Source: an uncultured Nitrospiraceae bacterium (GTDB taxonomy: Bacteria; Nitrospirota; Thermodesulfovibrionia; Thermodesulfovibrionales; UBA6898). Taken from it: a DNA stretch of 64,000 nucleotides. How positions within the stretch are numbered: the first letter of the stretch is position 1; every line of letters starts with the position of its first letter. A program made the position numbers and the translations under genes. The stretch is from NCBI GenBank assembly GCA_963811165.1, contig CAWEQH010000004.1:544001-608000 (forward strand), given 5' to 3'. This document shows, piece after piece, positions 1 to 64,000 of this stretch. The notes under the pieces were generated by a model that worked only from the letters and a program-made list of their open reading frames with translations, did no database searches and was not told the DNA's origin.

Positions 1-222
1 CACGATTCGGTCGGGAGCTTTTTTCGATATATCGCCGCCCTTGTAAACGATGCTGCCCCCCTCAGGCCTTATGAGCCCGGAGATAGTGGACAGGAGAGTG
101 GTTTTGCCCGCCCCGTTTGCTCCTATAAGGGCTACGATCTCGCCCTGCTTTATATGGAGAGAGACCCTTTTTACCGCGTGTATCTTGCCGTAATAGACAT
201 CGACGTTTTTAAGGATGAGCAT
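1..222 (-). CDS. livF: Branched-chain amino acid ABC transporter ATP-binding protein LivF-like (5' part only, runs off the window)
   Basis: Manual translation MLILKNVDVYYGKIHAVKRVSLHIKQGEIVALIGANGAGKTTLL contains Walker A; overlaps livG stop. Confidence 0.9.
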   Translation of the reverse strand, partial: MLILKNVDVYYGKIHAVKRVSLHIKQGEIVALIGANGAGKTTLLSTISGLIRPEGGSIVYKGGDISKKAPDRIV

Positions 223-988
223 CCGTCACCTCTTCCTCAACGCCGAGATATGCGGCTACGACTTCCGGGTTTTTCTGGATCTCAAGGGGCGTCCCTTCAG
301 CGATCACTTCTCCGAAATTAATGACTGTAATCCTGTCGCTTATCCCCATGATCAGGTCCATATCGTGCTCGACGAGCACAATGGTTATTCCTCGTCCGTC
401 ACGTATCCTCCTTATCAGACCGCCGAGGTTACGGGTCTCTTTGATGTTGAGCCCTGCGGCAGGCTCGTCGAGGAGCAGGAGCTTCGGCTCTGTGGCAAGG
501 GCCCTTCCGATCTCCAGTATCCGCTGCTCTCCTATGGGCAGGTTCGCTGCCTGCTCATTCATCCTCGCACTGAGACCGACATACTCAAGTATTTCCCCGC
601 TCAGTTTTCGCGTCTCCTTTTCTTCCCTGATACCGCCGGGGAATCTCAGGCCGGAGGAAAAAAACCCGGAACTTGTTTTTGAGTATCTTCCCACCATAAC
701 GTTTTCAAGTACGGTCATGCCGCTGAAGAGCTCCACATGCTGAAAGGTCCTCGAGATGCCTTTCCTGGCGATCCTGTCGGGGGAAAGGCAGCTGACCACC
801 CCGCCGGAGAAACGGACTTCACCCCTGTCGGGGACATGGATGCCGCTGATGACATTGAGAAGCGTCGTCTTCCCTGCGCCATTAGGACCTATGAGGGCGC
901 ATATCTGCCCCTCTGCCGCGTTGAAAGAGACGTCCTTGAGGGCGGTGAGTCCGCCGAAGCTTTTTCCTATGCCGCTAACTTCCAACAC
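209..988 (-). CDS. livG: Branched-chain amino acid ABC transporter ATP-binding protein LivG-like
   Basis: GPNGAGKTT Walker A, LLLLDEPAAGL Walker B, C-terminal VVAAYLG. Confidence 0.93.
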   Translation of the reverse strand: MLEVSGIGKSFGGLTALKDVSFNAAEGQICALIGPNGAGKTTLLNVISGIHVPDRGEVRFSGGVVSCLSPDRIARKGISRTFQHVELFSGMTVLENVMVGRYSKTSSGFFSSGLRFPGGIREEKETRKLSGEILEYVGLSARMNEQAANLPIGEQRILEIGRALATEPKLLLLDEPAAGLNIKETRNLGGLIRRIRDGRGITIVLVEHDMDLIMGISDRITVINFGEVIAEGTPLEIQKNPEVVAAYLGVEEEVTDAHP

Positions 989-1925
989 GATCGGCCCTTT
1001 TCACCTTCTTCAGTTGATCGATCAACAGGGGAACGAGCCCTCTTCTGAAAAAAAGCAGCGACAGGGTGAGGATCAGCCCATAGACGAGCACGTCGAATTC
1101 CTCGAATTCCCGCAGAAGCTCCGGGAGGATGGTAATGACCACCGAGCCCACGACCGCACCCCAGAGGTTTGTAATCCCCCCGACGACGACCATCATCAGC
1201 ACCAGGATAGAGTAAAAGAGAGAAAATCCGGACGGGCTTATGAAGGTCACATAATGGGCATAGAGACCTCCGGCCAACGAGGCGCATACGGCAGCGAGCA
1301 CAAAGACCTTCACCTTTATCATCGAAACGTCGAGTCCCATTGCGTTACTTGCCAGCTCGCTTCCGTGGATCGCTTTTAGCGCCCTGCCGGTCCTGGAATG
1401 CATCAGGTTAAGGCAGAAGAGCATGACCGCAGCGACAATGCACCATATCAGGTAGAAGTAACTCTCAGGGGAAATAAAGGAATATCCGAAAAGGCTGAAA
1501 TGGGGGATGTCTCCGAACCCCGACGGCCCGCCCGGACCCCATTCGTTAAGGATGACATTCACGATCTCGCCGAAACCCAGGGTAGCGACCGCAAGATAAT
1601 GACCTTTTAATTTTAGTGCAGGCACCGACAGGACGAGCGCTGCCAACGCCGAGACGGCCATCGCCGCGGAGATACTCACCAGGACCGGCGCCCCGAGTTT
1701 CAGGCTCACGACAGCCGAGACGTAGGCGCCGATGCCGTAAAAGCCTGCCTGTCCCAAAGAGACCTGGCCGGCATACCCCATCAGCACGCAAAGACCTATC
1801 GCCACCAGTGCGTTGATCCCCGAAAATATTCCCACCGTCATCACGTAAGAGCCGCCCGATACAACCGGCAAGAGTCCGATCAGGACAAGAAAGAGGGAAA
1901 AGGTGAGAACGTTCCCCCTGCCCAT
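975..1925 (-). CDS. livM: Branched-chain amino acid ABC transporter permease LivM-like
   Basis: GYAGQVSLGQAGFYGIGAY and LKGHYLAVATLGFGEI motifs; hydrophobic. Confidence 0.92.
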   Translation of the reverse strand: MGRGNVLTFSLFLVLIGLLPVVSGGSYVMTVGIFSGINALVAIGLCVLMGYAGQVSLGQAGFYGIGAYVSAVVSLKLGAPVLVSISAAMAVSALAALVLSVPALKLKGHYLAVATLGFGEIVNVILNEWGPGGPSGFGDIPHFSLFGYSFISPESYFYLIWCIVAAVMLFCLNLMHSRTGRALKAIHGSELASNAMGLDVSMIKVKVFVLAAVCASLAGGLYAHYVTFISPSGFSLFYSILVLMMVVVGGITNLWGAVVGSVVITILPELLREFEEFDVLVYGLILTLSLLFFRRGLVPLLIDQLKKVKRADRVGS

Positions 1926-1926
1926 T

Positions 1927-2814
1927 CTAAAATTTTCTCATCTCTAACATCGTCTTACTCCCGAAGATTCCGGCGGGCCGGAAAAAGAGTATGGATAAAA
2001 GAATCACGAGGGCGACCGCGTCTTTGAGCCCTGAATGGAGATAGCCGGCGGTCATCGATTCGAGGATGCCGATGGCGAAGCCGCCGATCACCGCACCCCT
2101 GTTTTTTCCCAGGCCGCCCATGATCGCCGCGCAGAAGCCCTTCACCGCAAGCATGGGACCTTTGTCATACTCCATCAGGGAAATAGGCGTGATGGCGATT
2201 CCGCCGAGCGCACCGACCATAGCGCTAAGGACGAAGGAGATCATGACCATGCGCGAAACATTGATCCCGACGAGTTTGGCGGCGTTTGGGTCGACGGCGC
2301 AGGCCCGCATCGCCTTCCCTACGATCGTCATATTGAAAAAGACAAACAGGAAAGTAATGCAAAGGCCCGTGATGCCGATTACCCAGAGCGTCTGTTGCTG
2401 GATAATGGCCCCGTAGACGGTAATGGGCTCCCCGGAGGTGAAGGGCGGGTAGTCATAGGGGTCTTTACCGAACTTGAACATCAGGACCCCCCGTAAGAGG
2501 ATGGATACCGCGATTGTTACCATGATCATAAGAAGGAGGTCGGCGTTTTTTAGAGGGCGTATCGTCAATCTTTCCATCAACAGTCCGACAAGGCCGGAGC
2601 TGAGGAGTGTGAGCACTACGGAAAGAAAAAAGGGCAGTTTTAGAGATTCTGAAAAAAGCCACATCATGAGCCCTCCGATCACTACGAATTCCCCCTGCGC
2701 AAGGTTGATGATCGACGTGGCGTTATAGATGATGTTGAACCCCACGCCTACAAGGGCATACACCGCCCCTGTCGTGAGGCCGGAGAAAAGGAACTGTAAA
2801 AAGACCGTAAACAA
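1927..2814 (-). CDS. livH: Branched-chain amino acid ABC transporter permease LivH-like
   Basis: SGLTTGAVYALVGVGFNIIY...INLAQGEF and GKAMRAC motifs; TTG start. Confidence 0.92.
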   Translation of the reverse strand: MFTVFLQFLFSGLTTGAVYALVGVGFNIIYNATSIINLAQGEFVVIGGLMMWLFSESLKLPFFLSVVLTLLSSGLVGLLMERLTIRPLKNADLLLMIMVTIAVSILLRGVLMFKFGKDPYDYPPFTSGEPITVYGAIIQQQTLWVIGITGLCITFLFVFFNMTIVGKAMRACAVDPNAAKLVGINVSRMVMISFVLSAMVGALGGIAITPISLMEYDKGPMLAVKGFCAAIMGGLGKNRGAVIGGFAIGILESMTAGYLHSGLKDAVALVILLSILFFRPAGIFGSKTMLEMRKF

Positions 2815-2831
2815 GTTATGTATCTGAGGAG

Positions 2832-2857
2832 GAGAGGGAGGAGGAAGCCTCCCTCTC
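2832..2857. other. Intercistronic stem-loop after the binding-protein gene (mRNA stabiliser or partial terminator)
   Basis: GAGAGGGAGG-aggaag-CCTCCCTCTC perfect 10-bp inverted repeat. Confidence 0.55.
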
Positions 2858-2868
2858 TTTCCGGGCTC

Positions 2869-4020
2869 CTACTTTAAGATTTCCCAGTCGCCGTTTTTTA
2901 CGACGACCATGTCGAATGCGTCTTTGTCCAGACCGCAGTGGTCTTTAGGCGACATATTGAAGATGCCGCCCGTGCCGGGCCAGTTCCTGATCTTTGTCTC
3001 GATGTAGTCCCTGATCTTTGCCTTGTCGGCGCCTTCTTTCTTTATCGCATCGACCAGCATCATGATCGAATCATAGGCATGGCCGCCGAACGTGCCGGGC
3101 TCGCTCTTGTATCTCGCCTCGTAATCGTGCGAGTATTTCTTCAGGAGGGGCTTCTGGGGGTTTTTGTCCGAAAGTTTGTCCCATACGACAAGCCTCCCGA
3201 GGGGTGCGATGACGCCTTCAGCCGCTTTGCCGGCCAGTTCGATATTTTTCTTGCTGCCCCAGCCATGGCTTTGGTAAAGGGGGATGCCCATCTTCAGGTC
3301 ATGCCAGTTTTTCGTGACGACTACCTGACCCGGGCCGACCGACCAGTTGATGACCGCCTGGGCGCCCGATGCCTTGATCTTGGTGAGCTGGGTCGTCATG
3401 TCTGAATCTTTAGGGCCGTATTTTTCATCGGCCACGATCGACATCCCGTATCTCGGGGCGACCTCATGCAGGGCCTTTTTCCCGGCGTCCCCGAACCCGG
3501 TGGATATCGTGATAATGCCTACTTTAGAAATTCCGTGCTTCTTCATATAAGTATATATCGCCTCAACCGCGCTGGTGTCGTATTGGGGGGTCTTGAATAT
3601 CCAGTGCCTCTCGCTGACCGGGTTTGTTATCGGCGCACCTGCGGCGCAGGAGATAAGAGGCGTTTTCGCCCCGTTCATGATAGGCACAACCGCCATCGAT
3701 TCGCCCGTAGTAGAGGGGCCTATGATCGCAATCACCTTGTCTCTGTCCAGCAGCTTCTTGGCCGCAAGGACGGCCTGGGATTCATCGCTTTTGGTGTCTT
3801 CGATAATTATCTCAAGGGGGCTGCCGTTTATTCCCCCTGCCTTATTGATCTGGTCCTGGAGCATGAGGGCCGTGTTCTTTTCCGGCTCACCCAGAAATGA
3901 CGCTGCCCCGGTTACCGAAAAGAGAGCGCCGATCCTGATCGGCTCCTTCGCAAACGTGATTCCGGACAAAATAAAGACAGATGCCAGGACTGCCAATACC
4001 GAGAGGATGCTTTTTTTCAT
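2869..4020 (-). CDS. ABC transporter substrate-binding protein, LivK/Leu-Ile-Val-binding family
   Basis: Signal peptide, IRIGALFSVTGAASFLG, INKAGGING motifs; heads the liv permease genes. Confidence 0.92.
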   Translation of the reverse strand: MKKSILSVLAVLASVFILSGITFAKEPIRIGALFSVTGAASFLGEPEKNTALMLQDQINKAGGINGSPLEIIIEDTKSDESQAVLAAKKLLDRDKVIAIIGPSTTGESMAVVPIMNGAKTPLISCAAGAPITNPVSERHWIFKTPQYDTSAVEAIYTYMKKHGISKVGIITISTGFGDAGKKALHEVAPRYGMSIVADEKYGPKDSDMTTQLTKIKASGAQAVINWSVGPGQVVVTKNWHDLKMGIPLYQSHGWGSKKNIELAGKAAEGVIAPLGRLVVWDKLSDKNPQKPLLKKYSHDYEARYKSEPGTFGGHAYDSIMMLVDAIKKEGADKAKIRDYIETKIRNWPGTGGIFNMSPKDHCGLDKDAFDMVVVKNGDWEILK

Positions 4021-4069
4021 TGATTCCTCCTTTGTGTATTATTTTCCATGGAATACATGGATATAAAGA

Positions 4070-4501
4070 TCAGAGGGCATATACGTCTTCACCCTTCAAA
4101 ATTACCACACCCGCTTTTTGTAAGGCCTGTATCGCTTTTTCGAGCTCATCAAAACGGAAGATAATGATCGCATTCCCCCCTGACCTTTGCACAAAGGCGT
4201 ACATATATTCGACGTTCACCCCTTCGTCCTTCATAACCGAAAGGATATGGGCGAGTCCTCCGGGCCTGTCAGGGACCTCAACCGCGATCACCTCGGTCTT
4301 GCCCACGGTAAAGCCGTTGTCCTTGAGCACCTGCTTCGCCCTCTCCGTGTCGTTGACGATAAGCCTGAGTATGCCGAAATCAGTCGTGTCTGCAAGGGAG
4401 AGGGCGCGGACATTGATCCCTGCCCCTGCAAGTACACCCGCCACCTCCGCAAGCCTGCCGGATTTGTTTTCGAGGAATATCGAAATCTGCTCGACTTTCA
4501 T
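4070..4501 (-). CDS. Tandem ACT-domain protein
   Basis: [16 protein letters not shown] and [12 protein letters not shown] repeats; usual paaK neighbour. Confidence 0.9.
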
Positions 4502-4514
4502 AAAACCTCCTTTA

Positions 4515-4671
4515 AAAAGTGAAAAGTGAGACGTGAATAGTGAATGGTAAAGACGAAACTATATCTTTCCATAGCCCCACATTCTGTCATTCCCCGGACC
4601 GACCGGGGAAGCAATACTTTTATTTCCTTGTTTTCAACTATTCACTATTCACCATTCACTTTTTACTGTTT
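4515..4671. repeat. Inverted arrays of degenerate 7-bp repeats (GTGAA[T/A]A / TATTCAC) around a central palindrome
   Basis: gtgaaaa gtgagac gtgaata gtgaatg at 4519-4546; ctattca ctattca ccattca at ~4638-4658; central gtcattccccgg-accga-ccggggaa. Confidence 0.65.
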
Positions 4672-5973
4672 TTATAGCTTTCTGTTATCGATCACGCGCT
4701 TTGCCTTTCCTTCGCTTCTTTGGATCGTCTTGGGCTCGACAAGCTTGATCTTGCAACTGATCCCGAGGAGGTCTTTGATCTCCCGCTCTATCTTTTTGCC
4801 CAGCTTCTCAAGCACCTTGACCTCGTCGGAGAAGATGTTTTCGCTCACCTCGACCTGTACCTCGACCACGTCCAGGGAACCTTCGCGGCCGACGATGATC
4901 TGGTAGTGGGGCTCAACGCCCTCGATGCTCATAAGTACATGCTCGATCTGCGACGGAAAGACATTGACGCCCCTTATGATCAGCATGTCATCGGTCCTGC
5001 CGGTGATCCTCTCCATCCGGTGGAAGGTCCTGCCGCAGGAGCAGGGTTCGGCAATAATCCTTGAGATGTCTTTTGTGCGGTAGCGGATGACAGGGAAGGC
5101 CTCTTTCGTGAGAGTCGTAAAAACAAGCTCTCCGTGCTCGCCGTGAGGCAGCGGCTCCATGGTCTCGGGGTCCACGATCTCGGGCACGAAATAGTCCTCG
5201 AAGATGTGAAGGCCGTGCTGTTCCTCGATGCATTCGCTTGCAACACCCGGGCCCATAACCTCGCTCAGACCGAATATGTCGATGGCCTTCAGGTTGAGCC
5301 TCTTCTGGATCTCTTCCCGCATGTTCTCGCTCCACGGTTCGGCCCCGAAAAGCCCGACGCGGAGCTTAAGAGAGGCCGGCTCCACATTCATCTCCTTCAT
5401 TACATCGGCAAGGTTCAGCGCGTATGAAGGCGTGCACATCAGTACGGTCGAACCGAAGTCCTGCATGATCATTATCTGGCGTTTAGAGTTGCCGCCCGAT
5501 ATCGGGATAACCGCGGCCCCGAGTCTTTCGGCCCCGTAGTGGGCGCCGAGTCCGCCTGTGAAAAGGCCGTATCCGTATGCGTTATGGACTACATCGCCCT
5601 GGTGGGCGCCGCCGCAGGAAAGTGTTCTTGCCATAAGTTCAGCCCATGAATCTATGTCCCTTTTCGTATATCCGACGACCGTCGGTTTTCCAGTCGTGCC
5701 CGAGGACGCATGGATCCTCACCACCCGTTCGAAGGGTACCGCGAAGAGACCGAAGGGATAGTTCAGCCTAAGGTCTTCCTTTGTGGTGAAGGGAAGTTTG
5801 CGGATGTCCTTAAGATTCTTGATGTCGGACGGCTTTACCCCCATCTCGACCATCTTGCTCCGATAATAGGGGACCGCGGCATAGACCCGCTCGATCTGGT
5901 GCTGCAGACGTTTCAACTGCAGCGCTTCCAGGGCCTCGCGCGGAAGTGTCTCGAATTCCTCATTCCATATCAT
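4672..5973 (-). CDS. paaK: Phenylacetate-CoA ligase
   Basis: [44 protein letters not shown]. Confidence 0.95.
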
Positions 5974-6024
5974 GGCTGAACCTTACCTCCGTAATTAGGT
6001 TGATGCGGGCAACTCTTCTGTTTT

Positions 6025-6618
6025 TTATAATCTTTCACCTTTTACCTTTTCTCTTCCCCTGCTAAACGCCTCCCGGTTGACCTTCCGGATCTTCTCCGGG
6101 ACCCTTTCGGCGATCACATCGAGGAATATCTTTTCATCCAGGTCGAGGAAGACCGACAGTGCGCCGACGAGCACCATGTTGACCGCCTTCGTCTGGCCCG
6201 CGGACCTTGCGATCCCGAATGCGTCGACAGGAAAGACGGACAGTCCCCTTGATTTCAGTTGCTCAAGGACATCGGCCGGGTAGGTATCGATGCCTGTGGT
6301 AACCGGCGCCGGCAATATCTTTTGGGTATTTACGATGACCTTGGTATCTTTGTGATAGTAGGGGAGGTAGCGGAGCGCCTCCAGGAGTTCAAAGGACACC
6401 GCGATATCTGCGGAGCCGGGTTCTATGAGAGGGGAATATACCTTGTCACCGTACCGCAGGTGTGCGACAACGGAGCCGCCCCTCTGCGCCATGCCGTGGA
6501 CCTCGCTCTTTTTTACGTCAAAACCGGCCTCGATCAGCGCTGATGAGGTGATCTCGCTCGCAAGTAAAATGCCCTGTCCGCCGACCCCGCAGAGGAGGAT
6601 ATTACCGGATTTCTTCAT
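6025..6618 (-). CDS. iorB: Indolepyruvate:ferredoxin oxidoreductase beta subunit
   Basis: GVGGQGILLAS and SEVHGMAQRGGSV motifs. Confidence 0.93.
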   Translation of the reverse strand: MKKSGNILLCGVGGQGILLASEITSSALIEAGFDVKKSEVHGMAQRGGSVVAHLRYGDKVYSPLIEPGSADIAVSFELLEALRYLPYYHKDTKVIVNTQKILPAPVTTGIDTYPADVLEQLKSRGLSVFPVDAFGIARSAGQTKAVNMVLVGALSVFLDLDEKIFLDVIAERVPEKIRKVNREAFSRGREKVKGERL

Positions 6619-8446
6619 CGTCCTCACCGGAAGTCACGATCGCCTTGAACTTGCAAAGCGGGGCGCACTGTCCGCACCCGTCGCATAACACGGGGTTGAT
6701 CCTCGAATAGCCTTTCTGTTTTTCCTTGTAACCGAGCTTTTTTGCCTCGTCAGCCGTCAGCGGCACCCACTCGATCGCAGGGCAGCCGAGTTTCAGACAC
6801 GATCTGCAGCCGGTGCATTTTGAGGAAACGATGGCGTAGAGCTGCTTGTTTTTCCTCTTTTTCATTTCGGGCAGGAGCACGCAGGGCGACTTGGCGATGA
6901 TGACCGAGGGCTCGGGCCTTTCGATCTCCTCCTTCAGTACCTTCAGTGTCTCTTCGATAGCATGGGGGTTGACCGTGCGGACATGTCTCACGCCTATGGC
7001 CCTGCAGATTGCCTCGATATCGACGGAAGCGCTGATTTCCCCCGACAGCGTGGATCCTGTGGAGGGGTTCGGCTGGTGGCCCGTCATGCCGGTTGTCCGG
7101 TTGTCGAGTATGACGACGGTGGTGAACCCCCGGTTATACACGACTTCGACCAGCCCGGTGATGCCTGAATGCATAAAGGTGGAGTCTCCGATGACGGCAA
7201 TAATCTTGCCGAGACTTTCTTTGCCTATCGCCTTCTCCATGCCGAAGGCGGTCCCGATGCTCGCTCCCATGCATACGCATGAGTCCATCGCGCTGAGGGG
7301 TTTGAGCGCCGCCAGGGTGTAACAGCCGATATCGCCTGCGACAAAGACGCCGAGCTTCGATATCGCATAGAATATGCCCCGATGAGGACAGCCGGGACAG
7401 AGGTTGGGGGGACGCATAGGCATCTGCACGGGCTCAAATACCGCCCCTCCTTTTTCTCCGGTTATCGATCTTCTGATGATTCCGGGGTTCAGTTCTCCCA
7501 TCGCCGGGATTAACTCCTTGCCCTTGCATTTTACCCCCATGGCCTTCACACGAAGCTCAATGAAGGGATCGAGTTCCTCGACGATATAAAGCTCGTCGAT
7601 CTCTGCGGCAAACCCCTTGATCATATTTTCAGGCAGGGGATGCACCATTCCGAGTTTAAGGACGGACGCCTCCGGGAAAGCCTCTTTGACGTAGAGATAA
7701 GAAACGCCTGAGGTGATGAACCCTCTTTTTTTGTCCGCCCACTCGATCCTGTTTTCGGGGAATGTCTCTGCATATTCCCTGAGTCTGCCGATTCTCTTTT
7801 CGAGTTCGACCCTTCTCTTCCTTGCGTTTGACGGGAGCATGACGAACTTCTCAGGCATCTTCTCTATGCCGGCCTTTATGGCAGGGCCTTCTTTTTTTCC
7901 GGCGGTGACCATGCCCTTGACGTGTGCGACCCGTGTCGTCGTCCTTAGGAGCACGGGGGTATCGAATCCCTCGCTTATGCGGTATGCAATCTTCGTGAAC
8001 TCCTTTGCCTCTGAGGCGTCTGATGGCTCAAGCATCGGGACCTTTGCCGCATAGGCATAGTTGCGGTTGTCCTGCTCGTTTTGCGAACTGTGCATCTCGG
8101 GGTCGTCCGCGGTCACTATCACCAGGCCTCCGCGGACGCCGGTGTAAGCCGCGGTAAAGAGAGGGTCTGCCGCGACGTTGAGGCCGACGTGTTTCATCGT
8201 TGCCAGGGCCCTGACCCCCCCGAAAGATGCCCCGAGGGCCACCTCGAGGGCCACCTTTTCGTTCGGCGCCCATTCGGCATATACGCCTTCATAGGTGCAG
8301 AGGTTTTCGAGTATCTCGGTAGAAGGCGTCCCGGGATAAGCCGACGCCACTTTGACCCCTGCCTCGAATGCGCCGAGGGCCAGGGCTTCGTTGCCGGAGA
8401 GCAGGGAAGACCCTTTAATGCCGGGATGTAATTTCTTGTTTTTCAT
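6602..8446 (-). CDS. iorA: Indolepyruvate:ferredoxin oxidoreductase alpha subunit
   Basis: GNEALA, YPGTPSTE, CPGCPHR, GDSTFMHSG TPP motif, two C-terminal CxxCxxC ferredoxin motifs. Confidence 0.95.
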   Translation of the reverse strand: MKNKKLHPGIKGSSLLSGNEALALGAFEAGVKVASAYPGTPSTEILENLCTYEGVYAEWAPNEKVALEVALGASFGGVRALATMKHVGLNVAADPLFTAAYTGVRGGLVIVTADDPEMHSSQNEQDNRNYAYAAKVPMLEPSDASEAKEFTKIAYRISEGFDTPVLLRTTTRVAHVKGMVTAGKKEGPAIKAGIEKMPEKFVMLPSNARKRRVELEKRIGRLREYAETFPENRIEWADKKRGFITSGVSYLYVKEAFPEASVLKLGMVHPLPENMIKGFAAEIDELYIVEELDPFIELRVKAMGVKCKGKELIPAMGELNPGIIRRSITGEKGGAVFEPVQMPMRPPNLCPGCPHRGIFYAISKLGVFVAGDIGCYTLAALKPLSAMDSCVCMGASIGTAFGMEKAIGKESLGKIIAVIGDSTFMHSGITGLVEVVYNRGFTTVVILDNRTTGMTGHQPNPSTGSTLSGEISASVDIEAICRAIGVRHVRTVNPHAIEETLKVLKEEIERPEPSVIIAKSPCVLLPEMKKRKNKQLYAIVSSKCTGCRSCLKLGCPAIEWVPLTADEAKKLGYKEKQKGYSRINPVLCDGCGQCAPLCKFKAIVTSGEDDEEIR

Positions 8447-8517
8447 AAAAATAATGTAAGCCCGGTATTATACCACCGGGTCATTTTGAACCTCAACAGC
8501 TTTCCTCCGCGCCGGGG

Positions 8518-9327
8518 TTAGATCGAATTCAGCAGGGTGAGCGCATTGTCCCTCAGGACCTTATTCTCCCTCTCCGGCCCGAGCTCAAGACCCTTTAAAA
8601 GAGAGAGTGTTTTGTCCTGTGCGGTCCATGGGGAATCCGTGCCGAAAAGCAGATACTCAGCCGGATGGGACAATATCATCTTCCTCGCCCGCTTTGGATC
8701 TAATATATCAAGTGAGTAAGATATCTCCATATAGACCTTCTTCCCTATGATCAGCCTTTCGACTTCGTCCCAGTCCTCCCAGGCGCCCAGATGGGAAGTG
8801 ACCAACTTTAGATCAGGAAAATCCTCGAGGACGCGCATGATCCTCTCCGGATCGCAAATCCTGTTTCTCTCAAAGGCGAGGTCGAACCCCGTATGCATAA
8901 GCACGATCAAACCCTCTTCAGAGATCCTCTTATAGATTGGAAATAGTCTTTTTTCGTCAATGCTGAAGTTCTGATAATAAGGATGAAACTTTATTCCCTT
9001 GAACCCCTCCTGCCCGATGCGGGACACCTTTTCGACTGCCTCAGGATCGTCCGGGTGGAGCGAAGGAAATGGGACCAGCCTATCCGATGCGATCTTTTTT
9101 GACCACGCAAGGATCGGTTCGAACTGGGACGGCTTTGTGGCGATCGAGCAGACGATGCTTTTTTCAATATTATTCCTGTCCATAGAGGACAGCAGCGACG
9201 GCACCCTGCCGTCTAAGTGGGCCGTAACGTCTGATTTTTTCTTCCCCTCTTCAAGAAGGGCGGCCATCGCCCTTTGGGCCAGTTCGTCCGGAAAGGCATG
9301 TGTATGAAAGTCTATTGTCCCTTGCAT
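8518..9327 (-). CDS. Amidohydrolase family protein (Amidohydro_2 type)
   Basis: IDFHTH, GIKFHP, HTG, HLG, LLFGTDSPW. Confidence 0.88.
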   Translation of the reverse strand: MQGTIDFHTHAFPDELAQRAMAALLEEGKKKSDVTAHLDGRVPSLLSSMDRNNIEKSIVCSIATKPSQFEPILAWSKKIASDRLVPFPSLHPDDPEAVEKVSRIGQEGFKGIKFHPYYQNFSIDEKRLFPIYKRISEEGLIVLMHTGFDLAFERNRICDPERIMRVLEDFPDLKLVTSHLGAWEDWDEVERLIIGKKVYMEISYSLDILDPKRARKMILSHPAEYLLFGTDSPWTAQDKTLSLLKGLELGPERENKVLRDNALTLLNSI

Positions 9328-9449
9328 TGCCGGGTATTATAAGAAATTTCTGCCGCTAATGGCAAAGCCTTGACCAGCCGGGTTTCGGTTCCGAGAAAGT
9401 CCTCCCGTGGTATCAAACTGCACTGTTTCGCATATGTGAGGAGACGGTC

Positions 9450-9479
9450 TTGACAAGGCCCCGGTTGTCCGCTTATTAT
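9450..9479 (+). promoter_or_regulatory. Putative sigma70 promoter for the porin gene
   Basis: TTGACA (9450) N18 TATTAT (9474). Confidence 0.45.
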
Positions 9480-9601
9480 TTCTCACTTGCTGAAAGGGTG
9501 GAATTATCTGCAGGCACTCATGTTGTCGGTAATTACAGTAAGTCCAGAAATAAGAATCTGGGATGTTATTCGATAAGGAATTCAATAAAAAGGAGGAGAG
9601 C

Positions 9602-11011
9602 ATGCTTAAAAGATCTATTGCAGTAATGTTCGTTTTTTTCCTGGCCACGGTTCTGTATGTCTCTGCTGTACATGCGGAAACAACCTTCACGTCCGGAGCG
9701 GCCTTCAGACTCCGTCAGGAGATCTGGGATGACGTCGTTACCTTGGACACCAGTAATACCGGGAGTGCGGCGGACAGAAACTTCTTCCGGCTAAGGACCC
9801 AGCTTTGGGCGAGGGCCGACTTCAACCCGAAATTCGGCGTATACGCCAGGCTCGTAAACGAGATGAAGTATTTTGACGGACCTTTCACTAACTTTAAGGC
9901 GAACAACGACACGCCTGTGCAGCCGGATCCCACAAGGTATGATCCGGACGAAGTCGTCATCGACAACCTGTATTTCGACGCGAAGGATGTCTTCGGTCTC
10001 CCTGTCGATGTGAGGATCGGGCGTCAGGATTTCCTCGGCCCGGATATGTACGGCGAGGGCTTTCTCCTTATGGACGGAACACCAGCTGACGGCTCAAGGA
10101 CCTTCTATTTTAACGCAGCAAAACTCAGGTGGAAGATCAACGGGAAAACCAGCCTGGATTTTGTCTATATCGACGACCCCAAGACGGATGTGTTCCTCCC
10201 TTCGATACACCCGTCGGTTGACGGGGGCCTGTATGTCGACAACAAGAAGCTCCTGACAGCTTCCCGGGAGCAGGCGTTTGTATTGTATGGAAGAAGCAAA
10301 GTAACGGATAATGTCAGCGTAGAGCCTTACTACATTTATAAAACAGAGCAGTCCTTCGGGACTATCCCGAAACTTAGACTCAACACCTTTGGCGCAAGGG
10401 CGGTAGCCGCGCTCAATGGGGGATGGAAGTTCGGCGGCGAGTTTGCCACCCAGTTCGGAGATTACAACTCGGGCGGTAAGTGGAACGACAGGACGGGCAA
10501 CGGCGGATACATCTTTGTAGGGCGCAAATATGAGAACGTCGGACTGAAGCCTGAGTTCGACCTGAGATATGTCTATCTCTCGGGAGACGACACCGGTACT
10601 ACCGACAAGAATGAAACGTTCGACCCGCTTTTTTCGAGGAACCCTTACTGGAATGAACTCTTGATCTATCCTCTTCTGAACGAAACAGCGAATTTCGGAG
10701 GGGGCGGGATTCCAGGGTACTGGACGAACATAGAAATACTGAAGGCATCGCTGACGCTTAACTTCAGCCCCCAGACCAGTCTTCTTCTTGCCTATCAGTA
10801 TTTATGGGCGCCGGAGAATTCGGGACTCACTACGGCCATGTTCGGGACGGGGAAGGAAAGAGGACACCTCCCTATGGCAATCCTTAGCCATAAGTTCTCG
10901 AAGAGCCTGGACGGGATGGCACAGCTTGAATACTTTATCCCGGGAAGTTATTATGCCTCCAGCGCCGATAATGCCACGTTCTTTAGGTTGCAGCTCCAGT
11001 ATAGGCTGTAA
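9602..11011 (+). CDS. Outer-membrane beta-barrel protein, alginate export (AlgE-like) family
   Basis: AGGAGG RBS, signal peptide, RLRQE/RLRTQL strands, DNLYF..RIGRQD, YLSGDD..FDPLF, C-terminal LQYRL. Confidence 0.8.
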   Translation: MLKRSIAVMFVFFLATVLYVSAVHAETTFTSGAAFRLRQEIWDDVVTLDTSNTGSAADRNFFRLRTQLWARADFNPKFGVYARLVNEMKYFDGPFTNFKANNDTPVQPDPTRYDPDEVVIDNLYFDAKDVFGLPVDVRIGRQDFLGPDMYGEGFLLMDGTPADGSRTFYFNAAKLRWKINGKTSLDFVYIDDPKTDVFLPSIHPSVDGGLYVDNKKLLTASREQAFVLYGRSKVTDNVSVEPYYIYKTEQSFGTIPKLRLNTFGARAVAALNGGWKFGGEFATQFGDYNSGGKWNDRTGNGGYIFVGRKYENVGLKPEFDLRYVYLSGDDTGTTDKNETFDPLFSRNPYWNELLIYPLLNETANFGGGGIPGYWTNIEILKASLTLNFSPQTSLLLAYQYLWAPENSGLTTAMFGTGKERGHLPMAILSHKFSKSLDGMAQLEYFIPGSYYASSADNATFFRLQLQYRL

Positions 11012-11042
11012 TTCTTCAGGATAAAGAAAGTCATCGATTCAT

Positions 11043-11074
11043 GCCCCGCCGGACAACCGGCGGGGTATTTTTTT
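11043..11074 (+). terminator. Rho-independent terminator
   Basis: gccccgccgg-acaa-ccggcggggt followed by a T run. Confidence 0.85.
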
Positions 11075-11104
11075 ATATTAAGGATCTCATAATTGAATTG
11101 ACAC

Positions 11105-11281
11105 TAGAACCTATCTCAAAATTAGTTTCTGTCCTTTTGTCGTCATTCCGGGCTTGACCCGGAATCCAGTGACTTTGCTGTTTTGTTATTAGAGACGAGG
11201 AGTTGCGAATTACTAATTTAGGAGATTAGAGCCGCTGGATGCCGGTTTCCACCGGCATGACTAATTTTGAGATAGGTTCTA
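11105..11281. mobile_element. MITE-like element, 177 bp, with 22-bp perfect terminal inverted repeats
   Basis: TAGAACCTATCTCAAAATTAGT ... ACTAATTTTGAGATAGGTTCTA; internal REP-like palindromes gtcattccgggcttgacccggaatccag and ctggatgccggtttccaccggcatgac; no ORF. Confidence 0.75.
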
Positions 11282-11287
11282 ATCAGA

Positions 11288-11362
11288 AAATCTCCCCTAA
11301 CCCCTCTTTTTCAAAGAGGGGCATAAATCCTCCCTTTGAAAAAGGGAGGGTAGGAGGGATTT
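11288..11362. repeat. REP-like double-palindrome element
   Basis: aaatctcccctaacccctctttttcaaagagggg ... cctccctttgaaaaagggagg ... ggagggattt. Confidence 0.7.
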
Positions 11363-11499
11363 CATAAATCAAAATCTACTCAATTTTGAGACAGTTAATA
11401 AGACCCTTTTCTTGACAGAACACTTGGCGAAAAGGAATACTCTGATGCCATAGGGTGAACGGTCCGGGCGGGACCGAAAAGAACAGACGGGGTGACGAT

Positions 11500-12879
11500 A
11501 TGAAGATACGGTTTTTGGGCGGGGCAAGGACGGTGACAGGTTCGTGTTTTGAGGTGACCGGTGGGAAAGAGAAGATACTGATAGATTGCGGGATGTATCA
11601 GGGACCGGACGCCGAAGAAGTGAATAAAAGAGAATTCGATTTCATACCCTCGGAGATCGACTGTCTTTTTCTGACGCATTCCCATCTGGACCACGTCGGC
11701 CTGGTGCCGAAGCTGGTGAAGGAGGGGTTCAGGGGAAAAATCATCACGACGTCGGCTGCCGCAGATATCGCTGAACTCATTATGTATGACTCGGCCCACA
11801 TACAGGAGTCCGATACCGAGTGGTACAACAGGAAGGCCCTGAGGTCGGGGATGGAGCCGAAAGAGCCTTTGTATGTCAGCCGGGATGTGGACAGGGTGCT
11901 GCCTCTCATTCAGAGGACGCACTATGGCGGAATCCAGGGCCTTGATGAAAATGTCAGATACCGGTTCGTCAATGCCGGGCACATTCTGGGGTCGTCGACA
12001 CTCGAGCTTTGGTGCCGCGACAGCGGCAGGGAAAGGAAGATGGTCTTTTCAGGAGATATCGGCAAGAAGGACAACCCGATAGTCGACGACCCGGTATTTG
12101 TAGAGGAGACGGACTATCTTACGATCGAGTCCACCTACGGAGACAGGAACCACAAGGGTATGCAGGAATCGATCGATGAACTGGTCAATGTCATAAGGAG
12201 CACTTTTAAGAGGGGCGGAAACGTGATCATCCCGTCCTTTGCCTTGGGAAGGACCCAGGACCTGCTTTTTATCCTGAACAAGCTCGTCAAAGAAGACAGG
12301 CTCTTTAGGATAAACGTATATATCGACAGCCCTCTTGCCGAGGGTATCACCAGGGTCTACGAAGCCCACAAGGAATACTTCGACGACGAGGCGAGGCTCC
12401 TTTTCAGCACGGAGAGCAGGGACGCCATCAGGATCCATTTTACGCGTAAGATGGAGGAATCCATGGCCCTTAACAGGGTCAAGAAAGAGGCGATCATCAT
12501 CGCCGGCTCAGGGATGTGCGACGGGGGCAGGGTGCGGCACCATCTAAAGCACAACCTCTGGCGCAGGGAATGCAGCATCGTGTTTGTCGGCTTCCAGGCA
12601 AATGGCACCCTGGGAAGGCAGATCGTCGATGGGGCCAAGGTGGTCGAGGTCCTTGGGGAAAATATCGTCGTCAGGGCGCAGATACATACATTGGGCGGGT
12701 TTTCCGCACATGCCGACCAGTCCGAACTGATAGGCTGGATATCGAAGTTTAAGAATTCGCCCGAGGTCTTTATCGTGCACGGCGAAGAGAAGGCTTCATT
12801 CGATTTTCAGAAACTCATAAACGAGAAGTTCAGGTATAAGACTCACGTGCCGGAAAGGGGAGAGGAATTCGAGATATAA
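11500..12879 (+). CDS. MBL-fold metallo-hydrolase with beta-CASP domain (RNA-processing type)
   Basis: GGARTVTGS, THSHLDHVG, NAGHILGS, ESTYG, SAHADQ, VHGE motifs. Confidence 0.92.
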   Translation: MKIRFLGGARTVTGSCFEVTGGKEKILIDCGMYQGPDAEEVNKREFDFIPSEIDCLFLTHSHLDHVGLVPKLVKEGFRGKIITTSAAADIAELIMYDSAHIQESDTEWYNRKALRSGMEPKEPLYVSRDVDRVLPLIQRTHYGGIQGLDENVRYRFVNAGHILGSSTLELWCRDSGRERKMVFSGDIGKKDNPIVDDPVFVEETDYLTIESTYGDRNHKGMQESIDELVNVIRSTFKRGGNVIIPSFALGRTQDLLFILNKLVKEDRLFRINVYIDSPLAEGITRVYEAHKEYFDDEARLLFSTESRDAIRIHFTRKMEESMALNRVKKEAIIIAGSGMCDGGRVRHHLKHNLWRRECSIVFVGFQANGTLGRQIVDGAKVVEVLGENIVVRAQIHTLGGFSAHADQSELIGWISKFKNSPEVFIVHGEEKASFDFQKLINEKFRYKTHVPERGEEFEI

Positions 12880-13040
12880 GGGTGACGGTGGGAAGTGCTA
12901 TTTTGAAAACATCAGGAGATATCGCCGAGTTTCTCTACAAATCTCTTGATATAGTCTCTCCGCATCACACGAAGCTTTTCCGTGTCTAAGTAAAGTTTCC
13001 ACGCTCTCAGTTCTCCTCTTCAAAAGTTCCCGCTCGCTCC

Positions 13041-13105
13041 TCATAACGCCCCCGGCCTTTGGCCAACCCCCTCTTAAGATAAGAGGGGGATAGGGGGAGT
13101 TATGA
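13041..13105. repeat. REP-like element, copy A
   Basis: tcataacgccccc...ccccctcttaagataagaggggg...gggggagttatga; reverse complement matches 42282-42364. Confidence 0.7.
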
Positions 13106-13471
13106 TACCCGGAGGCTGGGGAAGATTTTGTGAGAATTCCCTACCCGTAGCTGTAAAGTCTTACGTCATGCCGCATGGCCCGGAAAGCGATGGTAGGTCT
13201 TTTTCACTATTTCGATACTGCTTCGGAACGGAACGGCAGGCAACAATACTTCCTCCTACCAACAAATACCGCGTTGTATTGATTAATGAGTACGGCGGGG
13301 CTCAACACTTTATTCTTGACCGTGGGTCCAGTAAGGGAGTATAAAGGGATACTGCAGGAAGGCTATAGCCACCGCACAGTTTGGTCGTTATCTATACAAT
13401 CACAAATCAGTACTGGTTCCCGTATCTTCGTATTTCACTCATACACTCTTATATGATGACTGATACTGCAT

Positions 13472-13517
13472 TTGACAAAGCAAACAATACGTGATATTGA
13501 TTAGGAATCATTCCGAT
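13472..13517 (+). promoter_or_regulatory. Promoter (-35 TTGACA) with putative Fur/PerR-type operator
   Basis: TTGACA at 13472; palindrome TTAGGAAT-C-ATTCCGAT at 13501-13517 directly before the GTG start. Confidence 0.55.
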
Positions 13518-13518
13518 C

Positions 13519-13956
13519 GTGAATAAATATAAAAAGTCTTGTGATATTGAACAGACGCTAATTTCAAGTTTACAGGAGAAAGGATACAAACTTACTCCTC
13601 AAAGACGGGAAATTATCAGACTTATGTCACGTAGTAAATCACATCCCGGGGCAATGGAAATTTTAGAGAAAGTCAGAAAGATCGTTCCAAGAATAAGTAT
13701 GTCAACTGTATATTACACCCTTGACATGATGAAAAAGGAAGGCTTGATACGAGAGCTTGAATTTTACGATATGGAAAACCGTTACGAAATTAACGTATCG
13801 GATCATATTAACCTCGTCTGCACAAGGTGCCGAAAGATAACTGATTTTACGGGTAATGTGCCTTCATTCTCAAAGGCTGTAGAAAAAGAAACAGGTTTTA
13901 GGTCATCAGGTATGCGGTTTGAATATTACGGCATCTGCAGGAATTGCGCGGAGTGA
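13519..13956 (+). CDS. perR: Fur-family transcriptional regulator, probably PerR
   Basis: LTPQRREI, HP, SMSTVY, HINLVCTRC, YGICRNC; sits directly upstream of katG. Confidence 0.8.
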   Translation: MNKYKKSCDIEQTLISSLQEKGYKLTPQRREIIRLMSRSKSHPGAMEILEKVRKIVPRISMSTVYYTLDMMKKEGLIRELEFYDMENRYEINVSDHINLVCTRCRKITDFTGNVPSFSKAVEKETGFRSSGMRFEYYGICRNCAE

Positions 13957-13981
13957 GGGTCGCTGTTTTTTTATTTGATTG

Positions 13982-13998
13982 TTAGGAATGGGTCCTGA
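13982..13998. promoter_or_regulatory. Second putative PerR-type operator upstream of katG
   Basis: TTAGGAAT-G-GGTCCTGA, same left half-site as 13501. Confidence 0.45.
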
Positions 13999-14150
13999 TT
14001 AGATGATAAAGGAGCTGTATCCGTTACCTTGCAGGGTTCAATATTCTGTACCACGCTGCTTTGTAGCACATTATAAGAAAGGAGTAAAAACAACTGACAA
14101 AAACAGTTGATAGGTTGTTGGAATATCTGTCTCATCGAAAAATGGACTAG

Positions 14151-16403
<2,253 letters not shown>

Positions 16404-16455
16404 TCGTGGCATGAATTGCTTTACGAGCTCTTGACGGGACGGCAAGAAAACGGTC

Positions 16456-16512
16456 AGCAAACAAACGGTTCAGCGGCGGCGGTATGCCGTCCGCTGGACC
16501 GGAGCGTTACCG
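16456..16512 (+). other. Integron attC-like site (solitary)
   Basis: 57 bp agcAAAC...GTTaccg; arms cggttcagcgg-cggc / gccgtccgctggaccg pair with one extrahelical base. Confidence 0.5.
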
Positions 16513-16605
16513 CTGCATGTTTCTCATGTGAATCTTCAATAATTGCTTATTCTTATTTTTGCGGAGTTGTCGGCGAAATCTGCGGCGCGCCACTGCAGCA
16601 TGGGT

Positions 16606-17085
16606 TCAGAGCTGTATTATCTCCGCTGTCATCGGCGAAAGATCGGCGATGGCAACGGTAGATTTCCCATAAAGCCAGCTGCCTGCCTCTCCGGGGTTGA
16701 TTACCAGCGCCTTCTTCACCTTCCTGACGGCCGGTTTGTGTGTATGTCCATAAATAACGACGTCGTAATGGCCGCTTTCGGCAAGGGCATCGGCGATATG
16801 ATGCTCGTGTATTACTATTATCTTCCTGCCCCCCAACTCAAAGATATGGGGCTGATTAAAGACCCGTCCTTCGGACATCTTTTGCAGAAGGAGTTTGTCC
16901 CCGTCGTTGTTGCCGAAGATGCCGGTAAAGCCGCAGGTGAGGTCCTTCAATATCCGGAAGGTGAAGGGCGACGTAAAATCCCCTGCATGGACCACATGTT
17001 CGACCTTTCTTTCATTAAAGAGGTCGACCGCCCTTTTGACCTGGGGCATATTGTCGTGCGTGTCAGAAATGATGCCTATGACCAT
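16606..17085 (-). CDS. YfcE/MJ0936-family metallophosphoesterase
   Basis: ISDTHDN, HAGD, GNND, GHTH, NPG motifs. Confidence 0.92.
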   Translation of the reverse strand: MVIGIISDTHDNMPQVKRAVDLFNERKVEHVVHAGDFTSPFTFRILKDLTCGFTGIFGNNDGDKLLLQKMSEGRVFNQPHIFELGGRKIIVIHEHHIADALAESGHYDVVIYGHTHKPAVRKVKKALVINPGEAGSWLYGKSTVAIADLSPMTAEIIQL

Positions 17086-17104
17086 ATTCCCTTCCTATTC
17101 ATGA

Positions 17105-17620
17105 CTATAGGAAAAAAGCTCCTAGAGCGCCCGCCCCGAGAATGACAAAAGTTGGGTCCAGTTTTGTGAAAGTAATGACTGCAAAACTTATCACCGCAAT
17201 CCCCGCCGTGCGGATGTCGATGAGTGAAGCATTTCCCAAAGAGATGGCCACCGCCGCAAGAAGACCTATGACCGCGGCCTTTATCCCCTTAAAGCTCGAA
17301 CTGACGATAACCGACTCTTTGTATGCGTAATAGAATTTTGCGACCAGCGTCACGATAATAATGCACGGCAGGTAGGAACTTACCATCGCCATAATAGCGC
17401 CGGTCAGGCCATAAATCTTATATCCAATAAAGGCGTTCATCACCGTAAGGGGACCGGGAGTGACCTGCCCGATGGCGATGGCATCCAGAAATTCCTGGTT
17501 GGTCAGCCAGTGATATTTATCCACAAATTCACTCTGGAGCATAGGGAGCATTACGAAGCCTCCCCCTATCGTGAGGGCATTGATTACAAAGAGTATCCAG
17601 CAAAACTCAAGGAGAATCAT
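17105..17620 (-). CDS. Chromate transporter, short-chain CHR half
   Basis: TIGGG, FLDAIAIGQVTPGP motif. Confidence 0.88.
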   Translation of the reverse strand: MILLEFCWILFVINALTIGGGFVMLPMLQSEFVDKYHWLTNQEFLDAIAIGQVTPGPLTVMNAFIGYKIYGLTGAIMAMVSSYLPCIIIVTLVAKFYYAYKESVIVSSSFKGIKAAVIGLLAAVAISLGNASLIDIRTAGIAVISFAVITFTKLDPTFVILGAGALGAFFL

Positions 17621-18159
17621 TTTTTTCCCTCCCTGAAGAAAATAAAACCAAATATTCCGGCGGCAAGAATAAGGCCGATGGGATTAAGTTTTAAGACCGC
17701 CAGCGCAACAAGGGCAACAAGTGAGAACAAAAACGTCTTGTAATCTTTGAGGTTTTTCCTTGCCATCTTATAGATAATAGACACCAGCAGGCCTACTACC
17801 GCCGCCCCGACGCCCTTCATGACCGATTGAAGCAGTGCGTTGTCTTTGGTTTTTATATAAAAAACGGCCAACAAGATGGCAAAGACGGTCCCGGTAAACG
17901 CCTGTCCCGCAACAGTCGCAATGGCCCCCCTGATTTTCCTCAGCTTATAGCCGATGCAGATCCCGGTGTTTACGATCGGAGGACCTGGCGTCATCTGACC
18001 GATTGCGACGCTCTCGAGATATTCGTCGTGGGTAAGCCATTTACGTTTCTCCACCAATTCCTTTTCGAAGAAAGAGAGCATGGAGTAGACCCCGCCGAAT
18101 GCAAAGGTCCCCATCTTGAGAAAAACAAGGAAGATGCGCCTCAGCGAAACATTTTCCAT
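17617..18159 (-). CDS. Chromate transporter, short-chain CHR half
   Basis: FLKMGTFAFGG, VAIGQMTPGP motif; paired with the downstream half. Confidence 0.9.
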   Translation of the reverse strand: MENVSLRRIFLVFLKMGTFAFGGVYSMLSFFEKELVEKRKWLTHDEYLESVAIGQMTPGPPIVNTGICIGYKLRKIRGAIATVAGQAFTGTVFAILLAVFYIKTKDNALLQSVMKGVGAAVVGLLVSIIYKMARKNLKDYKTFLFSLVALVALAVLKLNPIGLILAAGIFGFIFFREGKK

Positions 18160-18373
18160 GCGGGGTCCTTTCAAAAAAGATCGTTTTGCTGCATAGAACA
18201 GACTTTTTTACCATATATGCTTTTGTTTTGGCAACGGGCCGGTTCTCAAAGAGGACTCTGGGAGGAAAAGCTTTCAGCGTGATAACTGATATAATGGAAA
18301 CAGAGAAGATAAGAGGCATGTCACTGATGAGTAGTATAATTTTATGAACCTATTTTACAAAGGGGATGAGGCT

Positions 18374-18685
18374 ATGATTATTAAAAGGGCAGTGAGCATT
18401 ATTATCATCCTGCTGTTCCCGTTTCTGACAGGTCTCAGCTATAGATCTGCGCGTATAAGTTTATGGGAGCGGATGTGCGAGGCCTGTCATGACGGTTCAA
18501 CCGTGCTAAACGGGAAGGTCGTCATGGATAAGGACCAGATGAAGGCGAAATACCACACCCTCGATGAGCTGGTCAATGCAGTGACCTGTGAAAGCCCGCC
18601 GTGCATGAATATTTTAAAGCATGACGAAAAGCTGGTGCGGAAGGTGGGGAAGGAGATCGGGATCAGGGAAGCTCCGAGGAAGTGA
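18374..18685 (+). CDS. Small exported monoheme c-type cytochrome (putative)
   Basis: N-terminal hydrophobic signal, CEACH heme-binding motif. Confidence 0.6.
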   Translation: MIIKRAVSIIIILLFPFLTGLSYRSARISLWERMCEACHDGSTVLNGKVVMDKDQMKAKYHTLDELVNAVTCESPPCMNILKHDEKLVRKVGKEIGIREAPRK

Positions 18686-18811
18686 GTCGGGGCCTCCGGC
18701 CGGATGCCTGTAATTAGGGTCCATGCTGATTTATCCTGTTGTATTTAAATAATTATTTGATATCTTAATTGAATTGATAAGAAAGATTAAATAGCAGGTC
18801 AACCTGCGGGT

Positions 18812-18820
18812 TGATATAAT
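18812..18820 (+). promoter_or_regulatory. Extended -10 promoter of the riboswitch transcript
   Basis: TGATATAAT about 20 nt before the aptamer. Confidence 0.6.
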
Positions 18821-18837
18821 ATTATTAGAAAAGACGA

Positions 18838-18920
18838 AGTCCCGACAAAGCCAAACCCTTCGAAAGGGGGGGACGGAAAGCGGCGGGTCTTTCTAAGAAG
18901 ATGGCCGAGCTGCCGAAGGA
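18838..18920 (+). ncRNA. c-di-GMP-I (GEMM-I) riboswitch
   Basis: GCCAAACC-cttcGAAAgggg-GGGACGGAAAG, then P3 gcggcgggtct...gatggccgagctGCCGAA. Confidence 0.88.
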
Positions 18921-18985
18921 ATAAAACGGCGGGCCCGGCCTTTTATTTTGGGTGAAGGCGCCCGCTTTTGAAAGGAGGCAATGTC

Positions 18986-19159
18986 ATGGTACTTGAACTA
19001 AATGACAGGGAAGAGGAGCTGTTGAAGCGTGCCCTTAATACGTTTGAGGAAGAGTTGAGAACCGTAATATTGAAAACAGACAAACGGGACCTGAGGGATG
19101 ATCTGCGCGGTGATGAGATCGTTGTAAAAAAGATGATCGAAAAGATCACCTGGCACTGA
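18986..19159 (+). CDS. Small hypothetical protein (57 aa)
   Basis: AGGAGG RBS; MVLELNDREEELLKRAL... helical and charged. Confidence 0.7.
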   Translation: MVLELNDREEELLKRALNTFEEELRTVILKTDKRDLRDDLRGDEIVVKKMIEKITWH

Positions 19160-19204
19160 AAGTCCGCTTACTTAAAATAATGGGACAACTGAGAGGAGGC
19201 CCAG

Positions 19205-19378
19205 ATGAAAACCTTATCCTGTAAAGATGTCGGGGTAGACTGCGGTTATCAGGCCCGCGGCAGGACTGTAAATGAGGTCCTGAAAAAAGTGACTGCACAT
19301 GCAAAGAAAGACCATAACATAAAGAAGGTCGGAAAGGATTATCTTGATTCGTGGCGTACGAAGGTCCATGATGCATAG
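19205..19378 (+). CDS. DUF1059-like small metal-binding protein (57 aa, not in ORF track)
   Basis: GGAGG RBS; MKTLSCKDVGVDCGYQARGRTVNEVLKKVTAHAKKDHNIKKVGKDYLDSWRTKVHDA, C-x6-C...H-x4-H pattern. Confidence 0.8.
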   Translation: MKTLSCKDVGVDCGYQARGRTVNEVLKKVTAHAKKDHNIKKVGKDYLDSWRTKVHDA

Positions 19379-19401
19379 GCAGGCGCCGGACGACGGGAAT
19401 T

Positions 19402-19441
19402 AACGGCATGAACAGAAAAAGGTGTCCATGCCGTTTTTGTT
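19402..19441 (+). terminator. Rho-independent terminator
   Basis: aacggcatg...catgccgtt followed by T-rich tail. Confidence 0.7.
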
Positions 19442-19582
19442 GCTCGCTAAATAGCTATTCCTTCCTTTTAACCGACCAGACAAACATTTAAATAATATAG
19501 AGAATGCTGGGGGAAAAGGCCGAGGAAAAGCCAAAGGAGATCTTGCAGAAAAAAGCAAAGAGGCTGGCGCATTAAGAAGACC

Positions 19583-20461
19583 CTATTTTTTTTCGAGAAG
19601 CTTCAGGAATTCGAGCGCCGGTCTTGAGAGGAACTTGTCTTTGAGGTAGACTACGCCCAAGTCCCTAGAGAAGTTCGCATCTTCTATCTTTGCCTTTACT
19701 ATTGCGCCCGATTTAATCTCCTGTTCCACGGCCTTATCAGGCAAAATCGATACCCCTAGTCCCGCCTTAACGAGTCCCTTGATCGTCTCGATATAGGCCA
19801 CCTCCATGGTGACGTTGGGGATGAGCTTCTTCTTCATAAAGGCGGCATCAATAGTATCTCTCGTGGTTGTTCCTGCTTCGGGCAGTATCATTGCATAAGT
19901 GGTTATGTCTTTCAATCTGACCTCTCTTAGTTTGGCAAGGGGATGGCCTTTGGGAAAAACAAGGGACATGGGGTCTTGCCATATGACCTTTGAGATGAGA
20001 TTGGCCGCTACCCGCGGCAGGGTGATGACCCCGATATCAACGAGGTTCTTACCCACCATCTCAAGGACCGTCTCCGATCTATGGCAGCGGAGCTTCAAGT
20101 CCACTTTCGGAAATGCGGTTATGTATCTTTTTAATATGCCGGGAAGCCGGTGGAGGCTTATGTGGTCGCTTGTGCCGATGACGAATTCCCCCGAACATTC
20201 TTCGGACAGGTCACGGACGGCCGTCTTTGCCTCCTCAAGCGACCGCAGTATCTTGTCTGCATGGACCAAAAGCACCTGACCGGTTTTCGTGAGGAAGACC
20301 TTCTTCCCTATCCGGTCGAACAGCTTTTCCCCGAGTTCGTCCTCAAGGGCACGCACCTGCTTGCTCACGGCCGGCTGGGTGATGAAGAGTTCTTCGGCCG
20401 CACGGCTTATACTCTTCGTCTCGGCGACTTTTCTGAAATAAACGAGCTGGTAAAAATTCAT
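19583..20461 (-). CDS. LysR-family transcriptional regulator
   Basis: SISRAAEELFITQPAVSKQVRALEDELGEKLFDR helix-turn-helix. Confidence 0.95.
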   Translation of the reverse strand: MNFYQLVYFRKVAETKSISRAAEELFITQPAVSKQVRALEDELGEKLFDRIGKKVFLTKTGQVLLVHADKILRSLEEAKTAVRDLSEECSGEFVIGTSDHISLHRLPGILKRYITAFPKVDLKLRCHRSETVLEMVGKNLVDIGVITLPRVAANLISKVIWQDPMSLVFPKGHPLAKLREVRLKDITTYAMILPEAGTTTRDTIDAAFMKKKLIPNVTMEVAYIETIKGLVKAGLGVSILPDKAVEQEIKSGAIVKAKIEDANFSRDLGVVYLKDKFLSRPALEFLKLLEKK

Positions 20462-20615
20462 ACCAAAAGTTATGTATTATATGAAAATAATGAATTTGAA
20501 TAATGCATAATGATATGATAGATTCAATACATAAGTTAGTCAAGAAGGTCATGAAAGGGTACGTTGTAACGGGAAGAAACGTTCGTGTTAAAATTAGGTA
20601 TTGTGAGGTGCTGAT

Positions 20616-21914
20616 ATGGCAATGACATTGGCGGAGAAGGTATTTAAATCGCACTTGAGGGACGAGCCCTTCCCGGGCACTAAGGTGCTCGGCATAGATG
20701 TGGTGATGTGCCACGAGATAACCACGCCCATCGCGATAAACGATCTCGTGGCCAGGGGCAAGGACAGGGTCTTCGATCCCGCAAAGATCAAAGTCGTGAT
20801 CGACCACGTTACCCCCGCAAAGGACACAAAAACAGCGACGCAGGGAAAGATCCTGAGGGACTGGGCCAGGAGGCAGGGTATCAGGGATTTCTTTGATATA
20901 GGCAGAAACGGCGTCTGTCATGCCATATTCCCCGAGCACGGCTTCATCAGACCGGGCAATACGGTAATTATGGGCGACTCCCACACATGTACGCACGGCG
21001 CCTTCGGCGCATTCGCCGCAGGCGTCGGCACCACGGACCTCGAGGTCGGCATACTTAAGGGAGTATGTGCATTCAGGGAGCCAAGGACGATCCGTATAAA
21101 TGTAAACGGCAAGATGCCTGAGGGCGTTTATGCAAAAGACGTTATCCTTAGGGTGATCAGGGAACTTACGGTAAAAGGGGCCACGGACTGCGTCATTGAG
21201 TTCCGCGGCGAGGTTGTGGATGGCATGTCGATGGAGTCCAGGATGACCCTTTGCAATATGGCGATAGAGGCGGGTGGAACGTCCGGTATTTGCATGCCCG
21301 ATGAGGTGACCGTCGAGTATCTCTGGCCCTTTATCTCCTCCGAATACGGCGACAAGAAGTCGGCGCTTGAGGATTTCAAAAAGTGGCGGTCGGATGAAGG
21401 CTGCGACTATGTAAGGATCGTTACTATCGACGTTTCCGATCTTGAGCCGCAGGTTACCTATGGGTATAAACCGGACGAAGTGAAGAACGTCTCTGAGATG
21501 GAAGGGACACCGGTTGACCAGGTGTATATAGGCTCGTGCACCAACGGAAGGATAGAGGACCTGCGCGTTGCCGCAGGCTATCTGAAAGGAAGGACGGTCT
21601 CACCGACTGTTCGGGGCATAATCTCGCCTGCCACGCCTAAGGTATTCCGGCAGGCGGATGAGGAAGGACTTATCAAGATATTCATGGATGCCGGGTTCTG
21701 TGTAACGAACCCCACTTGCGGCGCATGCCTGGGGATGTCAAACGGCGTGCTGGCGCCGGGTGAGGTATGCGCATCGACTACGAACCGCAACTTTAACGGC
21801 AGGATGGGAAAGGGCGGCATGGTGCATCTGATGAGTCCCGCGATGGCGGCGGTGACTGCGATCGAGGGCAAAATAGCAGACCCAAGGAAATACGGGAAGG
21901 GAGGTGCGAAGTGA
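20616..21914 (+). CDS. leuC: 3-isopropylmalate dehydratase large subunit (short, type-2 LeuC/HacA-like)
   Basis: DSHTCTHGA, IGSCTNGR, CGACLG, STTNRNF. Confidence 0.9.
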   Translation: MAMTLAEKVFKSHLRDEPFPGTKVLGIDVVMCHEITTPIAINDLVARGKDRVFDPAKIKVVIDHVTPAKDTKTATQGKILRDWARRQGIRDFFDIGRNGVCHAIFPEHGFIRPGNTVIMGDSHTCTHGAFGAFAAGVGTTDLEVGILKGVCAFREPRTIRINVNGKMPEGVYAKDVILRVIRELTVKGATDCVIEFRGEVVDGMSMESRMTLCNMAIEAGGTSGICMPDEVTVEYLWPFISSEYGDKKSALEDFKKWRSDEGCDYVRIVTIDVSDLEPQVTYGYKPDEVKNVSEMEGTPVDQVYIGSCTNGRIEDLRVAAGYLKGRTVSPTVRGIISPATPKVFRQADEEGLIKIFMDAGFCVTNPTCGACLGMSNGVLAPGEVCASTTNRNFNGRMGKGGMVHLMSPAMAAVTAIEGKIADPRKYGKGGAK

Positions 21915-22435
21915 AGAAATTTGGAGGCAAGACCCTTTTTCTCGACAGGTCCGATATCAATACGGACGAGATAATACCGGCCAAGTACCTTACAGAGATA
22001 TCGAAGGAGGCATTGAAGTCTCACATGCTCGAAGACCTTAAGCTCAACGGGTTCGATCCGCAGTCGCCCGGTCTTAAAGAGGCGAAGGTCATCGTGACGA
22101 GGGCGAACTTCGGATGCGGCTCTTCACGCGAACACGCCCCCTGGGTCTTTGAGGTTAACGATATAAATGTCGTTATCGCATCAAGTTTTGCCAGGATATT
22201 CAGACAGAATATGTTCAACTGCGGCATGCTTGCGATAGAGCTTCCGGAGGATGTCGTCGATAGCCTCTTTAAACACAAAGGCGGCGAGGCAAAGGTGAGT
22301 ATCGATTTTAATAATGATTCGCTTGAGATAGAATCCGGAAGGGGTAAAGAGACCTTTAGTTATCAGATATCGGGGTTCGACAAGGCGCTTGTCGAGGCCG
22401 GCGGCTGGGTAGAGTTTGCGGATTCGAGATATTAA
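21911..22435 (+). CDS. leuD: 3-isopropylmalate dehydratase small subunit
   Basis: INTDEIIPAKYL, NFGCGSSREHAPW, SFARIF. Confidence 0.92.
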   Translation: MKKFGGKTLFLDRSDINTDEIIPAKYLTEISKEALKSHMLEDLKLNGFDPQSPGLKEAKVIVTRANFGCGSSREHAPWVFEVNDINVVIASSFARIFRQNMFNCGMLAIELPEDVVDSLFKHKGGEAKVSIDFNNDSLEIESGRGKETFSYQISGFDKALVEAGGWVEFADSRY

Positions 22436-22594
22436 GGTGAAGGAGGCCGATATGATATTTTCGCTCATTCTCGTCCGCCGCTGCGGACCCCGAGGGCTAT
22501 TGTCCCGATTTTTGATCGTGACAATAGAAGCCGCTCAAATACCATATCGGACTCCTTTTGTTAATAATTTTCCCTCGTATTGTGAGGAGGTCAT

Positions 22595-23056
22595 ATGACA
22601 ACGGAAGAAAAATTGAAGTCCCTTGGAATTGAATTGCCTGCCGCCCCCAAGCCCTTGGGTGCGTATGTGCCTTTTGTGAAAACGGATAGCCTCGTGTATC
22701 TGAGCGGGATGCTTCCTCTAAAGGACGGGAAACTCACAAAGACGGGAAGGGTAGGGGAATCTGTTACGCCTGAGGAGGCGGCCGAGGCCGCTAAGACAGC
22801 CGCGATAAACGCCCTTGCAGTCTTAAAATTAGCTGTCGGCAGTCTCGATAAGGTAAAGAGATGTGTCAGGATCGAGGGGTTTGTCTCATCCGCTCAGGAT
22901 TTTACTGATCAGCCGAAGGTCTTAAACGGGGCCTCGAATTTTATCTTCGAGGTCCTGGGCGACGCCGGCCTTCATACAAGGACGGCCATTGGCGTAAATA
23001 TCCTGCCGTTAAATTCGCCTGTTGAGATCTCCTTTATCTTTGAGGTAAAAGAATAA
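22595..23056 (+). CDS. RidA/YjgF family protein
   Basis: LGIELPAAPKPLGAYVP, LSGMLP, NGAS, HTRTAIGV..LP. Confidence 0.88.
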   Translation: MTTEEKLKSLGIELPAAPKPLGAYVPFVKTDSLVYLSGMLPLKDGKLTKTGRVGESVTPEEAAEAAKTAAINALAVLKLAVGSLDKVKRCVRIEGFVSSAQDFTDQPKVLNGASNFIFEVLGDAGLHTRTAIGVNILPLNSPVEISFIFEVKE

Positions 23057-23069
23057 CTTTTAGTGTTGT

Positions 23070-23783
23070 ATGAGCCAAAATCATCATCAAAGCCCTGACG
23101 GGCAAGCCGGCAATGCAGGCGGCATATACTCCTTTATGGATAAGGTGGCAAAGGAGGCGGAGGAGTATGCATCGGAGCATACCACGCCCCTTTCGCCGCT
23201 TCTTGAGGAGATCGAAAACTTTACCCTAAAAGATACGCCTTACCCCAGCATGCTCACCGGCCGGGTCGAAGGCCGGTTCCTTCGGTTAGTGGCACAACTG
23301 TCAGGCGCGAGGCGGATCGTCGATATCGGTACCTTCACCGGCTACTCGGCCCTTGCCATGGCAGAGGTCCTGCCTGATAGCGGCAAGATAGTGACGATCG
23401 AAAATAACCCCGATCATGCGAAGACCGCTCAGGGTTTTTTCGACCGGAGTCCAAGCGGCTTTAAGATCACCCTTCGCAAGGGTAATGCCCTCGAAATACT
23501 TAAGACCCTCCCGGATGCAAAGACCGACCTGGTCTTTATCGATGCCGACAAACAAAACTATGGCGCCTATTACAGGGAGTCGATGCGGATATTACGAAAT
23601 GGCGGATTGATACTTGCCGACAATGCCCTTTGGTACGGCAGGATCTTCAACCCAAAGGACGACGAAAGTCGCGCGATGGCGGACTTTAACGAATTGGTGA
23701 AGGCAGACGACCGGGCCGAGAAGTTGTTTCTCACCATCCGGGACGGGATTTACGTAATAAGAAAACGTGTGAGCGGCGAATAA
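23070..23783 (+). CDS. Class I SAM-dependent O-methyltransferase (caffeoyl-CoA OMT-like)
   Basis: DIGTFTGYSAL, VFIDADK, ADNALW, IRDG; true start may be the downstream Met at 23136. Confidence 0.9.
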   Translation: MSQNHHQSPDGQAGNAGGIYSFMDKVAKEAEEYASEHTTPLSPLLEEIENFTLKDTPYPSMLTGRVEGRFLRLVAQLSGARRIVDIGTFTGYSALAMAEVLPDSGKIVTIENNPDHAKTAQGFFDRSPSGFKITLRKGNALEILKTLPDAKTDLVFIDADKQNYGAYYRESMRILRNGGLILADNALWYGRIFNPKDDESRAMADFNELVKADDRAEKLFLTIRDGIYVIRKRVSGE

Positions 23784-23836
23784 AGCCGGAACCGGCCCGG
23801 TTAGGTTATGCCTCTTTGCTTTGCTATAATTTTCCT

Positions 23837-24670
23837 ATGGGCATCCCTAAAAGAAGGCTTGGCAAAACAGGTATCGACGTTTCAATTCTTGCCCTTGGGG
23901 GCGAAGGCATACTAAGGACTACCGGATACGACAGGGAGGCGTACGACCTGATCAACAAGGCAATTGACGTGGGCATAACCTACCTCGAATCTGCCCGGGC
24001 GTATTCAGGAAGCGAGTCGTATTATGGTAGGGCGCTAAGGGAGAGAAGAAAAGAGATCTTCCTTGCAAGCAAGTCACACGCAAGGGACAAAAAAGGGGCC
24101 TTTCAACACCTCCGGGAGACTCTTAAGAACATGAAGACCGACTATATGGACCTCTGGCAAGTCCACGATATGAGGACTAAAGAGGACGTGGATGAGATTC
24201 TTGCTCCCGAGGGGGCACTGGAGGCGTTTCAGGAGGCTAAGGAACAAGGCCTTGTGAGGCTTCTGGGTGTCACGGGCCACCACGACCCGGGTATTCTCCT
24301 CAGATGCATCGAGAGGTTTCAATTCGATACCGTACTTATGCCGGTGAATCCGGCGGAGCCCGCGTATAAGAGTTTCATAGCCGAAGTGATACCGGTTGCC
24401 AAAGAAAAGGGAATGGGTATCATCGGCATGAAGGTTTATTTCAGGGGCCTTGCAGCGAGGCTGCCTGGAGTCACGTCCCTTGAGCCTTTCTACCGGTACG
24501 CCCTTTCACAACAAATTACCACCGCGGTCATCGGCTGCGATGATATCAGGCAGCTAAATGAAAATGTAAGATTTGCCTCATCCTTCAAAGCCATGTCCGG
24601 CATGGAACAAAGAGAGCTGGTGGATTCCGTCTCCCCCATCGCCAGGCAGCTCATGTATTACAAGCCTTAG
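23837..24670 (+). CDS. Aldo/keto reductase
   Basis: IPKRRLGKTG, ESARAYSGSE, LASK, DLWQVH, GVTGH, IIGMK. Confidence 0.9.
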   Translation: MGIPKRRLGKTGIDVSILALGGEGILRTTGYDREAYDLINKAIDVGITYLESARAYSGSESYYGRALRERRKEIFLASKSHARDKKGAFQHLRETLKNMKTDYMDLWQVHDMRTKEDVDEILAPEGALEAFQEAKEQGLVRLLGVTGHHDPGILLRCIERFQFDTVLMPVNPAEPAYKSFIAEVIPVAKEKGMGIIGMKVYFRGLAARLPGVTSLEPFYRYALSQQITTAVIGCDDIRQLNENVRFASSFKAMSGMEQRELVDSVSPIARQLMYYKP

Positions 24671-24962
24671 GAAGGGTATGTGTTTCAGCCGTTATGTGGA
24701 GCTACACATAACAGCCACAAAGAAACATACCAGTGACCAAGGATGATTTAACAATTACGAGACGTAAGGTTTACAGTGTTTACCCCGCTCCATGTGCCGC
24801 TCGACATTGACCTGTTATTTCTCATTAAAAGTTGCCTTCCCCTTCTTTCTCCCAAAAAGTCTTTCGAGTATCTCGTTACAATCCCTCCTTTGATAAAGGA
24901 AGATTGCAAGAGATTATATATATATTATCCTTTCATATCCAATCGTGATTATAATAATCAAT

Positions 24963-26171
24963 ATGTTGGACAGGGCACTGATTATTTTCGTTCTCACTTA
25001 TGTTGTGATCGCTGTTGGGCGGCCGCCGATTTTCAGGATTGACCGGACAGGCGCAGCCCTTATCGGCGCGTCGCTCATGATTGTCCTGAATGTAGTGGAT
25101 ATCGAAACAGCTTACAGGGCTATTGATTATAAGACGATAGCTGTCCTCTTTGGCATAATGATAGTTGTAGCCAATCTCAGACTTTCAGGCTTTTATCATC
25201 TGATTTCAGCCGTTGTCATCAATCGCATAAGGAGCAGGTCGATGCTGCTGTACGCATTGATTATGACATCCGGCATCCTCTCTGCCCTTCTTATCAACGA
25301 CACTGTTTGCCTAGTTTTCACGCCTCTTGTGGTGGGGCTGACTGATCGCCTGAAACTAAATCCTCTGCCGTATTTACTGGCCCTCTGCATGGCATCTAAT
25401 ATCGGGAGCGTTGCTACAATTACAGGAAATCCACAAAACATTATGATAGGGAGTTTTTCTGAAATTCCATACGCCCGGTTCACCTTTAAAATGTTTCCGA
25501 TCGCATTGGCTGGTCTCATTCTCTGTGCCGTCATGATTAGAGCTATTTATGCCAAACATTTTGACGGCGGGCCACTCATATCTTCTCCTGCTAAGCCCAA
25601 GATTCATAAGGCCCTCTTGATCAAGTCCTTGTCCGTATCAGTCGTAATGATGATGCTCTTTTTCCTGGGCATTTCGTTACCAGTTGTTTCCATTGCGGCA
25701 GCATCATTTTTGTTGATCACGCGAAGGTTAAATCCTCAGAAAATCTATAACTCGATTGATTGGAAACTGCTCATTCTTTTTATCGGCCTCTTCATAATCG
25801 TGGCAGGCGTCGAGCATTCTGGTTTTGCGGAAGGGGTACTGAAAGCTATCGGCGGCGAGACCGCTGATCATCCATTGTTCCTTGTGACTTCCAGTGCGCT
25901 GCTCTCCAATTTTGTAAGCAACGTCCCTGCAGTGATGTTGTTCAAACCTTTAATGGCTGCAATGCCTAACCGGGAAAACGCGTGGCTTTTACTTTCGATG
26001 AGCAGCACTCTTGCCGGCAATCTGACGATTCTGGGTTCTATTGCAAATCTTATAGTTATAGAAGGGGCAAGATCGAGAATTAAAATAAGCTTCCTTGAAT
26101 ACATGAAAGTCGGTGTGCCGTTGACGATCCTGTCTTTGTGCTTCGGAACCTTCTGGCTGAGCATAATTTGA
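24963..26171 (+). CDS. Anion transporter, ArsB/NhaD (YbiR-like) family
   Basis: DRTGAALIGA, SALLINDT, SNIGSVATITGNPQN, SNVPAV, GSIANLIV. Confidence 0.88.
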   Translation: MLDRALIIFVLTYVVIAVGRPPIFRIDRTGAALIGASLMIVLNVVDIETAYRAIDYKTIAVLFGIMIVVANLRLSGFYHLISAVVINRIRSRSMLLYALIMTSGILSALLINDTVCLVFTPLVVGLTDRLKLNPLPYLLALCMASNIGSVATITGNPQNIMIGSFSEIPYARFTFKMFPIALAGLILCAVMIRAIYAKHFDGGPLISSPAKPKIHKALLIKSLSVSVVMMMLFFLGISLPVVSIAAASFLLITRRLNPQKIYNSIDWKLLILFIGLFIIVAGVEHSGFAEGVLKAIGGETADHPLFLVTSSALLSNFVSNVPAVMLFKPLMAAMPNRENAWLLLSMSSTLAGNLTILGSIANLIVIEGARSRIKISFLEYMKVGVPLTILSLCFGTFWLSII

Positions 26172-26592
26172 CTATTTTGTTTCATTCTCTCGCGTCGATT
26201 TCGCATATTCGCCTTAACGGTTGGCCATCTTACGTCTCTATAAAGTCATGACTGTGAGGAGCTTATCATTTCAAAATGAAAGTTGGCATGCTATCGATGA
26301 GGCCGTGGGTGCGGCCTATAGGGAGTACACTTGAATCGTTGCTGTTCCTGAATTTTATTTGTTACGTTCGGTAAAGAACAGTTCTCGAAATCCGAAACGG
26401 TTGCGGTGTACAGTTAATGAGCGAAAAGGGCCGTCCCGTGGATCGTGGCATGTTTTGCATCGTACGTCAGACGAACATTTTGACGGCTGGACCGCAACTT
26501 GATAGTTGAGGTGGTTCGAAACTATTGCCGACTTCTGAAGGAAATGGGGCGTAAGCGATTGAGGCCCTTTAACTCTGCCCCTCTAAAATCCA

Positions 26593-27276
26593 CTATTTAG
26601 ATACCTTTAAGAATTCGAGGATAACAAAAGAGTAGACGGCAATGGTGAACGCACAGACTGCCCTGAAAAGCTGTATAGGAAGCCCCAGGATTGGTTCAAC
26701 AACAAGCCCTCCAAAAACGGCATAACACACAAACCCAATTCCAGTAACGATAAGCCTATTCGTCAGTCTGGGATGCCCTATGACTTTCATCGATTTGGCA
26801 AGGCTGAAAAAGGCGAGACCGCTTAATAGTGCACCAGAAAAACCAAAGCCACGTCGAGCAATAAGTCCAGCTGTCCTTATATGGGAGGTCTCAGCAACAA
26901 AAATATAGGCGATATAGGCGACAAAAAAAAGTGCAGGTAATGACCTGTAAATACCTTTTTTCTCGCTCTTGTATGTCAAAAGGTTGATCCCGAACTGCAA
27001 AAGAAGAACAAATGAAGTGATCAAGCATGACTGTGACAAGATGGTCAGTGCCTCGAATTCACCGGCACCGCTTGTCTTAAGAATAAAACTCACCCAATCT
27101 ATGAGTTCGGTGATTCCGTGGACAAGGCCAAAGCCGCCAAGCATATGGAACGTAGTAACAAAAATAATTGAAGATGCCTTCCTTGTTCCTTCGAAAACCA
27201 CGAAAGACATTAACAGGAAGCTTATGCCGTACAACAAGTCTATGTAAAACAGGGGCTCAGACAGAACCTGGTTCAT
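26593..27276 (-). CDS. Hypothetical multi-pass membrane protein resembling a stand-alone membrane sensor domain
   Basis: GGAG RBS before MNQVL; ~7 TM segments; LYGISF, GFGLVHGITE, GLPIQLFRA motifs. Confidence 0.7.
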   Translation of the reverse strand: MNQVLSEPLFYIDLLYGISFLLMSFVVFEGTRKASSIIFVTTFHMLGGFGLVHGITELIDWVSFILKTSGAGEFEALTILSQSCLITSFVLLLQFGINLLTYKSEKKGIYRSLPALFFVAYIAYIFVAETSHIRTAGLIARRGFGFSGALLSGLAFFSLAKSMKVIGHPRLTNRLIVTGIGFVCYAVFGGLVVEPILGLPIQLFRAVCAFTIAVYSFVILEFLKVSK

Positions 27277-27590
27277 CTGGTGCTCCTTCCAGTAAAGGGA
27301 AGACAAATGTTGATTAGATTGAACTGATGCTCTGCGATACGATCAAAAAGAGACTGCCCGGGAGTGCGAGGGAAACGGAAATCTTGTGTCAGGGGATTCT
27401 TGCGGTTGCCATTTGAAAATGGATGCACACGGTCGAGCACGACGCGGAAGATGACCATACACATGACAGGAATGAGAAAAAAACCAAATCGAATGGCCAT
27501 CCTAAAGATGTCATCAATGGAATCTGGCATACGCCATATCTTAACACAGGAGATTACTACAAGATATTGTATTACCATGGCTATTTCCAT
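27273..27590 (-). pseudogene. Possible truncated gene remnant (N-terminus reminiscent of NERD-domain membrane proteins)
   Basis: TM segment followed by RKNPLTQDFRFPRTPGQSLFDRI, then early stop. Confidence 0.3.
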
Positions 27591-27712
27591 TGGAAGGCAA
27601 CACTCCGAGTAAATGGGGAGAAGGTGTTAACTTCCGGAAGTAGGACCGCTCACTTCATCTTTCTACGGGAAATCAATGACGGTTGACAGTGCGATGTCTC
27701 GTGGATGGTCTG

Positions 27713-28348
27713 CTATTTTGCGAGGCCGGGAAGAAGTTGAGTCAGTCCGCCGGCGATGAATTCTACAGAGATCGAGGCCAGCAGTAATCCCATCAGGCGC
27801 GTTGCGATATTGATCCCGGTTTTGCCCAGCAGCTTGCCGATGGGGTTGGCCACATGAAGTGCGGCCCATGTGATGATGGCTACTATAAGTACGATAAGGA
27901 TAATCAGGGCAATATGTACCGGCTGATACGACGCGTGGGCATAAATAATTACTGTAGATATTGCACCGGGCCCCGCCAAAAGAGGGATCGCAATCGGCAC
28001 CACCGCGACGCTTTGTTTGTCTTCGGCTTCCCGGGCCTCCTCAGGGGTCTGCCTGGTCAGGGTGTATCCGGCCTGCATCATCGAGATCGCCATTAGCATT
28101 AAAAGGATGCCGCCGCCAACTTTAAAAGAGGGGATGCTGATACCGAAAAAATTCAATAGCGCCTCGCCCACTAAGGCGGCCGAAATCAATACTACGGCAA
28201 AAGCCAGGCTTGTGGTCCGGACGATCCGTCTGCGCTCCTCTTTGGTAAGGTTTCCGGTAAGGCTGACAAAGATTGGAATCGCTCCAAGCGGGTTTACTAT
28301 CGCAAGAAGCGCAGTAAATATCTTTATGTACCCTGTCAACTCAATCAT
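27713..28348 (-). CDS. MarC/YchE family membrane protein
   Basis: LLAIVNPLGAIPIF, FGISIPSFKVGGG, VPIAIPLLAGPGAI, TRLMGLLL. Confidence 0.92.
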   Translation of the reverse strand: MIELTGYIKIFTALLAIVNPLGAIPIFVSLTGNLTKEERRRIVRTTSLAFAVVLISAALVGEALLNFFGISIPSFKVGGGILLMLMAISMMQAGYTLTRQTPEEAREAEDKQSVAVVPIAIPLLAGPGAISTVIIYAHASYQPVHIALIILIVLIVAIITWAALHVANPIGKLLGKTGINIATRLMGLLLASISVEFIAGGLTQLLPGLAK

Positions 28349-28367
28349 CTTTCCCCCTTGCCCGGCG

Positions 28368-29255
28368 CTACTTCGTCTTACCCGACCGCGACGGCTTCTT
28401 TTGCCCCGTCTTTCCTTCGAGGTCGTCGACGAATTGCCTCGCTGCTCTGCCCGAAAAACTTCCATGGGCCATAGACCACTGCATTGCCTTTTCTCTTAAT
28501 TCCTGCTGCTGCAGTCCGATCTTTTTAAGGTGGGCATAGTTATCGATGATGGAGAGATAGGTCTCCATATCGAAATGCGGGAACCCGAACCTCAGGCCGA
28601 ACCTGTCGCTAAGCGAGAGCTTTTCTTCCAAGCTATCGGCTGGATGAAGTTCCCCATCCGTAAGTACCGGGAGGTTATCGGAGGTCTTCTCAGGCATGAG
28701 ATGGCGCCTGTTAGAGGTGGCGTATATGAGCATGTTCGCGGGCCGTGTCTCAAGCCCTCCCTCAAGGACGGTTTTTATCTGCCGGTAGGATTTTTCGTCT
28801 TCCTCGAAGGAAAGGTCGTCACAGTAAATGATGAACTTCTCCTTCCTTTTTTTTATCATTTCCGCGACTTCGAGGGTATGCACAAGCGTGTCTCTTTGCA
28901 TCTCGATCATCCTTAGTCCCCTGCCGGCGTATGCATTGAATACGGCCTTTACCGCAGAGGATTTCCCGGTCCCCCTTGGTCCGTAGAGTAATACGTTATT
29001 GCAGGGAAGGCCCCCGAGGAATTGTTCGGTATTGGCCTTTAGCCCTTGTATCACGGCGTCTATGCCCTTCAGTTCGCGAAATCTTACCGGATCAGGGTCT
29101 TTGATCCCCTTTAGAAGGAGTATATCCTGACGGGAATATGCTTGAAATGCCCTGAAGGCATCGAAGATGCCGGTGTCCTGAGAGGGCGACACGGCATCGG
29201 CAAGCCGCTTAAGCGTCTTATTCAGCAATCGTAATTCCTTTAGAAGTTCATTCAT
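28368..29255 (-). CDS. DUF815-family AAA+ ATPase
   Basis: NNVLLYGPRGTGKSS, CDDLSFE, LEGGLE, YATSNRRHL, EEKLSLSDRFGL. Confidence 0.92.
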   Translation of the reverse strand: MNELLKELRLLNKTLKRLADAVSPSQDTGIFDAFRAFQAYSRQDILLLKGIKDPDPVRFRELKGIDAVIQGLKANTEQFLGGLPCNNVLLYGPRGTGKSSAVKAVFNAYAGRGLRMIEMQRDTLVHTLEVAEMIKKRKEKFIIYCDDLSFEEDEKSYRQIKTVLEGGLETRPANMLIYATSNRRHLMPEKTSDNLPVLTDGELHPADSLEEKLSLSDRFGLRFGFPHFDMETYLSIIDNYAHLKKIGLQQQELREKAMQWSMAHGSFSGRAARQFVDDLEGKTGQKKPSRSGKTK

Positions 29256-29352
29256 GGCATAGCTCCGGGATCGACTCTCTCATACACGAAATCCAGTCGC
29301 ACCAATTATATCTCAAAAAAGATTTGTTGGCCAACAGGTAATGAGGTTTTTT

Positions 29353-29380
29353 GTAGGGGCAATTCGCAAATTGCCCCTAC
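29353..29380. repeat. GTAG-type REP palindrome
   Basis: GTAGGGGCAATT-cgca-AATTGCCCCTAC. Confidence 0.75.
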
Positions 29381-29399
29381 TATTGCGATGGATGTTTTC

Positions 29400-30002
29400 T
29401 TATTTCATCCCCGGGGCAAACATGCCTGCCGTGGGGTAAGAAATGAAGGAGCGGGAGATGCCGCCGATAACCAAGAAAATAATAATGGCTGCAACAATGA
29501 CTGCGACCGTATATCCGACCGATTTTTCCTGAGGTGACTTCATCAGGACGGGAAGACCCAGGTAAAGAAGATATAAGCCGTAGAGACCCAAGATGCTAAG
29601 GACACCCAATAAAGGGACAATCATAAAAATACCGCACAGCCAGCCCGGGGTATAGGAATATGCAGCCAATTTAAAGGCCTGGTTTATGTTCTTTTGGCCT
29701 GAGAAGGTGGGGGCCAAAGCATCAATTATTATTGCCAGGACGTATACGCCTGCCAAGGTCAGGACGTACTGCACTATGGCCGAGCTCACGGAGGTCATTA
29801 TCGGGACCCGGTATGAACCTACGAACGGCAGAGTTATGCCCACAATAGACATCCCTATGACTGATGCCGCCGGCCCGATGGCCGCAAGAATGATAATGTA
29901 GGACTTATACAGATCTGCAATGCTTGAAGTTTCCCCCGAAATAGTCTGCCATTCCTGATTAGGCCTGAGCAAAATGCCTTTGCAACGTTCAACCAGATCC
30001 AT
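29400..30002 (-). CDS. Yip1-domain membrane protein
   Basis: ILLRPNQEW, IIDALAPTF, AAYSYTPGW, LYGLYLLYLGLPVLMK. Confidence 0.88.
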   Translation of the reverse strand: MDLVERCKGILLRPNQEWQTISGETSSIADLYKSYIIILAAIGPAASVIGMSIVGITLPFVGSYRVPIMTSVSSAIVQYVLTLAGVYVLAIIIDALAPTFSGQKNINQAFKLAAYSYTPGWLCGIFMIVPLLGVLSILGLYGLYLLYLGLPVLMKSPQEKSVGYTVAVIVAAIIIFLVIGGISRSFISYPTAGMFAPGMK

Positions 30003-30206
30003 GCTTTCTTCCTCCTTTTTTAAGAACCGTTATGTGTTACGATAACACCAGGCAGCTTTATTCTACGGGAGGAAATCCCCGATGTAAAGGTAAAATCACA
30101 TTTTCTGACCGGGTATAAGCCCTGGTACCCAAGTCATGATTTTAAGAAAAAACTATTGATGATATAATACCGCGGTGTGAAAGAAAGGATCTGTTACGGG
30201 TGAGGA

Positions 30207-31241
30207 ATGAAAAAGAAAAAAATCATAGACGTCGGCTCCGGCATATGCCCTCTGGGACCTTCCAATAAGGTCAAGGCCGCGATAAGGAAGGCAATCAAGG
30301 AGATAAAAGATACTCCCGATGCTTCGCGTAAGAGACTGGAAAGGGTTTTTTTATCGAAGTTCGGACTCTTGCATGACCGGGTCCTTTTTGCGAACTCTGT
30401 CGGAGAACTCCTCTACGCGGTTGTTAGGGCACTGGGGCCAAAGAGGGTGCTCATAATGGGTCCGGCGACGCGCATTTATGAAGAGGCAGCGTCCACGATA
30501 GGGGCAGAGGTACTCTATCTCGATTCTCACGAGGACTCGGGGTTTGCGGTCGATGCCGGGGAGTTTATCAAAAACCTGGAAGGCGTTGATCTGGTGTGTA
30601 TCGCCGATCCGAACCGTATTACGGGAAGATCTGTCGATGGGGCAACGATTTCTCTCATAATGGAAAGCGCAACTAAAAAGAAATTGTTCGTGGTCATTGA
30701 CGAATCCCTCGCGGAGTTTACATCCCGGGAAGGGTTTGGTCCCGCCGCCAAGGCGGAAGGGAATGTGATCACGTTAAGGACGACCGCGTATTTTTACGGC
30801 CTGCCGGGGCTCGAGCTTGCATATGCTGTTTCGGACGAGGCGACTATCCGGAGACTTGCGATGGGGAAAGATTGCAGCCTTAATATGCTCTCTATCGAGG
30901 CGGCAAGGGCTGCGCTCAAAGACGAGACTTACAGGAAGCTCACGCGCCGTTTTATTTCGGATGAGAAGAAGCTCCTTTCAATGGAGATGGAGAGGGTCGG
31001 GGGCATCGCCTATATAGATTCCGATTCGAACGCATATCTTGTTAAGTTGGTCCGTCCGGAGGAGGGGCTGCTGAACTCCTTCTTGAGCTCTGGTTTTTTT
31101 ATACGGGACTGCGGCGATATCTCAGGGCTTGGAAAGTCTTTCCTCAGGTTCTCGGTAATGAGCCACGACAGGAATCAGAAACTGCTCAGGTTGATTAAGA
31201 CGCTCGTCCCGCCTTCTACCGTGTCCCAAATTGGCCGCTAG
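30207..31241 (+). CDS. Class I/II PLP-fold protein, CobD/HisC-like, lacking the catalytic Lys
   Basis: CPLGP, DPNRITG, IDESL, LRTTAYFYGLPGLELAY, FIRDC, FLRFSV. Confidence 0.75.
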   Translation: MKKKKIIDVGSGICPLGPSNKVKAAIRKAIKEIKDTPDASRKRLERVFLSKFGLLHDRVLFANSVGELLYAVVRALGPKRVLIMGPATRIYEEAASTIGAEVLYLDSHEDSGFAVDAGEFIKNLEGVDLVCIADPNRITGRSVDGATISLIMESATKKKLFVVIDESLAEFTSREGFGPAAKAEGNVITLRTTAYFYGLPGLELAYAVSDEATIRRLAMGKDCSLNMLSIEAARAALKDETYRKLTRRFISDEKKLLSMEMERVGGIAYIDSDSNAYLVKLVRPEEGLLNSFLSSGFFIRDCGDISGLGKSFLRFSVMSHDRNQKLLRLIKTLVPPSTVSQIGR

Positions 31242-31501
31242 GGTGTGGGTGGTGTTATGGTATGGACATCCTCGTGCTTGTCGACGAGTTTCCCGGTCAC
31301 TGTGTCGATGACGTAATATCCGCTGTGATGACCGTATGTCCCTATTGAAGAGGCCCATGCTGATATCTGGTATCTGTTTACAGGGTCGGCTTGTGGTCCG
31401 GCAGCTGCCGGCCTGATAGAGAATAGGCCGCTGATGAGATTCAGACAAAGCAGCACGGCGATGGCGGAAAGCACGGCTTTTGTGAATAGGTCTGTCTTCA
31501 T
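31238..31501 (-). CDS. Small secreted or membrane-anchored hypothetical protein
   Basis: AGGAGG RBS; MKTDLFTKAVLSAIAVLL signal; YYVIDTVTGK. Confidence 0.65.
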   Translation of the reverse strand: MKTDLFTKAVLSAIAVLLCLNLISGLFSIRPAAAGPQADPVNRYQISAWASSIGTYGHHSGYYVIDTVTGKLVDKHEDVHTITPPTP

Positions 31502-31639
31502 GATGTTCCTCCTGTTGCATTATTCGTAGGCTTTTACACAAATTATCACCATCGCTTTGGATTGTCAATGCCGGAAGGGCTTTGGGAGGTGCCCAAATGA
31601 AGGGGGGAATATGCTAAAATACAGAACATTTTTTTTGTA

Positions 31640-31854
31640 GTTCCCAGTGAATGGTGTTTGTGAGGATGCAAGCCTGGGTATCGGCATTATTCTTTGTCTT
31701 TTTGCAGGTGGCGAGCGGCCCTGCGCAACAGGAAGGTGTGAACCTCGTCAGATCCGGAAGGAAGCAGCGATAAGCATTATCCCTGTGTGCCGCAGCAAGT
31801 CGTTCGCGGCCTGCAATAAGACAAAGTGTCGAACGGCGAATGCCGTCGCGGGAC
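31640..31854 (+). ncRNA. ffs: Signal recognition particle RNA (core 31704-31814, with extended flanking helices)
   Basis: GTCAGATCCGGAAGGAAGCAGC helix-8 motif at 31747-31768; upstream of dnaX; TGCTAAAAT extended -10 at 31612. Confidence 0.93.
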
Positions 31855-31887
31855 CATCGGCCGCGCACGTTTACGCACTTAAAGAGT

Positions 31888-33624
31888 ATGGGTTACCTCG
31901 TATTAGCAAGAAAGTGGAGACCGCGGGGATTTGACGACCTTGTGGGCCAGGAGCCGATCATGCGCATCCTGAAAAACGCCATTTCGCAGGGCAAGATCGC
32001 CCATGCCTATATATTCTCCGGCCCAAGGGGCGTGGGCAAGACTTCTTCTGCCCGCATACTGGCTAAGGCGCTAAACTGCAAGGAAGGGCCGACGCCTGCG
32101 CCGTGCGGTGTCTGCGAGACCTGTACGGCGATCACGGACGGCTCATCGGTAGATGTCATCGAGATAGACGGGGCGTCCAATAACAGCGTCGACGACATAA
32201 GGGACTTAAGGGAGAGGGTAAAATACGCACCCTCAGGCGGCAGGTATAAGGTCTATATTATCGACGAGGTGCATATGCTTTCGAGCTCTGCCTTCAACGC
32301 GCTTTTAAAGACGCTCGAAGAGCCGCCCCCTCATGTTATCTTTGTCCTTGCAACGACCGAAATGAAAAAGATACCGGCAACGGTACTCTCCCGCTGCCAG
32401 CACATGCCTTTCAGGAGGATTTCGAGCAGCGTGATAAAGGCACGGTTGAAGAAGATCTCCGATGCCGAGGGCATACGGATATCCCCGCCTGCAATAGGCC
32501 TTGTTGCCAAGGCGGCGGAGGGAAGTATGCGGGATTCACTTACGATACTCGACCAGATATCTTCTTTCTCTACCGAGATAACCGAGGAGGACGTCAAGAA
32601 CCTTCTGGGGATCACCGATTTTGGCCTGCTGGCTGATATGTCGAAGTCCCTGATCTCTGGCGACAGGGTACGGATACTTGAGATGGTGGACCTCATGTCG
32701 GAGCAGGGGGCGGACATCCGCACCTTCTCAAAGGAACTTGTCCAGTTCTTCAGGGACCTTCTGGTTGCCAGCGTGATGAGGAGCCCCGGAGAGGTCCTCG
32801 ACCTAAGCCCGGAGGAGACCGCCGTTGTCGGGGAGCTTGTCTCGGCGACTTCGGAAGATCAGCTGACGTTGATGCTTTCTGAGATCATGAAGTCGGAGGC
32901 TGACATAAGGAATTCGGCGTCGCCCCGGCTGGCCTTTGAGATGGCCCTCATCAGGGCGAGTTTCCTTAGCTCTGTGAAACCTCTGAAGGAAGTAATAGAG
33001 CACATTAACCGGTTCAGAGGCCAACAGGATGTGATTGCCCCTGAGGTCCACCGGAGCGCGGAGGCTGAGGAGAGGCGGCCACGACCGGCTTCGGGAACAC
33101 ATGAGGTGAAGGGGAAAGGGGAAAGTGCGGCCAAGAAAGAGACGAAGGAGATAATCATATACCGGACGGATAAAGAGGCCGGACAGGAAGAGACTCCCGC
33201 GGTTTCGGAAAGCCCTGGGACGGAAGGGGATGCAACCGAGGAGATGCCGGCGGCAACGGATGTCTGGGAGAGGACCATCTCAAGGGTGGAGCCTCCTCTG
33301 GCGTCGAAGCTTGTAAAGGCCGCTGCGGAATTGAGGGGCGACGAACTCTTTCTTACCCTCAATGGAGGACAGGCGGTGTTTGAGGACTCTATTAAGAGCA
33401 ACCTTAAAATGCTCGAAAATATTGCATCGGAGGAGGCCGGAAGAAAGATCAGGATCAAGCTGGCTACCTCCCATAAAAAAAACGTACGGAAAAGGGACCT
33501 TAAGGAAAAGGTCCTCGAAGAACCCTTGATCAGGGAGGCACTTGAACTCTTTGAAGGAAGGATAGTCGATGTGACCCCTGTCGATGGTTCTGAAAACATA
33601 CAAAACGGAGGAGATCATGTCTAA
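31888..33624 (+). CDS. dnaX: DNA polymerase III subunit gamma/tau
   Basis: LARKWRP, GPRGVGKTS, CGVCETC, IIDEVHML, LSRCQ. Confidence 0.97.
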   Translation: MGYLVLARKWRPRGFDDLVGQEPIMRILKNAISQGKIAHAYIFSGPRGVGKTSSARILAKALNCKEGPTPAPCGVCETCTAITDGSSVDVIEIDGASNNSVDDIRDLRERVKYAPSGGRYKVYIIDEVHMLSSSAFNALLKTLEEPPPHVIFVLATTEMKKIPATVLSRCQHMPFRRISSSVIKARLKKISDAEGIRISPPAIGLVAKAAEGSMRDSLTILDQISSFSTEITEEDVKNLLGITDFGLLADMSKSLISGDRVRILEMVDLMSEQGADIRTFSKELVQFFRDLLVASVMRSPGEVLDLSPEETAVVGELVSATSEDQLTLMLSEIMKSEADIRNSASPRLAFEMALIRASFLSSVKPLKEVIEHINRFRGQQDVIAPEVHRSAEAEERRPRPASGTHEVKGKGESAAKKETKEIIIYRTDKEAGQEETPAVSESPGTEGDATEEMPAATDVWERTISRVEPPLASKLVKAAAELRGDELFLTLNGGQAVFEDSIKSNLKMLENIASEEAGRKIRIKLATSHKKNVRKRDLKEKVLEEPLIREALELFEGRIVDVTPVDGSENIQNGGDHV

Positions 33625-33958
33625 AAAGATGTTAGGGGATTTGATGCGCCAGGCCCAGAAACTGCAGGAAGAAATGATGAAGGCGCAGGAAGAGGCCAAG
33701 AAAAAGACGGTCGAGGCCACTTCGGGCGGCGGCATGGTTTCGGTCGTTGCCAGCGGCGCGGGAGAAATCGTATCGATCAGGATAGAGAAGGACGTGGTCA
33801 ACCCTGAGGATGTGGAGATGCTCCAGGACCTCATACTTGCCGCCGCAAATGAGGCGCTCAGGAGGGCACACGACCTCGTCAACGAGGACATGTCCAAGCT
33901 GACGGGCGGACTGCAGATCCCGGGTATGGGCGGCCTGGGCAATATGTTCGGAAGGTAA
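33617..33958 (+). CDS. ybaB: YbaB/EbfC nucleoid-associated protein
   Basis: MRQAQKLQ, SGGGMV, DVEMLQDLI; between dnaX and recR. Confidence 0.95.
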   Translation: MSKKMLGDLMRQAQKLQEEMMKAQEEAKKKTVEATSGGGMVSVVASGAGEIVSIRIEKDVVNPEDVEMLQDLILAAANEALRRAHDLVNEDMSKLTGGLQIPGMGGLGNMFGR

Positions 33959-34033
33959 GAAAACTGTCGGCGGTCTTAAAGTCCAGGATGAAATCAGCGC
34001 AATATGCCGCTTCACGGCCGACATCGGTCCACT

Positions 34034-34624
34034 ATGCACGGAATTATCGATAGTCTGATAAACGAACTCACACGGCTTCCCGGGATAGGAAGAAAGACCG
34101 CGCAGAGGCTGGCCTTTTTCATCCTCTCGATGCCGGAATCAGAGGCATTGGCGATCGCAAAGGCGATAGAGGCGGTGAAGGAAAAGGCAAGGTTCTGCAG
34201 ACAATGCTTTAATATTACGGAAAACGAGCTCTGCGAAATCTGCAGCGACGAGTCCCGCGACCCAAGCAGGATATGCGTAGTGGAAGAACCAAGCAATATC
34301 CATGTGATCGAGCGGGTGAAGGGCTTCCATTGCCGGTATCATGTGCTGCTCGGGGCCCTCTCCCCGCTGGACGGCATTACTGCCGAGAAGCTCAAGATAA
34401 GGGAACTCGTAGAGAGGGTCAGGGAAGGTGATGTGAAAGAGGTAATACTTGCGACGAACCCCAATACAAAGGGCGAGATCACCGCGCAATTCATCAAAGA
34501 GACGCTCGCACCGCTTCAGGTCAGGGTGACCCGCATAGCCTACGGACTTCCGATGGGCAGCGATATCGAATTTGCAGACGAGGTCACCTTAGGCAAGGCC
34601 CTTGAGGGCCGCAGAGAGATTTAA
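34034..34624 (+). CDS. recR: Recombination mediator RecR
   Basis: LPGIGRKTAQRLAF, CxxC..CxxC zinc finger, Toprim TRIAYGLP. Confidence 0.96.
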   Translation: MHGIIDSLINELTRLPGIGRKTAQRLAFFILSMPESEALAIAKAIEAVKEKARFCRQCFNITENELCEICSDESRDPSRICVVEEPSNIHVIERVKGFHCRYHVLLGALSPLDGITAEKLKIRELVERVREGDVKEVILATNPNTKGEITAQFIKETLAPLQVRVTRIAYGLPMGSDIEFADEVTLGKALEGRREI

Positions 34625-34832
34625 ATCGCAGGTTGTTTCAGCCCGGATTATTTCATAGGCCGGAGCATCATATCCCCTCGCACTCATCATCCTTAGCTGT
34701 TTGCGTAATTGATAGTTCACTATTTTTGTACGGCCATTGACTGTTGAGGCACTTCTGCCTATGCTATTGATGGTATCATAACCATAACCCCATGGAGGCA
34801 TTCGGCTTCTGACGGGATAAAGGGAGACCATA

Positions 34833-37639
34833 ATGCTCAACTTTCTCATCTTTGCCTTTATAGCTCTAATCTTCTTCCTGCCTGCATTACGCAACCTGAA
34901 ACATAAACGTTACAAAAGCGCCGGGATCTTTGCCTTGCTCGGAATTGCAGCGCTTGCCGGTGTCCGCATCTGGAGCGAGGTGTACCTTACCTCGCTTTGG
35001 TACAGAGACCTTGGATACGAGGGCCGCTACTGGAAGGTGCTCTTTCTCCAGGGCGAACTTTTCATGGCCGGCGGGCTTATCGCAATAACTTTTGGAATTG
35101 CGAATGTCTTTTTTTGGCACCACGGCGCAAGGCCTGTGGGACCATCCGCTGCAGGGGACTATCGCTCCAAACTTATCCTCCTGGGCGCCCTTCTCCTGCA
35201 ACTGCCTTTGTTCATTGCCGCAGGTACTGCAACCTCAGCCTACTGGAATGAGGCGCTTCTTTTTTCCAATGCCGTACCTTTCGGGCATGAAGACCCGGTA
35301 TTTCTGAAAGACATGGGGTTCTACATTTTCAGGCTTCCCTTCCTGGGTTTCGTAGTGGATTCGCTAAGCAGCCTTTTTACCGTCAACCTCTTACTCGTCG
35401 GGGGACTGTATGCGGTCGAGAATGCCCTTTTCCGTCTGCTCCCGCGCCTCGCCTTCGACAATTTTACGCGGAACCCTTTTGTCCACCGCCTCGTTACGCA
35501 GGTCTCGGTGAATTTTGTTTTCGGTACCCTGGTATTTATCGCCAGGACCCTCCTGGCCCGCTATGAACTTCTCTATTCCCATCGGGGTGTGGTCTATGGG
35601 GCGGGGTGGACCGACCTGCATGCACAGTTGCCCGCATACAGTGTTGCCCTCGTGGCCCTGACGGGTTGCCTTGTCCTGTTTCTCTACGCGTCGTTTACCA
35701 GTTCTACGAGGCGGACCGTCGGCATCTATCTCGCAAGCGCTGCCCTCCTCGGCGGAGTATGGATTGTCGGGCTTCAGGTGATTCCTGAGTTGGTCCAGCA
35801 CTTCAGGGTAGCCCCCAACGAACTCCCCCTCGAAAAGCCTTACCTCAAGAGGAACATCGAGTTTACGAGGGAGGCCTATGGGCTATCGAATGTCTCGGAG
35901 ATAGAATTTCCCGTTAATCCTTCGCCCAGCGGCGTCCTCGCACCGGGCGACCTGACTATCATAAACGGCATACGGCTCTGGGCCCCGGATATCCTCAAAG
36001 CGGTAAACGACCAGACGCAGTTCATACGCCTTTACTATAATTTCCCCGATGTGGATGTCGACCGCTACATGCTGGGGGGAAACTCACGCAGCTCATGCTG
36101 TCACTACGCGAGCTGAACATAGACCGCCTCGCCGCTCAATCCAGGACATTCCAGAACGAGACGATGATCTACACCCACGGATACGGGGATGTTGCCGCAC
36201 CAGTAAACAAGTTTACCCACGAAGGACTGCCCGAATACTACATGAAGGACATCCCTGTGGTTTCGTCGTATCCGGAACTTAAAATAGACCAGCCGCGGAT
36301 CTACTTCGGCCAGGAGACATTTAACCATGTCTACGTCAATACGAAGCTGAAGGAATTCGATTTCCCAAAAGGCGACATCAACGCCCAAAATACCTACGGC
36401 GGAAAAGCAGGCGTGAAGATCGACAGCTTCCTGAAAAAACTCGCTGTCGCAATTAATTTCGACGGACTGAGGCTATTCACTACCCAGGAACTTACTCCCG
36501 AAAGCCGCATCCTCTTTATGAGGGACATCAGCCGGAGAGTTCGCACCATCGCACCTTTTCTTACCTTCGATAACGACATGTACCATGTAATCGCAGACGG
36601 CAAGATCTATTTCATCTGGGACGCTTATACGACCGCGACGACATACCCATATTCCCAGCCGGTCATGAAAAAAGCCAATTACATAAGAAACAGCGTGAAG
36701 GTGGTGGTCGACGCATATGAAGGTTCGGTAGATTTCTATATCGCCGATAAAACCGACCCCGTCATCCGGGCCTATGCCAGGGCCTTTCCCGCTCTGTTTA
36801 AGCCGTTTGAGGCCATGCCCCTGTCACTGAAGGCCCATGTGAGATATCCCGAAGACCTTCTCACCATCCAGAGCCATGTCTTTGCAATCTACCATATGGC
36901 AGACCCGGGGGTGTTTTACAACCGGGAAGATGCCTGGGAAGTATCGCGGGTCGCGGCGGCGCAAGGGGAAGCGCAGCCCATTACGCCCTATTACCTGATC
37001 TCCAAACTGCCAGACTCCGATAAGGAGGAGTTCGTTCTCACCCTCCCGTTTTCCCCATACAGCACCGACAAAAACAGTCCGAGGAACAACATGGTCTCCA
37101 TGATCATGGCCCGGTGCGACGGTAATAATTACGGGAAACTGATGCTCTTTAAATTCCCTAAAGACCGGCAGGTCTACGGGCCGCTTCAGATCGGTATCCG
37201 CATAAATCAGGACGAGACCATAAGCAAGGACCTCACTCTTTGGAACCAGCAGGGCAGTCAGGTGAGGTTCGGCAACCTCCTGGCCGTGCCGCTATCCGGA
37301 TATCGCCTCATGTACATACAGCCAATCTATATTCAGGCATCCGTGGGGAAGATGCCTGAGCTCAGAAGGGTCGTGGTGGTCTTTGGAGACCAGCTCGCCT
37401 ACGGCGCGTCTTTTGAAGAAGCGCTGAACAAGTTCTTCCCTCAGATTTCAGGTTCTGCCGGTGAAAGCGCCTTAAGGCCGGCAGTGGCAAGAGAGGAAAA
37501 GAAGGCTGAGAAGAAAGACCTCGTTGCGGCCGCAGCAAAGGCGTTCGAGTCCTACCGCAGCCTCATGGGCAAGGGCAGGTACGAAGAGGCAGGGAAGGAG
37601 CTTGAGGAAGTAGGAAGAATTCTCAACCAGCTGAAATAA
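34833..37639 (+). pseudogene. UPF0182-family membrane protein split by a -1 frameshift near 36080
   Basis: ORF1 (DPVFLKDMGFYIFRLP, DVDVDRY) continues in the -1 frame into ORF2 (YTHGYG, PRIYFG, NYIRNSVK, RYPEDL). Confidence 0.85.
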
Positions 37640-37678
37640 AGCGGCAGCGGTAGGGACTGTTTTGCCCTCTGTGATATG

Positions 37679-40390
37679 TTAACCCGGGTCAAGGGGCGCC
37701 GCACCTCCGTCGGGCGGCGCCTTCAGAATGCCGCTGACAACTTCACTCACCTCGTTGGTGTTATAGGGTTTATTTATTACCCCGCAAAAACCGTACTTCT
37801 TGTAATCCGACATTATGGGGTCAACAGAATATCCGCTGGAAACAATGACCTTTGCGTGAGGGTCAATCCGCTGGAGCTTAACCACGGCTTCCTTCCCTCC
37901 TAATCCACCGGGAATGGTTAGATCCATGATCACAAGATCAAAGGGTTTTCCTTCCCTTGTTTCCCTCCCGTATATGTCTATCGCTTCATTGCCGTCCTTT
38001 GCGAAATCAACTTCATAGCCAAGGCGGGTCAATATGTGAACGCATATGTCCCTCACAAATTCCTCGTCATCCATGACTAGGATTTTACCCTTGCCCTTTC
38101 TTATGGCCCCGGTTTCCTCGCGTTCAGAATTAACGATATCTTTCAAGGCAGGAATATAAATCGTGAACGTAGTTCCCGCACCTGCAAGCGATTTTACCGA
38201 TATGGTGCTTTCGTGGCGTTTCAGAATTGAAAATACCGTTGCAAGCCCAAGTCCGCTTCCGGTCTTTTTCGTTGTGTAATATGGGTCAAATATTTTTCTC
38301 AAATTTTCCTCTGCAATGCCGTCCCCCTCGTCGCTGAATATAACCCTCACATAGTATCCGGCACGCAGATCCGCTATTTCTTCTTCAGCAAGGGTGACAT
38401 TCTGAAAATCTAAACGGACTGTTCCTCCGTTAGGCATGGCTTGGATGGCGTTAATTATGAGATTATTGAAGACCTGGTTGATCTGTCCCTTATCGACTTC
38501 AACACTCCACAGATGTGTCGGAATACTGTATACGCATTTCACATTTGAGCCTGAAAGTGCAAAGTTTACCGCCTCCCTGGCTATATCCGTAATGGAAACA
38601 ATCTTCTTTATGGGTGCCCCACCTTTTGAAAAAGTAAGCAGTTGATGGGTCAGATCTGCTGCCCGCCGTCCCGCTCTTTCTGCATCTGTTAAAAGTTGAA
38701 AAGCTACCTTGTCAGCTCCTATCTCCATCTTTGAGAGACTTACATTCCCAATGATCGATGTAAGCAGATTATTGAAGTCATGAGCCAATCCGCCGGCCAG
38801 CACCCCCAGTGATTCCAGTTTTTCCATCTTCTGCATCTCTTGTTCCATGTGATATTGTGCCGTAATGTCACGAAATACGAGTACGACACCTATGGTTTTA
38901 TTCTTCCTGTCCTTAATCGGGGCGCCGCTATCAGCAATAATGATTTCTGTTCCACCTTTTCTGATCAGGGCCGTGTGGTTTGCCAAGCCGGCAACCATGC
39001 CTGTCCTGATGACTTTTTCAGCAGGATTTTCGCACGTTTCCCTAGTGGTTTCATTGATAATGTTGAAGACCTCATTCAGCGGTTTACCGATTGCCTCTTC
39101 GTTAGACCAGCCCGTAAGTTCTTCGGCTGCCTTGTTAAGTAACGCAACATTACCGGAAACGTCAGTGGTGATAACCCCATCCCCGATACTTCTTAGGGTC
39201 ACTGCCAGTCGCTCCTTTTCTTCTGCCAAAGCAGCTTCTGCACGCCTGCGCTCCGTTACGTCACGGGTTACACTCAATAGAGCCACGATTTCATTTTTTT
39301 CGTTGCGGAATGGTACTGCATGGGTCTCAAGCCATAACCGTCTGCCTTGCGCTCCGACCATCTCAAACAGGAGTTCACCTGAGTCGCCTCTAAAGATTTT
39401 TTTTGTAAGCTCCTTGAAATCTTCCCGGTATTCAGGACAAACGAAAGGATAGACACACTGACCCTTGACCTGCTCAACAGAATCCAACCCAAGCATGGAC
39501 AAACCTGCACGGTTCATCATAATCAGGTTTCCATTTTCTTCAAGCAGCTTCACACATTCCGGCCCGGTATCAAAGATAGCCTGTAGCATATTCTCTGCTT
39601 TTGCCCTCTCGGCTATCTCGGCTTCAAGATGTTTTGTTTTATCAATGACGCGTTGCCTCAGTCCTGTATTGAAAAAAAACAATATAATTATGGCAAACAA
39701 ACCCGATCCGGCCGAACCTGTCAACATAAGTGCCATGTATCCTTGTTCTTCAATAGGCACCCTCATAGATTCTATGGCTCTCCTCTCTCCTAATTTCTCA
39801 TGAAAGCCTCCCTCTCCGGGATATAACCTGCGCAAACCAGGTGGGGCGGTCTCCGGGTCGCCATGGCATCTCAGGCATCGTTGTTCATTTTTGAGGAATG
39901 GTATTGCATAATACAAATACTTCTTGCCGTTAACTTTGACAACTTCTTCATACTCCTTAATGTTCGGGTTTTCGTTGAAAAACCTGATTAGTTTGGCTTC
40001 CTGTTCATCCGCCTTGTTGAGGGGGTTTCTGGGGTTGTTCGCAGCCATTTTATAGTAGACCGGCGTCAGTCCGACTTTTTCCCGTTCTTTATTATAGAGA
40101 CCGTGCATCGTTCTTACGATGTATGTTGAAGAAAGCACTTTAGGATTATAGAAATCATTGGCGATTTGCCCGTCCTTTATCGCTTCAAAGACAGTGGGGT
40201 GCAATACCTTCTGGATGTACTGATGGAACCCTCTGTTGGACAAAAGAATATTCTTGATATCTTCTTTCGCCTGTTGAATGAAATACCTGGTTATCGCATA
40301 ATGGAGAATGCCGGAAGCAATAACCACGACAACGAAAGGAAAAACAAGAAAGATGAAGACTTTCTTATTCACAGTAAAATAATAGAGCAA
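37679..40390 (-). CDS. Hybrid sensor histidine kinase: periplasmic heme-c (DUF3365-like) domain, two PAS, HisKA, HATPase, receiver
   Basis: NPRNPLN and CLRCH; LAHDFNNLL; DEGDGI, GSGLGL; ILVMDDE, MDLTIPG. Confidence 0.9.
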   Translation of the reverse strand: MLYYFTVNKKVFIFLVFPFVVVVIASGILHYAITRYFIQQAKEDIKNILLSNRGFHQYIQKVLHPTVFEAIKDGQIANDFYNPKVLSSTYIVRTMHGLYNKEREKVGLTPVYYKMAANNPRNPLNKADEQEAKLIRFFNENPNIKEYEEVVKVNGKKYLYYAIPFLKNEQRCLRCHGDPETAPPGLRRLYPGEGGFHEKLGERRAIESMRVPIEEQGYMALMLTGSAGSGLFAIIILFFFNTGLRQRVIDKTKHLEAEIAERAKAENMLQAIFDTGPECVKLLEENGNLIMMNRAGLSMLGLDSVEQVKGQCVYPFVCPEYREDFKELTKKIFRGDSGELLFEMVGAQGRRLWLETHAVPFRNEKNEIVALLSVTRDVTERRRAEAALAEEKERLAVTLRSIGDGVITTDVSGNVALLNKAAEELTGWSNEEAIGKPLNEVFNIINETTRETCENPAEKVIRTGMVAGLANHTALIRKGGTEIIIADSGAPIKDRKNKTIGVVLVFRDITAQYHMEQEMQKMEKLESLGVLAGGLAHDFNNLLTSIIGNVSLSKMEIGADKVAFQLLTDAERAGRRAADLTHQLLTFSKGGAPIKKIVSITDIAREAVNFALSGSNVKCVYSIPTHLWSVEVDKGQINQVFNNLIINAIQAMPNGGTVRLDFQNVTLAEEEIADLRAGYYVRVIFSDEGDGIAEENLRKIFDPYYTTKKTGSGLGLATVFSILKRHESTISVKSLAGAGTTFTIYIPALKDIVNSEREETGAIRKGKGKILVMDDEEFVRDICVHILTRLGYEVDFAKDGNEAIDIYGRETREGKPFDLVIMDLTIPGGLGGKEAVVKLQRIDPHAKVIVSSGYSVDPIMSDYKKYGFCGVINKPYNTNEVSEVVSGILKAPPDGGAAPLDPG

Positions 40391-40421
40391 AGTTTCTAAT
40401 TTTTCAACGTATTTGCTTACT

Positions 40422-40937
40422 TTAGGTTGTGAGGAGTTTCTCTATTTCTTCCGACCAGGCCCCGTATCCTTCTTCACTCAGGTGGACCCCGTCGTCGAGC
40501 AGATACGACTTTTTAGGAATGCCTGAGGAATCGAGGAAGACGGTATGGATATCAAGGTAAAATACATCTTCTTCTTTCGCCATCTTCCTTAACTCCGTGT
40601 TCATCTCCCGGATTTCGTCATTCGAAATAAATGGAAAAAGCACCGGCAGCAGGCTTTGAACAAAGATCTTCAAAGATGGTGATTTTGCCCTAATCTCACC
40701 TATTATCTTCCTGTAGGTCCCCGAGAAGTCTTTGTCCGCCATGGCCATATTATTTATGCCTGTCATGATGAAGACGAAATCGGGGTTTACTACTCTTTCG
40801 AGGACACCGGGGAGTCTCAAAAAGAGTCCCTCCACGGTCTCTCCCGCAATACCGTAATTGGATACCTCGTGGCCCGGAAATCTCCGCGCCCAGTCATAAA
40901 ACTCGATCAATGAATCGCCGATAAACAGGAGTCTCAT
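40422..40937 (-). CDS. GDSL/SGNH lipase-esterase
   Basis: FIGDSL, GIAGET, GINN, DGVHL. Confidence 0.9.
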   Translation of the reverse strand: MRLLFIGDSLIEFYDWARRFPGHEVSNYGIAGETVEGLFLRLPGVLERVVNPDFVFIMTGINNMAMADKDFSGTYRKIIGEIRAKSPSLKIFVQSLLPVLFPFISNDEIREMNTELRKMAKEEDVFYLDIHTVFLDSSGIPKKSYLLDDGVHLSEEGYGAWSEEIEKLLTT

Positions 40938-40940
40938 GAG

Positions 40941-42263
40941 CTATCGGCCCTTGCCCCTGATCTTTCTTCCCCACTCATTTGCACGGCGTAAGATTTCCGG
41001 CTCGTCCCCGGTAAGCAGCGTGCGTCCGTTCATGACCAGCTTCCCGTCAATGATGACACTATGGATATCCGCAGCGCTCATTGAATAGACGATACTGGAA
41101 TACAGGTCATACATCGGCGTCAGATTGGGTTTCCTCACGTCGGCAAGGACGATGTCCGCCGCTTTTCCGGGCTCGATGCTTCCGGTCACGTCCCCGAGTC
41201 CCAGGGCCTCGGCCCCCCAGCGCGTGGCCATGAGCATTACCCTTCGGGCACTGAGGACGGTGGGGTCTTTAGAAAGGGCCTTATGGACCTTTGCGGTCGT
41301 AGACATCTCACTCAGGATATTGAGGTCGTTGTTGCTTGCTGCGCCGTCGGTGCCGAAGGTGACCCTGATTCCCTGGGCAAGCATCGAGGCTATCGGCGCG
41401 AATCCGGACGCCAATTTGAGGTTGCTCTCCATGCAGTGGGACACTCCCACCCCGCACCTTGCAAGGGTTTCGATCTCTTCGTCCTCCAGCCAGATACAAT
41501 GTGCCGCGGTCACGCTTTCGTCGAAAAAACCTATGGAATCGAGGAAGGTGGCGGGACGGCTCCCGTGCAGGGCCATCAGTTCTCCCACTTCCCACTCGGT
41601 CTCAGACAGGTGGATATGGATGCGCACAGCGTGCTTTTCAGAAAGCGCCTTTGCCTTTCTCAGAGTGTCGGGACTGCAGGCGTAAGCGGAGTGGGGCGCT
41701 ACGCACGGAGTAATAAGTCTGTCGCCTTTCCATCTCCCGATGAACGCCTCGGCCTTCTCGATGTATCCTGCGGCGTTTTGCGCGGTGCTCGTCGGAAAAT
41801 CGAGAATGCCAGCTCCTACCGACGCCCTCATCCCGATCTTCTTTGCAGCAGCCGCGATCTCATCGCCATAGAAATACATATCGTTGCAGGAGGTAATCCC
41901 GGATTTGAGCATTTCCAGGAAGGCGAGTTCTGCGGCGTCGGCAACGAATTTCGGGCTGAGCCATTTTTTTTCGGCTGGCCATATATGCTCCTCGAGCCAT
42001 TCTTTAAGAGGCAGGTCATCGGCAAGCCCCCTAAAGTAGACCATGGGAGAATGGGTGTGGGTATTGACGAGGCCGGGGAATGCAATAAACCCGTCGCCTC
42101 CGATGATTCGTTTTGAGGAGTATTTCCTTAAGATATCGTCGACAACCCCGACCGACACGATGCCGCCTCCATCAACGGCGATTGCACCGTTTTTTATTAC
42201 CGTGAAGTGCCTGTCCATCGTAAGGAGATGGTCAGCTTTTACAATTATGTCGACGTCCTGCAT
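40941..42263 (-). CDS. mtaD: 5-methylthioadenosine/S-adenosylhomocysteine deaminase
   Basis: VNTHTH, WLEEHIWPAE, APHSAY, HIHLSET, SNLKLASG, GTDGAASNN. Confidence 0.85.
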   Translation of the reverse strand: MQDVDIIVKADHLLTMDRHFTVIKNGAIAVDGGGIVSVGVVDDILRKYSSKRIIGGDGFIAFPGLVNTHTHSPMVYFRGLADDLPLKEWLEEHIWPAEKKWLSPKFVADAAELAFLEMLKSGITSCNDMYFYGDEIAAAAKKIGMRASVGAGILDFPTSTAQNAAGYIEKAEAFIGRWKGDRLITPCVAPHSAYACSPDTLRKAKALSEKHAVRIHIHLSETEWEVGELMALHGSRPATFLDSIGFFDESVTAAHCIWLEDEEIETLARCGVGVSHCMESNLKLASGFAPIASMLAQGIRVTFGTDGAASNNDLNILSEMSTTAKVHKALSKDPTVLSARRVMLMATRWGAEALGLGDVTGSIEPGKAADIVLADVRKPNLTPMYDLYSSIVYSMSAADIHSVIIDGKLVMNGRTLLTGDEPEILRRANEWGRKIRGKGR

Positions 42264-42281
42264 TTTCGGCTCCCTTCGGAA

Positions 42282-42364
42282 TCATAACTCCCCTTAACCC
42301 CCTCTTATCTTAAGAGGGGGAGAGGCGCCTGCCTGCCGGCAGGCAGGGAGCCTGGGGGCGTTAC
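42282..42364. repeat. REP-like element, copy B, with nested CCTGCCTGCCGGCAGGCAGG palindrome
   Basis: tcataactccccttaaccccctcttatcttaagaggggg...gggggcgtta; matches the reverse complement of 13041-13105. Confidence 0.7.
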
Positions 42365-42458
42365 CTAAAAGCCGGATACCCGCCTACGGCGAGCAATACG
42401 AGAAATTGAATCCGCTCAAAGACAGTTCCCATACTGGCCTATAGTTCGTATATGATGA

Positions 42459-43571
42459 CTATCTCTCGACCAGGATGCGGAGCATCCTCCTGAGCGGTTC
42501 GGCAGCGCCCCAGAGGAGCTGGTCTCCGCAGGTGAATGCGGCAAGATAGTCAGGTCCCATGTTCATCTTGCGTATACGGCCGACAGGCACGGTGAGGGTG
42601 CCTGTCACCGCGGCAGGGGTGAGTTCCCGTACGGTGATGTCCCGCTGGTTCGGCACTACCTTTACCCACTGGTTGTGGCTTGAGATCATCTCGTTGATCT
42701 CGTCGAGCGGCACGTCCTTCGTAAGTTTGATCGTAAGGGCCTGACTGTGGCAGCGCATGGAGCTGATGCGTACGCAGATACCGTCGATCGGGACAGGGTT
42801 TTCTTCCCGCCCCAGGATCTTGTTCGTTTCAGCCTGGCCTTTCCACTCTTCCTTGCTCTGCCCGTTTTCAAGCTCTACATCGATCCATGGGATCAGGGAG
42901 CAGGCCAGAGGTGCGCCGAAGAACTTCGTAGGATAGGCGTCGGAACGCACGTGCTCCGCGACTCTGCGGTCGATATCGAGGATCGCACTTGCAGGCTGCT
43001 CAAGGAGGTCCTTCACGGAACCGTGGGCGGAACCCATCTGTGAGAGAAGTTCTCTCATGTTTTGGGCGCCTGCACCGGATGCCGCCTGATAGGTCATGGC
43101 CGACATCCACTGGACGAGTCCGCGCTCATAAAGCCCTCCTAAGGCGATGAGCATCAACGAAACCGTGCAGTTGCCGCCGATATAGTTTTTGATGCCCCTG
43201 GCGAGGCCCTCTCTGATCACCTTTAGATTTACCGGGTCGAGAATGATGATGGAATCTTTTTCCATACGGAGCGCGGAAGCGGCGTCGATCCAGTAGCCGT
43301 TCCAGCCCGAGGCCCGTAATTTGGGAAAGACCACCTTTGTATATTCGCCCCCCTGGCAAGAGACGATCGTATCCATCGCCTTCAACTCATCGATATTTCT
43401 TGCGTCCTTGAGGACCGGGGAGTTCTTGCCGATCTCCGGCGCCTTGCCCCCGACGTTCGAGGTGGTGAAGAAGACCGGCTCGACGAGATCGAAATCTTTT
43501 TCCTCGGCCATGCGGCCCATAAGCACCGAGCCGACCATGCCGCGCCACCCTACAAAACCTACTCGCATCAT
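42459..43571 (-). CDS. asd: Aspartate-semialdehyde dehydrogenase (E. coli-like long type)
   Basis: [48 protein letters not shown]. Confidence 0.96.
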
Positions 43572-43747
43572 CTCTTCGCTCCTGATAAAGAATTCTTGGT
43601 CATAGCCGATAACGCCGCTTTGGGCGTTACGCAAGGATTATTCTTTTTATTATATCCAATATCCGGAAACTTTACACGGCCAGGGGAAGACCGCAATCTG
43701 CCTTCAACTTCGCCCGGAGACCCATTTTACCGCGCGACCGTAATTCA

Positions 43748-44815
43748 TCAGATAGTGGCCGCGAGCTTTGAAACCAGGTCACCGACTTCGGCAGTGCCCA
43801 TTCCCATCTTGCCTGCCGCGAGGCTCTTGATATGTTTCCCGGTGACTTCCATTACCGCCTTTTCGATCGTCTTCCCCGCGGCGTCCTCTCCGAGATATTC
43901 GAGCATCATGCCTCCGGCGCATATGGCAGCAAGAGGGTTAATGACGTTCATGCCTTTATATTTGGGGGCCGAGCCGCCTATAGGCTCGAACATCGAAACG
44001 CCCTGAGGGTTTATATTGCCGCCCGCTGCAATACCCATTCCCCCCTGTATCATCGCGCCCAGATCGGTAATAATGTCACCGAACATGTTGTCTGTCACGA
44101 TCACGTCGAACCACTCGGGGTTTTTCACGAACCACATCGTGATCGCGTCGACGTGGGCATAATCGGCTTTTACCCCGGGGTATTCCTTTGCTACTTCATA
44201 AAAGGTCCTTTCCCATAAATCGAAGGCGAAGGTGAGGACGTTCGTTTTTCCGCAGAGGGTGAGTTTGTTCGACTTGTTCCGCTTTTTGCAGTATTCGAAG
44301 GCATACCGTATGCAGCGCTCCACGCCCTTTCTCGTATTGATCGACTCCTGTATCGCAACCTCATCCTTCGTGCCTTTTTTGAGGGTGCCGCCGGCCCCGG
44401 CATAAAGCCCTTCGGTGTTTTCTCTTACAACGACGAAATCGATATCATCGGGCCTCTTGTCCTTAAGCGGACATTCTACGCCGGGGTAGAGCTTCACCGG
44501 CCTGAGGTTGATGTACTGGTCGAGCTCGAACCTAAGTTTCAGCAGTATACCCTTTTCGAGGATGCCCGGCTTGACATCGGGATGGCCGATGGCGCCCAGG
44601 AAGATTGCATCGAACTTCTGTAATTCCTCGACCGCATTGGCCGGGAGCACCTCTCCGGTCTTAAGATACCTGTCCCCCCCGAAGTCGAAATAGGTGAGGT
44701 CCGTATTGAACCCGAACCGTTTAGAGACAGTATTTAAGACCTTAATGCCCTCGGCAACGACCTCCGGGCCAGTGCCGTCTCCCGGTATTACGGCTATGTT
44801 ATATGTCTTTGACAT
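43748..44815 (-). CDS. leuB: 3-isopropylmalate dehydrogenase
   Basis: [37 protein letters not shown]. Confidence 0.9.
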
Positions 44816-44929
44816 GTCTTCCTCCTGATATCAAAAAAGTCTGATATATTATCATATCGGGGTGATTTCTTAGTAGTTCTGCGGCTGGCTTATCTAATGT
44901 CCGGGGGAAAAAAACGGGTTCCCAGCGGG

Positions 44930-46393
44930 TCAGGGATGCGCATATCCGCCTATAGCTTTCCTCTTAAGGATAAGAAAACCGTCATACTCATATACGGTCT
45001 CAAAAGACGGAGAAGACGAGGCGAGCGCTTTCTCAGAACGCTCGTATTCATCAAGCGGCTCTCTGAGCGCATACGCACCTCTTCGGAGCACAAAATCGAC
45101 TAGCTCCTTCGCCCGTTTTTTGTCATAGACTACATAGTCTGCGAGCATTCCCGTTCCCGCAGAAGCGGCAACTCCGGCTGGGAATGTAAGATAATGCATC
45201 CGGTTGGCCAGGACCGCATGGTTTACCAAATTGGAACTTGAAACCACGATAGACGGGTCGGCCGGGACAAATGTTTCCAGTGCGTTTCTGTTCCTGTCAT
45301 CCCTCGGCGTGACAAGATAGCGGGAATAATGATAGCTATCGTTTTTGTAAAAAAGGAAAAATCCGAGATGGGCCATGTTCAGGAGTAAAAAGGCCCCGAC
45401 AAGGAACTTAAAAAAATTGCCCTGAAGGGAAGGACGCTTTCCCATCACATCTACGAAGGCGGCAAAGATAAAGGGTACAACCGTGGCAGGATAATGATAT
45501 GCGAGCGACTGGATCCTCCAGAGGTCTGAGAGTAAGGCAAGGGCCATGCCGGGGAGGGCGGGAAGTAAGGTGAGGGGAGCAAGGAAAGGCAGGAACAGAA
45601 ACGATCCCAAAAGGATTACCACATAGGCGGCTCTCCAGTAATTGACAAAGGTAGCGGCGACTTTCCCCGGATTCGTGAAAACCGCTCCGAATACTCCTCC
45701 CATGTCCTGTCCCAGCCATGAAACGCCTGCTATGTTCATCAGGGCATGCCCCTCGACGGCAGGCATCAGGAAATCGATGACGAGCAGCCCTGATACAAAA
45801 ATCGCTGCGGAGAGGGCATACCGTAAGATTCCCTTCTTGCGCTGTAAAGCGCCGGATAGACAGATAAGAGATGCGATAAAGAAGGATATTTCCTTAACGG
45901 TCAAAAGAAGGGCCAGTGAAAGAGCGAACGGGACATTCCTTTCTTTTTTCTGAAAGTACATTGCAGACAGACCCAAGGGTATAATGAGTGAATCGGGATG
46001 GAAATTTGTCAGATTAATGAGCCATACCGGGGAGAAGAGGCAATATAGCGCCGCGACGATGAATGCCTTTTCCCTGCCGAGCATTTCGGATGCATAGGCA
46101 TGGAGAGGGAAAACAGCGATGGAAATAGACAGCGATTGAAGGACGAGGAGGGTTTCTCCGTAAGGCATGATTTTATAGACGAGTGCGTAAAGGCCGAGTA
46201 TCGGCCTGAAGTGATGACGGACGACGAGGGACCCGATACTTCCTATCGAATAATTCCAGAGGCCATTTTGATACATGCCCATATCCCAGATTTGGGTATG
46301 AAGGGCGCGATATCGCTGGACGCTTGGGTAGATAAGGGCAAGAGAGTAAACCATCCACAATATGATGAGTTTGAATTTTTTAAGCGTATCCAT
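44930..46393 (-). CDS. DUF2079-family membrane protein (GT-C-like)
   Basis: WDMGMY, HFRP, LLVLQS, NFHP, VKE, YHY motifs; multiple TM segments. Confidence 0.75.
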   Translation of the reverse strand: MDTLKKFKLIILWMVYSLALIYPSVQRYRALHTQIWDMGMYQNGLWNYSIGSIGSLVVRHHFRPILGLYALVYKIMPYGETLLVLQSLSISIAVFPLHAYASEMLGREKAFIVAALYCLFSPVWLINLTNFHPDSLIIPLGLSAMYFQKKERNVPFALSLALLLTVKEISFFIASLICLSGALQRKKGILRYALSAAIFVSGLLVIDFLMPAVEGHALMNIAGVSWLGQDMGGVFGAVFTNPGKVAATFVNYWRAAYVVILLGSFLFLPFLAPLTLLPALPGMALALLSDLWRIQSLAYHYPATVVPFIFAAFVDVMGKRPSLQGNFFKFLVGAFLLLNMAHLGFFLFYKNDSYHYSRYLVTPRDDRNRNALETFVPADPSIVVSSSNLVNHAVLANRMHYLTFPAGVAASAGTGMLADYVVYDKKRAKELVDFVLRRGAYALREPLDEYERSEKALASSSPSFETVYEYDGFLILKRKAIGGYAHP

Positions 46394-46660
46394 TTTTAAA
46401 AAAACACTCTTCTTTATTGCCCCGCACATCAAATGCAGTGTGATATCCCAAATTCTATAGTAGCCTAGGTAATGGGTAAGAATAAAGCAATCCCCGAGTA
46501 GGATTACGAGCAAGGCAGAACGACATACTTCTTTGCGCAACGTCCTTACGATAAACTCAAGTCGACGAAGATCGGGGAGGCCGACCGCATCATTTTTTTT
46601 GTCGTTACATGGAGATTAAGGTAAAATAAACGTGCTTGATTAATTATTCCGGAGGATTCG

Positions 46661-48295
46661 ATGGCCCAGGATTTTGAAAACGCCGCTTCATGTTGGAAAG
46701 TGATCTTATCGGATGTCTCTAAGAACAAAGGACTTCTGTCTGAGATAGAGAGATTCGCCAGGGAAAATACCGCTCCGGCAAAAATTGTCTTTGGCACGTC
46801 GGGGTGGCGCGGGGAGATAGGTACGGATTATACGTTCAATAACGTGCGCATCGTGACCGCAGCCATTATCGAGATGTGTAAAAGCGGAGACCGTAATGTC
46901 ATGGAAGCCATGGGTGTTTCTGATTTCGAAGAGATAAGGAGGCGTGGAGCTATTGTCGGCCATGATAACCGGTTCCTCGGGGAGGATTTCGCCATGGAGG
47001 TCCTCGGTCTTCTCAAGAAGGAGGGCGTTAAGACCTGGTATGCGGGCGAGGCCCCTACTCCGGAGTTTTCGGCAGGCATCGAAATGCTGGATGCGGCCTG
47101 TGCGATAAACCTTACGCCGTCACATAATCCGGCCAATTACGCGGGCTTCAAGTTCAACCCTTCAGACGGCGGTCCGGCTGGGGCGGAAATTACCACTAGG
47201 ATAGAAGAGGTCGCAAACAGGATGATGGGGGGAGCTCTTGTCCCGCCGCCGGCGGTCCCGTCCGACATCGAGAAAATCGATCTCACTTCTCTCTATATAC
47301 GTTACCTTGACGAACGCAATACCATCGATGCCGGCCGTATCCGCGACTTTCTTGCGAAGGCGGACTGCACCATATGTATCGATAACGTCCATGGTGCGAC
47401 GCGGGGACGGGTCCGGAGGATCCTCGGTGAGAGCGAAAAGATCGTGTATCTCAGGACCGGAGACGATTATCTCTTTGGAGGAGTTGCTCCGGAGCCCTCC
47501 GAAAAGAACATGGCGGGTGTGGAGGAAACGTTAAAGGGCAGCGCCTCGAGGTTAAGACTTGGCGTGATCATGGACCCTGACGGCGACAGGATACGGTTTT
47601 CCGACGGGGATATGCAGATACCGATGAACTATTTCGGTGCGATGGCGTTCCATTTCCTTCACGTCCATAAAGGTATTTCGGGCGTTGTCGCCAAGTCGGT
47701 CGGCACGAGTAATCTCGTAAACGCGATAGCCGAAAAACTCAGGGTTCCCGTCAGGGAGACGAAGGTCGGGTTCAAGAACTTCAGGCCCTACCTGCTCGGG
47801 TCGGCCCTTGAAAGGGCGATTGTCGCCTTCGAAGAGTCCGACGGGATTTCAGGGTACAACCACACACTCGAAAAGGACGCGCTTTTCGGACTGCTTCTTG
47901 CCCTTGAGATGATGTCTGTTACCGGAAATAACCTGGGGGGGTACCTTAAGGCTATCATGGACGAATTCGGCCACTACTATCCCGATCGCTCGGGGATCTC
48001 GGTGGACAGGTCGCTTGTCGGCGAACCTCTTATAAGAAGGCTTTCCGTCATCCGGGAACTTTACAAAAAGGGCACTTTACTCAAAATCGGGGGGAGCGAG
48101 AAGAAGGTCAGGGACGTGATCACCGTCGATGGGACGAAGCTTGTCTTTGACGACGGCTCGTGGCTTATGATAAGGCCCTCGGGGACTGAACCGAAGGTGA
48201 GGTTCTATATCGAGTCGAGGACGGAAGAGGGAAAAAAGGCGGTGTTTGAGACAGCCGAGAGGATGACGAAAGAGGCGCTGGGGATGAAATTGTAG
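46661..48295 (+). CDS. Phosphoglucomutase/phosphomannomutase family protein
   Basis: FGTSGWRG, TPSHNP, DPDGDR, FEESDG, IRPSGTEPK. Confidence 0.93.
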   Translation: MAQDFENAASCWKVILSDVSKNKGLLSEIERFARENTAPAKIVFGTSGWRGEIGTDYTFNNVRIVTAAIIEMCKSGDRNVMEAMGVSDFEEIRRRGAIVGHDNRFLGEDFAMEVLGLLKKEGVKTWYAGEAPTPEFSAGIEMLDAACAINLTPSHNPANYAGFKFNPSDGGPAGAEITTRIEEVANRMMGGALVPPPAVPSDIEKIDLTSLYIRYLDERNTIDAGRIRDFLAKADCTICIDNVHGATRGRVRRILGESEKIVYLRTGDDYLFGGVAPEPSEKNMAGVEETLKGSASRLRLGVIMDPDGDRIRFSDGDMQIPMNYFGAMAFHFLHVHKGISGVVAKSVGTSNLVNAIAEKLRVPVRETKVGFKNFRPYLLGSALERAIVAFEESDGISGYNHTLEKDALFGLLLALEMMSVTGNNLGGYLKAIMDEFGHYYPDRSGISVDRSLVGEPLIRRLSVIRELYKKGTLLKIGGSEKKVRDVITVDGTKLVFDDGSWLMIRPSGTEPKVRFYIESRTEEGKKAVFETAERMTKEALGMKL

Positions 48296-48365
48296 GGGGC
48301 GCACCTGTGCGTGCGCGCCCTTCCTTGTGGGCCGTCATTGGGCAGACACTAAGGTCTGCCCCTCC
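48292..48365. repeat. GTAG-type REP doublet (REPIN-like)
   Basis: GTAGGGGGCGCACctgtgcGTGCGCGCCC ... GGGCAGACactaagGTCTGCCCCTCC between convergent genes. Confidence 0.7.
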
Positions 48366-48369
48366 AACA

Positions 48370-49134
48370 TTATTTCACTATCGGGCTGGCGTGTATGTCC
48401 ATCGGGTTCGTCCTTATTGCCAGTGAGAAGAGATACGGGTAGTCGCCCTTGAGATGTTCCATATAGGAGAGCCACTGCGAAAGCAGCTGGGTATAGGCCC
48501 GGTTGATATCTCCGGTGAGGTGGTCGTAATCGGTCTCCGGCAGTCCTTCAAGCACGGGTCTCGACGACAGTTCCCCCAAGAGGTGGAAGACCGCCCAGAG
48601 GAGGTCGGTAAATGTATCATGTTCGAGGAGGTTCGGGTTTGCAAGAAGACTGAGAAGGAACCCCCTTTTTTGTTCGAGGAACCTCTTTAATTCCTTCAGG
48701 TCGTTTCTTCTCGAATCTATTTTTGGGTCTGCGGTATGGATCTGTTTCATCGCAGAGGTGAAATCTTTATGCGTCCATGAGTCGGCGACGAGCAGATGCG
48801 GCGCCAGCCCGGAGAGGTCGGAGCTGAATTGTGAACAATATTTCATCAGGTACGTCCCTACCTCGCTATAGAATGCGCCGATGAGCATATTAAGCTTCTT
48901 CAGCAGTGTCCGCTTTTCTCTTTCGTTTAGGAGACGCGCAATGATAAATGTCACCAGGAGTACCTGGATGGGTACGAAGGCGATGTCCTGCAGCATGTAA
49001 AAGAAGGTGTCATCCGAGCGGTGAAAAATGGCTATCTGAATAACGTATGAGACGACGGAGAAACCGATCAGGAGACACGACAGTATTATGTACCACTTCA
49101 GACTCTCTTTGTTTCGTTTGCCGAGCATATTCAT
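48370..49134 (-). CDS. Conserved hypothetical membrane-anchored protein
   Basis: Two N-terminal TM segments; DIAFVPIQVLLVT, KLNMLIGAFYSEVG, NPNLLEHDTFTDLLWAVFHL, YPYLFSLA. Confidence 0.75.
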   Translation of the reverse strand: MNMLGKRNKESLKWYIILSCLLIGFSVVSYVIQIAIFHRSDDTFFYMLQDIAFVPIQVLLVTFIIARLLNEREKRTLLKKLNMLIGAFYSEVGTYLMKYCSQFSSDLSGLAPHLLVADSWTHKDFTSAMKQIHTADPKIDSRRNDLKELKRFLEQKRGFLLSLLANPNLLEHDTFTDLLWAVFHLLGELSSRPVLEGLPETDYDHLTGDINRAYTQLLSQWLSYMEHLKGDYPYLFSLAIRTNPMDIHASPIVK

Positions 49135-49299
49135 TTTATTAGTGTAGCGGAACAGAGGGGGCAGGTCTAGTACTGATGCTTCACGAATGCAGCGTGGACC
49201 GCTTTTCGCTGACTAGTCATCATGCCGGATCTTGTATTGGAAGACCGCATGAGCATACGGCTGCAAATTTGGGACGTACTCCCTTTTGCGGGAAGCGCC

Positions 49300-49512
49300 T
49301 TATACTTTAGTGGTTTTCGTCTCCTGATCGACCGCCTCTTTATTATTTTCTATCAGAGGTTTCTTCTCTTCGGCGGCAAGGGCCTTCTTGAACTCCCGGA
49401 TGCTTTTACCAAGGCCTGCCCCTATCTCGGGCAACTTACCCGGGCCGAAAATGACCAGTACGATCGCCAAAATGATGATCATGTGCATGGGCTGAAACAA
49501 TCCTTCAAACAT
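49300..49512 (-). CDS. tatA: Twin-arginine translocase TatA/E subunit
   Basis: [24 protein letters not shown]. Confidence 0.93.
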
Positions 49513-49679
49513 AATTTTTCACCTCCCTACAGTTCTTATTTTACCTTATCCGGACATGAAATTGCCTTTTTTTTCTCCAGGGCCGTTTCAACTCCGGAAA
49601 ACGCCCTTGTCACATGATGGCGCGCGAGAGGGGGAGTTACCCCCCCTCAGGGAGTCAGGTTTAATCCGAAAGGAAAGTA

Positions 49680-50990
49680 CTATGAAGTATACCCGCTCTC
49701 TTCGTGCTGGGTAAGGTCGAGGCCCATAACTTCATCTTCATCGGAGATGCGAAGTCCGATCGTCTTTTCCATTATTTTCAGCACTATGAAGGAGACTGAA
49801 AATGAATAGAATGCCACAACAGCCACAGCCATCCCCTGGATTGCAAGCTGATGCGCATTGCCGAAAAAGAGACCGTCGGCACCGGCATTATTGATCAGCT
49901 TTTGCGCAAAAAATCCGGCCGAGATGGTCCCTAAAATGCCTCCTACCCCGTGGACGCCGAAGGCGTCGAGGGAATCGTCATACCCGAGTTTACTTTTGAG
50001 ATTAAGGGCGGTATAACATGCAGCGCCGGCAAGCAGCCCGATAATGAGGGAAGACATTGGTCCGACAAAGCCTGCGGCAGGGGTTATTGTTGCGAGCCCC
50101 GCTATAGAACCGGTAGCTGCGCCGAACATGGTGGGCTTCCCTCTATGGAGCCATTCTATTATGACCCATAACAATGTTGCTGAAACGGCGGCGATATGCG
50201 TGGTCACAAACGCCACTGCGCTGAGGCCCCCTGATGCAAGGGCGCTGCCGCCGTTAAATCCAAACCATCCGAACCAGAGCAGACCCGCCCCGAGAACCGT
50301 CATGGGCAGATTGTGAGGGGGCATGGGCTCCCGTAAATACCCTTTCCTTTTTCCAATGACGAGGGCCGCTGCAAGGGCTGACAGCCCAGAGGTTGCATGG
50401 ACCACGATGCCCCCCGCAAAATCCAGCACCCCGAGGCTTTTCAGCCAGCCGCCGGTCCCCCATACCCAATGGGCCACCGGATCGTAGACAAGGGTCGTCC
50501 AGAGCAGGATGAATAGGATATATGCCGAGAATTTCATCCTTTCGGCGATGGCCCCGCTGATAAGAGCAGGCGTAATTACTGCAAACATCGCCTGATAAAT
50601 CATAAACGCCAGATGGGGGACGGTTGGGGCGTAGTCTACGTTAGGCGCGGTCCCTACCCCCCTAAGAAATGCCCAGTCCAGTCCTCCGATGACACTCTTA
50701 ATGTCAGGTCCAAAAGAAAGACTGTATCCTATGAGGACCCATTGAAGGCTCACGATAGCGATGGCGATAAAACTGTGCATAATGGTGCCCAGTACGTTTT
50801 TCTTCCTCGCCATGCCTCCGTAAAACATGGCAAGCCCCGGGGTCATGAGCATGACAAGGGCTGCCGACAAGAGAACAAAGGCCGTATCGCCCGTGTCTAT
50901 TTTCCCCTCTGTCTGGGCATATACGCTCAAGGGCATGAGAAAAAGCAGCGCTAGGGAAAAGATAGTGGGCCGGATCATTTTTTTATTCAT
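49680..50990 (-). CDS. amtB: Ammonium transporter
   Basis: MTPGLAMFYGG, DFAGGIVVH, WFGWFGFNGGS, DDSLDAFGVHG, GLDLTQHEE. Confidence 0.97.
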   Translation of the reverse strand: MNKKMIRPTIFSLALLFLMPLSVYAQTEGKIDTGDTAFVLLSAALVMLMTPGLAMFYGGMARKKNVLGTIMHSFIAIAIVSLQWVLIGYSLSFGPDIKSVIGGLDWAFLRGVGTAPNVDYAPTVPHLAFMIYQAMFAVITPALISGAIAERMKFSAYILFILLWTTLVYDPVAHWVWGTGGWLKSLGVLDFAGGIVVHATSGLSALAAALVIGKRKGYLREPMPPHNLPMTVLGAGLLWFGWFGFNGGSALASGGLSAVAFVTTHIAAVSATLLWVIIEWLHRGKPTMFGAATGSIAGLATITPAAGFVGPMSSLIIGLLAGAACYTALNLKSKLGYDDSLDAFGVHGVGGILGTISAGFFAQKLINNAGADGLFFGNAHQLAIQGMAVAVVAFYSFSVSFIVLKIMEKTIGLRISDEDEVMGLDLTQHEESGYTS

Positions 50991-51039
50991 CGATAACTCC
51001 TCTAGTCAAGATATCCCTTTTAGAGATTGTGGAGAAAGA

Positions 51040-51055
51040 AGCGAAAGGCATGCCA
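51040..51055 (-). promoter_or_regulatory. Sigma54 (-24/-12) promoter of amtB
   Basis: TGGCATGCCTTTCGCT, GG and GC at canonical spacing, ~50 nt upstream of the start. Confidence 0.75.
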
Positions 51056-51108
51056 GAGGGAATCCTTTGTTTTCTCGGGGATAGAAGGAGACAAAAAGAG
51101 AAGAAAAA

Positions 51109-51210
51109 CAACAAAAATGTAGGTCTTTCCCGGTCCCAAAGCGTGTTTATGCTTTAAAAACGCGAGCATATCAATGAAGCTACAAAAATGTTCTATCGAC
51201 ACAAATGTAG
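51109..51210. promoter_or_regulatory. Three putative enhancer (bEBP) sites, consensus CTACAAAAATGTAG
   Basis: caacaaaaatgtag 51109, ctacaaaaatgttc 51180, cgacacaaatgtag 51197. Confidence 0.6.
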
Positions 51211-51375
51211 CCTATTTTTTGGACGGACCTAAGGCTGCCCGCACTCGTTGTAATCGTCCCGGTCTTTGCCGCAAGAGGACTGATTCGTCGGAAAAAAGCC
51301 TTTTTTTTTGGCATATCCGAGCTTCCCAACCTGGCATCCGGTAAAGAAGCGGGCAGTAAGCCTCAACCGTGAATA

Positions 51376-51391
51376 TGCCAGAAGCGTGCCA
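51376..51391 (-). promoter_or_regulatory. Second sigma54 promoter
   Basis: TGGCACGCTTCTGGCA with canonical GG/GC spacing. Confidence 0.6.
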
Positions 51392-51555
51392 ATTCTGATC
51401 GGTCGCTCCGTCTGCTCACTCCGTGAAGCATTCCTTCCCCTGGTGTCTGTGCGAGGGCCTTTGGCCGGACCGCGGGACGTATAGGGCAGGGGAGAGATGG
51501 TATAATAGGGCTTACAATGGCTGCTTTTTTAAAGACACGTTAAGCGGAGGAAACC

Positions 51556-52752
51556 CTGACAGGGCTAAGAGACATAACAGACGCGGCAGCAAGGGTAGGC
51601 ACTTTTATCCATAAAACACCTTTGGTCTATTCGAGCTCGTTTAGCAGGATGACAGGCGCCGAGGTCTTTCTTAAGGCCGAGAACCTGCAGAAAACCGGCT
51701 CATTTAAGGTCAGAGGCGCCTTCAACAAAATCATGGAGGTTCGTGGGGACAAGGTGATCGCTGCTTCGATGGGCAACCATGCCCAGGGGGTCGCCTTCGC
51801 GGCCGCGAGGCTTGGCAAAAAGGCAAAAATCGTGATGCCCGTCACGGCCGCCATAGTGAAACAGGAAGCGACAAGGGGCTATGGCGCCGAGGTAATACTT
51901 TTCGGCGATAGTTTTGGCGAGGCGCTGGATTACGCACTTTCCCATAAAGACCATGAGTTCATACATGCCTTTGACGACGACGCGATCATCGCCGGTCAGG
52001 GGACTGTCGGTCTGGAGATAGCAGAGGACGTCCGGGACGTCGACTATGTCTTGGCGCCGGTCGGAGGGGGAGGCCTTGTTTCAGGGATCGCAGTAGCGCT
52101 CAAATCACTGTCTGCGGGATCGAAAATTATAGGTGTTCAAACAGCGGCCGCCCCTTCGGCATATGTCTCCTTCAGAGACAATACGATCTCTGAACGCACT
52201 CCTCATGCGACAATAGCAGACGGCATCGCAGTGGGAAGGGTGGGCGAGAGGCCATTTGAGATTATCAGCAAATATGTGGACGATATGCTCCTGGTTGAAG
52301 AGGATGACGTCGCGATGTCCATCCTCTTGTTTTTAGAGCGGAAGAAACTTGTGGTCGAGGGCGCGGGCGCCGTGGCGCTGGCCGCGCTGTTTACGAATAA
52401 AAAAATGTTTGAGGGCAAGAAGGTAGTGCTCGTTGTCAGCGGGGGGAATATCGACTTCACGCTAATCGACAGGATAATACACAAGGGCCTTGTGAGTAGC
52501 GGGCGGATAGGGGTGTTTGAGGTAACGGTCGACGATGTCCCCGGCAGACTCCAATCGCTCGCCGGAATCATAGCCGGCCGCAGGGGGAATATCCTGAACG
52601 TCGTGCATGACAGGTTGTCTGCCGACCTGCCGGTAGTCAAAACAAGGGTAATATTTACCGTCGAGACAAAAGGGAGAGACCATCTTGAGGAGATCCTTTC
52701 CGCCCTGCAGGAAAAAGGGTTCGAACTGAGAAAAAGGGAGGGTGTCTCATAA
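51556..52752 (+). CDS. ilvA: Threonine ammonia-lyase with C-terminal ACT domain; probable CTG start
   Basis: KAENLQKTGSFKVRGA, SMGNHAQG, VGGGGL, SGGNID; GGAGG-N5-CTG at 51556 gives N-terminus (M)TGLRDITDAAARV..HKTP. Confidence 0.92.
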   Translation: MTGLRDITDAAARVGTFIHKTPLVYSSSFSRMTGAEVFLKAENLQKTGSFKVRGAFNKIMEVRGDKVIAASMGNHAQGVAFAAARLGKKAKIVMPVTAAIVKQEATRGYGAEVILFGDSFGEALDYALSHKDHEFIHAFDDDAIIAGQGTVGLEIAEDVRDVDYVLAPVGGGGLVSGIAVALKSLSAGSKIIGVQTAAAPSAYVSFRDNTISERTPHATIADGIAVGRVGERPFEIISKYVDDMLLVEEDDVAMSILLFLERKKLVVEGAGAVALAALFTNKKMFEGKKVVLVVSGGNIDFTLIDRIIHKGLVSSGRIGVFEVTVDDVPGRLQSLAGIIAGRRGNILNVVHDRLSADLPVVKTRVIFTVETKGRDHLEEILSALQEKGFELRKREGVS

Positions 52753-54138
52753 CCAGTGAGCAAGTAAGTGGAAAATCCATTCCCTGATCCTGGGGAACAA
52801 AGGTCTTTTCCTCCACTCTTCCCACTGGATCTGATTGGATTCCTGAAGGTCTCCGACGAACATCTTCTCCATTTCTTCGGCGAAATGCCGACTCAAAATT
52901 ACCGCGTTCACCTCATCGTTGTTTAAGAAACTCCAGAAGTCCATATTAGTGGACCCCACCGTCGACCACACACCGTCGATTACTCCGGTTTTGGCGTGCA
53001 GCACTGCATTGCGTCTCTCATAGAGGTTTACCCCCGATTTCAAAAGGTCAGAGTAGTAGTATTTGCCCGCATAAAACGCGATCGGGGAATCACTTATGCT
53101 GGGAAGGACAATCTTTACGTCTACGCCGCGTTTGGCGGCATCGGTCAGGGCCCGCACAAGCTGCTTGTCGGGGATAAAATAGGAGTTCGTGAGGTGAACG
53201 GCATTCTCCGCGAAGGTCACGGCTGAAACATACATGATGAAGGTGATCCTGTTCATCTGCCCCGGGGTGCTGTCGATTACCTGCACCAGGTCATGTCCCG
53301 CTTCCTTAAGTTCAGGGAAGTAATTTCTTTCAGGAAGTTTCGGACCTTTTTGGTTCTGCCAGCTTCGGAGAAATATTCTTTGATACTCCGCGACTGCAGG
53401 GCCTTCAATATACACATCTGTGTCACGCCAGGGGATCTGTTGCCCTTTTTCCTGCTCGCTGCCCGAAAGCCCGCCGGAATATACCTCGCTGATATTGACC
53501 CCGCCCGTAACAGCGACTTTACCGTCGACGATCAGTATCTTTCGGTGATCGCGATTTATCAGACGCCATCTTCCATGGGCCTTCATCGGATTTATGGGGT
53601 TGAATTCGAGGACCTGGATCCCGGCCTCCCTCATGCGCTGGAAAAAAGCCTGCGGCGTACTGATACTTCCCACGCTGTCATACATGAGATTGACCTGAAC
53701 GCCCTCCGACTGTTTTTTCAGCAGGAGGTCTGCGAATTTGCGCCCGGTTTCATCGTCTTCAATAATGAATGTTTCGAGATTGATATGGTCTTTGGCGGCA
53801 TCCACTGCGCCGAACATGGCGGCATAAGTGGCCGGGCCGTCAATGAGAAGACTTACTTTGTTTCCTTTGACCAGGGGGGTGCCGCTTACGGATTCTATTA
53901 CCGCGATGTGATGATCGAGAAGGTCCGTAGGTCCGACGGATTTTTTCAGCCGTTCTATGAGGACCTTGCTTTGCTTCGGAGAGAGAAATCCTCTGGCCGA
54001 AAGGATCTGGGGCTGATCTTCGGTATCAGGGGCACCTTTAATTACTTCGGAAACCCTGGGGAGGCTTGCACAGCCGGTGAAGGAAAAAAGAGAAATCGAT
54101 AAAAGAAATAAAAAAAAGAGGATCCTGAAACTTTTCAT
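52747..54138 (-). CDS. cls: Cardiolipin synthase / phospholipase D family (possible lipoprotein)
   Basis: Two HKD motifs (DHRKILIVD, LHAKTGVID); FTGC lipobox-like. Confidence 0.88.
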   Translation of the reverse strand: MKSFRILFFLFLLSISLFSFTGCASLPRVSEVIKGAPDTEDQPQILSARGFLSPKQSKVLIERLKKSVGPTDLLDHHIAVIESVSGTPLVKGNKVSLLIDGPATYAAMFGAVDAAKDHINLETFIIEDDETGRKFADLLLKKQSEGVQVNLMYDSVGSISTPQAFFQRMREAGIQVLEFNPINPMKAHGRWRLINRDHRKILIVDGKVAVTGGVNISEVYSGGLSGSEQEKGQQIPWRDTDVYIEGPAVAEYQRIFLRSWQNQKGPKLPERNYFPELKEAGHDLVQVIDSTPGQMNRITFIMYVSAVTFAENAVHLTNSYFIPDKQLVRALTDAAKRGVDVKIVLPSISDSPIAFYAGKYYYSDLLKSGVNLYERRNAVLHAKTGVIDGVWSTVGSTNMDFWSFLNNDEVNAVILSRHFAEEMEKMFVGDLQESNQIQWEEWRKRPLFPRIREWIFHLLAHWL

Positions 54139-54446
54139 AGTTCTTCGAGTAAAGGATTTCGACATCACAATTCATATCGCCCTGGGATTAAAATTACCAG
54201 GGGCGAAGCCCCTTTATGATTCCGAGCAAAACCATGACGACTCCCCCCTGAACAAGCGCTCCATATTCCACTAAAATACCTTCGTCCTACTCCATATCTT
54301 ATTATCTATCACAGCGCCGACCCTAAAGCAAATTGCGGTAAGCGGGTGACACTGGCAAGCCGGGAATGTTGACAATAACACTGGATGTGTTAGGCTTTAC
54401 TAAGCGCTGTTAAACGGCGGCACCTTACGAAAAGGAGGAGACGGAT

Positions 54447-55037
54447 ATGCCTTACGCAGCTAAAGATTACGGTAAATTAATCGGGATGAGCGGGTTTAGT
54501 GAAACACTCCTGAAGAACCATTTTACCTTGTACCAGGGGTATGTGACGAATACAAACAAGGTGCTCGATGTCCTTGGCCAGATGCTCAAAGACGCAAAGA
54601 CGGGGACCCCGGAGTATGCCGAACTCAAGAGGAGATGTGGCTGGGAATTCAACGGAATGAGGCTCCATGAGTACTACTTCGAAAACCTCGGCGGAAAGAC
54701 CCCCCTCGACAAGTACGGCGCCCTGGGCAAGCAGATGCAGTGCGACTTCGGCAGTGTTGAGGAATGGGAGAAGGACTTTAGGGCCACGGGGGCGATGAGG
54801 GGCATCGGTTGGGCGGTGCTGTATCAGGACAACCTAAGCCAAAGGCTTTTCAACTTCTGGATAAACGAGCATGATGCCGGACATCCGGCCGGGTGCGTGC
54901 CGGTACTGATTATGGATGTGTTCGAGCATGCATTCATGATCGATTACGGACTAAAGAGGGCCGATTATATCGAGTCCTTTTTCAAAAATATCGATTGGAA
55001 GGCCGCCGAATCAAGGATGCTCAATAAGGTGGGTTGA
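54447..55037 (+). CDS. Fe/Mn superoxide dismutase family protein
   Basis: NHFTLYQGYV, LHEYYF, GIGWA, MDVFEHAF; AGGAGG RBS; TTGACA at 54369. Confidence 0.9.
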   Translation: MPYAAKDYGKLIGMSGFSETLLKNHFTLYQGYVTNTNKVLDVLGQMLKDAKTGTPEYAELKRRCGWEFNGMRLHEYYFENLGGKTPLDKYGALGKQMQCDFGSVEEWEKDFRATGAMRGIGWAVLYQDNLSQRLFNFWINEHDAGHPAGCVPVLIMDVFEHAFMIDYGLKRADYIESFFKNIDWKAAESRMLNKVG

Positions 55038-55049
55038 TGCCGACCTGAC

Positions 55050-55083
55050 AAAAAAACCCTGATCCCTTCGAAAAGGGATCAGG
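55050..55083 (-). terminator. Rho-independent terminator of the rSAM-peptide transcript (likely also stops the convergent SOD transcript)
   Basis: ccctgatccctt-cgaa-aagggatcaggg stem with A-run on plus, i.e. U-tract on minus. Confidence 0.85.
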
Positions 55084-55108
55084 GGCATTATCGCGGGGTC
55101 TTACTCTT

Positions 55109-55171
55109 CTAGCAGGAACTTTTGCACTTACAGGTGAGAGCGGACTTTTTCTGGACCTTCCTGATCGTCAT
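55109..55171 (-). CDS. Putative RiPP precursor peptide MTIRKVQKKSALTCKCKSSC (20 aa, not in ORF track)
   Basis: GAAAGGTGGTG RBS 5 nt before ATG; C-terminal CxCxxxC; 33 nt downstream of the rSAM stop. Confidence 0.75.
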   Translation of the reverse strand: MTIRKVQKKSALTCKCKSSC

Positions 55172-55204
55172 ACATACACCACCTTTCATACAGGAATCCC
55201 GGCC

Positions 55205-56356
55205 TCATGCAGGACCGTCATACTGATCCATTATATCATACATGGCGCATCTGTAAAGGTCCCTTCCGAGCGGACCTTCAAGGGCCTCGGCCCTGTATCT
55301 GCATCCGCCCCGGCAGTGCTCAAGATGCGTGCAGTCGCATCTGAGGGCGGCGAGCCTGACGGGCGCTATCCTTTGCCAGCACGCTGCGAGTCCGTCGGCG
55401 ACGCTGCCGGCAGGGCTATCGGAATAGAAGGTGCATTTTGAAGCCGCCCCTTTTGCGGATACGGACATTAAGTGCAGACCGCATGCAAAACCGGGTTCTC
55501 CTGCATGGATCCCGCTGCCGTACCCATAAGCGAGGTACCTCCCGCCCTCCCGGGGGCTTACCATGAGCTCCCTATTGCGTTTCATTCTCCCTTCCGCGCA
55601 CGGCACGTCGACGGTCCAGTCCTTGACCCCCATTTCTCTGAAGAGTTTTTCCATGGCATCGAAATCATTCAGATTTGCGCAGTGGACCATAGTGGAGACT
55701 GAGACAGCGAATCCTTTCGCGAGGCAGTTTCTCGCCGCGTCGAGGGAGGCATGAAAGGTCCCTTTCCCACGCAACAGGTCGTGTGGGCCTTCAAGACCGT
55801 CTATGCTTATCTGTATTTCATTGACATTGAGTCCTTCGATGATCTCCCCTTTCAGCAAGGTGCCGTTTGTAAACAGGACCTTTCTGAATGAAAATGCCGG
55901 GAGCATCTCGTTGATCTCGGCAAAGCGGCTGTGCAAAAGCGGTTCTCCTCCGGTAATAAGCAGTCTCAGACCCTGCATTTCCTCAAACTCTTGCAGGACC
56001 TTTTTTATCTCATGCACGGAGAGTTCAGCCTTCCCGTTTTCTTCGATATAGCAATGTCTGCATCTCAAATTGCACCTTCCCGTGATCTGCAGTTCCAGAT
56101 ACCGAAGTGATGGGCGGGGGGACTTCATAAGGGGAGGTCTCATGAGCGGCATTCTTTCGGTCAATAAAATGCCTTCCCCGAGGCAGTAGTCTGTAAAATC
56201 CCGGCTATCGGAACATCCGCCGTGTTCGGAAGAACATCCTTTAAGGAATTCAAAGGATTCTTCGTCCAGATCATAAAGCTCGTCTGTCCCGATATGATAA
56301 ACCGAAGGCGTTTCGAGCCATTTGAGCGCGCATGCATTCGATAAGAAAAAACGCAT
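55205..56356 (-). CDS. Radical SAM/SPASM-domain protein with an N-terminal extension (putative peptide maturase)
   Basis: CNLRCRHC, ITGGEP, FTNG, ISIDG; C-terminal C..C..CDCTHLEHCRGGC..C auxiliary cluster ligands; ~80-aa N-terminal domain. Confidence 0.9.
   Translation of the reverse strand: MRFFLSNACALKWLETPSVYHIGTDELYDLDEESFEFLKGCSSEHGGCSDSRDFTDYCLGEGILLTERMPLMRPPLMKSPRPSLRYLELQITGRCNLRCRHCYIEENGKAELSVHEIKKVLQEFEEMQGLRLLITGGEPLLHSRFAEINEMLPAFSFRKVLFTNGTLLKGEIIEGLNVNEIQISIDGLEGPHDLLRGKGTFHASLDAARNCLAKGFAVSVSTMVHCANLNDFDAMEKLFREMGVKDWTVDVPCAEGRMKRNRELMVSPREGGRYLAYGYGSGIHAGEPGFACGLHLMSVSAKGAASKCTFYSDSPAGSVADGLAACWQRIAPVRLAALRCDCTHLEHCRGGCRYRAEALEGPLGRDLYRCAMYDIMDQYDGPA
55230..55238 (-). promoter_or_regulatory. 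Putative internal extended -10 promoter for the peptide gene
   Basis: TGATATAAT on minus strand within the last codons of the rSAM gene. Confidence 0.55.
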
Positions 56357-56640
56357 TTCTTATTTTACTGCGGATCGGTATCTAAAGCCAACAGCCGATA
56401 GAACTGTGGGCAGATGATAATTAAGCGGGCAGGCCTTTGGGGATCGGGGATAGGCCTGCCCTTTGGGGATCGAAGGTAAGTTTTCAAAATGGGGATCATT
56501 TGGAGGGTACTTACCTTCATAAATATCATACCACGACTAGCCGGCTGTCCGCCAGTGGAATGTGCATGTCCGATAAAATATCCAGGATAACGGCGTCGAA
56601 TAATTTTGCCCTGGAGTGGTTATTGGAGATAATATAAACA

Positions 56641-56970
56641 ATGACGCTTATACGACAACTTTGCCTTCAATTCTGTCCCTACTACAAATCCTCAAAAAAT
56701 GAGGAGCTTGCCTGTGGCGGGTTTGTTGAGGTGCAGTCGCTATTAGAGAAGGGCAGGCGGATCTCATTTGATATGCGTGGCAGGGCGGTCGGACCGGAGA
56801 CTGTCAGGGCGCTTATGCGGAAAGTGTGCACGGCCTGCCCGTTTTACGGGGAGGATTGCGACTTTATCCTGAAGGGTGGAGCGGCCTCGCCGTGCGGCGG
56901 CTTTTTGTTGCTGGGACAGCTTGTGGATGAAGGGACAATATCTGTTGACGACGTAGGGGAGATGGACTAA
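56641..56970 (+). CDS. Cys-rich hypothetical protein (putative metal/Fe-S binding)
   Basis: CLQFCPYYK, LACGG, CTACPF..DCDF, SPCGG; 7 Cys. Confidence 0.7.
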   Translation: MTLIRQLCLQFCPYYKSSKNEELACGGFVEVQSLLEKGRRISFDMRGRAVGPETVRALMRKVCTACPFYGEDCDFILKGGAASPCGGFLLLGQLVDEGTISVDDVGEMD

Positions 56971-57011
56971 GCTTTACGTATATTTATTCGGAATCTTATA
57001 CGGGGGGAACC

Positions 57012-57482
57012 ATGGAAAAATTTTCACTTCGCGAGGCGATCGAACAGGCGGTACAGACGGAAAGATTGGGGTTTGAGTTTTACCGTGAGATGGCGAAACG
57101 GTTTAGTGATAAGCAGCAGATGAGGGATTTGTGCGAGACGCTTGCGCGGAAAGAGCTCGATCATGAGAAAAGGTTTTCGCAACTCATGGGGGCGGTGAAG
57201 GATGGAGGGGAAGAGGATTGGGATGAGGTCTCGAAATATTTGAGGGCGATCGTGGAGTCCGAGTTTTTCCTGGGCAAGGGGAAATCACTGCCTTCACTCG
57301 ACAAAGTAAAGACGGTTGCCGATGCGGTCAGGTTTGCGATCGGTTTTGAGAAGGAGACGCTGCTTTATTTCTATGGGATAAGGGATGTGCTCAAGGAAAA
57401 AGACGTTGTCTCTGAGATCATCGCCGAAGAAAAGAGCCACATACTTTGGCTTAGCGGATTCGCCCCCGGCACGAAACAATAG
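57012..57482 (+). CDS. Ferritin-like (rubrerythrin-domain) protein
   Basis: E..G.EFY, ELDH, EKETLLYF, EEKSH diiron ligands. Confidence 0.88.
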   Translation: MEKFSLREAIEQAVQTERLGFEFYREMAKRFSDKQQMRDLCETLARKELDHEKRFSQLMGAVKDGGEEDWDEVSKYLRAIVESEFFLGKGKSLPSLDKVKTVADAVRFAIGFEKETLLYFYGIRDVLKEKDVVSEIIAEEKSHILWLSGFAPGTKQ

Positions 57483-57904
57483 TGCGGCAGTTGATAGGGT
57501 ATTTGAGGCTCTTACATGGTGCTTTCAATCTCTTTGTCATGATGTTTTTTATCTACCAGGGACGCGCGGGGCTGAGGATAAGAAAGGAAAGGGACAAAGG
57601 CATCGTTACGCCTTCTCTTATTAAAAAGCACCGAACGACCGGTCCTGTTCTGGCGGTATTGGGGCTTTTAGGGTTCATTTCGGGGATCGTAATAGTCTTG
57701 TTCCATTTCGCCACCGTGGTGAAGTATCCCCTCCACCTTGCGGTTGGATCGGCGTTGGCACTTTGTATTGCCGCAACTTACCGGATATCCAGGGGAATAA
57801 AGGTCCACGAGCCTCAGTGGAGGACATTGCATTTTGCTTTTGGCCTGGGTGTCTTGAACCTGTACGCTGCTCAGGTCTTTCTTGGATTTGGGATCCTTTT
57901 TTGA
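57482..57904 (+). CDS. Four-TM His-containing membrane protein (DUF4079 / cytochrome b561-like)
   Basis: Four TM helices with His (LHG, KHR, LHL, LHF); start overlaps the upstream stop. Confidence 0.65.
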   Translation: MRQLIGYLRLLHGAFNLFVMMFFIYQGRAGLRIRKERDKGIVTPSLIKKHRTTGPVLAVLGLLGFISGIVIVLFHFATVVKYPLHLAVGSALALCIAATYRISRGIKVHEPQWRTLHFAFGLGVLNLYAAQVFLGFGILF

Positions 57905-58027
57905 GGCGGCGGCAGACCGCAGGACCACAGGAAGTATCTTGCCTTTGGCAGTGGTTTAACTGATGACCGCCACTACCTTGCCGTTCCTTTACAAAGGGGA
58001 GGAGTTGTTGTATTATATTCTGTTTTG

Positions 58028-58120
58028 GGAGAGGTGGCCGAGTCGGTCGAAGGCAGCCGCCTGCTAAGCGGTTGTGGGGGTAAAACTTCACCCAGGGTTC
58101 GAATCCCTGCCTCTCCGCCA
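58028..58120 (+). tRNA. tRNA-Ser(GCT)
   Basis: GGAGAGG acceptor, ctGCTaa anticodon loop, long variable arm, GGTTCGAATCC, CCA end. Confidence 0.96.
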
Positions 58121-58201
58121 TTTGGCAGTTATTGATGTGTGACGATAGTTGTGAAGTGAAGGTCCGAAAGATAGGTTTATTTTAAGATAAGGAGGTTAAT
58201 T

Positions 58202-58822
58202 ATGAAGAAAGTCCTAATTGTAGTCTGCAGTCTTTCGTTGCTTTTGGCAGCAGGGGCCTGCAAGAAAAAGGAGCAGACGGTTCCGCAGCCGTCTATGCCC
58301 GGACCCCAGCAGCAGCTTCCGCCCGGTCATCCGGGGATGGCGCCTGGCGGACCTGTTGCGCCTGCCGCGCCTGGTGTACCCGGTGCCCCTGCTGGCGTAC
58401 CTGGAACAGCCGGGGTGCCCGGCAACATAGTGATGCCGAAAGGTGAAACGATGGTCAACATTCCCGATGCGGTAAAGGGAAAATGGAAGGCCGTAATCCT
58501 GATAGTCGAAGACAAGGCAAGCAAGAAGTCATCGGAATATACGATAAAACTTAACAGCGATTTCAAGATCCCGAATTCGAATCTTAAGATTACTGTTGGA
58601 GATTTCCTGCCTGATTTCAGGATGAACGGACTTGAGATCACGTCGATGTCTAATGATCCCAACAACCCTGCGGTCGGGATTAAGGTCTTTGAGGGCGGCA
58701 AAGAGATATTCCCCGCGCCCGGGAAGAAGTGGGGATGGCTATATGCCAAGTTCCCCACAATGCATCCCTTCGAGCATGCAAAGTACGGGATTTCATTGAA
58801 AGAGGGAATAAAGAAAGGCTAA
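58202..58822 (+). CDS. Lipoprotein with Pro-rich linker and DUF2155-like C-terminal domain
   Basis: AAGAC lipobox; PGAPAGVPG repeats; FLPDF..SNDPNNPA..GWLY..FP..HPFEH. Confidence 0.75.
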   Translation: MKKVLIVVCSLSLLLAAGACKKKEQTVPQPSMPGPQQQLPPGHPGMAPGGPVAPAAPGVPGAPAGVPGTAGVPGNIVMPKGETMVNIPDAVKGKWKAVILIVEDKASKKSSEYTIKLNSDFKIPNSNLKITVGDFLPDFRMNGLEITSMSNDPNNPAVGIKVFEGGKEIFPAPGKKWGWLYAKFPTMHPFEHAKYGISLKEGIKKG

Positions 58823-58836
58823 ATGTATTAAGGAGT

Positions 58837-58913
58837 GCGCCCTTAGCTCAGCTGGATAGAGCGTCGGACTACGAATCCGCAGGTCGGGGGTTCGACTCCC
58901 TCAGGGCGCGCCA
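58837..58913 (+). tRNA. tRNA-Arg(ACG)
   Basis: GCGCCCT/AGGGCGC acceptor, ctACGaa, GGTTCGACTCC, CCA end. Confidence 0.96.
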
Positions 58914-58946
58914 CCTTTTCTTGGCTTAGATAAAGGATTTACAAGG

Positions 58947-58976
58947 GGCTGTGAGCAAAACTCACAGCTTTTTTTT
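58947..58976 (+). terminator. Rho-independent terminator
   Basis: gctgtgag-caaaa-ctcacagc followed by T8. Confidence 0.85.
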
Positions 58977-59154
58977 GTGGGCTGATGCCACACTGTGAAA
59001 TTTCGTTTCAGAGTTTCCTTTATTGTCTTTTAGGGGGAGGAAATCTAAACGGACCAGCCATAGAATTTTGCCATAGGATTTCCGGTCGGAATCGATCTAT
59101 TACCTGTCGGAGAGGAGCTTTGCCGGGAAGCGCGGCAGCGGATCAGCGTGTGCA

Positions 59155-60126
59155 CTACCCCCGCCCCTTTACGGCAGGGAACAGGGTTTCGATGTCCAAT
59201 CGCGGAAGGACGGAAGAAAGTGCCTTCAGTATGCCGGGATCAAAGTCGGTTTGTGCCTGCTGCATCATCTTCCGTTGTACTTCTGAAGGCGATACGCCCT
59301 TCCCTGAAGAGGGACCGGACATAAGAGAATCGTACGCGTCCGCCGCTGCGATGATTCGCGCTCCGAGCGGAATTTCATCTCCCGCCAAATGGAATTCTCC
59401 GCTGCCGTCGAATTTCTCGCGGTTATACAAAATGGAAGGCAATACGTCGAGGATCTTCCCGCAGACCGGTTCTAACGCATCTGTACCGCGCGGCGTGCGA
59501 ATCCCGGCGTGGCAGTATTCCTCGCTCGTCATCTTGTCAATCTTCTTAAGGACTTCACTGCTGACGCCGAGTCTGCCGAGGTCGTGCAAGAGAGAGGCAA
59601 TCCGGATATTTTCTACCCAAACCTCCGACAGCCCCAACTCTCTCGCGATCATTCCCGAGATCACGGAAACCCTGTAAGAGTGGCTCTGGGTAGCCTTGTC
59701 GGCGGAATCTATGATAAGCGACATCATCTCGATAATCCCCTGGTAGGTCTTTTTGATTTCCTTGTTCGCCTTCTCTTTCTTTTCGTATAAATGGCCCATG
59801 AAATACCCCGTGATAATCAGGAAGCTTCCCCATGTGGCGATATTCAGCCATCTGAAAAAAGGTGTTTCCTTATCCGTAGTGAAGGTGGAAGGGTAATTGT
59901 AGGCAATCAGAGAGATAAGTATTATAGAAAATAGTGCGGATTGGGTAGCATAGCGCTTGCCGAAAAAATAAGCGCCGATTAAAACGGGAAGGTAAAAGAA
60001 ATTAAGAAAGGTCCACTGGTTGGAGACAAAAAAGAAGATAATCCCTGTGATGGAGACAAGAAAAAAAACTATGATGAGTTCCTTGTCGATCGTGAAATAT
60101 TTCGTTAGTTTTCTTTTGGAAAGCAT
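59155..60126 (-). CDS. Membrane-bound HD-GYP-like protein with degenerate motifs
   Basis: 4 TM; HSYRV, LLHDLG, DGSGEF, IPLGARIIAAADAYD. Confidence 0.82.
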   Translation of the reverse strand: MLSKRKLTKYFTIDKELIIVFFLVSITGIIFFFVSNQWTFLNFFYLPVLIGAYFFGKRYATQSALFSIILISLIAYNYPSTFTTDKETPFFRWLNIATWGSFLIITGYFMGHLYEKKEKANKEIKKTYQGIIEMMSLIIDSADKATQSHSYRVSVISGMIARELGLSEVWVENIRIASLLHDLGRLGVSSEVLKKIDKMTSEEYCHAGIRTPRGTDALEPVCGKILDVLPSILYNREKFDGSGEFHLAGDEIPLGARIIAAADAYDSLMSGPSSGKGVSPSEVQRKMMQQAQTDFDPGILKALSSVLPRLDIETLFPAVKGRG

Positions 60127-60412
60127 TTTCCCTTATGACGCCGGTCCTCTGCCGGCGGCCGGGTTACCAGGCAGAAATATTCGTGAGTTCATCTCGGGAC
60201 ATGTCCTTCATCTGACCACATTACGGGGAATGATAGCCTGCTCGGCAGAGAAAATTCCACTTTAGCTCCGCACCATAGCGGGTGGCCCCGATAGTGCGCG
60301 ACGTTTGTGTCTCTGCCGCAATGGGGAGGAAAAGACGCAATGACGTGCGAAGTGCAGGAGAGGGAGGTTGGGGAACGCGAGATTATGCCCCGATGTAGCG
60401 CGCGGTCCGACA

Positions 60413-60994
60413 CTATTTTCTGATGATCGCCCTGACAATGTCCCTCCGGGAGATGATCCCGATGAGCTTGTTCTCCTTGTCGATGACGGGCAGCCTCCGT
60501 ATTCTTTTTTCATCCATGGCCTTCGCCGCCTCGCTGATATCGACATCGGGCTTTATGGTTACTGCCGGAGCGGTCATGATGTCTCCGACGAGGTCCCCCA
60601 TCCTTCTTTCATGGAGCGGTTCGCCGAAAAGATGTCGTATGATGTCTGTAAAGGTGTGGCCCCTTTTTGCCCCCATCATGGAAAGGACATCCGCTTCGGA
60701 TATGATGCCGATGACGCGGTTTTCCTTGTCCACCACGGGAAGGCCGCTGATATTATTTTCCGAGAGGATCTTTGCCGCCGCGTTAATGTCGTCGAATTTC
60801 TGAACCGCCACCACATCCCTCTTCATCACATCCTGTACCCGTATCTTTGATACTATCCGCGATCTCGCATGTTTGAAGGCCGTGGCGTAGATTTTTTTCA
60901 GCTCTTCTGCGGTAATGTTCGAATAGGTCTTCGTTTCCTTGAGCGCTGCGATAAGGTCTTCATCCGAGATTTCTTCATGAATGTTGTCGTCCAT
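60413..60994 (-). CDS. CBS-domain pair protein
   Basis: ISGLPVVD..GIISEAD and IRRLPVID..GIISRRD. Confidence 0.9.
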   Translation of the reverse strand: MDDNIHEEISDEDLIAALKETKTYSNITAEELKKIYATAFKHARSRIVSKIRVQDVMKRDVVAVQKFDDINAAAKILSENNISGLPVVDKENRVIGIISEADVLSMMGAKRGHTFTDIIRHLFGEPLHERRMGDLVGDIMTAPAVTIKPDVDISEAAKAMDEKRIRRLPVIDKENKLIGIISRRDIVRAIIRK

Positions 60995-61203
60995 TTATTC
61001 CCTCGTAAATGAAATTTCGGCCGTCGACTGATGAGGCCATCCCCCACCGTCATACAAAACTACTAGCACAATAAAGTGCGTAATTCAAGCCACTCAATTA
61101 TACAGCATGGCCGCTGCATATAGGAAGACGTTTGATGCCGGGCCCCGGCTATACGGGAATGCGACCGGTTGTCAAAGGGCGGGGCCGGGAACTATAATTC
61201 AGG

Positions 61204-62328
61204 ATGAGCTTTAACGCACTTGAACGCAAAATCATTCAAATAATCGGCAGGGAGGGCCCGATTACCTTCGAGAGATTCATGGAAATGGCCCTCTATGACA
61301 CCGGGTTCGGTTATTACCGTTCGGGAAATGCAAGGATAGGAAGGGAAGGAGACTTTTATACGAGCTCCTACCTGCATCCCGTATTCGGCGCAATGATCGG
61401 CAGACAGATCGAAGAGTTCTGGGAGTTTATGGAAAAGCCCCGTGAATTTGAGGTCCTTGAGATGGGGGCGGGCGCGGGGTATCTCTGCAAGGACATCCTC
61501 GATTTTTTGAAAGGACGCGAAGTTTTTGCGGCGCTCAGGTACGGCATAATAGAACCCGGCCCCGCTTCGGCGAAACAGCAGAACGTGCTCCTCAGCGATT
61601 ATCGGAGCAGGGTGAAGTGGTTTTCATCGCTGGGCGAAATCGGAGGCATAAGAGGCTGTCTGTTGTCTAACGAACTTCTCGATGCTTTCCCCGTGCACCT
61701 CGTCCAGATGGAGGACGAATTAAAGGAGGTGTATGTCGGTATGGAGAGAGGCCGGCTGAGGGAGTCCTCCGGGCCGCTGAGCACCCCGGCGTTACTTAAG
61801 TACTTTGAAGAGTTCTCCGTCGAGCTGGAAAGAGGACACAGGACGGAGGTGAATCTAAGGATCAGAGACTGGCTGGGAAGCGCGGCCTCCGTGCTGACCG
61901 AGGGGTTTGTCCTTACGATAGACTACGGCTATACCTCGCGCGAATATCACAGCGAAGACAGGGACAGGGGCACGCTCATGTGTTATCGCCGGCACCAGAT
62001 TATTGAAGACCCTCTGGTGAATGTAGGCGAAGAGGACATCACCGCCCACGTGAATTTTTCGGCGGTCAAAAAATGGGGAGAGGAGTCCGGTTTCGAAACG
62101 GCAGGCTTCTGCGGGCAGGGCGCGTTTCTCGCTTCCCTCGGCATAGACGAGGAAATAAAGAGGCTCTCCCTGGAGTCAAAAGACTACCTCTTTGAACTTG
62201 CGAGGATAAAAAAACTCATACTGCCGCAGGGGATGGGCGAGTCGCATCAGGTGATGATACAGTATAAGGGACCAGGTGCTCCAAAACTCAAAGGCTTTAC
62301 GATGCGGAACCGGATGAAATACCTTTAG
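61204..62328 (+). CDS. SAM-dependent methyltransferase, MidA/NDUFAF7 family
   Basis: FMEMALY..GYY, GDFYTS, EMGAGAG, SNELLDAFP, IDYG, DITAHVNF. Confidence 0.92.
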   Translation: MSFNALERKIIQIIGREGPITFERFMEMALYDTGFGYYRSGNARIGREGDFYTSSYLHPVFGAMIGRQIEEFWEFMEKPREFEVLEMGAGAGYLCKDILDFLKGREVFAALRYGIIEPGPASAKQQNVLLSDYRSRVKWFSSLGEIGGIRGCLLSNELLDAFPVHLVQMEDELKEVYVGMERGRLRESSGPLSTPALLKYFEEFSVELERGHRTEVNLRIRDWLGSAASVLTEGFVLTIDYGYTSREYHSEDRDRGTLMCYRRHQIIEDPLVNVGEEDITAHVNFSAVKKWGEESGFETAGFCGQGAFLASLGIDEEIKRLSLESKDYLFELARIKKLILPQGMGESHQVMIQYKGPGAPKLKGFTMRNRMKYL

Positions 62329-63073
62329 CCTTAAGGTATTCCAGGCTCTTAAGTACGTGTTCGGTGGTGTGTGCTTCAATGGTATGCACGCAGTGATTGC
62401 GGGCGAGAAGTCCGAAGAATTCCGTGAAATCAAACGTACCTTCACCCATCGGCAGGTGCTGGTCGGCTGATCCGTCGTTATCGTGCAGGTGGAGTTCTGC
62501 GATGTAGGGATTTAGTGCTTCGAGCCAATCCGAAAGAGGCACCGTCGAGAAAAGGTTGCAATGTCCGGTATCGAAACAGATGCCGAAGTTATCGGAACCC
62601 ATCTGTTCCATGAGCAGTCTCAGGTTGGAGGGCTCCTCCTCGAAGATATTTTCGATCGCGATCTTCACCCCGATGCCCGATGCCCTTTCGTTCAACGGCC
62701 GCCATGTCAGAAGGCTCTTTTCGAGCCAGAAGCCGACGTCAAGGGCATACTTCCATTTTTCGTAGCCGGAATGAAAAACGATCGCCTTCGGCCTGAGGAC
62801 CTCTGCGATATCCAGGACATGGAAGAACCTTTCGGTCGTCGCCTTCCGCACCTTCGAATCGACTGCAGCGGGAGAAAGGTCCATAAAAGGCGCGTGGAAA
62901 GAAAGGGAAGGGCGGTAGTCGAGTATATCAGTCAGGCCTTGTATGTCGTCCGGCGATATCGAATCGAGAACGGCCGAACTGAAATATATCTCGAGATCCA
63001 GCCTCTTTTCTCTGATAAAGTCTGCGAATTCCGGTATCCGGTTGTAGGGGACGTGAATGTGAGGACCGGCCAC
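62297..63073 (-). CDS. Sugar phosphate isomerase/epimerase (AP endonuclease 2 TIM-barrel) family
   Basis: HAPFMDL, IENIFE, CFDTGH, HLHDN..DQH. Confidence 0.88.
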   Translation of the reverse strand: MAGPHIHVPYNRIPEFADFIREKRLDLEIYFSSAVLDSISPDDIQGLTDILDYRPSLSFHAPFMDLSPAAVDSKVRKATTERFFHVLDIAEVLRPKAIVFHSGYEKWKYALDVGFWLEKSLLTWRPLNERASGIGVKIAIENIFEEEPSNLRLLMEQMGSDNFGICFDTGHCNLFSTVPLSDWLEALNPYIAELHLHDNDGSADQHLPMGEGTFDFTEFFGLLARNHCVHTIEAHTTEHVLKSLEYLKAKGISSGSAS

Positions 63074-63378
63074 TACTTAGAGACCGCTGCCTCAGCCGGC
63101 GCCTTCTTCCCCGCCTTCGTCTCTGTCTTACTTTCCGGATTGCTTTCCGATTTCGTATCCGCAGCTTTTTCAGCCTTCGGACTGACTGAGGCCGACTTGC
63201 CCGCTGCGTAATCGGTTGCATACCATCCCGTGCCCTTTAGCACAAAGGAGCTGCTAGAGATCATCTTCTTCATTTTTCCGCCGCACTCACTGCACTCCGA
63301 AAGCGGCTTAGCGGTGATCTTCTGCATTATTTCGTGATGTTTCCCGCATTTTGTACACTCATATTCATAAATAGGCAT
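63073..63378 (-). CDS. FmdB-family zinc-ribbon protein
   Basis: [31 protein letters not shown]. Confidence 0.92.
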
Positions 63379-63505
63379 GATGCATCAATCTCCTTTTTAA
63401 AACCTTACTCTATACTATAACGCACCGGCGGAAACCGCGTCAATTTGCAGGCAGACAATAGCCCCCACACCAGGGTGTGAATGCGACGCCGAAAAAGAAT
63501 ATAAT

Positions 63506-64000
63506 ATGCTGATGCTGATAGCCGCCTTAACAGGTAATTTCGGGATGGGCAAGAGCTATGTCCTTTCCCTCTTCAGGGAACTCGGTGCGGTCACGCTTGA
63601 AAGCGACCGCGTAGTCGGGATGCTTCTGAGGGAGGATGCGGTCATTGCGAAGGTGAAGGGCCTGCTGGGGAGTGACGTGGCGGGCCCGGGGGGGGGCCTC
63701 GACAAAAGGGCGATCGCCGAGATGATATTTCATGATCGGGCAATGAAAGACAAACTTGAGTCGTTTCTCCACCCCCTGGTTTTTGAAAAGGTGGAGGATT
63801 TTATCAGCAGGATAAAAAATAGGGATTCCCTTGTGATAGTCGAGGTGCCTCTGCTTTTCGAAGGAGAGTATCAGGCCCGTTTTGAAAAGATCATTACGGT
63901 CTGCAGTTCAGAGGAAACAGCACTTAAGAGACTGGAGGGATCGGGAGTTTCGGCAGGCGATGCAAAGGCGAGGTTGAAGAACCAGCTGCCCATTTCCGAG
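63506..64000 (+). CDS. coaE: Dephospho-CoA kinase (3' end beyond the window)
   Basis: Manual translation LTGNFGMGKS, LDKRAIAEMIF, LESFLHPLV, VEVPLLFE, RLKNQLP. Confidence 0.92.
   Translation, partial: MLMLIAALTGNFGMGKSYVLSLFRELGAVTLESDRVVGMLLREDAVIAKVKGLLGSDVAGPGGGLDKRAIAEMIFHDRAMKDKLESFLHPLVFEKVEDFISRIKNRDSLVIVEVPLLFEGEYQARFEKIITVCSSEETALKRLEGSGVSAGDAKARLKNQLPISE

Follow-up and report, generated by a model that had tools for sequence, protein, structure and literature searches.

A gene of only 20 codons lies directly downstream of a radical SAM/SPASM enzyme gene in the window (the whole 64,000-nt stretch of Nitrospiraceae DNA analysed here), and this dedicated short precursor gene is co-inherited with the enzyme, even when the two are unlinked. 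Because the peptide travels with the enzyme and a small Cys-rich partner protein in two phyla of anaerobic bacteria, its likely role is that of precursor to an enzyme-modified peptide, and we consider it very probably the substrate of the enzyme. The best reading is that the system follows radical-SAM RiPP logic with extra parts. As far as we searched, this peptide-enzyme-partner system is undescribed: the openly accessible full-text literature, searched also with the literal core motifs, held no description of it. Large radical-SAM RiPP atlases could list the enzyme cluster.

The peptide gene occupies positions 55109-55171 of the minus strand, starts 33 nt after the enzyme stop codon on the same strand and encodes MTIRKVQKKSALTCKCKSSC followed by a stop. 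Its product has a leader of the form M-x-I-K/R-K-V/I-x-K/R and a core of the form C14-K15-C16-x-x-S19-C20-stop. The original prediction had proposed a short ORF 3' of the radical SAM gene, and this ORF of 20 codons is kept beside the enzyme's homologues: a CxCx1-4C ORF was found no more than 400 nt downstream in 29 of the 31 enzyme loci examined. One of the other two loci stops at a contig end, and the other holds an unlinked enzyme copy in a genome that carries the peptide elsewhere. The last Cys stands directly before the stop in 29/29 ORFs, which the search pattern did not demand; this regularity and the recurrence in 29/31 loci indicate that the downstream ORF is more than a chance occurrence.

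The set collected from all loci comprised 143 gene copies and 116 distinct peptides; across the copies, peptide length is 19-21 aa, with three Cys in each. The collecting pattern itself fixes I3, position 5, C14, K15, C16, S/T19 and C20; in looser searches with K15 left free, every basic 20-mer still read CKC. Position 17 is Lys in 129/143 copies and A, R, H, G or S in the remainder. The CxCxxxC core originally described is kept across relatives, and its invariant form is narrower, C-K-C-x-x-S-C. All 116 distinct peptides have a net charge of +4 to +10. Among 140 distinct gene copies, nucleotide differences at codon positions 1, 2 and 3 numbered 48,849, 52,657 and 108,750, and this third-position bias, together with the fixed reading frame, indicates a protein-coding gene. 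The stop codons are mixed (TAA 78, TAG 35 and TGA 29), which rules out selenocysteine read-through. An alternative start at an in-frame ATG at 55189, which would give 26 aa, had also been suggested; it is present here but unconserved, since an in-frame ATG no more than 30 nt upstream occurs in 18/143 copies (at -18 in nine), and it was rejected. This ATG forms the loop of a leader hairpin. No NCBIfam match to the peptide was obtained at E up to 10, a Pfam/NCBIfam scan assigned it to no family, and none of eight peptide sequences was present in a collection of 15 billion proteins. The last result may reflect the length limits of gene callers, by which the peptide gene has been overlooked.

The 20-codon ORF is a genuine gene, equipped with a ribosome-binding site, a promoter-like site and a terminator of its own. 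The good ribosome-binding site noted earlier is the Shine-Dalgarno-like AAGGTGGTG (55185-55177 on the minus strand), and an SD-like word, defined by a loose pattern, precedes 143/143 copies. A consensus scan placed a sigma-70-type promoter-like site with a TG extended -10 (11/12 positions) at 55257-55230 of the minus strand, inside the last codons of the enzyme gene; judged from its sequence, it is likely the peptide gene's own promoter. The word TGnTAYAMT occurs in 61/143 copies; in 42 of these it precedes the peptide start by 61-80 nt. A -10-like word was found upstream of 65/142 copies compared with 14.8 in shuffles. On the other side, an intrinsic terminator-like hairpin of 12 pairs with a U-run (55084-55057, minus strand) ends the peptide transcript; a stem of at least 8 pairs lies 3' of 95/140 peptide copies compared with 16.3 in mononucleotide shuffles. 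This hairpin sits between the peptide gene and a convergent SOD-like gene. Neither the terminator nor the promoter-like site was part of the original prediction. A role of the ORF as an attenuator or leader peptide for a downstream gene was ruled out, because a terminator follows the peptide gene and the downstream genes vary.

The 5' leader of the peptide gene (55172-55225, minus strand) contains two degenerate hairpins with AUGAA/AUGAG loops at about 55208-55204 and 55189-55185, neither of which was called at three or more pairs in the window's own sequence. In relatives, the leaders carry between one and three hairpins, spaced by about 20 nt, whose loops read N-Y/A-GAA and in most cases AUGAA; such hairpins were found in 67/141 leaders compared with 14.4 in dinucleotide shuffles. 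For the distal hairpin, 46 distinct rows were picked by loop and position only; stem positions 2-6 were paired in 41, 36, 36, 31 and 27 of these rows, compared with 23.0, 24.3, 21.4, 19.4 and 15.9 after column shuffling, which ignores kinship, with five or six kinds of base pair seen at each stem position. In relatives the SD is overlapped by the proximal hairpin, which showed no covariation above composition. The leader hairpins might serve as the site at which an RNA-binding protein specific to the system controls translation. An Rfam search with five loci returned tRNA only and left the leader motif unmatched. A genome-wide AUGAA-hairpin regulon was rejected for this genome on a scan that covered three loops, in which ATGAA ranks 341 of 768 pentaloops.

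We also assessed the distribution of the genes across whole genomes. Among 201 genomes drawn from Nitrospirota (enzyme threshold, E 1e-35 or better), 85 carried the enzyme, 81 the peptide and 80 both, and among 301 genomes of a second phylum, that of genome G241, which holds locus L002, the corresponding numbers were 34, 33 and 33; since the genomes are kin, these counts are not independent and are given without a p-value. A reversed-pattern peptide control gave no match in either phylum, and the peptide occurred without the enzyme in only 1/116 enzyme-negative Nitrospirota genomes and in 0/267 of the second phylum. In the single second-phylum genome with the enzyme and without the peptide, the enzyme lies at a contig start, and in three of the five enzyme-only Nitrospirota genomes it lies at a contig end. 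The other two, G240 (100% complete) and G232 (98%), look like true exceptions, as does G058 (99% complete), which carries the peptide and the partner and lacks the enzyme. In genus g25, enzyme, peptide and partner are all retained, at separate sites, in 10/10 genomes. The conserved small ORF expected beside homologues was thus found, together with genome-wide co-occurrence in 80/85 and 33/34 enzyme genomes. In several anaerobic families of Nitrospirota most of the sampled members retain the system, as does a part of the second phylum, and it survives gene scattering. In 80 metagenome loci, many of them short or cut, the peptide adjoins 43/64 in-family enzymes and 0/16 off-family radical SAM genes; a 44th in-family locus, L145, has a peptide with one extra Thr.

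The enzyme gene (55205-56356, minus strand) encodes 383 residues. Its CxxxCxxC motif (C95/C99/C102) is invariant in 100 sequences, and its PF04055 Radical_SAM match (70.4 bits; cut-off, 29.5) assigns it to the radical SAM superfamily. Seven SPASM cysteines follow (C292, C308, C340, C342, C348, C352 and C370), six of them invariant in the 100 sequences and the seventh present in at least 90%, so that both the CxxxCxxC and the SPASM-like auxiliary cysteines recognised at the outset are conserved in these sequences. The enzyme has the seven cysteines of the SPASM motif, given in the available text of PMC6231123 as CX9-15GX4C-gap-CX2CX5CX3C-gap-C; within it, the window's enzyme has CxC and the remote members have CxxC. 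The TIGR04085 model gave 25.1 bits over the C-terminal 103 aa against a cut-off of 27, and Pfam SPASM matched 12/100 members at E up to 0.05. The sole candidate eighth ligand, C253, is Cys in 68/100 sequences. The genome holds one close copy of the enzyme. A single-protein scan across the contigs of other genomes found only two loci, one of them off-family. A plasmid search gave no match at 1e-40.

The rival in which the enzyme acts on a small molecule, as NirJ, AhbC or AhbD do, while the ORF is either a small gene without relation to it or arises incidentally from a conserved RNA element or repeat, draws on two observations: NirJ-type models have the best NCBIfam E-values, and the leader does contain a conserved RNA motif. 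However, among the best 25 of 73 NCBIfam families none came near its cut-off. Assignment to heme-synthesis families had been named as a result that would count against a peptide maturase, and NirJ (96.7 of 515.45 bits), AhbC (81 of 650) and AhbD (79.7 of 500) all reached one fifth of their equivalog cut-offs or less. The third-position bias and fixed frame of the peptide gene, its near absence from the enzyme-negative genomes of both phyla and the persistence of the enzyme-peptide pair when the genes separate also argue against this rival, which we regard as largely refuted and very improbable. Peptide-modifying families were likewise distant by membership (MftC, TIGR03962, 71 of 265 bits; PqqE, TIGR02109, 52.8 of 381.35; AlbA, 53 of 850), and CrpC (TIGR04463) was absent from the best 25 of the 73 families. 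By profile search, SkfB ranked first (E 3.6e-29) and PqqE second.

The closest solved structures to the enzyme model (AlphaFold2, pLDDT 94.5) are peptide maturases. SuiB gave the highest VIA Z (26.5; rmsd 4.1 over 355 residues, model residues 2..375), tied with SkfB (Z 26.1; rmsd 5.2 over 329 residues, 7..363), whereas CteB (Z 23.3; rmsd 3.0 over 277 residues) and anSME (Z about 23) align from residue 82. Foldseek also placed SkfB first, and the model superposes on SPASM enzymes through residue 375. The N-terminal extension, residues 1-85 (56102-56356, minus strand), is predicted to form strands at 9-13, 17-21 and 26-29 and helices at 32-41 and 52-60. A canonical, PqqD-like RRE consists of a three-strand sheet and three helices, and the model has two helices. 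The earlier proposal that this extension is an RRE fits the whole-chain alignments, in which the extension falls on the N-terminal parts of SuiB and SkfB; against it, Pfam PqqD matched 0/100 members and one helix fewer is predicted. The Atlas gave a weak PqqD lead (0.90, with PqqD on 11% of members). We consider the extension likely to be a leader-binding, RRE-like domain. Its third strand, D25-E-L-Y-D/E-L-D31, is acidic (D25 in 97/100 sequences, E/D26 in 95/100, E29 in 80/100 and D31 in 82/100) and would complement the basic leader of the peptide; a leader bound by an RRE prolongs its sheet at strand 3 (PMC6231123).

When the auxiliary cysteines are assigned by the CrpC scheme, taken from the available portion of PMC13692751, C292, C308 and C352 fall to cluster I and the other four to cluster II. 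Auxiliary cluster I is accordingly predicted to have three cysteine ligands and an open site, which either H284 (in 91/100 sequences) or H295 (94/100) could fill. An open cluster I site is a property of the thioether enzymes CteB and SkfB, whereas the clusters of anSME, SuiB and PqqE are fully ligated (PMC6231123, in the text available).

Divergent from the enzyme gene, at 56641-56970 of the plus strand, lies the gene of the 109-aa partner protein. Its seven cysteines (C8, C12, C25, C63, C66, C73 and C85) are invariant in 35 sequences, as is C73-D74, and near-invariant E21 stands beside a Cys. The partner was found in 80/201 Nitrospirota genomes, 77 of them enzyme-positive, that is, in 77/85 enzyme genomes, or 80/85 counting half-size forms: of the eight enzyme genomes without the full partner, three have a form of half the size beside the enzyme. 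Of 144 non-redundant full-length enzyme loci, 52 have the partner upstream and divergent and 39 have it upstream in the same orientation; it is fused to the enzyme in 7, lies downstream in 2 and was not seen in 44. In the fused relatives it is joined to the N-terminus of the enzyme. It also matches the N-terminal 120 aa of homologues of about 500 aa (E 2e-9 and 9e-15). Deep-branching partners are single units of 55-60 aa with three Cys, which suggests that the 109-aa form arose by tandem duplication of a 3-Cys unit that would dimerise. Its predicted fold is a compact helical domain (pLDDT 86); no profile match was found in the PDB, Foldseek gave 0 matches at E 0.001 or better and the best Z in the wide VIA search was 3.9, failures that do not prove a new fold. 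Pfam and NCBIfam contained no match to the partner, and the Atlas clusters that matched it were unnamed only. The system thus adds a small Cys domain without structural match, besides a system-specific RNA leader motif. Co-folding of enzyme and partner (alignments A1 and A4) scored 0.00 in both runs and carries no weight, as the controls did not fold either.

A further component is a cupin-like protein of 110-115 aa, with a Cupin_2 match below cut-off, invariant H29, C31, H53, E54 and H107 and a His-rich tail. In the second phylum its gene is part of the operon, and some Nitrospirota have it joined to the partner as a fusion protein; 41/201 Nitrospirota genomes carry it, 40 of them enzyme-positive (40/85), and it was not found in the window's own genome. 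The partner and the optional cupin are parts of the system absent from the original prediction. We infer that the partner serves as an accessory domain that binds metal or an Fe-S cluster. Alternatively, the peptide could stay unmodified, as a metal or cluster ligand or as a regulator docking on the enzyme, and the substrate would be the partner or another protein, cross-linked in the manner of QhpD or CrpC. C73-D74 and E21 of the partner are the kinds of residues cross-linked in QhpC and CrpA (PMC13692751, available text), the partner accompanies the enzyme in nearly all its genomes and CxCxxxC could chelate a metal as it is. However, the fusions to the enzyme and, elsewhere, to the cupin are typical of accessory domains, the partner is a confidently predicted compact domain without a leader-like segment, and the leader/core layout of the peptide matches the acidic RRE strand; we consider this alternative quite unlikely.

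Our preferred reading, which we hold to be moderately probable, is that the enzyme binds the basic leader of the peptide and forms thioether rings between Lys15 and/or Ser19 and one or two of the core cysteines, with a small product that would act inside the cell. The leader would dock on the N-terminal domain by pairing with the acidic third strand, and the core would enter the barrel. Besides Cys, the core has two invariant residues, Lys15 and Ser19; a 5'-deoxyadenosyl radical could abstract H from one of them, a Cys thiolate held at cluster I would close the ring and a remaining Cys may bind metal. The candidate spacings, three for C16-S19 and five for C20-K15, resemble those of known rings, among them NxxcA with a spacing of three (PMC8326336, in the part available). 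Thioether chemistry overall, to which we give somewhat better than even weight, is weakened by the scarcity of the usual acceptors: known non-alpha acceptors are Asp, Asn, Thr and Glu (same source and extent), whereas D, E or N occurs in positions 12-20 of only 7/116 peptides. Aromatic residues are found at these positions in 0/116 peptides, which argues against aromatic C-C cross-links. As the 20-mer is synthesisable and the enzyme expressible, the chemistry is open to direct test.

The tyrosine decarboxylated by MftC is the C-terminal residue of its precursor, MftA. Chemistry of this kind on the peptide as substrate, with oxidative decarboxylation or rearrangement of its C-terminal Cys or epimerisation or oxidation of a core residue, would make it the start of a peptide-derived cofactor. 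In favour of this possibility, which we find doubtful, are the stop after Cys20, the decarboxylation of an MftA tyrosine by MftC (PMC8326336, available text), the second rank of PqqE by profile and the metal-type cupin in 40/85 enzyme genomes. Like cofactor precursors, the peptide is also very small and nearly invariant, occurs in single copy and persists when unlinked. Against it, the L145 peptide has a Thr after its last Cys, no peptidase was recognised among the common neighbours, the MftC and PqqE cut-offs are distant and three invariant cysteines are easier explained by thioethers or metal binding. A related precedent is SycC, a SPASM enzyme whose target, according to PMC10989515, is an already decarboxylated C-terminal Cys of a 22-aa precursor and which needs a LanD-like partner; no LanD-like partner was recognised for the peptide system.

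Compared with known systems, the present one works like SCIFF/CteB or SkfB, yet lies outside SCIFF, MftC, PqqE and NirJ/Ahb by membership criteria. SCIFF precursors are about 45 aa long and contain six Cys. The SCIFF ranthipeptides of Clostridia (CteA/CteB and Tte1186a/Tte1186) combine an RRE, to which the RRE-like domain here would correspond, and, as in the present system, a radical SAM domain and a seven-Cys SPASM domain with a short Cys-rich precursor, and are widely spread in an anaerobic lineage; here, in contrast, the precursor has 20 aa and three Cys and ends in C-K-C-x-x-S-C, a seven-Cys partner and an optional cupin are added, and the hosts are Nitrospirota, the second phylum and, for the enzyme, archaea. 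That the peptide was at first not recognised as SCIFF, PqqA or MftA agrees with its three rather than six Cys, the MftC and PqqE scores below cut-off and the lack of an NCBIfam match. The sactipeptide maturase SkfB, the best solved match by Foldseek and profile, aligns with the N-terminal domain included, but has a twitch domain where this enzyme has a full SPASM domain, and both SkfB and AlbA differ in that the present system has a far shorter precursor and no recognised protease or exporter. SuiB, of the streptide type, cross-links Lys to Trp. It shares the domain layout of the model, whereas its auxiliary clusters are fully ligated (available text of PMC6231123), unlike the predicted open cluster I, and the core here has no aromatic residue. 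Mycofactocin (MftA/MftC) and PQQ (PqqA/PqqE) likewise pair a small conserved precursor, with a fixed C-terminal end, with a SPASM enzyme and have a housekeeping-like spread; here, the RRE-like domain is fused rather than stand-alone, the peptide has no Tyr and no peptidase was recognised. CrpC/CrpA of Methanococcus voltae (TIGR04463) and QhpD/QhpC share the radical SAM and SPASM domains with three plus four auxiliary Cys, have an RRE where this enzyme has a predicted RRE-like domain, and install ranthionine links on Cys-rich substrates in anaerobes; CrpA is large with a 17-residue repeat, whereas the likely substrate here has 20 aa and the Cys-rich protein is compact and non-repetitive (PMC13692751, in its available part).

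Lineage-wide radical-SAM peptide systems such as SCIFF, mycofactocin and PQQ provide signals or cofactors, not antibiotics. For SCIFF, the wide spread in an anaerobic lineage has been used to argue against an antimicrobial role (PMC8326336, available portion). Among representatives of the 32 commonest neighbour clusters, viewed by eye and in some cases scanned, no protease or exporter was recognisable, in line with the adjacent absence stated originally, and no repetitive Cys-rich protein was seen. This result, the single copy, the own promoter and the retention after scattering suggest that the role is most likely intracellular and housekeeping-like, in the handling of metal, sulfur or redox state or, as for SCIFF, in signalling, rather than antibiotic. 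A task in metal handling is hinted at by the three-Cys units of the partner and by the His-tailed cupin. A more far-reaching idea, which we think unlikely, is an ancient lineage-wide pathway of anaerobic bacteria and archaea in which a peptide of 20 residues would become a new peptide cofactor that binds metal, made by a radical SAM enzyme with a three-Cys accessory domain of new fold and an optional metal cupin, and supplied under the control of an RNA hairpin operator over the ribosome-binding site.

Enzyme homologues occur in records named Thermodesulfovibrionales or Nitrospirota. The remote enzymes form a discrete family with 90 representatives at E 1e-30 or better, whose cluster members are named from Aenigmarchaeota, Promethearchaeota and Archaeoglobi. 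Loci L153, L203 and L217 contain the partner and no peptide within the locus, and their enzymes group with or resemble archaeal ones. In the basal locus L145, peptide, half-size partner and enzyme lie in a row, and a midpoint-rooted FastTree tree places its enzyme with the Archaeoglobi-named cluster.

The conserved C-terminal Y-D/G-I-I/M motif of the radical SAM/SPASM enzyme overlies the extended -10 box of the putative peptide promoter (55205-55240 of the window, minus strand), and this overlap raises the possibility that the protein motif has been retained for the sake of the DNA signal. At the other end of the enzyme gene, the divergent promoter region that it shares with the gene for the seven-Cys partner protein carries two copies of a short direct repeat, CCTTTGGGGATCG, at 56432-56477, and the spacer between the two genes measures 285 nt in the window versus 35-50 nt in most relatives.

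The peptide gene was present in two copies in G463, G078, G087, G305, G363, G366 and G452 of the surveyed genomes. In G463, tandem copies (contig C80, 20620-20842) differ solely at position 17, which is K in one and H in the other. At another locus (L197, 3944-5151), the enzyme is split over two frames, reflecting either a frameshift or an assembly error, yet an intact peptide gene lies downstream.

In the window, the peptide gene faces a convergent Fe/Mn superoxide-dismutase-like gene (54447-55037, plus strand), and downstream of the partner gene come a rubrerythrin-like gene (57012-57482) and a DUF4079 gene (57482-57904), both on the plus strand. By neighbour-cluster count, superoxide-dismutase-like neighbours occurred in 23 and rubrerythrin-like neighbours in 34 of 124 loci, a set that includes duplicates of the window, and the loci with either neighbour are mostly close kin. 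This recurrence hints weakly at redox or metal stress. In one clade (L133, 2096-3289, and related loci; five loci, duplicates among them), the neighbourhood of the operon includes an SO_0444-family Cu/Zn efflux transporter that scores above the family cut-off. Downstream of the peptide gene, loci of one second-phylum clade (L096, L098, L099 and L101) encode an ATP-grasp protein, and in L110 and L122 the enzyme gene has another radical SAM gene behind it; both products are possible tailoring enzymes of single clades.

Of 20 loci in which the partner gene is unlinked to the enzyme gene, 9 (L225-L229, L231, L233, L238 and L244) have it overlapping the 3' end of a gene for a 104-aa protein. We take this 104-aa gene to resemble cutA. 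The overlap probably reflects common descent, and possibly a metal connection. Two genomes, G227 (100% complete) and G214 (86%), carry the partner gene without enzyme or peptide, as either a relic or a gene in independent use.
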